30,043 nucleotides of DNA from Clostridiales bacterium (GTDB lineage: Bacteria > Bacillota > Clostridia > Oscillospirales > Acutalibacteraceae), in the NCBI GenBank assembly GCA_012728445.1, contig JAAYFA010000315.1, positions 1 through 30,043 of the forward strand. The letters run 5' to 3'. A program made the translations under genes and the position numbers. Of the stretch, positions 1 through 30,043 are shown in pieces. The notes under the pieces are model-generated. The model did not search any database and was not told where the DNA came from. It saw only the letters and a program-made list of their open reading frames with translations. Every line of letters begins with the position of its first letter. Within the stretch, counting starts at the first letter, position 1.

Positions 1-552
1 AGCATCGGTAGATTTTGTTACGCAAAAGCCTTTGATTTTGCAACGGAGGTTTGCCGGCAACTGCTTGATGAGGGTCTACAGGTGAAATGGTACCTGATAG
101 GCTACGGTAGTGATGAGACGCTGATACGAAAAAAAATTAGAGACCTCTCTTTGGAGGCAAGTTTCATTATCCTTGGCAAAAAAACAAATCCCTATCCATA
201 TATCAAGGCTTGCGACATATATGTACAGCCATCACGCTATGAGGGCAAGTCGGTTACCGTGCGTGAAGCGCAAATGTTGGGCAAACCGGTAATTATCACG
301 AATTTCAAAACTGCAAAAAGTCAGGTAAAGGATGGCTTCGATGCCATTGTTTCACCTATGGATGTTCGGTCGGTCACTAACAATATTAGTCGCCTGTCTA
401 AAGATGAAGCTTTAAAGAACGCTCTTTCGGCGAACTGCAACGCTTCCGATTACAGCAACGCTGAGCAGCTGGAGCGGGTTTACAGCTTGATAGAGGATGT
501 TGAGAACAAAAACACAAAGAGTAAAAGAGTAAAAGGACAGTTTGAAGGATGA
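1..552 (+). CDS. Glycosyltransferase family 4 (GT-B), C-terminal part; truncated by the window start
   Basis: Frame 1 is open from base 1 (SIGRFCYAKAFDF...). It has the GT4 donor-binding motifs 'NPYPYIKACDIYVQPSRYEGKSVTVREAQMLGKPVI'. The stop overlaps the next start (ATGA at 549-552). Confidence 0.9.
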   Translation, partial: SIGRFCYAKAFDFATEVCRQLLDEGLQVKWYLIGYGSDETLIRKKIRDLSLEASFIILGKKTNPYPYIKACDIYVQPSRYEGKSVTVREAQMLGKPVIITNFKTAKSQVKDGFDAIVSPMDVRSVTNNISRLSKDEALKNALSANCNASDYSNAEQLERVYSLIEDVENKNTKSKRVKGQFEG

Positions 553-1592
553 GTATTGATGTGTCTGTCATAGTTCCCGTTTACAACACGAATAAGTATT
601 TGGAAGAGTGCATTCAGTCTATCGCTACCCAAACAATCTTTGACCGAATGGAAATCATTTTAGTCGATGATGGCTCCACCGATAGTTCATCGAAGCTATG
701 CGACAGCTTCGCATTGACATATGAAAACATCACCGTCATTCACCAAAAAAACGCAGGGGTAAGCGCCGCACGAAATGCAGGCATAAGCAAGGCTGTCGGG
801 CGATACATAGGATTCGTGGATTCGGACGACTACATCTTTCCGGAAATGATGGAAAGGCTGCTTGAAAACGCTGAGAAAACAAATGCCGATATGAGCGTTT
901 GCAGGTTTGTGCATAGCCTTCCTGACGCAGATATTAACATTACCTACCCGTTTCCCGAAAACAAAGCTCTGAGCAGAGACTTCGTTCGGGGGACTATATA
1001 TGAATTTTTACTTAGATACGAGTCCTTTAACTCCTGCTGCAATAAGCTTTTCAAAACGCTCGCGATTAAGGATTCTAAGCTTCTCTTTATTGACGGAAGA
1101 AAAATTGGTGAGGATAGACGGTTTACCATCGACTTTCTTTCAAATTGCGGAGAGGTATGCTATACCTCTTATAGCGGCTATTATTACAGGCCGGTTGCCA
1201 CAAGCGCCATTCAAACGCCTCGAACTAACTATATGGATACGATCATTAATCAGCATTATGAGGACTTTACACTGTTTGAAACACTGGGAGTTGACAGGAA
1301 GACCATTGAGGAAAACAGCGGGCATAAACTGGTGGAACAGGCGCTTACCGCCGTGCATCTTTCCGAGAATAAATTAAAAGGCAAGCCGAGACAAACGGCT
1401 ATAAAAGCTATCCTTGAAAATAAAGAACTGCGCCGGTTTGTATTTGAAAATTGGAACAGCCTAAAGGCAGGGCGCTCACGATATGAAAAGCTTCTTATTC
1501 TAATGATTAAAACTAAGAGCGCTTTGGGCGTTCGAGCAGTGATGCTGGCTATGAAGGCGAAAAACAAATTGGTTAGGAGCAAAGCCCAATGA
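549..1592 (+). CDS. Glycosyltransferase family 2 (GT-A), EpsJ/EpsH-like
   Basis: 'VSVIVPVYN', 'EIILVDDGSTDSS', 'NAGVSAARNAG', and the DxD-type 'FVDSDD'. Translationally coupled on both sides. Confidence 0.92.
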   Translation: MSIDVSVIVPVYNTNKYLEECIQSIATQTIFDRMEIILVDDGSTDSSSKLCDSFALTYENITVIHQKNAGVSAARNAGISKAVGRYIGFVDSDDYIFPEMMERLLENAEKTNADMSVCRFVHSLPDADINITYPFPENKALSRDFVRGTIYEFLLRYESFNSCCNKLFKTLAIKDSKLLFIDGRKIGEDRRFTIDFLSNCGEVCYTSYSGYYYRPVATSAIQTPRTNYMDTIINQHYEDFTLFETLGVDRKTIEENSGHKLVEQALTAVHLSENKLKGKPRQTAIKAILENKELRRFVFENWNSLKAGRSRYEKLLILMIKTKSALGVRAVMLAMKAKNKLVRSKAQ

Positions 1593-2746
1593 ATGTGTTT
1601 CTATTCAACCATTCGGGCAGCCTAAACAGGGGCTGTGAAGCCATAGTCAGAGGAACAATGGCTATCCTGGATAAAGCCTTTGCGGGGAACGAATATGTCC
1701 TTTCCTCGTATGCCCCGCAGGAGGATGATGAGTTAAAAGATATTGTCAGGGTTGTTCCGTTTAAACCGAAGGAACTCAATGCGGCTGAGCATATAACGGC
1801 AGCACTAAAAATAAGGCTCGGTAAGGATGAACGCTATTCGATTATTCACAGCTATGCGGATTTTTTTGAAGCAGCGATGTCAGCGGATGTTTGTCTTTCT
1901 GTCGGAGGGGATACCTACTGCTATGGGGATAATTCGGTTATTAGGGTACTCACAAGTGAACTAAAGAAAAGAGGCAAGACGGTTGTCCTTTGGGGCGCTT
2001 CCATCGGCAAAGAGGATTTGGACTTCGAAAAGGAGAAAAACCTTGCCTGCTTTGACGCAATTTTTGTCAGAGAATCGCTAACGTTTGAACTGCTGAAAAA
2101 TAGAAATATCAATCCAAATGTTTTTCTCTTTCCCGACCCGGCCTTTACTCTTGAAAAAGAAGAACTCCCTTTGCCGGATGGCTGGGAGGAGAAGAATACC
2201 GTTGGCATAAATGTAAGCTCAATCGTTGTTGAACGGAATCCTAAACTAATCTTGATAGTGGCTGATTTAATTAAGCATATTTTGAAGAATACAGATATGT
2301 CTGTTGCTTTGGTACCTCATGTTACATCTGCAAACAATAACGATATGCCGGCACTAACTGCACTCCTGAATGAGATGAAATCAGAGGATATTAAGCGAGT
2401 CTTTATTTTGCCGGACGACCTTAATTCAGAACAATACAAAGGGTACATTGCAAGACTCAAATTTTTTATTGGTGCTCGAACTCACGCAACCATTGCGGCC
2501 TATACTTCTTTTGTCCCGACCATTGTGCTGGGTTACAGTATAAAATCGAGAGGAATAGCCAAGGATCTTTTTGGAGATGAGCTATTTGTTCTTAATGCCC
2601 AACGTTTGCACAGCGGCACCCAACTTATTGAATCATTTAATGCCTTGTGTGAGCAAGAGCATGAAATCAAGAAGACACTGGCAAACGAAATCCCCCAAAA
2701 AATCAGAGCTGCATATGAAGCCGGAGAAAAATTGAAAGAAATTTAG
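1589..2746 (+). CDS. Polysaccharide pyruvyl transferase family protein (WcaK/CsaB-like)
   Basis: 'NHSGSLNRGCEAI', 'SVGGDTYCY', 'FVRESLT', 'FPDPAF', 'FFIGARTHATIAAY...PTIVLGYSIKSRGIA'; lies in a glycosyltransferase operon. Confidence 0.85.
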   Translation: MNVFLFNHSGSLNRGCEAIVRGTMAILDKAFAGNEYVLSSYAPQEDDELKDIVRVVPFKPKELNAAEHITAALKIRLGKDERYSIIHSYADFFEAAMSADVCLSVGGDTYCYGDNSVIRVLTSELKKRGKTVVLWGASIGKEDLDFEKEKNLACFDAIFVRESLTFELLKNRNINPNVFLFPDPAFTLEKEELPLPDGWEEKNTVGINVSSIVVERNPKLILIVADLIKHILKNTDMSVALVPHVTSANNNDMPALTALLNEMKSEDIKRVFILPDDLNSEQYKGYIARLKFFIGARTHATIAAYTSFVPTIVLGYSIKSRGIAKDLFGDELFVLNAQRLHSGTQLIESFNALCEQEHEIKKTLANEIPQKIRAAYEAGEKLKEI

Positions 2747-2834
2747 AACCCTTGTTTTAGTTGACTTGAAATCAAAAACAAATTGAAGAAGAGCGTACTG
2801 CATTATTATTCTTACATAGAAACGGAGGCGACAA

Positions 2835-4043
2835 GTGAAAACGCTGCTGACAGTATCATTAGTTCTTTTGGCTGCTGTGCTTGTTTTATTGCTTGCGGAT
2901 ATAATCCCTATGCTCCGACGATGGCTTTCTCGTATACATATCGGTCAATGGGAAGACGAAGAAGAATGGAAAACTAAGGTAGAAAAGTCATTGCTAAAAC
3001 AATTAAGACATGCGCCGTCAGTACCTGTTAGCGATAATACAAGGCTGACATTTATCGAAAGGCTGCGGGGTACCTATACAAGTAAAAACATACAAAGCTG
3101 GCAAGAGGCAGCGTTGCTGTTAGGTGCTAACGAAATGCACAAGCAGAAGGCTGTTGATGGACAGATTAAGGAATTTATAGGCAGAAGAATAAACCCTGTA
3201 AGCGGGGAGTGGCAAGACTGCCATGAAAAGGTTGATACGGCGATGTTGGCATTCGCAATTTTGTCATCTCCCGTTTCCGATAAACAAAAGATAAAGCCAG
3301 CAATGGATTCAACAGCAAAAATGCTGCTTGACCTAGCCGAAAGATACGCAACCATACCCTATAACAATAGTGTGCCGAATGTAAGATTTGTTGATACGGT
3401 TGGCATGATTTGCCCTTTTTTGTTCAAGTACGGATTGGCATACGACTGTGAGAGGGCTATTGAAACGGCAAAGAGGCAAATAACGGAATCTATAGACTGG
3501 GGGATTCATCCGGTACAAAAGCTTCCTGCGCATTGCTTTAATGTTCATTCACGAGCGCCTCTTGGGATTTATGGTTGGGGAAGAGGTGGTGGTTGGATAG
3601 CCATTGGTCTAATGGACTCTTATTTATCTCTTTTGACTGCAAAGAACTCTAATGCTATGAATACAAACAACCATAACGAATTGAAAGACTATCTTATGGA
3701 GCAAATGACCTCTGTGGCCTGGGCTCTTATTCGTGTGCAAATGGATAACGGAGCTTGGGGCAGGCAGATTTTTATAAATGAAGCAGGTGAATCCTCGGCA
3801 ACGGCGATGATTGCGTGGTTTATGGGCAGGATGTGTTATTTAACTGACAATGAACAGTATAAAGAGTCAGCAGATATGGCAAAAAACTTTCTTTTAGAAA
3901 GCACGAGGCGCAACGGCACGGTGGATTTTGCACAAGGCGATACTAAAGGGATAGGTTTCTACTCCACAAAACTCGACGCAATGCCTGCCGCACAAGGGTT
4001 TACGGTCAGGTGCTTCTTGGGCCGAGAGAATGATGGCCGTTGA
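2835..4043 (+). CDS. GH88/GH105-like (alpha/alpha)6-barrel glycoside hydrolase with an N-terminal membrane anchor
   Basis: GTG start with GGAGG at 2824-2828. Hydrophobic N-terminus (LLTVSLVLLAAVLVLLLA). Motifs 'RFVDTVGMICPFL', 'WGRGGGW' and 'ESSATAMIAW' resemble the GH105/GH88 motifs 'W(I/V)DxLxM', 'WxRGNGW' and 'ETSASAM'. Confidence 0.7.
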   Translation: MKTLLTVSLVLLAAVLVLLLADIIPMLRRWLSRIHIGQWEDEEEWKTKVEKSLLKQLRHAPSVPVSDNTRLTFIERLRGTYTSKNIQSWQEAALLLGANEMHKQKAVDGQIKEFIGRRINPVSGEWQDCHEKVDTAMLAFAILSSPVSDKQKIKPAMDSTAKMLLDLAERYATIPYNNSVPNVRFVDTVGMICPFLFKYGLAYDCERAIETAKRQITESIDWGIHPVQKLPAHCFNVHSRAPLGIYGWGRGGGWIAIGLMDSYLSLLTAKNSNAMNTNNHNELKDYLMEQMTSVAWALIRVQMDNGAWGRQIFINEAGESSATAMIAWFMGRMCYLTDNEQYKESADMAKNFLLESTRRNGTVDFAQGDTKGIGFYSTKLDAMPAAQGFTVRCFLGRENDGR

Positions 4044-4131
4044 TTACCGGGCACCTTGTATACGTCGTGAATGACGACAATCCTTTCAGTCTCATAAAAT
4101 CAAAACAGCAAATCAATCAAAGTAAATTCGA

Positions 4132-4160
4132 TTGACGAAAAGTGCTCAAAGTGATATGAT
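4132..4160 (+). promoter_or_regulatory. Sigma-A-type promoter for the phosphatase/kinase module
   Basis: TTGACG (4132-4137), a 17-bp spacer, then TATGAT (4155-4160) with an extended -10 TG at 4152-4153. Confidence 0.7.
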
Positions 4161-4239
4161 AACTGGTATTCTAGCGACAGAATATTATTTTCTCGAAATA
4201 TCGGTATTCTAAAGATTGAACAAGGGCGGTACATTTTTA

Positions 4240-5001
4240 ATGACAGATATTCATTGTCATATTCTGCATGGAATTGATGACGGACCACGAGATATTGACA
4301 CCGCCCTCAGACTGTGTATGTTGGCCATGGAAAATGGAATAGATACCATTGTTGCCACGCCGGATTTGACGACGCTCGGTGAGATTGAAGCGTTTGTTGA
4401 TTTTAGAAACAATCGTCTGGAAGAACTTCGCTACGAGATAAAACGAAGAGAAATGCTGATCGATATCTATGCGGGAGCAGAGGTTTATGCGAGCGAAGAG
4501 CTTTTCTACCCGTTATCTTTGGAAAAAGCCACGATTAACGGTAGCCGTTATATTCTTGTAGAATTTGACTTTATGGGGTTGAGTTTTTCGTCCGTACTCA
4601 GGTATATAGAAGAAATACGCAGAAGAGATTTGGTGCCAATCATTGCTCACCCCGAAAGATATTCATTCCTTCAGGTTCAGTACGACAGGGTGAATTTTTT
4701 GATGGATATGGGTGCTCTTTTTCAAATCAATGCCGGCAGTCTCGCAAGTATGTGCGGGAGGGAAGAGTTCAACCTCGCCTATGAGATGGTACTGAAAAAT
4801 GCGGCGTCGTTTATTGGGTCAGACGCGCATTCGTTGCGTAACAGACCCAACGATATGTTAAAGATGATAAGAGATTTTCCGCCGAACATCAGCCGAAAAG
4901 CGCTTGACAGGATGCTGAACATCAACCCCCAAGAGGTTATTAGGAATGAGACTGTTAAGCGATCCCTTGACAGTGGGCTGCTGAAAAAAAGAAGATATTA
5001 A
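4240..5001 (+). CDS. PHP-family protein-tyrosine phosphatase (CpsB/CapC/YwqE-like)
   Basis: 'DIHCHIL...DDG', 'GAEV', 'YILVEF', 'IIAHPERY', 'QINAGSL', 'GSDAH'. The ATG at 4240 is preferred over the TTG at 4216. Confidence 0.9.
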   Translation: MTDIHCHILHGIDDGPRDIDTALRLCMLAMENGIDTIVATPDLTTLGEIEAFVDFRNNRLEELRYEIKRREMLIDIYAGAEVYASEELFYPLSLEKATINGSRYILVEFDFMGLSFSSVLRYIEEIRRRDLVPIIAHPERYSFLQVQYDRVNFLMDMGALFQINAGSLASMCGREEFNLAYEMVLKNAASFIGSDAHSLRNRPNDMLKMIRDFPPNISRKALDRMLNINPQEVIRNETVKRSLDSGLLKKRRY

Positions 5002-5052
5002 CTTACTTGTGCTGTTTAGGTGAACAATCAAAAAGAAAGATCCGGGTGTACC

Positions 5053-6573
5053 ATGAAAGAAAAAACGGAAACTGCTTACGATATGTATGGTGATGATTCT
5101 GCAATAGACCTTGGCAGAATCGGTGCGGCATTGCTAAATAAACTTTGGTTGATTATTCTGGTTGGCGTGCTGACGTCCACCGTTACATTTTTTTACGCAA
5201 AAGCTACTCACGTCGACAATTATGTTTCAAGCACAACGCTCGCTTTTACTACCACCAGCCGGATTATCGAAAAGGATGAGGACGGCAATGAGATCGATAG
5301 ATTAACCGAAAAAAAACCTTACACAGGGAAGGATGTCGAAAGATACCAGTTTTTGCTCACAAGCGACGTTATGGTTCAAAAGATTTTCGATGCTTTGGGT
5401 GGGGGGTACACTAAGCTCGAGATCGAAAAGTCGCTGGCCGTAAGCAGTTCCCCTATTACGGGTATTTTTATAATCAATGTTACGAGCATTGACGAAGGGT
5501 TTTGCAGGCAAGCTATCGATTATATAATATCAATCTTTCCCGACTATTTGAAGAGCTTTGACACAAGTCTTGGCATTGATGTAATCAAGTATCCAAAGTC
5601 ACCGAGCGTTTCTAACGAAAGCAAGGCAGGAGAAAAAGCTGTTTACGGTTTTATTACAGGCGCGGCGCTGATTATTTTTATTATTTTGGCAACCGAGGTT
5701 TTAAGCGAAACGGTGAAGGAAATAGAAGATATCAGGAGCAAGACAAACATTAAATTCCTGGGCTCAATTCCTGCCGTTGAGGGCGATAAGAAACGCGGGC
5801 GCCATAAAAAACAAACCGGATTGATACTGGCAGACGAAAACAAAGTTAGTTTTTCATTTGTAGAAAGTTTTAAGGCGATAAGAACGAAAGTTGAAGGCAT
5901 TGCTGCCGAAAAGGCATACAAGCTTTTCGTAATAACAAGCACGTTCGAAAACGAGGGTAAAACGACAGTGGCAATAAACCTTGCCTGTGCGCTTGCGCAA
6001 AAGGGGAAGTCTGTGTTGCTCGTCGACTGCGACTTACGCAAACCTTCGATTATGCGCACAGCCGGGATGAAAGATGACGAAAAAAACGGTTTGATACAAA
6101 TCATTAAAGGCGATTCCACCTATAGGGAGGCCATAAGATTTGCGAAGCCCCTCGGTATATCTATTCTGCCAAGTGGCGGTGTATCTTCAAAATCAACGGA
6201 GGTATTGGATGCAGATGTCGTTAAGGACGTGTTCAGAAAGGCTACGGCTGAGTTCGATTTTGTGATTATCGATACTCCCCCCGCACATGTCGTCGCAGAC
6301 TGCCTTGTTGTGGCGCCTCTTGCGGATGCGCTGATTTACACAATAAAGAGAGACTATGCGAAAATCAGCGAAATCAACGAAACACTGGAAGAAATCGCGT
6401 CGGCGGACATTGATATTGTCGGTTCAATCTTAACCATGAGCAATCAAGAAGGCTCAGGGAAATACTTTTCCCGGCGAGGCGGACTTTATTATTACTACCG
6501 ACACCGTAAGGGCTACTATAAAGGGAATTATGCTTACGGTTATGAACCAAGCGATGTCAAAAAGCAGCCATAA
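5053..6573 (+). CDS. Fused polysaccharide co-polymerase (CapA/CpsC/Wzz-like) and BY tyrosine autokinase (CapB/CpsD-like), paralog 1
   Basis: Two TM segments flank a short external domain. Walker A 'ENEGKTT', A' 'VDCDLRKP', Walker B 'IIDTPP', and a Tyr-rich tail 'LYYYYRHRKGYYKGNYAYGY'. The start could instead be the GTG at 5020. Confidence 0.9.
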   Translation: MKEKTETAYDMYGDDSAIDLGRIGAALLNKLWLIILVGVLTSTVTFFYAKATHVDNYVSSTTLAFTTTSRIIEKDEDGNEIDRLTEKKPYTGKDVERYQFLLTSDVMVQKIFDALGGGYTKLEIEKSLAVSSSPITGIFIINVTSIDEGFCRQAIDYIISIFPDYLKSFDTSLGIDVIKYPKSPSVSNESKAGEKAVYGFITGAALIIFIILATEVLSETVKEIEDIRSKTNIKFLGSIPAVEGDKKRGRHKKQTGLILADENKVSFSFVESFKAIRTKVEGIAAEKAYKLFVITSTFENEGKTTVAINLACALAQKGKSVLLVDCDLRKPSIMRTAGMKDDEKNGLIQIIKGDSTYREAIRFAKPLGISILPSGGVSSKSTEVLDADVVKDVFRKATAEFDFVIIDTPPAHVVADCLVVAPLADALIYTIKRDYAKISEINETLEEIASADIDIVGSILTMSNQEGSGKYFSRRGGLYYYYRHRKGYYKGNYAYGYEPSDVKKQP

Positions 6574-6684
6574 GTGAAAAGTTCTCATCATACTTATCTT
6601 AAACCTTTGGTGCGGTTGACTGCGAAAAAGATGCAGGACCTTTCACTCGACCGTTATTACATCCTATATTAAGGAGACACAATC

Positions 6685-8217
6685 TTGGAACAAAAAACGG
6701 AAAAAAATAGGATTGAAGAAAGCTTTTCCTCGGCATTCCTTGTTCGATTTACCGGTGTGGTTTTCAAAAAGCTGTGGATTTTAGCCGCTGTGGCGTTGAT
6801 TTTCGCTACTTGCTTTTACCTTGTCACAAAGGTGCTTTATGTTGAGGAGTATCGGTCTAAAACTGTTATCGCTGTCACCCAAACCACATATATTACAGGG
6901 TTTGATAAGGATGGTAATGAAATCAAGGTTGTTTCAAAACAAAATATTTATGATGAGAATGACGCAAACAAGTACCAGATGCTTTTAAAAAGCGACCATA
7001 TTACCGGCAAAATAAGCAAAGCACTTGTCGGCCAATACACGCGGCAAGAGATTGCCCAATCGTTGTTGCTTACGAAAGCACAAACATCAGGTATATTTAC
7101 CGTTGTGGTTGCCAACGAAAATGATCACTTTTGCAAGGAAGCAATCAATGTTATTAAAGTAGAGTTCCCGGAATATCTCAAAAGCTTTGACCCGAGTCTT
7201 GGCGTTGTTGTTATTAATGATCCGCAAAAACCTGTAATAAGCAATAAATACGAATCAGCAAAAATGGGTCTACTGGGCTTCTTTATAGGCGCCTTACTTG
7301 TTGTACTAATATTATACATATCCGAGGTGGTCAGAGACACCATTAAAACAGCTGAAGATGTCCGTTACAGGCTGAACATCAAGGTTCTGGGCACAATGCC
7401 TACAATCGAGCATTACAGGCGTTTGTTTAGTAACAAAAAGCTCATGCGCTGTCCTATCTTGACCAACGAAAACAAGGTAAGCTTTTCCTTTATCGAAAGT
7501 TTTAAAGCAATCAGAACTAAAATTGAAAACAGTGTAGATGGCAGCGGTAACAAAGTGTTTGCGGTAACGAGCACCTTTGAAAACGAAGGCAAGACGACTG
7601 TAGCGGTCAATTTAGCGAGCGTTCTGTCGCAGAAGGGCAAATCTGTTCTCATCATCGACTGTGATCTGCGCAAGCCTTCGGTTATGCGTATGGTGGGCAT
7701 AAGGGAAGACGGTAAGAACGGCGTGATCCAGGTTGTGAAGAAGGAAGCGGCATGTGCCGACTCGATAAAATATGTGAAGCCTCTCGGGTTTTTTGTTTTA
7801 CCCAGCGGAGGGACAACCAATAAGTCGACCGAGATTGTCGGCGCTGCCGAGTTTAAGGGAATGCTTGAGCGGGTTCGTAAAGAATTTGATTATGTCATTC
7901 TCGACACACCGCCCGCACATGTTGTCTCGGACTGCCTTGTTCTTGCCCCGCTTGTCGACTCACTGATTTTTACCATTCGGGCCGATTACGCCAGAACCAA
8001 GGACATCATCCTTACCATTGAGGAACTTGAAACGACTAATGTGGACATTGTCGGTTCGGTCCTGACCATGGTAGATGAAAAGGACTCGAACAGTTATTTT
8101 TCGGGCTGGGGAGGTTCGGATTATTACCGCAGACGCAAGGGGTATTACAGCGGCTATTATAAAGCCGAAACGAGAGGTTTAAGTGAATCGGAGAAGATGG
8201 AAACCGGGCATGAGTAA
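6685..8217 (+). CDS. Fused polysaccharide co-polymerase and BY tyrosine autokinase, paralog 2
   Basis: TTG start with AAGGAG at 6671-6676. Same architecture and motifs as paralog 1 (ENEGKTT, IDCDLRKP, ILDTPP). Tail 'SYFSGWGGSDYYRRRKGYYSGYY'. Confidence 0.9.
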   Translation: MEQKTEKNRIEESFSSAFLVRFTGVVFKKLWILAAVALIFATCFYLVTKVLYVEEYRSKTVIAVTQTTYITGFDKDGNEIKVVSKQNIYDENDANKYQMLLKSDHITGKISKALVGQYTRQEIAQSLLLTKAQTSGIFTVVVANENDHFCKEAINVIKVEFPEYLKSFDPSLGVVVINDPQKPVISNKYESAKMGLLGFFIGALLVVLILYISEVVRDTIKTAEDVRYRLNIKVLGTMPTIEHYRRLFSNKKLMRCPILTNENKVSFSFIESFKAIRTKIENSVDGSGNKVFAVTSTFENEGKTTVAVNLASVLSQKGKSVLIIDCDLRKPSVMRMVGIREDGKNGVIQVVKKEAACADSIKYVKPLGFFVLPSGGTTNKSTEIVGAAEFKGMLERVRKEFDYVILDTPPAHVVSDCLVLAPLVDSLIFTIRADYARTKDIILTIEELETTNVDIVGSVLTMVDEKDSNSYFSGWGGSDYYRRRKGYYSGYYKAETRGLSESEKMETGHE

Positions 8218-8300
8218 CGAATCGCCGACTTTTACTTTAATGAATGATGATGTGAAAAGAGTCTGCAAGACTTTTTCTCAAATGTTTGGAGGACATGAAA

Positions 8301-9083
8301 ATGCAAGAAGATAAAAAAGATATGAAACTCGCTGTTCTGATTGACTCGGACAATGTTTCGTACAAATATGTCAAGGCAATGATGGACGAAATCGCCCTTT
8401 ACGGCTTGCCGACCATAAAAAGGATATACGGTGACTGGACAACATCGACGGGGGCGGGCTGGAAGACGGTTTTGCTCGATAACGCCATTACACCCATTCA
8501 GCAGTACAGTTACACCACGGGCAAAAACTCAACCGATTCCGCCATGATTATTGACGCAATGGACCTGTTGTACAGCGAGCGGGTTGATGGGTTCTGTATT
8601 GTGTCAAGCGACAGTGACTTTACGCGCTTGGCAATCCGCCTGAGAGAAGCGGGGCTCAAAGTTTATGGGATAGGCGAGAAGAAAACACCCGAACCCTTCA
8701 TCGCGGCGTGCGACAAGTTTATTTATTTGGAAATATTGACCAATAAAGACGGGAAAAAGGATGTCGAAACAAAATCGGCTACCGGAACACGCCCGGCAAT
8801 CCAAAAAGCGCATGTAAATAAGATCTCCGAAGAGGTTGCCAGTCTTATTATCAATTCGGTCAATGATGTTGCCGATGAGGAAGGATGGGCGTTCCTGGGT
8901 GATGTGGGCAACCTGTTGCTTAAAAAGCAGCCCGCATTTGATAGCAGGAACTACGGCTATACAAAACTGACTCCTCTGATTCAGTCAACCGGTCTTTTCG
9001 ACATTGACCAAAGAGACACCTCTAACAGAGGCATAAAGCACATTTTTATAAGAGATAAAGCATTTGTTCAAAACGGCAAGTAG
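8301..9083 (+). CDS. NYN-domain (LabA/DUF88, PIN-like) protein with a C-terminal OST-HTH/LOTUS domain
   Basis: 'AVLIDSDNV', 'RIYGDW', 'GKNSTDSAMIIDAMDLLY', 'IVSSDSDFTRLAIRLREAG', and C-terminal 'GWAFLGDVG...FDSRNYGY.KL'. GGAGG at 8288-8292 favours the ATG at 8301. Confidence 0.88.
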   Translation: MQEDKKDMKLAVLIDSDNVSYKYVKAMMDEIALYGLPTIKRIYGDWTTSTGAGWKTVLLDNAITPIQQYSYTTGKNSTDSAMIIDAMDLLYSERVDGFCIVSSDSDFTRLAIRLREAGLKVYGIGEKKTPEPFIAACDKFIYLEILTNKDGKKDVETKSATGTRPAIQKAHVNKISEEVASLIINSVNDVADEEGWAFLGDVGNLLLKKQPAFDSRNYGYTKLTPLIQSTGLFDIDQRDTSNRGIKHIFIRDKAFVQNGK

Positions 9084-9250
9084 GATGATGCGTTATTGTT
9101 TATAAAAAAGGCGAACGGGTGCAGATAAAGATAATTTCTTATTCGAAACCAAAAAAGCTTATAGGTATGATAAAATGTAACCGGCAATAGTAATAGTATG
9201 ATGATTTTACTTTCTTTAATACGATATGTCTTTATTGTGAGGTGAAAGAA

Positions 9251-9391
9251 ATGAATATCGATCCTGAAATGCTTCTCAAGATCCTTGAAGATGCAACAGT
9301 ATTTTTGATGAAATTCTTTGGCATCAGTTTGCCCGACATTATCGCCCAATTGCAGCCTTTGATTCAGGCTATCATCGCTTTGTTCGCATAG
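9251..9391 (+). CDS. Small hydrophobic/amphipathic peptide 1, 46 aa: MNIDPEMLLKILEDATVFLMKFFGISLPDIIAQLQPLIQAIIALFA
   Basis: Translated by hand, as it is below the ORF-track cutoff. GAGGTG RBS at 9239-9244, 6 nt before the ATG. A strong hairpin follows the stop, and the C-terminus is similar to peptide 2. Confidence 0.75.
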   Translation: MNIDPEMLLKILEDATVFLMKFFGISLPDIIAQLQPLIQAIIALFA

Positions 9392-9410
9392 TAAAAACTT
9401 TGTTTAGAGC

Positions 9411-9450
9411 GGCCGGCATACAATCATTTAATGTATGCCGGCCTATCCTT
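9411..9450 (+). terminator. Probable intrinsic terminator after peptide 1
   Basis: Perfect 12-bp stem GGCCGGCATACA (9411-9422) / TGTATGCCGGCC (9432-9443), followed by a pyrimidine-rich but imperfect U-tract (TATCCTTT). Confidence 0.65.
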
Positions 9451-9608
9451 TCGTGACATTTTCGATTGACAGTAAAGCTGAGCGAAAACTGCAATGGAGA
9501 AAACATGCGATTGTGCCAAAAAGACAATAAAAATCATCGGACATGTGCTAACATATGTGTTAGATAAAATGATATCCTGGAAATTAAGCTGAAAGAGAGG
9601 TGAATGTA

Positions 9609-9746
9609 ATGGAATTAAAAGAGATTCTCGACATTATTGCTCTTATTGTTAAAAACGCTGATTTTACGGTAGTTCTGGACGCTTTTAAGCAGCTTTTGCC
9701 GGTAATAGAAAGAATTATTTCTCTCTTTGCCATGATCTTCGCATAA
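9609..9746 (+). CDS. Small hydrophobic/amphipathic peptide 2, 45 aa: MELKEILDIIALIVKNADFTVVLDAFKQLLPVIERIISLFAMIFA
   Basis: Translated by hand. GAGGTG RBS at 9597-9602, 6 nt before the ATG. A hairpin follows the stop, and the C-terminus is similar to peptide 1. Confidence 0.75.
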   Translation: MELKEILDIIALIVKNADFTVVLDAFKQLLPVIERIISLFAMIFA

Positions 9747-9773
9747 CGACAATCAAAAAAATCTTGATAAAAG

Positions 9774-9808
9774 ATGAAAGGTGCAGCGTGAGTTGCGCCT
9801 TTCATTAT
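9774..9808 (+). terminator. Probable terminator hairpin after peptide 2
   Basis: ATGAAAGGTGCAGC-gtga-GTTGCGCCTTTCAT, a 14-bp stem that includes G-U pairs. Confidence 0.6.
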
Positions 9809-9890
9809 TGATAGACAAGTGTTTTTTGATGCTTTAGGAGAGGTTTTTCAAAAATAAACGGAAATATTTGAAAAAATAAAAAAATAAGTG

Positions 9891-9919
9891 TTGCATTCTA
9901 TAAAGCATTGTGATAATAT
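9891..9919 (+). promoter_or_regulatory. Sigma-A-type promoter of the S10 operon with an A-rich UP element
   Basis: TTGCAT (9891-9896), a 17-bp spacer, then TAATAT (9914-9919) with TG at 9911-9912. A-tracts lie upstream at about 9871-9888. Confidence 0.7.
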
Positions 9920-9925
9920 TTGTAG

Positions 9926-10228
9926 GCTGTCCTAATGGCAAAGGGCATAACTATGCTCAAAAGCCTGCATTTCAGCAGATATGCGTTGATTCGAAAGGTG
10001 GCCACCCTAGAGGTGGGGAATTTTCGAGGAGTATGTCCGATTTTAAACCGGGCGAAAAAATAGCCTGCATGCTGTCAACCGCTTTCCCTGCGGTTTTGCA
10101 GTTGCAGGAATGTGCGTTTTTTGCTACGCTGCCCCGGAAAGTTTTCCGGTTTTTTAAACGGGTAGATTGAAACACCCGGCTGCGTTTAGCAAATTTTGCA
10201 TAGCCCGCCAAATGAAGGAGGCGTTCAC
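9926..10228 (+). promoter_or_regulatory. Long (~300 nt) 5' leader of rpsJ; candidate ribosomal-protein leader/attenuator
   Basis: The distance from the predicted promoter to the rpsJ ATG. Contains a terminator-like hairpin, CCGGAA-agtt-TTCCGG-TTTTTT (10134-10155). Confidence 0.45.
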
Positions 10229-10540
10229 ATGGCAGTTAAGGGGAAAATCAGAATCAGACTCAAAGGGTATGATCACAACCTAGTCGACAAGTCAGCGGAA
10301 AAAATAGTTGAAACAGCAAAACGTACCGGCGCACAGGTTTCAGGTCCCGTTCCGCTCCCGACCGAAAAAGAGATCATCACGGTTCTTCGTGCGGTGCACA
10401 AGTAGAAGGATGCACGCGAGCAGTTTGAGCAACGCACACACAAAAGGCTTATCGACATCATCGGGCCTTCCGCCAAAACGGTAGAAGCACTAACCGGTCT
10501 TGAGCTACCGGCCGGCGTAGAAATTGAGATCAAGCTCTAA
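10229..10540 (+). CDS. rpsJ: 30S ribosomal protein S10 (uS10/NusE), interrupted by an in-frame TAG at codon 59
   Basis: [20 protein letters not shown]...[42 protein letters not shown]...[14 protein letters not shown]. The 103-codon frame is full length apart from TAG at 10403-10405. RBS AAGGAGG at 10215-10221. Confidence 0.95.
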
Positions 10541-10650
10541 CTCTTATACATTATTATAATAACGCGGCATCAAACCCGCCGGAGTATAATAACGAAACAC
10601 CGCAGGTCATGTTGACAAAGGTCAACCAATAACCTTAAGGAGGAAATTTG

Positions 10651-11283
10651 ATGCAAAAAGCAATTATCGGCAAAAAAATAGGCATGACTCAGCTTTTTGA
10701 CGAGAAGGGTAATGTAATTCCCGTCACGGTTGTCGAAGCAGGTCCGTGCCCGGTAGTTTTCAAGAAGACCATAGACAACGATGGTTACGAAGCAGTACAA
10801 CTTGGCTTCGGCGACATCAAGGTTCAACGGTTGAGCAAACCCCTGCAAGGGCACTATAAGAAAGCCGAAGTAGGCGTCAAAAAAACGCTCAGAGAATTAA
10901 AGTTTTCTAATTTCGACAGTCTTAATGTAGGTGATATCCTCAAAGCGGATATCTTCGCCGTGGGCGACCGTGTCGATGTTGTCGGCACAAGCAAAGGTAA
11001 AGGTTGGGCAGGCGTCATTAAAAGATGGCATTTTTCCAGGCTTAAAGAATCGCACGGCAGCGGTCCTGTCGCAAGACATGCCGGCTCTATCGGTGCGTGC
11101 AGCGACCCCGGCAAAGTAGTCAAAGGCAAAAAAATGTCGGGTCATATGGGGCATGAACGTGTCACAATCAAAAATTTAAACATTATCAAGGTTGACGCTG
11201 AAAACAATCTTATTGCCATTAAAGGTGCCATTCCGGGACCCAAGGGCGGCATAGTGATGATCAGCAGCAGCTTTAAAGCGTAG
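10651..11283 (+). CDS. rplC: 50S ribosomal protein L3
   Basis: 'KKIGMTQLFDE', 'DVVGTSKGKG', 'GHMGHERVT'. The RBS spacing favours the ATG at 10651. Confidence 0.97.
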   Translation: MQKAIIGKKIGMTQLFDEKGNVIPVTVVEAGPCPVVFKKTIDNDGYEAVQLGFGDIKVQRLSKPLQGHYKKAEVGVKKTLRELKFSNFDSLNVGDILKADIFAVGDRVDVVGTSKGKGWAGVIKRWHFSRLKESHGSGPVARHAGSIGACSDPGKVVKGKKMSGHMGHERVTIKNLNIIKVDAENNLIAIKGAIPGPKGGIVMISSSFKA

Positions 11284-11300
11284 GGAAGGAGAGAATTATA

Positions 11301-11924
11301 ATGCCAAGCGTTTCAGTATTTGACATGAACGGAAAAAAGATTTCCGACATTGAGCTTGCCGAAGGGATCTTCGACATAAAACCCAATGTTTCGGCAATGC
11401 ACCTTTGCGTTCTCAGCTATTTGGCGAACCAGCGCCAGGGCACTCAATCTACCCTTACGCGTGCCGAAGTCAGGGGCGGCGGCAGAAAGCCGTGGAAACA
11501 AAAGGGTTCGGGCCGCGCAAGGCAGGGCTCCACAAGATCGCCGCAGTGGACACACGGCGGTATTGCGCATGGTCCTAAGCCGCGCGAGTATGGTTTTGAT
11601 ATCAACAAAAAAGTGAGAAGACTTGCAATGAAGTCGGCTCTTTCCGCAAAAGCTCAGGCGGATGAACTTGTTGTGATTGACAACCTCGTGATGGACGAAA
11701 TCAAGACAAAAGAAATCGTTAAAGTACTTGCGGCACTGCAAACCGGAAAGAAAACACTTATTGTTTTACCGGAAAAGAACGATACTATCTACAGGAGCGC
11801 CCGTAACATCCCGGGCGTAAAGGCTACACTTGTTACCACACTTAATGTTTACGATATCCTGAATTGTGATACTTTGCTTGTACTTCAGGATGCGGTTACG
11901 AAGATTGAGGAGGTATATGCATGA
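11301..11924 (+). CDS. rplD: 50S ribosomal protein L4
   Basis: '[33 protein letters not shown]'. Confidence 0.97.
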
Positions 11925-12217
11925 ATAGACTTGCACAAGATATCGTCATCCGTCCGATCATTACAGAAGCAAGCATGGACGGCACCACAATAAGAAAATA
12001 CACCTTCGAAGTTGACAAAAGCGCGAACAAAATTGAAATCGCCAAAGCGATTGAGACACTGTTCAAGGTTGAAGTTCAAAAAGTCAACACGAGTCATGTT
12101 CACGGCAAACTACGCAGGCAAGGCAAGTTTGAAGGCTATACGCCATCGTGGAAAAAGGCCGTTGTTACCCTGACAAAAGAGTCAAAGACAATCGAGTTCT
12201 TTGACGGCATGGTCTAA
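11921..12217 (+). CDS. rplW: 50S ribosomal protein L23
   Basis: 'RPIITEAS', '[19 protein letters not shown]', 'WKKAVVTL'. Confidence 0.96.
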
Positions 12218-12297
12218 TCTTTAAAAGATAATAATTCCGGCGGTGAGGTATGGAGAGTGACATACTCCGCAAAGCCGCTAGTGGGAGAGTGAGAAGA

Positions 12298-13131
12298 ATG
12301 TCGATAAAAACCTATAAGCCAACGACGAACGCCAGGCGCGACATGTCGGTAACGGATTACTCCGGGCTTTCAAAGGTCGCACCCGAGAGAAGTCTTCTTG
12401 AATCCAAGAAGAAAAATTCCGGCAGAAACAACTACGGCAGAATTACCGTTCGCCATCGCGGCGGCGGCAACCGTAAAAAGTACAGGATCATCGATTTTAA
12501 GCGCAACAAGTTTGATGTTTATGCAGAGGTGTTGACGCTTGAGTATGATCCGAACCGTTCCGCTCATATTAGTCTGATTCAATATGAAGACGGCGTAAAG
12601 AGCTACATCCTTGCCCCGGCCGGACTAAAAGTAGGGGACAAAGTTGTTTCCGGTGCCACAGCGGATATTAAACCGGGCAATGCACTGCCACTTGGGAAAA
12701 TTCCGACAGGTACTGTTGTACACAACGTCGAAATGTACCCCGGCAGAGGAGGCCAGCTTGCAAGGTCAGCCGGCAACTCAGCACAGCTCATGGCAAAAGA
12801 AGGCATTCATGCACTTCTGCGCTTACCCTCCGGCGAACTTCGCAAAGTACCGCTGGGCTGCATGGCCACTATCGGTCATGTGGGTAACGAAGAACATGAA
12901 AACGTTAAAATCGGTAAAGCCGGGCGTAAACGCCACATGGGTTGGCGTCCGACAGTCCGCGGCTCAGCGATGAACCCCAACGATCACCCCCATGGCGGCG
13001 GTGAAGGTAAAGCACCTATCGGTAGGCCAAGTCCGGTGACACCATGGGGCAAACCGACACTGGGTTACAAAACAAGAAGCAAGAAAAAGAAATCAGACAG
13101 TCTTATCGTAAAGCGTCGTAACGGCAAATAG
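12298..13131 (+). CDS. rplB: 50S ribosomal protein L2
   Basis: '[16 protein letters not shown]', 'EYDPNRSA', '[14 protein letters not shown]'. The homologous start is MSIKTYKP at 12298, not the 12250 given in the ORF track. Confidence 0.97.
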
Positions 13132-13153
13132 TCGGTGAAAGGAGCTAAAGATT

Positions 13154-13435
13154 ATGGGCAGAAGCACAAAAAAAGGACCTTTCGTTCAACCTAAGCTGCT
13201 CGAAAGAGTCGAAGAAATGAATAAATCCGGTAAAAAACAGGTTCTAAAAACCTGGAGCCGCAGTTCCACAATCTTCCCGGATTTCGTCGGACATACCTTT
13301 GCTGTTCACGACGGTCGTAAGCACGTTCCGGTATATGTTACAGAGGATATGGTCGGCCATAAGCTCGGAGAGTTTGTGAGCACAAGGACCTTCAGAGGTC
13401 ACGCGGGCTCAAAAACATCATACGCAGGCAAATAA
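13154..13435 (+). CDS. rpsS: 30S ribosomal protein S19
   Basis: 'RSTKKGPFV', '[23 protein letters not shown]', 'MVGHKLGEF'. Confidence 0.97.
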
Positions 13436-13460
13436 TCGGTCTAAGAGGAGTGTGAAAACA

Positions 13461-13796
13461 ATGCAGGCAACAGCAAAGGTAACTTATGTGCGCATAGCGC
13501 CGCGCAAAGTACAAATAGTTCTCGATCTAATTCGCAACCAGCCTACTGAGAAGGCAATGGCAATTTTAAAACACACGCCCAAGGCCGCGTGTGAACCACT
13601 CATTAAACTATTGAAATCCGCGTTGGCTAATGCGGAAAACAATAACAACATGGATGTTTCAAGGCTTTATGTCGCCGAGTGCAGCGCCAGTCAGGGTCCC
13701 ACCCTCAAGCGAATGAGACCGAGAGCACAGGGCAGATCATTCAGAATCAACAAGAAGACTTCACATATAATCCTTGTACTCAAGGAAGTTGAATAA
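13461..13796 (+). CDS. rplV: 50S ribosomal protein L22
   Basis: 'VRIAPRKVQIVLDLIR', 'LKSALANAENN', 'PRAQGRS..I.KKTSHI'. The ATG at 13461 is preferred on RBS spacing. Confidence 0.96.
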   Translation: MQATAKVTYVRIAPRKVQIVLDLIRNQPTEKAMAILKHTPKAACEPLIKLLKSALANAENNNNMDVSRLYVAECSASQGPTLKRMRPRAQGRSFRINKKTSHIILVLKEVE

Positions 13797-13815
13797 GCGA
13801 GGAGGAGGTTGAACA

Positions 13816-14484
13816 ATGGGACAAAAAATTAATCCAATCGGTTTTAGAGTAGGAATAATCAAGGACTGGGAATCACGCTGGTATGCGAAGCCCAAAGACT
13901 TCGGAGATACGCTTGTCGAAGATTACGAACTGCGTAAATATTTGTTAAAAATATTAGCTCCGGCCGGTGTTCCCAAGGTAGAAATCGAACGCGACGCAAA
14001 ACGTGTTCATATCAATATTCACTGCGCAAAACCCGGTATGGTTATCGGCAGATCCGGAGTGGAAATTGAGAAGCTCAAAGTGCTTTGCGAGAGAAAGCTT
14101 GGCGGTAAAGAAGTTTCGCTTAACATCATTGAAATTAAGCAAATCGATTTAAACGCACAGCTTGTCGCTCAAAGTATAGCCGAACAGCTTGAAAGACGTA
14201 TGTCTTTCCGCCGTGTATTAAAGCAGTCCATTGGCCGTACGATGAGAGCCAATGCAAAAGGCATTAAAACACAAGTTTCCGGTCGTCTTGGCGGTGCGGA
14301 AATCGCCAGAACAGAACATTATCATGAAGGAACCATCCCCCTGCAGACCATCAGAGCCAATATTGACTATGGCTTTGCCGAAGCAAAAACAACATACGGC
14401 AGAATCGGCGTCAAGGTTTGGATCTACACGGGCGAAATCCTTCACGCAAATCGTAGTCCACGCAAGGAAGGGGGAGCTCAATAA
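13816..14484 (+). CDS. rpsC: 30S ribosomal protein S3
   Basis: '[13 protein letters not shown]', 'AKPGMVIGR', '[13 protein letters not shown]', '[10 protein letters not shown]'. Confidence 0.97.
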
Positions 14485-14909
14485 TGCTGTTGCCTAAACG
14501 CGTAAAACGACGCAAGCAACACAGGGGCCGCATGAAAGGCGTTGCCACGCGAGGCAATACCGTCACATATGGTGATTTCGGCCTTGTTGCTCTCGAGTCC
14601 GCCTGGATATCATCCAATCAAATTGAGGCAGCCCGTGTTGCAATGACCCGTTCCATCAAGCGTGGCGGCCAAGTTTGGATAAAAATCTTCCCCGATAAGC
14701 CAATAACGGAAAAGCCTGCGGAAACCCGCATGGGTTCAGGTAAAGGATCTCCCGAGTATTGGGTTGCAGTCGTCAAGCGTGACAGGGTCATGTTTGAAAT
14801 CGCAGGGGTCGACAAGGAATCCGCGCAAGAGGCGCTACGCCTTGCCGCAAGCAAGTTACCAATCACGACCAAATTTATATCAAAGCAAGAAACGGGTGGT
14901 GAGCGATAA
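14484..14909 (+). CDS. rplP: 50S ribosomal protein L16
   Basis: '[16 protein letters not shown]', '[11 protein letters not shown]', '[13 protein letters not shown]'. Confidence 0.97.
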
Positions 14910-15112
14910 TGAAAGCCGGAGAAGTAAGAAAACTTTCTGCAAAAGAGCTTGATGCTAAGCTACTTGAGTTGAAGGACGAGCTTTTTAAATTGCGCTTCCA
15001 GCAAGCCATTAACCAGCTCGATAACCCAATGCGGATTAATGTCGTTAAGAAAGATATTGCCAGAGTGAAAACGATTCAGCGCAACATCGAACTTCACGCC
15101 ACAAATTCGTAA
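14909..15112 (+). CDS. rpmC: 50S ribosomal protein L29
   Basis: '[12 protein letters not shown]', '[10 protein letters not shown]'; canonical position in the operon. Confidence 0.95.
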
Positions 15113-15132
15113 GGAAAGGGAGGCCAAGTGCA

Positions 15133-15390
15133 ATGAGCGAGAGAAACAAGAGAAAAACCCAAATTGGTATTGTTACCAGCGACAAAATGGAAAAAACCAT
15201 CGTCGTTTCCGTAAAAGACAAAGTAAAGCATCCGCTTTACAAGAAAATCATTAACAGGACAGTTAAGCTGAAAGCGCACGACGAAGAAAATGAGTGCACC
15301 ATAGGCGACCGTGTCCTTGTTATGGAAACGCGTCCGATATCCAAGGATAAGAGATGGCGTTTAGTCGAGATTATCGAGAAAGCCAAGTAA
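15133..15390 (+). CDS. rpsQ: 30S ribosomal protein S17
   Basis: '[14 protein letters not shown]', 'HPLYKK', '[13 protein letters not shown]'. Confidence 0.97.
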
Positions 15391-15418
15391 TTGGCGCAAG
15401 TGTAAGGAGGCAAACACC

Positions 15419-15787
15419 ATGATTCAGCAAGAGAGTTACCTTAAAGTTGCCGACAACACGGGCGCGAAGGAAATTATGTGTATCCGTGTGCTCGGCGGTT
15501 CTCGTAAAAGGTATGCCGGCGTTGGCGACGTCATCGTCGCTTCTGTAAAAAAAGCGGTACCCGGCGGCGTCGTTAAAAAAGGCGAAGTGATTAGAGCTGT
15601 CGTGGTTCGTACCGCGAGTGCCGTGCGCCGTAAAGATGGCACATACATCCGTTTTGATGAAAATGCGGCAGTTATTATCAAAGAAGACAAAAACCCAAAA
15701 GGTACCCGCATATTCGGTCCGGTGGCAAGAGAGCTTCGTGAGAAAGAATATCTCAAGATTCTCAGCCTTGCACCAGAAGTGCTTTGA
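15419..15787 (+). CDS. rplN: 50S ribosomal protein L14
   Basis: '[17 protein letters not shown]', '[12 protein letters not shown]', '[12 protein letters not shown]', 'SLAPEVL'. Confidence 0.98.
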
Positions 15788-16131
15788 TGGGAGGTACAGC
15801 AAGGAATAAAAAAGTTCATGTTAGAACAAATGATGAAGTTGTCGTTATCAACGGGAAATACCGCGGTAAAAGGGGCAAAGTTGTTCAAGTCAGCCCTGCG
15901 GAAAATAAGGTCATTGTTGAGGGCGTTAACATCGTCACAAAGCATATTAAACCAAAAAAAGCCGGTGAGCCGGGCGGCCTTGTAAAAGCCGAAAGTGCTC
16001 TCTACGCATGCAAGGTTCAGCTTATTTGCCCCAAATGCGGGAAGCCTACGAGAACAGGCAGCAAAATCAACGCCAAAGGCAAGAAAATGCGCACATGCAA
16101 AAAGCAAAACTGCCTGGCGGAATTCGAATAA
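15787..16131 (+). CDS. rplX: 50S ribosomal protein L24
   Basis: KOW segment 'DEVVVINGKYRGKRGKV' and 'VEGVNIVTKHIKP'. The C-terminus has CPKC...C..C. The ATG overlaps the rplN TGA. Confidence 0.95.
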   Translation: MGGTARNKKVHVRTNDEVVVINGKYRGKRGKVVQVSPAENKVIVEGVNIVTKHIKPKKAGEPGGLVKAESALYACKVQLICPKCGKPTRTGSKINAKGKKMRTCKKQNCLAEFE

Positions 16132-16147
16132 GGGAGGATCATGACAC

Positions 16148-16687
16148 ATGGCAAGACTGAAAGAAATGTACAATAGTGAAGTTGCACCTGCTTTGATGAA
16201 AAAGTTTGAATATAAGAGCGTCATGCAAATCCCGAAGATTGACAAGATTGTTGTCAATGTCGGTTGCGGCGATGCGCGCGACAACCCAAAAGTTCTCGAA
16301 GCTGTCGTTTCGGATATCACTCAAATTACGGGCCAAAAGCCCATTCAGTGCAAAGCAAAAAAATCTGTCGCGAACTTTAAACTTCGCGAAGGCATGACAA
16401 TCGGCGTAAAGGTTACACTCAGAGGCGAGAGAATGTATGAGTTCCTTGACAGACTGTTTAACCTAGCGCTCCCCCGAGTAAGGGATTTCAGGGGCATCAA
16501 TCCCAACTCCTTTGACGGCCGCGGTAATTACTCCATGGGTGTCAAAGAGCAGTTGATTTTTCCCGAAATTGACTATGACAAAATCGACAAAGTCCGGGGA
16601 ATGGATATTTGCCTGATCACAACAGCAAAAACAGACGAAGAAGCCCGCGCGCTTTTAACCCTGATGGGCGCTCCGTTTGCGAGATAA
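16148..16687 (+). CDS. rplE: 50S ribosomal protein L5
   Basis: '[13 protein letters not shown]', 'ITGQKP', 'FKLREGM', '[10 protein letters not shown]', 'GMDI'. Confidence 0.97.
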
Positions 16688-16699
16688 GGAGGTATTTTT

Positions 16700-16885
16700 G
16701 TGGCCAAAACATCAATGAAGGTAAAGCAGGCGAGGCCTGTAAAGTTTTCCACAAGGCAGCACAACAGATGCAAGATCTGTGGTAGGCCGCACGCCTATCT
16801 GCGCAAATACGGAGTATGCCGTATATGCTTCAGGGAGTTAGCCCATGCAGGGCGGATTCCGGGCGTTAGGAAGGCAAGCTGGTAA
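16700..16885 (+). CDS. rpsN: 30S ribosomal protein S14, short zinc-binding (type Z) form
   Basis: 61 aa, '[26 protein letters not shown]' (two CxxC pairs); GTG start. Confidence 0.96.
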
Positions 16886-16912
16886 AGAGCAATTGCAAAG
16901 GAGGTTGAAGGT

Positions 16913-17311
16913 ATGCACATCACGGATTCCATCGCCGATATGTTAACGAGAATACGTAATGCAAACTCAGCAAAGCATGATTCGGTGAAAGTGCCGGCAT
17001 CAAACATCAAGAAGGCGATTGCTCAAATTCTTGTTGATGAAGGTTATGTAAAAAATTACAAGGTCGTGGACGACGGCAAACAGGGGATTATTGAAATAGT
17101 TCTCAAGTTTGGGCCGAATAAGTCCCAAGTTATTACCGGTTTACGCAGAGTTTCAAAGCCCGGTCTGCGTATTTACACCAATTGTGAGGATATGCCTAAG
17201 GTCATGCGTGGCCTTGGTGTAGCAATCCTCTCAACGTCAAAGGGCATTATGACTGACAAGGATGCGCGCAAAGCCAGTATTGGCGGCGAAGTCCTTGCAT
17301 TTATCTGGTAA
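16913..17311 (+). CDS. rpsH: 30S ribosomal protein S8
   Basis: '[13 protein letters not shown]', '[10 protein letters not shown]', '[11 protein letters not shown]', 'GGEVLAFIW'. Confidence 0.97.
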
Positions 17312-17326
17312 GGAGGTGCTGTTAAG

Positions 17327-17872
17327 ATGTCAAGAATTGGCAAAATGCCGATCACTATTCCGGCAGGCATTGATGTAAAAATCGATGGCAGCACTGTTAT
17401 CGTTAAGGGGCCTAAAGGCACACTTACCAGAACAGTGCATAAGAACATGAAAGTTGAATCGGACGGTGCGGTGATCAATGTTACCCGCCCCAACGAGGAC
17501 AAAGAAAACAAATCGCTTCATGGCTTAACACGGTCGCTCGTCGCGAACATGATAATCGGTGTCAGTGAGGGCTATAAGAAGGACCTTGAAATTAACGGCG
17601 TCGGTTTTCGTGCCGCAAAGCAAGGGTCCGAATTAGTGCTTACAGTTGGGTATTCCCATCAGGTTATCGTGCCCGAGATTGAGGGCATAACCATTGAAGT
17701 TCCGGCTTTTAACAGAATTTCTATTCTTGGCCCGGACAAGCAGATGGTTGGACAGTTCGCAGCGGATATACGTAAAAAGCGTCCGCCCGAGCCCTACAAA
17801 GGCAAAGGCATTAAGTACGCAGACGAAATAATCCGCCGCAAAGAAGGCAAGGCCGGCAAGGGCGGCAAATAA
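17327..17872 (+). CDS. rplF: 50S ribosomal protein L6
   Basis: 'MSRIGKMPI', 'VKGPKGTL', 'LHGLTRSL', '[12 protein letters not shown]'. Confidence 0.97.
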
Positions 17873-18024
17873 TCACAATTCGGTTTTAAAGCCCGCATCC
17901 GGCTTGAGTGTTGACGGTTCGGGGCAAATGGCAGGCACAGCCTGTGCATAATATGCAGAAATGCTCAAAAGTAAACAAGACGGACATCGCAAAGCCATCG
18001 CCGTCTTTAAGGAGTGCAAACTTT

Positions 18025-18384
18025 ATGATTAACAAACCGGATACGAATAAGGCAAGGCTTAAACGCCACAAAAGAGTACGCGGTAAGATCACCGGCTCTG
18101 CCTCATGCCCGCGCCTTAATGTATTTCGTTCTCTGAAAAATATTTATGCCCAGTTGATTGACGATGCGAATGGCGTAACCCTTGTATCGGCTTCCACTGC
18201 GGAAAAAGATTTTGCAGATTACGGCGGTAACAAGACCGCAGCTCACAAGGTGGGCGAGCTGCTCGCAGAGCGCGCTGCTCAAAAAGAAATAGTAAAGGTT
18301 GTTTTCGACCGCGGCGGCTATATTTATCACGGCCGTGTTCAGGAATTAGCCGAAGGTGCCCGCAAGGGCGGCCTCAAGTTCTGA
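18025..18384 (+). CDS. rplR: 50S ribosomal protein L18
   Basis: 'RLKRHKRVR', '[19 protein letters not shown]', '[12 protein letters not shown]'. True start is the ATG at 18025 (AAGGAG upstream), not the 17908 given in the ORF track. Confidence 0.96.
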
Positions 18385-18406
18385 GGAAGGGGAGGGAAAA
18401 AATCTT

Positions 18407-18907
18407 TTGAAAAAAATTGATGCATCTACAATGGAACTTACAGAGCGCGTGGTTTCTATTAACCGCGTTTCGAAAACCGTTAAAGGTGGGCGCAATTTTA
18501 AGTTTGCGGCGTTGGTCGTCGTTGGTGACGGCAATGGTACAATAGGCTTCGGTTTAGGAAAATCCGGCGAGGTTCCCGACGCTATCCGCAAGGGAATTGA
18601 TGACGCAAAGAAGAACTTAATGAAGGTATCCCTCAAGGGGACAACCATTCCTCATGAGATTATCGGCAAGTTTGGCGCCGGCGTCGTTCTTATGAAACCG
18701 GCAGCCCCCGGTACCGGTGTTATTGCCGGCGGTCCGGTACGTGCCGTTGTCGAAACCGTAGGAATCAAGGATATCCGTACCAAATCGTTGCGTTCAAACA
18801 ATCCCGGCAATGTGGTTAAGGCGACATTCAACGGACTTTCAAGACTACGCAATGCGGAAGAAGTCGCACAAATCCGCAATAAATCCGTCAAGGAAATTTT
18901 AGGTTAA
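18407..18907 (+). CDS. rpsE: 30S ribosomal protein S5
   Basis: '[27 protein letters not shown]', '[12 protein letters not shown]'. Probable TTG start at 18407 after GGAGGG. Confidence 0.96.
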
Positions 18908-18921
18908 GGAGGGTGGACAAA

Positions 18922-19119
18922 TTGGCTGACGTTCAAGTTAAACTTATTAAAAGCCTTATTGGCAGCACACGTGTGCAGATTGCCACCGCCCATGCACTTG
19001 GTCTTCATAAAATCGGGGATATTTCCGTTCAGCCGGACAATCCCGCCACTCATGGCAAGGTAAACAGAATTACTCACCTTGTTAAAACATGCGAAGCCAT
19101 GCAAGGAGGTGCTAACTGA
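18922..19119 (+). CDS. rpmD: 50S ribosomal protein L30
   Basis: 'VKLIKSLIG', 'ALGLHKIG', '[14 protein letters not shown]'. Position between rpsE and rplO. TTG start preferred on RBS spacing. Confidence 0.9.
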
Positions 19120-19562
19120 TGAAGTTGCACGAGCTTTCACAGGAACCCGGATCCAGAAAGGATCGCAAGCGCATTGGCAGAGGAATGTCCTCAGGCCACG
19201 GCAAAACTTCAGGTAAAGGTCACAAAGGCCAAAAGGCACGTGCAGGCCGCGGGCCACGTCCGGGCTTTGAAGGCGGTCAAATGCCTTTACAGAGAAGAGT
19301 ACCCAAAAGAGGTTTTGTTAACATATTTGCCAAAGAGATCGCCATTGTCAACCTTGCTTCGCTCGAAGAAAGATTCGAAGACGGCGCAGTTGTTGATATT
19401 GCCACCCTGATTAAGACAGGTTTGATAAAAAAGAGTTTAGACGGTGTGAAGGTTTTGGGTAACGGCGATATCACCAAAAAGCTTACCGTTCAGGTGAACG
19501 CTTTTTCTGATACTGCCAAGCAAAAAATCGAAGCTGCCGGAGGAAAGGCAGAGGTGATTTGA
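19119..19562 (+). CDS. rplO: 50S ribosomal protein L15
   Basis: '[24 protein letters not shown]', '[18 protein letters not shown]', 'KIEAAGG'. Confidence 0.97.
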
Positions 19563-19563
19563 C

Positions 19564-20925
19564 GTGATTCAGACCCTGATAAACGCATGGAAAATCGTTG
19601 ATATCCGTAAGAAACTCTTGTTTACCGCACTGATTATTTTTATCTTCAGAGTCGGTGCAGCAGTTCCCGTTCCCTTCGTCAGTATTGGCGTAGGCGGAAT
19701 ACTTGCCGGGCAAGAAAATGCCGGCACCTTTATGAACTACTTGAGCATGATGACGGGTAACGCCTTTAACTACGGCACGATTTTTGCGATGTCAATCACC
19801 CCCTACATCAATGCATCCATTATTATGCAGCTGTTAACAGTTGCTATACCCTACCTTGAAAGACTCCAGAAGGAAGGTGAGGTCGGGCGTAAGAAGATAG
19901 CGGCTATCACCCGTTACTTAACCGTTGTTCTCGGTCTTTTACAAAGTACAGCCTACTACTTCTACCTGCGCAACGGCAGCTTTCTGTCAAAAGACTCTGC
20001 CGATATGGCTTTTAAAGGTGGATGGGCAGTATTCCAAGCAATTATTATTATTCTGTGCTTCACAGCAGGAACAGCGCTTATCATGTGGCTCGGCGAACAG
20101 ATTAACGACAAAGGCATTGGCAATGGTATTTCCATTATCCTTTTTGCCGGTATCGTTTCAAGAATGCCGACGCTCATCGCCCAGCTTTACAGCCCCAACG
20201 TTAAAATCGGCTACATTGCCAGAGGCGGTCCGTTCTATATTTTATCTCCGCTTGCCGGCATATTGTTAATCTTGATGATCGCGTTCATCGTTTGGATGGA
20301 TAAATCGGAAAGACGTTTGCCGGTTCAGTATGCAAAGCGCGTTGTGGGACGCAAGATGTACGGTGGTCAAAGCACTCATATTCCGATTAAAGTCAATATG
20401 TCCGGTGTTATGCCCATCATTTTTGCGAGTTCCATCCTTTCCCTGCCACCTACGGTGCAGATGTTTATGAAGGTGGAAGAAGGCAGCGGGTTGTTCAAGT
20501 TCTTTAATCTGTTTATTCAAACAAACTGGTTTTATGGAATAATATACTTTTTCATGATTATTGGATTTGCGTATTTTTACGCGACCATTCAGTACAATCC
20601 GATTGAAATGGCGAACAACATCCGTAAGAACAGCGGCACGATTCCGGGGATACGTCCCGGCGAGCCGACCTCGAGATACATTGCCAAAATACTTTCGAGA
20701 ATCACCCTGCTCGGAGCACTGCTTTTAAGCGTTGTCGCACTTTTCCCAATCGCATTCTCTCAGATAACGACAGCAATTCTGACCAAAGGGTTCGACTATG
20801 AAAGCGGCATGAACGTATCACTCGGTGGAACATCTATCATCATCCTGGTAGGCGTCGCGCTTGAAACAATGAAACAGCTCGAAAGCCAAATGATGATGCG
20901 CCACTACAAGGGTTTCCTTGATTAA
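19564..20925 (+). CDS. secY: Preprotein translocase subunit SecY
   Basis: 'IFAMSITPYINASIIMQLL', 'WLGEQINDKGIGNGISIILFAGI', 'GVMPIIFASS', 'IPGIRPG', 'GGTSIIILVGV'. Confidence 0.97.
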   Translation: MIQTLINAWKIVDIRKKLLFTALIIFIFRVGAAVPVPFVSIGVGGILAGQENAGTFMNYLSMMTGNAFNYGTIFAMSITPYINASIIMQLLTVAIPYLERLQKEGEVGRKKIAAITRYLTVVLGLLQSTAYYFYLRNGSFLSKDSADMAFKGGWAVFQAIIIILCFTAGTALIMWLGEQINDKGIGNGISIILFAGIVSRMPTLIAQLYSPNVKIGYIARGGPFYILSPLAGILLILMIAFIVWMDKSERRLPVQYAKRVVGRKMYGGQSTHIPIKVNMSGVMPIIFASSILSLPPTVQMFMKVEEGSGLFKFFNLFIQTNWFYGIIYFFMIIGFAYFYATIQYNPIEMANNIRKNSGTIPGIRPGEPTSRYIAKILSRITLLGALLLSVVALFPIAFSQITTAILTKGFDYESGMNVSLGGTSIIILVGVALETMKQLESQMMMRHYKGFLD

Positions 20926-20975
20926 GGAAACGGTAAGCCAAAACAAGCAAAGGCAAACATCACGGAGGATAAGGC

Positions 20976-21725
20976 ATGATAGTGCTTAAAACCGGCAGAG
21001 AACTTTCCCTTATGCGTGAGGCATGTGTCATCTCAGCCGAAGCATTAAGGGCAGCGGGTAAAGCGGTCGAGCCCGGCGTTACAACCGCCGAAATAGATCG
21101 AATCGTCCGGGAATATATCGCAATGCGCGGCGCAGAGCCCGCATTCTTGAATTACAACGGATATCCCGCCGCCGCATGCATTTCCATAAATGACGAGGTA
21201 ATTCACGGCATACCAAGCAGTTCGCGGGTTATCGAGCACGGCGACTTGGTCAGTATTGATTTAGGCGCCAAGTTCAACGGCTATGTCGGCGACAACGCCG
21301 CTACTTACGCAGCGGGCGATATTAGTCCCGAAGCGCAGCGGCTGAGCGACACGACCAGAGAAAGTCTTTACGAAGGCATCAAGGTTTGTGTTGCGGGCGG
21401 CAGGATAGGCGACATAGGCGCAGCAATTTCGCGGTATTGCGAGGCGAGAGGTTTTTCCGTGGTCAAGGAATACACGGGTCACGGTATAGGCGCTCACTTG
21501 CATGAAGACCCAAGCGTACCAAATTACGGCAAACCCGGGCGCGGTACGCGCTTACTGCCGGGGATGACACTTGCCATAGAGCCGATGATAAACCTCGGTT
21601 CGGCCGGTATCAAACTCATGCAGGACGGTTGGACAGTAAAAACCGCGGATGGAAAGCTTTCAGCCCATTTCGAGCATACCGTCGCCATAACGACCGACGG
21701 CCCCAAGATTCTTACTCAGCTTTGA
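20976..21725 (+). CDS. map: Methionine aminopeptidase type I
   Basis: 'CISINDEVIHGIP', 'VSIDLG...GYVGDNA', 'YTGHGIG', 'AIEPMIN', 'SAHFEHTVAIT'. Confidence 0.96.
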   Translation: MIVLKTGRELSLMREACVISAEALRAAGKAVEPGVTTAEIDRIVREYIAMRGAEPAFLNYNGYPAAACISINDEVIHGIPSSSRVIEHGDLVSIDLGAKFNGYVGDNAATYAAGDISPEAQRLSDTTRESLYEGIKVCVAGGRIGDIGAAISRYCEARGFSVVKEYTGHGIGAHLHEDPSVPNYGKPGRGTRLLPGMTLAIEPMINLGSAGIKLMQDGWTVKTADGKLSAHFEHTVAITTDGPKILTQL

Positions 21726-21742
21726 TGTTGGGGGCGGATGAA

Positions 21743-22000
21743 ATGGATTTTGAAATTGGCTATGTCGTCAAATCAACCGCGGGACGAGACAAAGGTAAGC
21801 TTTTAGTCGTTACAGCAATCGGGCCCGACAGCGTGTTTGTTTGCGATGGCAAGGAAAGACCGCTACAAAGGCCAAAAAAGAAAAACCCCCGGCATCTCGA
21901 ATTCTCCGGAATGCGTCTGACTCCGGAGCAAACCGAAACCAACCGGGCATTGAAAAAAGCACTCAACACTCCGGTATTCGAGTGCAACGGCAAACCATAG
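21743..22000 (+). CDS. KOW-motif RNA-binding protein (eL14-like) of the clostridial spc operon
   Basis: '[18 protein letters not shown]', '[17 protein letters not shown]'. Start reassigned to the ATG at 21743 (85 aa). Confidence 0.8.
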
Positions 22001-22010
22001 GAGGGTAAGC

Positions 22011-22229
22011 ATGTCAAAGCAGGATATGATCGAAGTCGAAGGTACGGTTATTGAGGCTCTTCCCAATGCGACCTTTCAGGTTGAGTTGGAAAACGGGCAC
22101 AGAATATTAGCCCATATTTCCGGCAAGCTGCGTATGAACTATATTCGTATACTACCCGGGGACAAGGTAACGGTAGAAATGTCACCGTATGACCTCACCC
22201 GTGGCCGTATTACATGGCGTTCCAAGTAG
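22011..22229 (+). CDS. infA: Translation initiation factor IF-1
   Basis: '[22 protein letters not shown]', '[19 protein letters not shown]', '[10 protein letters not shown]'. Confidence 0.98.
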
Positions 22230-22247
22230 AGTAAGGAGGGTATTCAA

Positions 22248-22361
22248 ATGAAAGTCAGACCTTCTGTAAAGAAAATTTGCGACAAGTGCAAAATCATCAA
22301 ACGCAAGGGAAGAATCATGGTCATCTGTGAGAATCCCAAGCACAAGCAGCGCCAGGGTTAA
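22248..22361 (+). CDS. rpmJ: 50S ribosomal protein L36, zinc-binding form
   Basis: Translated by hand (not in the ORF track): [37 protein letters not shown]; AAGGAGG RBS. Confidence 0.97.
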
Positions 22362-22397
22362 ACCGGCGCAAACCATTAATGGAGGTGTAACTGACAT

Positions 22398-22766
22398 ATG
22401 GCGCGAATTTCAGGTGTCGATCTACCAAAAGATAAAAGGATTGAAATAGGTTTAACTTATATCTTCGGTATTGGTCGCAGAACCGCAAGCGACATTATCG
22501 CAGCAACCGGCGTTAATCCCGACACGAGAGTCAAAGATTTAACGGAGAGCGATGTTTCTAAGCTTCGTGAGTACATTGACCGGGATTGTAAGGTCGAGGG
22601 TGACTTACGGCGTGAAACAGCCTTTGACATTAAGAGGCTGGTAGAAATTGGATGCTACCGTGGTATCCGTCATCGTAAGGGACTGCCTGTTAGAGGGCAG
22701 CGTTCCAAGACAAACGCCCGCACACGCAAAGGTCCAAAGAGGACCGTTGCAAACAAGAAGAAGTAA
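22398..22766 (+). CDS. rpsM: 30S ribosomal protein S13
   Basis: '[10 protein letters not shown]', 'LTYIFGIG', '[26 protein letters not shown]'. Confidence 0.98.
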
Positions 22767-22782
22767 CTCAAGGAGGGATAAA

Positions 22783-23190
22783 ATGGCTACGAAAGCAACC
22801 GGTAAGAAAACAGCCGGCACGCGCAGGCGTCGCGAAAAAAAGAATATCGTTACAGGCGCTGCCCATATCCAATCCACATTCAACAATACAATCGTTACCA
22901 TTACCGATGTGCAAGGCAATGCCATATCGTGGGCGAGCGCAGGGGAAATGGGTTTCAGAGGTTCGAGAAAATCCACGCCTTATGCAGCGCAAACTGCCGG
23001 CGAAACGGCCGCAAAGTTGGCTATGGAGCAAGGACTTAAAACTGTTGAAGTGTATGTTAAGGGCCCCGGCTCAGGACGAGAAGCGGCAATCAGAGCATTG
23101 CAAACAGCGGGTTTGGAAGTCAGCATGATTAAAGATGTGACCCCCATACCGCATAATGGCTGCCGTCCGCCCAAAAGAAGGCGCGTATAA
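22783..23190 (+). CDS. rpsK: 30S ribosomal protein S11
   Basis: '[16 protein letters not shown]', '[14 protein letters not shown]', '[18 protein letters not shown]'. Start reassigned to the ATG at 22783. Confidence 0.97.
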
Positions 23191-23218
23191 TCAATTTAAC
23201 TTAGGAGGTTAAACTCAT

Positions 23219-23848
23219 ATGGCAAGATATACCGGTGCGGTATGCAAACTGTGCCGCCGCGAGGGCAAAAAGCTTTTCCTTAAGGGAGAACGCTGCTACA
23301 CGGGCAAATGCTCAATCGAGCGCCGTGCTTATGCTCCCGGCCAACACGGTCAAAACGTCCGCAGAAAGACTTCCGAATATGGTCTGCAGCTTCGTGCGAA
23401 GCAGCAGGCAAGGCGCTACTATGGCATTCAGGAAGGGCAATTCCATAAATACTTCCTTATAGCCGAGCGCAAACAAGGCGTAACAGGTGAAAACCTGCTT
23501 CGTTTATGCGAAAGCCGTCTGGACAACGTCGTTTATCTTCTGGGCTGGGCAAACTCCCGTGCAGAAGGCAGGCAACTCGTCAACCACGGTCATTATCTGG
23601 TGAACGGCAAAAAGGTCGATATCCCTTCGTATCTGATCAAAGCCGGCGATACCGTAGGCATAAAAGCGAAGAGCAAAGAAAGTGAAAAAATCAAAACTGT
23701 CCTTGATGTGAACAGTGCCCGGCCCGTGCCTCTATGGCTTGAACTGGACCGAGAAGCAGTCCTGGCTAAGGTACTAAACATGCCTGAACGTGAGCAAATA
23801 TCTGTTCCCGTTGAAGAACATCTTATTGTTGAGTTTTACTCGAAATAA
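23219..23848 (+). CDS. rpsD: 30S ribosomal protein S4
   Basis: '[16 protein letters not shown]', 'APGQHG', 'ESRLDNVVY', 'RQLVNHGH', 'LIVEFYSK'. Confidence 0.97.
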
Positions 23849-23922
23849 TGTTGCTTAGGGTATTAGATTTATTCACAACGGTGCAGGTGACGACACCTGC
23901 GTTAAAATAAGGAGGGTTTTGA

Positions 23923-24873
23923 ATGTTTGAATTCGAGAAGCCGAAAATCGAAACTGCTGACATTCTGTTGGGTGGAACTTACGGAAAGTTTGTTGTAGAG
24001 CCCCTAGAGAGAGGATTTGGCACGACACTTGGCAATAGCATGAGGCGTGTTCTCCTTTCGTCACTCCCCGGTTACGCAATAACATCTGTTAAAATTGAAG
24101 GCATTCTTCATGAGTTTTCCACTATCAAAGGCGTAAAAGAAGATGTTACGGAGATCGTTCTTAATCTGAAAAGCGTTATTCTCAAGATACACGGTGACGG
24201 ACCAAAGACGATTTATATAGAAGCAAACGGACCTTGCGACATAACAGCCGGGGATATCAAGATGGATTCCGAAGTGGAAGTCATGAATCCCGACTTGCAC
24301 ATCGCATCGCTCGACAACGGCGCTCACATCAGCATGGAAATGATTTGCGACAAAGGGCGGGGCTATGTTTCCGCCGAGAGAAACAAGCAGAATATGCAGC
24401 CTGTCATTGGCGTTATCGCCATCGACTCGATCTATTCACCTGTTTCCAAAGTAAACTACACAGTCGAGAACACACGAAGAGAACAGATTACCGACTATGA
24501 CAAACTGACTCTTGAGGTGTGGACAAACGGAACAATCAAGGCAAAAGAGGCCGTTTCTCTTGGCGCCAAGATCCTCAACGAGCATCTCAATCTTTTCGGC
24601 GACCTCTCCGATGAGGCTTACGAAACAGAGATAATGGTGACAAAGGACGATGACGGTAAAGAACACGTTCTGGAGATGACCATTGAGGAGCTTGACCTGT
24701 CTGTGCGCTCTTTCAATTGTTTGAAGAGAGCAAGTATCAACACGGTTGAGGATTTAATCAGCAAGACCGAGGACGACATGATGAAGGTCCGCAATCTCGG
24801 CAAAAAGTCCCTGGATGAAGTGGTGGAAAAGCTCGCTACTCTTGAGCTTGCACTGCTCAGGGACGAGGATTAA
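23923..24873 (+). CDS. rpoA: DNA-directed RNA polymerase subunit alpha
   Basis: '[25 protein letters not shown]', '[13 protein letters not shown]', 'IDSIYSPV', and alpha-CTD '[12 protein letters not shown]...RNLGKKSL'. Confidence 0.98.
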
Positions 24874-24929
24874 TCCTCTGCATCACCACATGTAAAACAC
24901 ATAAAAACACGGCAAGGAGTGTGATTTGA

Positions 24930-25625
24930 ATGCCCGGTACCAGAAAACTCGGCAGACCGACGGACCACCGCAGGTCAATGCTTAGAGGCTTGGTAACCTA
25001 CCTGTTGGAAAACGGAAAAATAGAAACCACCGTCACCAGGGCGAAGGAAGTTCGTTCCATGGCGGAAAAAATGATAACCATTGCCAAAACGGACTCCCTG
25101 CATGCCAGACGCCTAGTTTTGGCATACGTTACCAAAGAAGATGTTGTCAAAAAACTTTTTGACGAAATCGCGCCGGAGTACAGAGATGTAAAAGGCGGCT
25201 ACACCCGCATCGTAAAGACCGGCCCGCGCCGCGGCGACGCAGCAGAAATGTGTATCATCGAATTGGTGGAGACCGAAGCGGAAAAGGCGAAGGCCGCCAA
25301 GGCGAAGAAGCCCAAAACCACTAAGAAAGTGGCTGACAAGAAGACCACGACTGCTAAAACAGCCAAAACTGAAAAAGCAGAGAAACCTGCAGAGAAAAAG
25401 ACAACTGCAGCTGCTAAGCCGGCAAAAGCTGAAACCAAGACCGAAGTCAAGACTGACGTCAAGGAAGAAAAAGCGGTAGAGGTAAAAGAAGAAGCCACAG
25501 AAAAGAAGGCGACACCGGCCGCAAAACCCGCAAAGGTTGAAGCAAAAGCAGAAAAAGCAGTAAAAGTAGAACCTGCAAAAGAAACGGTTGAAAAACCGGC
25601 CAAAACCGAAGAAACAGCGGAATAA
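24930..25625 (+). CDS. rplQ: 50S ribosomal protein L17 with a long low-complexity C-terminal extension
   Basis: The core covers residues 1-113 ('[15 protein letters not shown]', '[10 protein letters not shown]', '[22 protein letters not shown]'). It is followed by 118 residues of K/A/E/T/P/V/D. Confidence 0.95.
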
Positions 25626-25638
25626 AATTTCATTTAAT

Positions 25639-25680
25639 AAGCCCTTGAAGCGTGTTAAAACGCTTCAAGGGCTTGTTTTG
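25639..25680. terminator. Strong intrinsic terminator ending the r-protein superoperon; probably also serves the convergent GNAT gene
   Basis: Perfect 15-bp stem AAGCCCTTGAAGCGT (25639-25653) / ACGCTTCAAGGGCTT (25660-25674), followed by GTTTTG. Confidence 0.85.
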
Positions 25681-25724
25681 CTTCTTTGGAAGAGGATATG
25701 CCGTATTCTTCTCACGTAATCAAT

Positions 25725-26153
25725 CTATATTAATTGCATATTCATTTTTATATGCAGTATTCCCTCTTCAAGGAATTCATCCCCATCACGTATAAAACCC
25801 ATTTTTTCATAAAGCGATGCCACATAAGCCTGTGAATCAAGTGTGGCAACTTTAGCGCCTTCCCGTCTAGCTATGTCAATCAAGGCGTTACAAATAACGC
25901 TCGCATAGCCCTTGCCGCGTTTATCCTTCAAAACCGCTACCCGCCCAAGTCTTGCAATATCATCATGAATATACAATCTGCCGCTGCCTATGGGAGCGGC
26001 ATCTTCATATAAAACGATATGAAAGCATTCGGAATCCAGCCCATCCATTTCGTTTTCGATAGGGATATTCTGCTCTTCGACAAAAACTGTTTTCCGTATT
26101 TCGTAGGAGGCAGAAAAATCCTCGTTTGGTTTAATTTCAACTGGGCTTACCAT
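25725..26153 (-). CDS. GNAT-family N-acetyltransferase (ElaA/YjcF-like)
   Basis: 'IRKTVFVEEQ', 'ARLGRVAVLKDKRGKGYA' (acetyl-CoA motif A), 'LDSQAYVASLYEKMGF', 'FLEEGILH..M'. Confidence 0.9.
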   Translation of the reverse strand: MVSPVEIKPNEDFSASYEIRKTVFVEEQNIPIENEMDGLDSECFHIVLYEDAAPIGSGRLYIHDDIARLGRVAVLKDKRGKGYASVICNALIDIARREGAKVATLDSQAYVASLYEKMGFIRDGDEFLEEGILHIKMNMQLI

Positions 26154-26203
26154 AGAATCACCGATTTACCTTTATAAATTCTTTGACTGTTTAACTTAAT
26201 ATT

Positions 26204-26232
26204 AGTTTACTGTTTTTATTTTTGTTAGTCAA
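26204..26232 (-). promoter_or_regulatory. Sigma-A-type promoter for the GNAT gene
   Basis: On the minus strand: TTGACT (26232-26227), a 17-bp spacer, then TAAACT (26209-26204). Confidence 0.55.
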
Positions 26233-26269
26233 GGATAGTTCGTTTTTGGCTTTTGTTTTCTGTTCTCCC

Positions 26270-26298
26270 TTGCCTTTTTCACTCAATTGTCTTACAAT
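26270..26298 (+). promoter_or_regulatory. Sigma-A-type promoter for the MATE/GH78 pair
   Basis: TTGCCT (26270-26275), a 17-bp spacer, then TACAAT (26293-26298). Confidence 0.55.
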
Positions 26299-26326
26299 AT
26301 TTAAGGAATGCAAAGGGGATTGATTT

Positions 26327-27739
26327 ATGAAAATCGGGAGCGCGCTGCGTCGTCTTTATGCACCCGAGTATTTGCTCAAGCCGGAAAAATGGATGGGTGA
26401 GGTACTCCCTGCAAAAGATGTCTACAAATCGCTGTCAAGGGTTGCTTGGCCCGCCACGGTGGAAATGGTGCTCATCAGTTTGATGAATTTGGTCGATACC
26501 ATCATGGTTTCTTCCATGGGTGCGTTTGCCGTCGCCGCAACAGGGCTTACTCAGCAACCCCGAATGATATTCTTCTCGTTTTTCTTCGCACTCAATGCCG
26601 GCGTTACGGCCATTGTCAGCCGCCGCAAGGGCGAGCAAGATGTTGCGGGTGCCAACAAATGTCTTTCGCAGGCAATCATGATCTGCGTTGTTTTGAGCGG
26701 TGTACTCTGTGCGCTTTCTTTTACAGTGGCAAGACCGCTTTTGATGTTTGCGGGTGCGCAGGCCGACACCATCGAGCCCGCGGTCATTTATTTTAAAATA
26801 ACCATGGTTGGTATGGTGTTCGCAGCGATAGGCATGGTTATTAATGCTGCTCAGCGAGGCGCCGGTAACACCAGAATTTCAATGTGGACCAACTTGATTG
26901 CCAATGTTGTGAATGTTGTTTTTAACTATTTGCTTATCAATGGCATTGGCGTTTTTCCAAAGTGGGGCGTAAAAGGTGCCGGGATAGCAACGCTTATGGG
27001 CAATGTCGCAAGTTGTCTGATATCTATTTACTCCGTCTCAAAGCCTTTTGAGTTTTTGCACATCAAGGTGAAAAGTCTTTTTAAATTTGAAAGCGATGTT
27101 ATAAAACCCTTGCTAAAAATCAGCTCTTCCGCCGCACTGGAGCAGAGTTTTGTCCGCATCGGTTTTTTTGCGTATACAAAAATTGTCGCGACACTCGGCA
27201 CCGCTGCCCTTGCTACACACCAAATCTGCATGAGCATCATCAATTTATCTTACTCGTTCGGTGACGGCCTCGGTATTTCGGCGGCGTCCCTTGTCGGGCA
27301 GAACTTGGGCAGAAGGCGCCCGGATATTGCGATGGTTTATGGCAAAGCCGCACAACGGATTGGCGTGCTCGTTTCCGTCGGCTTAATCGTTTTGTTCACC
27401 GCGGGGGGACGAATGATTATGGGGATGTTTACGAATGTAGAGGAGATTATAGACATCGGTCAAAAAATCTTGCTGATTGTCGCATTCACAGCTCCCGGGC
27501 AAATTTCTAACGTCGTCTTTTCCGGTAGTCTGCGTGGTGCGGGGGACACGAGATTTGTGGCCTACTCGTCACTGGTCAGCATTGCAATTGTCCGACCACT
27601 TGTGAGCTATGTGCTTATATTCCCACTGAAGCTTGGGCTTATTGGCGCTTGGATAGGTTTGTTTATCGACCAACATGTGCGGCTTGCTTTTTCATCCTAC
27701 CGATTTAAAAAAGAAAAATGGCAAAAAATAAAATTATAG
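26327..27739 (+). CDS. MATE-family efflux transporter
   Basis: About 12 hydrophobic segments in two halves. 'AWPATVEMVLISLMNLVDTIMVSSMG..AVAA', 'GAGNTRISM', 'NVVFNYLLI', 'GQNLG', 'LRGAGDT'. Confidence 0.93.
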   Translation: MKIGSALRRLYAPEYLLKPEKWMGEVLPAKDVYKSLSRVAWPATVEMVLISLMNLVDTIMVSSMGAFAVAATGLTQQPRMIFFSFFFALNAGVTAIVSRRKGEQDVAGANKCLSQAIMICVVLSGVLCALSFTVARPLLMFAGAQADTIEPAVIYFKITMVGMVFAAIGMVINAAQRGAGNTRISMWTNLIANVVNVVFNYLLINGIGVFPKWGVKGAGIATLMGNVASCLISIYSVSKPFEFLHIKVKSLFKFESDVIKPLLKISSSAALEQSFVRIGFFAYTKIVATLGTAALATHQICMSIINLSYSFGDGLGISAASLVGQNLGRRRPDIAMVYGKAAQRIGVLVSVGLIVLFTAGGRMIMGMFTNVEEIIDIGQKILLIVAFTAPGQISNVVFSGSLRGAGDTRFVAYSSLVSIAIVRPLVSYVLIFPLKLGLIGAWIGLFIDQHVRLAFSSYRFKKEKWQKIKL

Positions 27740-27749
27740 GAGAGCTAAC

Positions 27750-29969
27750 ATGGGTATTATCAATCGTGCAAACTGGATCAAAGGGGCACTGAAACTCGGT
27801 AAAGACGCCCCGACAAACACCTCCGCCATTGTATGGACTTCGGTCGTCAGCGATGTCGCGACGGATACCGGGCTTGATTTTACCAAAACGTTTGTCTGTA
27901 AAAGCGGCGTGAAGAAAGCTGAGCTACAGATTTCCGCTCTGGGTATTTATGAGGCAACACTCAACGGCGCTCGCATCGGTGATTTTATTTTTGCGCCGGG
28001 CTGGACCTGTAACGAGAAACGTGTGCAATACCAAAGCTACGACGTGACCGAGCAGTTAAAAAACGAAAACAATTTAACCGTCACCCTTGGCAGAGGCTGG
28101 CGTTATCTTGGCAAAAATCCGGAAATCATAACCAACGGATTCAGCAACAAAGACATGGCACTGATCGCGGTGCTTGAACTGGAATACGAAGATGGCACGA
28201 AAGAACTTATCACAACGGATAAAACTTGGCTTGTAGCGGAAAGCAAAATACGCTACAGCAACCTTTATAACGGAGATATTTATGACGCCGGTTTTATACC
28301 GGAAGGGTCGGTGCCTGCCATAGAGATAAACCATACCAAAGATATCCTGATTCCTCAGCAGGGCGAAAAAATAGTGGAAACAGAGCGTCTGCCGGCAAAA
28401 GAGCTGATGAACACACCAGCCGGCGAAACGGTGATCGATTTTGGACAAAATCTGACGGGGTATGTCGAGTTTAAAATCCGTGGTAAAAAGGGCGACAAAG
28501 CAACCGTGCAACATGCCGAAGTGCTCGATAAAGACGGTAATTTTTATACCGAGAACTTGCGCAGTGCCAAGCAGGAGATTATTTTTATTTGCGACGGGGA
28601 AGAGCATGTCTATAAGCCGGCATTGTCCTTCCAGGGTTTTCGCTATATCAAGCTGGTAAATTGGCCGGAATCTGTGAACCTGTCGGATTTTACCGCCATT
28701 GTTGTGCATTCCGATATGAAGCGCACCGGGCATTTTGAGTGTTCGGACCGAGATATAAACCAACTTTATAAAAATATCGTCTGGGGTCAGCGCGGCAACT
28801 TTCTCGATGTGCCAACCGACTGCCCCCAACGTGACGAGCGCTTGGGCTGGACAGGGGATGCGCAGGTGTTTGTACGTACGGCTTCCTATAATTTTGATGT
28901 CGAAAAGTTCTTCACAAAGTGGTTAGCCGATTTAGCGGCAGACCAATGCGAGAATGGCAGCGTGCCCCATGTTATCCCGGATGTTCTTGACAAGCAAGGC
29001 GGTTCCGCCGCTTGGGGAGATGCGGCAATCATTTGCCCTTGGCAGATGTATTTGACTTACGCCAACAAGGAAATACTAGCGGCTCAGTTTGACTCTATGA
29101 AAAAGTGGCTGGATTTTATTCAATCAAGGTCAAAGAATTTTATTTGGAATAAAGGCGACCATTTCGGCGACTGGCTCAATTTGGAAAAGGATGCAGGCAA
29201 TAAGGAAGCAGACAAAAAGCTTATCGCAACAGCGTTTGCCGCGTATTCTACTGCGCTGTTCGTAAAGGTAGGCAATTTACTGGGCAAGGATATGCAGGAA
29301 TATGAGTTGCTGCGGGACAACTATAAGGCGGCTTTTTGCAAAAAATATATCAAACACGGCAAAGTTGTTGGCAACACCCAGACCGCCTGTGTGTTGGCAC
29401 TCTATTTTGACTTGACAGATGAAAAAGAAGCGGTCGCCGCTCAGCTGGAAGGGCTGGTCAAAAAACACGGTCATTTAACCACCGGTTTTGTTGGCGCACC
29501 GTACCTGCTGCATGTCTTAACGGCAAACGGTTATGTGAAAACCGCCTATGATTTGCTGTTTAGAAAAGAGTACCCCTCGTGGCTCTACCCCATCGGTTTG
29601 GGCGCGACAACAATTTGGGAGCGCTGGAACGGCATCTGGCCGGACGGCACCATGGCCGACAAAGGCATGAACTCCTTCAACCATTACGCCTACGGCGCGG
29701 TTGGGGATTGGCTGTATGGAACCATGGGGGGGATTAATACGGATGAAAACGCCCCGGGATTTAAGCATATCATCTTTAAACCCATACCGGATGAGCGTCT
29801 TGATTATGTCAAAGCTTCTGTCCTGAGCCGCCACGGCGAAGTCAAAGCCGAATGGCAAAGGGTTGATGGTCAGGTGAAATATACCTTTACCGTGCCGCAA
29901 GGATGTACGGGGACGGCGACGGTGGATGGAGAGGTTACGGAGCTATCTGCCGGCGTAACTGAGCTTTAA
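27750..29969 (+). CDS. Alpha-L-rhamnosidase, glycoside hydrolase family 78, probably cytoplasmic
   Basis: 'SALGIYEATLNG', 'DFGQNLTG', 'VPTDCPQRDERLGWTGDAQVF', 'GATTIWERW', 'MNSFNHYAYGAVGDW'. No signal peptide. AGGAG RBS directly after the MATE stop. Confidence 0.93.
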   Translation: MGIINRANWIKGALKLGKDAPTNTSAIVWTSVVSDVATDTGLDFTKTFVCKSGVKKAELQISALGIYEATLNGARIGDFIFAPGWTCNEKRVQYQSYDVTEQLKNENNLTVTLGRGWRYLGKNPEIITNGFSNKDMALIAVLELEYEDGTKELITTDKTWLVAESKIRYSNLYNGDIYDAGFIPEGSVPAIEINHTKDILIPQQGEKIVETERLPAKELMNTPAGETVIDFGQNLTGYVEFKIRGKKGDKATVQHAEVLDKDGNFYTENLRSAKQEIIFICDGEEHVYKPALSFQGFRYIKLVNWPESVNLSDFTAIVVHSDMKRTGHFECSDRDINQLYKNIVWGQRGNFLDVPTDCPQRDERLGWTGDAQVFVRTASYNFDVEKFFTKWLADLAADQCENGSVPHVIPDVLDKQGGSAAWGDAAIICPWQMYLTYANKEILAAQFDSMKKWLDFIQSRSKNFIWNKGDHFGDWLNLEKDAGNKEADKKLIATAFAAYSTALFVKVGNLLGKDMQEYELLRDNYKAAFCKKYIKHGKVVGNTQTACVLALYFDLTDEKEAVAAQLEGLVKKHGHLTTGFVGAPYLLHVLTANGYVKTAYDLLFRKEYPSWLYPIGLGATTIWERWNGIWPDGTMADKGMNSFNHYAYGAVGDWLYGTMGGINTDENAPGFKHIIFKPIPDERLDYVKASVLSRHGEVKAEWQRVDGQVKYTFTVPQGCTGTATVDGEVTELSAGVTEL

Positions 29970-29992
29970 AAGGCCCCTTTTCCAATAGAGCT

Positions 29993-30043
29993 GTCATCTG
30001 CGGGACGACACAGTCATCTGCGGGACGACACAGTCATCTGCGG
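29993..30043. repeat. Perfect 20-bp tandem repeat (GTCATCTGCGGGACGACACA), at least 2.5 copies, truncated by the window end
   Basis: Identical units start at 29993, 30013 and 30033, with no spacers. Confidence 0.9.

Follow-up and report, generated by a model that had tools for sequence, protein, structure and literature searches.

A conserved tandem family of small anionic amphipathic peptides in one genus of uncultured Acutalibacteraceae

Introduction

What is encoded by two very short reading frames that lie between a polysaccharide locus and the S10 ribosomal operon of an uncultured member of the Clostridia, and are they genes at all? The stretch of DNA that carries them (the window; 30,043 nucleotides) belongs to a MAG of 2.4 Mb in 412 contigs, assigned to an uncultured Acutalibacteraceae, and recurs in nearly identical form in metagenomes from manure, wastewater, bioreactor, bovine and air samples. 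A sequence-only reading had taken the two frames, here named pepA and pepB, for a tandem pair of paralogous, anionic and amphipathic peptides. It had likened them in physical properties to the PSM-beta peptides of staphylococci, and had supposed a clostridial family of leaderless peptides placed just downstream of an EPS locus.

Peptides of the PSM type shape the biofilms, the spreading and the virulence of staphylococci. The PSM-beta peptides are exported in N-formylated form via a Pmt-type ABC exporter, stand under the control of Agr quorum sensing, and have cytolytic and amyloid activities. Our search of the literature found no PSM-type peptides outside the staphylococci and their close allies, a clostridial counterpart included, and the family that we present here has not been described before.

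Results

Two small genes with one layout

Two frames of 46 and 45 aa are indeed present, with coordinates and translations in agreement (Table 1), and the layout that had been described for them was re-found at both: the motif GATAAAATG upstream (9169-9177 for pepA and 9563-9571 for pepB), a GAGGTG ribosome-binding site 6 nt from the ATG, and a strong hairpin past the stop. Likewise, a recount returned the claimed 9 identities over 14 C-terminal positions and the common gene end TTCGCATA(G/A), and a count of composition gave the claimed net charges of -3 for pepA and -2 for pepB, with Cys, Trp, Tyr and His absent from both peptides. That the two form a paralogous tandem pair is borne out by BLASTP, which aligns pepA with pepB over their C-terminal parts at 10/18 identities (E 8e-5). 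When the proteins are aligned, the LFA at the end of pepA falls opposite an LFA inside pepB, which extends four residues (MIFA) past this point. The description of the pair as unannotated holds for the window only: NCBI MAG records carry close relatives as hypothetical proteins (P0014, P0020).

Table 1. Features of the window around pepA and pepB, with the RNA recorded over them in runs X19 and X20
Feature	Position	Strand	Remarks
NYN/OST-HTH gene	8286-9083		between the polysaccharide genes and pepA
RNA over the end of the NYN gene	8900-9052		X19: 0; X20: 0
A/T-rich element	9133-9156	+	AATTTCTTATTCGAAACCAAAAAA; conserved; upstream of the pepA -10 box
pepA extended -10 element	9168-9176	+	TGATAAAAT; same site as the GATAAAATG motif; TGnTAnAAT in 4/4 aligned species
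pepA ribosome-binding site	9239-9244	+	GAGGTG; ATG 6 nt away; TTATTGTGAGGTGAAA invariant across four species
pepA	9251-9391	+	ATG 9251, stop TAG 9389-9391; 46 aa (P0001); anionic amphipathic peptide, two helices predicted
RNA over pepA			X19: 9092-9344, depth 8.9; X20: 9197-9415, depth 16.1
Hairpin past pepA	9411-9443	+	12-bp GC-rich stem, weak U tract; -24.2 kcal/mol, z -4.7
RNA over the spacer between the genes	9461-9511		X19: 0; X20: 0
Inverted repeat and pepB -10-like box	9548-9570	+	CTAACA-TATG-TGTTAG, perfect (9548-9563), abuts TAAAAT (9565-9570)
pepB ribosome-binding site	9597-9602	+	GAGGTG; ATG 6 nt away; GGTG invariant in four aligned species
pepB	9609-9746	+	ATG 9609, stop TAA 9744-9746; 45 aa (P0002); anionic amphipathic peptide, two helices predicted
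RNA over pepB			X19: 9577-9743, depth 21.1; X20: 9540-9701, depth 3.9
RNA over the spacer past pepB	9767-9919		X19: 0; X20: 0
Cassette terminator hairpin	9773-9806	+	15-bp stem; -25.3 kcal/mol, z -6.5; S10 operon promoter and leader next
S10-Clostridia leader RF03136	9978-10058		downstream of the cassette terminator
RNA over rpsJ			X19: 5.2; X20: about 0

Coding capacity and expression

Both frames are intact in every species looked at, and Nei-Gojobori estimates over four or five species place dN/dS at 0.03-0.16 for pepA and at 0.13-0.51 for pepB, with dS at 0.5-2.3. Orthologues of pepA are 68-87% identical; those of pepB, in L042, L052, L053, G276 and L073, were located via synteny, a word-based protein search having missed them.

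Transcription was looked for in two sludge metatranscriptomes of one study (runs X19 and X20), available as assembled, unstranded contigs. In both runs contigs lie over both genes: pepA and pepB are transcribed, as read from unstranded contigs of this one study. The RNA depth over the two genes is at least that over rpsJ in either run, and falls to zero over the end of the NYN gene and over the spacer segments listed in Table 1. A DNA run covers every segment that was compared in the RNA runs, so that these gaps argue against DNA carry-over, and the coverage suggests that the RNAs of pepA and pepB are discrete, abundant transcripts. In X19 the pepB contig starts at 9577, which is 7 nt past the -10-like box. 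The pepA contigs start at 9092 and 9197 and thus bracket the predicted transcription start near 9183; since the two starts differ, they do not pin it to one position.

A lost frame, a dN/dS near 1 and a lack of transcription had been named beforehand as the findings that would count against the pair, and on all three we found the opposite. We regard it as virtually certain that pepA and pepB are real protein-coding genes of a small peptide family.

Promoters, hairpins and the spacer

A DNA alignment of four species served as the conservation map, in which the -10 box, the A/T block, TTATTGTGAGGTGAAA, both ORFs and the final terminator are conserved, and the spacers poorly so. In the other three species the segment 9133-9180 keeps 69-83% identity, and the sequence immediately preceding it 43-69%; the A/T-rich element within 9133-9180 could serve as a -35/UP-like region or be bound by a regulator. 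Readings as a sporulation-sigma or SigH promoter were dropped by eye, and a sigma-A extended -10 box is preferred. RNA structure in the two 5' UTRs is not significant (z 0.27 and -0.16). Each hairpin was compared with 200 shuffles, of which none (0/200 for either) folded as well. The hairpin past pepA is likely a partial internal terminator, and the one that closes the cassette persists in four species; where the window has GAAAGG/CCTTTC, L042 has the compensatory GACAGG/CCTGTC.

Upstream of pepB, the inverted repeat and the adjoining -10-like box form a putative separate promoter, possibly with the repeat as its operator; no clear -35 box was seen at this site, and the site is not conserved in G276. 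The spacer between the two genes (9392-9596 in the window) carries an insertion of ~190 nt relative to L042 and L052: its length is ~30 nt in L042, ~65 nt in L052 and ~215-250 nt in the window and G276. A hairpin within the insertion, GCCGGCATAC...GTATGCCGGC, is common to the window and G276 and absent from L042 and L052. Set against each other, the short, hairpin-free spacers of L042 and L052 and the insertion in the window and G276 make an ancestral single operon most likely for the pair, to which the hairpin within the spacer and a second promoter-like site with GATAAAATG were most likely added later. The notion that each gene has a hairpin of its own is correct for the window, where both are present, and does not extend to L042 and L052, which lack the separate hairpin and promoter arrangement that pepB owes to the insertion.

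Genomic neighbourhood

Upstream of the NYN/OST-HTH gene lie polysaccharide genes for a GT2, a pyruvyl transferase, a GH88, CpsB and two fused Wzz/P-loop kinase paralogues, and downstream of the RF03136 leader follow the S10, spc and alpha ribosomal operons. The two kinase-type paralogues, of ~510 aa each, are adjacent (5020-6573 and 6685-8217), pair an N-terminal part that resembles Wzz with a P-loop (BY-kinase-like) domain, and stand at the end of the polysaccharide locus. On the other side of the cassette, rpsJ (10229-10540) has an in-frame TAG at 10403-10405, where the window reads HK-stop-KD and L042 and L073 read HKYKD, with Tyr; the frame past the TAG runs normally to the usual end, and a sequencing or assembly variant, a mutation and recoding are candidate causes.

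Neither the annotation of the window nor the neighbourhood holds an exporter or regulator gene near the cassette, and none of the loci compared has a regulator gene adjoining it, as an Rgg/SHP or RRNPP pheromone system would. A functional tie of the peptides to the EPS locus or to the NYN gene was considered and found no support: the adjacency is limited to one genus, and the end of the NYN gene is not co-transcribed. The position just downstream of an EPS locus, to which the sequence-only reading had drawn attention, stands as synteny within this genus, with no further link.

A family of one genus

The family alignment (A6) comprises 28 distinct members. Within one Acutalibacteraceae genus of 11 species, 9 of the 11 genomes carry the family, only directly after the NYN/OST-HTH gene and with the cassette always between that gene and the S10 operon; as to the two remaining genomes, in one the contig breaks off at this place, and the other, at 62% completeness, has no match to NYN. 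Copy number ranges from one (L073, G778, G781 and G782) through two (the window, L042, L052 and G276) and three (G777 and G783) to four (G384). No paralogues occur elsewhere in the organism's own genome, and such ORFs are likewise absent downstream of NYN orthologues of at most 70% identity in genomes of other genera.

How far does the family reach? A ten-member profile run against 1.84 billion protein representatives gave six real matches only, all of 30-72 aa, and a 16-member profile run against a set of 5.8 billion proteins gave 25 small proteins, whose sole name is 'hypothetical protein' of Clostridia MAGs. Profiles searched in six frames against 400 genomes of the taxonomic family (twice) and against 400 genomes of the order did not find the peptides outside their own genus, bar a marginal match in genus g145, and each single peptide searched against 200 genomes of the taxonomic family returned noise only. 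As far as such searches can detect it, the family appears to be confined to one Acutalibacteraceae genus. The expectation of a broad clostridial family must be given up: profile and six-frame searches place it essentially in one genus. The more general proposal of a conserved tandem family of leaderless anionic amphipathic peptides survives as to conservation, tandem arrangement and helicity, and falls as to a Clostridia-wide range.

The last genes of the longer cassettes (the fourth in L046/L065, the third in L080 and in L086) are the most divergent members, of 39-52 aa; they end in -GLFS, -LFGGAVG or -SLIG, and the Pro kink is absent from them. Such divergent, kink-free last genes suggest that new copies still arise and diverge at the 3' end of the array. 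In a G384-like species with four peptides, the last peptide gene and the S10 leader are separated by a Thr-rich ORF of 215 aa (L047:1631-2278), which has a lipoprotein-type signal (..LSLLSAC) and no Pfam match on record.

The marginal match, in two species of genus g145 (L100, L101), is a 44-aa acidic amphipathic peptide that scores ~22 bits, at E 3-5e-4 per genome, mainly over an EIL..GIDF block. Its gene, at 1492-1623 on the minus strand of L101 and at the corresponding position of L100, is preceded by a perfect, TG-extended TTGACA-17-TATTAT promoter and an AAAGGAG ribosome site, and followed by a terminator; its neighbours in L101 are a tyrosine-recombinase gene on one side and an AbrB-like gene on the other. 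This peptide may be a distant relative that resides on a mobile element.

Physical design and predicted structure

All 28 members are 39-52 aa long, without signal peptide or Cys, with a charge of 0 to -8 and a GRAVY of 0.58-1.59, and Trp is absent from 22 of them. Amphipathicity, measured as the summed hydrophobic moment of two helices against 1000 shuffles, reaches z = 2.9 in pepA and z = 3.9 in pepB and spans z 2.4-4.5 across the members, with a periodicity in both halves that clearly exceeds what amino-acid content would give. Several elements recur: the N-terminal helix reads E/D-I-L-x-I-L, the turn at the centre G-I-(D/S)-(L/F) or D-F, the second helix usually has a Pro kink (L-x-P-V-I-E), and the C-terminus is greasy and ends in -LFA, -LFS or -FGF. 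AlphaFold2 predicts helices at 5-23 and 27-45 in pepA and at 3-16 and 19-44 in pepB, with a mean pLDDT of 84 for each. The best 19-residue Kyte-Doolittle mean of the two peptides is 1.5-1.6, and charged residues come every 3-4 positions. A prediction of a pepA-pepB complex, which was run without controls, scored 0.00 and speaks neither for nor against binding.

Searches of family libraries named no known relative, and fold comparisons tell little about a peptide of two helices. None of the 28 members had a consistent match in Pfam, NCBIfam or PHROGs, Foldseek found no PDB structure at E<=0.001, and a shape search of the ESM Atlas returned only partial overlaps with large unrelated proteins. 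The best Z of a wide VIA-align search, 4.7 for TatA, was set aside as within noise. Also rejected was the sole match of a PDB profile search, to the 34-residue TAL-effector repeat (2ypf, 3ugm), in which many insignificant matches add up to an E of 0.0066, with an E of more than 1000 for each single repeat. The TAL repeat (..E.V..I....GG..ALE.V..LLPVL) and the family both form a hairpin of two helices, the second of them kinked by Pro; since no repeat is significant by itself, the likeness is probably one of convergence.

Comparison with PSM-beta

In a feature search of the ESM Atlas, PSM-beta clusters were, independently for either peptide, the best named neighbours (0.76 for pepA; 0.85 for pepB, which shares 168/256 features), at scores below a level that shuffled proteins also reach, so that the likeness counts as a lead only. 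The PSM-beta family PF05480 (25-bit cut-off) matched none of the 28 members at E<=5, and in a six-frame search of the organism's own genome at E<=10 it matched neither peptide. Conversely, the HMM of the family scored ~1 bit, equal to shuffles, on PSM-beta1 and PSM-beta2 (sequences as given in PMC7732344), and hhalign put the probability of a match between the family and PSM-beta at 0.2%. PSM-beta is the closest analogue of the family, and not a relative; the original comparison, which had spoken of shared physical properties and claimed no homology, was well judged on both points.

The likeness lies in a length of ~44 aa, in the lack of a leader or signal peptide, in helicity, in a net negative charge, and in tandem paralogues with strong expression signals. 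Amphipathicity is of the same kind (z 2.8-2.9 for PSM-beta1/2 and 2.4-4.5 for the family). The family is, however, more hydrophobic, with its GRAVY of 0.58-1.59 against 0.57-0.61, and often more acidic, with charges down to -8 against -1. It also belongs to anaerobic Acutalibacteraceae of manure, wastewater and digesters, a phylum-level lineage unlike that of the staphylococci.

Discussion

What might these peptides do? If they are made in bulk, as we suppose, the product would be one that is needed in large amounts. Each helix would be greasy over a wide face and acidic over a narrow one, and peptides with such faces should act at an interface between water and lipid or between water and a surface, where they may self-associate or coat membranes, the cell surface or the matrix. 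Release would probably be leaderless, like that of staphylococcal PSM-beta, of which the peptides would be functional analogues without common descent. By this analogy we put forward, as a plausible if tentative reading, that they are abundant interface- or membrane-active peptides with a PSM-like mechanism. More doubtful is the further idea that they represent an independent clostridial invention of released PSM-type surfactant, matrix or amyloid-scaffold, or membrane-active peptides in digester and gut communities, and an instance of wider, lineage-specific arrays of acidic micro-proteins in uncultured Clostridia. Being more hydrophobic and more acidic than PSM-beta, the peptides could instead remain in or on the producer's own membrane.

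Or could they be micro-proteins internal to the cell, which would sit in the cytoplasm or at the inner membrane face, modulate a protein or membrane complex in the manner of Sda, SpoVM or AcrZ, and not be released? Most characterised bacterial small proteins do work inside the cell, and an internal role would fit both with the lack of a signal peptide and a neighbouring exporter and with a fixed core-genome locus under vertical inheritance and purifying selection. However, rapid divergence with gain and loss of copies (1-4) within the genus suits a conserved partner poorly, and very high hydrophobicity with mRNA at or above the level of rpsJ suits a bulk product better than a regulator; we consider such a role possible, and somewhat improbable. 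An outward action of another kind would be that of a leaderless multi-peptide bacteriocin, of the sort of enterocin L50A/B, aureocin A70 or garvicin KS, which permeabilises the membranes of competitors. What the two have in common is leaderless helical peptides (39-52 aa here, 30-53 aa there) encoded by adjacent paralogous genes (1-4 here, diverging fast between species; 2-4 there). Known leaderless bacteriocins are nonetheless strongly cationic, rich in Lys and Trp, and encoded in clusters with transporter and immunity genes, whereas the family here is anionic or neutral (0 to -8 in 28/28 members), with almost no Trp. Immunity, ABC-transporter and accessory genes are absent from its neighbourhood, where EPS, NYN/OST-HTH and S10 genes stand in every locus, and its chromosomal site is fixed in the core genome of 9 of the 11 species, not strain-variable. 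The NCBIfam circular-bacteriocin family matches just one of the 28 members, at a marginal E of 0.038, and we find a bacteriocin decidedly unlikely.

Type I toxins such as Fst and TxpA, which have one transmembrane helix with a charged tail and are repressed by antisense RNA, are small hydrophobic peptides without signal sequence too. Membrane peptides held down in this way would agree with small hydrophobic ORFs that have strong hairpins, and with unstranded RNA contigs, which are compatible with antisense transcripts. In contrast to these toxins, the family has no uninterrupted transmembrane stretch and, in the AlphaFold2 models, two amphipathic helices with charges throughout; the peptides are anionic and not cationic-tailed, their ribosome sites are strong and unmasked, their mRNA is abundant, and the minus strand has 5 promoter-like sites against 3.9 in shuffles. 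We hold a toxin of this type to be very unlikely. As for a regulatory or non-coding RNA region before the S10 operon in which the ORFs arose by chance, the frames are short, adjoin a known cis-regulatory leader and have no Pfam or NCBIfam match; their dN/dS well under 1, their intact frames and conserved ribosome sites, the amphipathic periodicity kept across 28 diverged members, and 5' UTRs without significant RNA structure all speak against this, and render it improbable in the extreme.

To return to the reading of abundant, interface- or membrane-active peptides, what we describe would be an independently evolved family with a PSM-type design, whose mRNA is among the organism's more abundant. 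Should the peptides prove to be released and surface-active, they would hint at a convergent and general strategy for surface or matrix chemistry, or for membrane attack, in anaerobic Firmicutes, and would offer new anionic amphipathic peptides for study. Should they prove to be ordinary intracellular micro-proteins, they would constitute a well-documented new family of small proteins with a narrow range. The family is small, cleanly bounded and cheap to make, and what its peptides do for these bacteria is thus directly testable.

Follow-up and report, generated by a model that had tools for sequence, protein, structure and literature searches.

The window, a stretch of 30,043 nucleotides, is one contig (C189) of a MAG comprising 412 contigs and 2.41 Mb, with a longest contig of 30 kb, a G+C content of 46%, a completeness of 94.5% and a contamination of 3%. 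By L3, the nearest named records are MAGs of Acutalibacteraceae, Ruminococcaceae and Oscillospiraceae with no more than 76% identity, which places the organism among the uncultured Clostridia, in the Oscillospirales-type families. The gene rpsJ, encoding ribosomal protein S10, lies on the plus strand at 10229–10540. It is the first gene of the S10 operon, with rplC-rplD-rplW-rplB directly downstream; from 10651 onwards L3, L4, L23, L2 and S19 are encoded, followed by the rest of the S10-spc-alpha cluster. The rpsJ frame opens with ATG at 10229 and consists of 103 codons, of which codon 59 is a TAG at 10403–10405. The surrounding codons CAC AAG TAG AAG GAT occupy 10397–10411 and are translated as ...RAVHK*KDAREQ.... 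Past the TAG, the frame runs on to a TAA at 10538–10540 and is otherwise that of an intact 103-aa S10. With an X placed at the break, the translation matches the Pfam family PF00338 (Ribosomal_S10) with 122.8 bits (cut-off 21.2) over profile positions 1–98 of 98. The first-pass annotation, which had described a TAG inside the rpsJ frame with a conserved S10 C-terminus beyond it, is borne out by both the frame translation and the family match.

Upstream of rpsJ, two small ORFs lie at 9251–9391 (46 aa) and 9609–9746 (45 aa). Every same-species contig that spans them has them called as genes and conserved; neither has a Pfam match. Further upstream, differences from the same-species contigs are densely clustered at 3843–3893 (10 differences in 51 nt) and 4359–4425 (11 differences in 67 nt), within the GH88 and CpsB/CapC genes. 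These clusters have the look of short recombination tracts, or of patches of the capsule locus that vary between strains, rather than of errors.

Other copies of the locus carry a sense codon at the position of the stop. An exact-match search with the adjacent L3 protein retrieved ten contigs of the same or a very close species, nine of which span rpsJ and belong to four accession series. Identity to the window is 99.7–99.9% for eight of these and 95% for the ninth. All nine have C at 10405 and encode an intact 103-aa S10, codon 59 being TAC (Tyr) in five, GAC (Asp) in four and TAG in none. Logan contigs show the same base in four runs, each from a different study (manure, air, an unspecified metagenome and wastewater) and each contributing one contig that covers the rpsJ stretch of the compared region (window 9800–11300) over 1.2–1.45 kb. 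C at 10405 is present in 4/4 and is the sole difference from the window, apart from an additional G at 10403 in the air run. When indexed public runs were queried with 101 nt centred on the TAG, at most 2 of 6 sampled 31-mers were found in any run, and with a 1.5-kb query the top-matching runs all peak at 0.97 of words. These run-search results fit an absence of the TAG-bearing words from every listed run, as read from contigs that lose rare variants and from an index that the source run of the MAG possibly lies outside. Among 29 genomes of relatives, codon 59 is TAC or TAT (Tyr) in 28 and GAC (Asp) in one, and a further 43 S10 genes adjoining related L3 genes encode Tyr, His, Asn or Asp; a stop occurs in none of either set. 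The alignment to relatives proposed in the first-pass annotation thus returns a sense codon throughout, and only this assembly has G at 10405.

The species is naturally dimorphic at S10 codon 59, with either Tyr (TAC) or Asp (GAC). GAC is carried by L095, L096, L097 and L099, all four being contigs of a single accession series, and by the air-metagenome run, and TAC by another contig of that same series, by contigs of three other series and by three further runs; the TAC loci include L094, L100, L101 and L102. Run X5 is listed with the dimorphic loci, and a second species of the genus has GAC at codon 59 as well (G002/L008). Judged by its position in the HK-Y-KD loop, the exchange of Tyr for Asp at codon 59 is the equivalent of S10 Y58D in Staphylococcus aureus. 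In S. aureus RN4220, introduction of cloned Y58D increased the MIC of every tetracycline by 2- to 4-fold, and the substitution is present in most livestock-associated S. aureus ST9 isolates (PMC10393890). It is also reported in Enterococcus faecium ST80 (Valzano et al. 2025, cited in PMC12232799), and in the two species rpsJ Y58D figures as an allele of reduced susceptibility to tetracycline, tigecycline and eravacycline (PMC10393890; PMC12232799). The link to the tetracycline site that had been drawn from the position of the stop therefore proves apt in another way, namely through the natural Tyr/Asp dimorphism of the codon.

The stop in rpsJ has many counterparts in the MAG. A well-assembled congeneric genome (G001) served as reference: every ORF in 1.2 Mb of its sequence was compared with the MAG by tblastn, and a stop was retained when it lay inside the best-scoring frame, in competition among all frames, with conserved flanks on both sides. 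One of the stops given below came from a first scan on longest non-overlapping ORFs, which was noisy owing to off-frame or antisense ORFs and upstream regions. Besides rpsJ, at least ten in-frame stops interrupt conserved genes of the MAG when it is compared with this 1.2 Mb. They are found in EF-G (TAA at C184:21788; Asp in G001, Glu in conspecifics), in DnaK within the motif AEKAKIELS (TAG at C152:4215; Lys in G001), in YebC (TAG at C187:8298; Phe in G001, Tyr in conspecifics), in a Gfo/Idh/MocA-type oxidoreductase (TAA at C16:4911; Glu), in a ROK-family kinase within the motif DNDANCAALGE (TGA at C239:3712; Cys) and in a phosphoglucomutase-type protein within the motif TEPKIK (TAA at C136:15152; Lys). 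Further conserved genes are interrupted at C317:2075 (TAG; Leu in G001), C304:21354 (TAG; Glu, in a protein of 1058 aa in G001), C289:17372 (TAA; Lys), C135:672 (TAG; Lys) and C156:13578 (TAG; Lys). Family searches of the MAG likewise recover EF-G (797 bits, above the cut-off) with one TAA and DnaK (919 bits) with one TAG. In the reverse control, with ORFs of the MAG aligned to G001, none or one in-frame stop of comparable quality was found. Three kinds of candidates were dropped as internal stops: a TGA at C189:24927, a short distance ahead of the L17 start, a TAA at C143:2254, which lies close to a C-terminus, and several short or antisense ORFs. About five frameshift-like breaks, defined as adjacent tblastn segments in different frames of one G001 protein, were also seen on contigs C316, C232, C383, C411 and C391, as candidates from the comparison with G001 alone.

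Including rpsJ, the 12 in-frame stops comprise seven TAG, four TAA and one TGA, and the residues they replace are Tyr, Lys, Glu, Leu and Cys. Counting internal TAGs in other conserved genes, as the first-pass annotation had called for, thus finds them alongside in-frame TAA and TGA. Random single-base substitution on the codon usage of the MAG is expected to give 45% TAA, 37% TAG and 18% TGA, and at most one TGA among 12 stops has a probability of 0.33 under this model; the observed mix fits random substitution on the codon usage of the genome.

For DnaK, EF-G and YebC, same-species contigs were retrieved by exact look-ups of the neighbouring proteins GrpE, S7 and MraZ. The DnaK codon is TAG in the MAG and AAG in 2/2 contigs, the EF-G codon is TAA in the MAG and GAA in 4/4 contigs from four accession series, and the YebC codon is TAG in the MAG and TAT in 6/6 contigs. 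The corresponding proteins in these contigs are intact (616, 688 and 243 aa for DnaK, EF-G and YebC, respectively), so that all three compared stops are private to the MAG.

Nonsense changes are accompanied by private changes of other types, a change being counted as private where all covering contigs (at least three in the window, at least two elsewhere) agree on another base. Downstream of rpsJ on the plus strand, L16 (rplP) carries I52V through A>G at 14637 (A in 4/4 contigs, including the 95%-identical relative) and K128T through A>C at 14866 (A in 4/4 contigs), and S14 (rpsN) carries Q52R through A>G at 16854 (A in 3/3 contigs). The start codon of rplX (L24) at 15802–15804 reads AGG owing to a T>G at 15803, where 3/3 same-species contigs have T; in L094–L096, L24 is called from an ATG at 15802–15804. 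Since G001 agrees with the conspecific contigs at residue 52 of both L16 (Ile) and S14 (Gln), the states of the MAG at these two residues are derived. Outside the ribosomal operon, a ParA/CbiA-type protein carries the private missense change F370S at 6161, and the missense changes at 14637, 14866, 16854 and 6161 are all towards G or C. In the ribosomal operon, 5/5 private changes are non-synonymous (S10 Y59*, L16 I52V, L16 K128T, S14 Q52R and L24 ATG>AGG), whereas the 95%-identical relative differs in the same genes by 202 synonymous and 18 non-synonymous changes (18/220; 92% synonymous). Across the three compared regions (~25 kb), 12 of the 19 private substitutions are non-synonymous, including three nonsense changes and one start loss. 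The non-synonymous share would be ~78% if changes were random and is 8% in the natural pattern, against which 12/19 has a binomial P of ~3e-9. Among these 19 changes, 15 are towards G or C and 11 are transversions. Such a GC-ward, transversion-rich spectrum resembles an instrument or processing signature more closely than it does natural mutation, which is transition-biased.

Two estimates of the error density can be drawn from these data. Nonsense accounts for 3.9% of random substitutions on the codon usage of the MAG; 12 stops in ~0.9 Mb of aligned coding sequence therefore correspond to ~3 errors per 10,000 bases. Counting private changes directly gives ~8 per 10,000 bases, a figure that includes real strain differences. 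With ~25 or more nonsense sites per genome, ~0.3 would be expected per 30-kb window.

The stop allele is private to this assembly, and the MAG carries many similar private defects. We are therefore highly confident that the TAG reflects one wrong base in the noisy consensus of the MAG, a G at 10405 in place of C, and that rpsJ is an ordinary gene whose real codon is TAC. On this reading, the G would have entered the consensus of a low-quality MAG while the organism itself encodes Tyr at codon 59, and rpsJ would be intact in the organism and translated by the standard code. MAG-wide errors at roughly 3–8 per 10,000 bases would leave scattered nonsense and missense changes, one gene deprived of its start codon and some breaks resembling frameshifts, in genes whose disruption a living cell would not survive. 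We infer that the errors were introduced during assembly, polishing or low-coverage base calling. De Bruijn assemblers normally require that a k-mer be seen at least twice, which counts against the entry of so many errors. That the error falls on a polymorphic, drug-relevant codon looks like a coincidence. An origin of the TAG from the assembly of mixed TAC and GAC alleles was considered and rejected, as neither allele has a G at the third position. A change of TAC to TAG by sequencing or consensus error had also been ranked likeliest in the first-pass annotation, and the C at 10405 in all same-species contigs and runs, together with the many private stops of the MAG, upholds this ranking.

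The alternative that fares best, though we consider it very unlikely, is a real rpsJ nonsense allele in the sampled population. Such an allele could be an evolutionary dead end or a minority variant, or it could depend for rescue on a suppressor tRNA of the amber or ochre type or on an unassembled second rpsJ. A suppressor tRNA or second gene copy could be missing from a MAG that is 94.5% complete and in which 32 tRNAs were found, and TAG and TAA, the pair that an ochre suppressor reads, make up 11 of the 12 in-frame stops. However, the MAG contains one rpsJ, and among the 32 tRNAs reported by ARAGORN, an incomplete set, no CUA, UUA or UCA anticodon is present; the rescue by suppressor tRNA or second rpsJ that had been put forward earlier thus finds no counterpart in the assembly. 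The TAG allele is seen in no run or contig examined. Moreover, the replaced residues are mixed rather than one, and one of the stops is a TGA, within a mix of stop types that fits random substitution. An ochre suppressor was rejected on the same grounds, namely the stop ratio that random substitution predicts, the tRNA not found and the heterogeneous residues. The stops also sit in contigs ~99.9% identical to intact copies elsewhere, and with them come the loss of the start codon of L24, missense changes that show no selection, and frameshift-like breaks. It is difficult to see how a living lineage would carry nonsense codons in S10, EF-G and DnaK at once. A narrower version, in which the TAG is real in the source sample as an amber allele of codon 59 besides Tyr and Asp and is read through by a suppressor tRNA absent from the fragmentary assembly, is highly improbable.

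We assign a negligible probability to programmed recoding, in which TAG would be decoded as pyrrolysine or some other amino acid, whether site-specifically or through genome-wide reassignment. Some Clostridia encode a pyrrolysine system, and the S10 C-terminus is perfectly conserved in frame after the TAG. The components of such a system are nevertheless not found in the MAG: the best match to PylS reaches 21.4 bits against a cut-off of 178, PylB and PylD have no match at E <= 0.001 in the 94.5%-complete assembly, and neither tRNA-Pyl nor any CUA tRNA is among the 32 tRNAs of the incomplete set. The pyrrolysine reading raised in the first-pass annotation is accordingly unsupported by these searches. 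Taken alone, the absences of pyl genes and suppressor tRNAs from a 94.5%-complete MAG with a partial tRNA set are weak evidence. Against TAG as a sense codon, it terminates 283 of 1284 long ORFs of the MAG (22%) and seven of the 40 tabulated genes of the window. Signs of genome-wide reassignment are absent, as TAG is not avoided as a terminator and the in-frame TAGs replace Tyr, Lys, Glu and Leu; the earlier judgement that such reassignment is unlikely therefore stands. That judgement had cited eight other window genes ending in TAG. TAG is indeed common as a terminator there, but the number is seven, since the KOW-containing L24 gene ends in TAA (16129–16131). It had further pointed out that readthrough of TAG would fuse IF-1 to L36, and the two are in frame. 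In addition, TAG occurs at codon 59 in no relative or conspecific, where Tyr, Asp, His or Asn is found, and in-frame TAA and TGA are likewise present in the MAG. Private and heterogeneous stops, together with the results for pyl genes, tRNAs and TAG terminators, leave suppression scant plausibility and programmed recoding next to none. The circumstance that the first-pass annotation named as pointing to an artefact or a private mutation, namely relatives carrying Tyr and a genome in which no pyl or suppressor genes are found, is what we observe.

Read as biology, the TAG in rpsJ does not hold up, and its main value is cautionary. This MAG is the genome that stands for its species in the GTDB-based collection searched, and its spurious nonsense, missense and start-loss changes number in the dozens, with even S10, EF-G, DnaK and L24 among the genes affected. 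Single-codon anomalies in this MAG, whether stops, recoding or resistance substitutions, need comparison with independent assemblies. As a by-product, we describe an uncultured Oscillospirales species, sampled from manure and air, in which the codon equivalent to S10 Y58 is naturally dimorphic for Tyr and Asp. By position, its Asp variant matches the substitution shown experimentally to lower susceptibility to the tetracycline class in S. aureus.

Compared with known systems, the locus resembles the pyrrolysine-type TAG recoding of Clostridia and methanogens in having an in-frame TAG followed by a conserved downstream frame. Unlike in that system, pyl genes and tRNA are not found here, the TAG is not conserved in relatives, and other types of stops interrupt genes of the MAG. 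With the S10 Y58D systems of S. aureus ST9 and E. faecium ST80, the species shares the residue of the HK-Y-KD loop, encoded as TAC or GAC in conspecific contigs. In contrast to those systems, the window itself carries a stop and neither allele, and the numbering is shifted by one (Tyr59 here). The Y58D phenotype comes from S. aureus, and its extension to this uncultured Oscillospirales organism would be by analogy. The locus also resembles the consensus errors and pseudo-nonsense codons of low-coverage short-read MAGs. The density of ~3–8 per 10,000 bases is rather high for such errors, and the changes here have a bias towards G or C (15/19). As in those assemblies, the rpsJ stop is a single-base change private to one assembly, and it is accompanied by private nonsense, missense, start-loss and frameshift-like defects that bear no sign of purifying selection.
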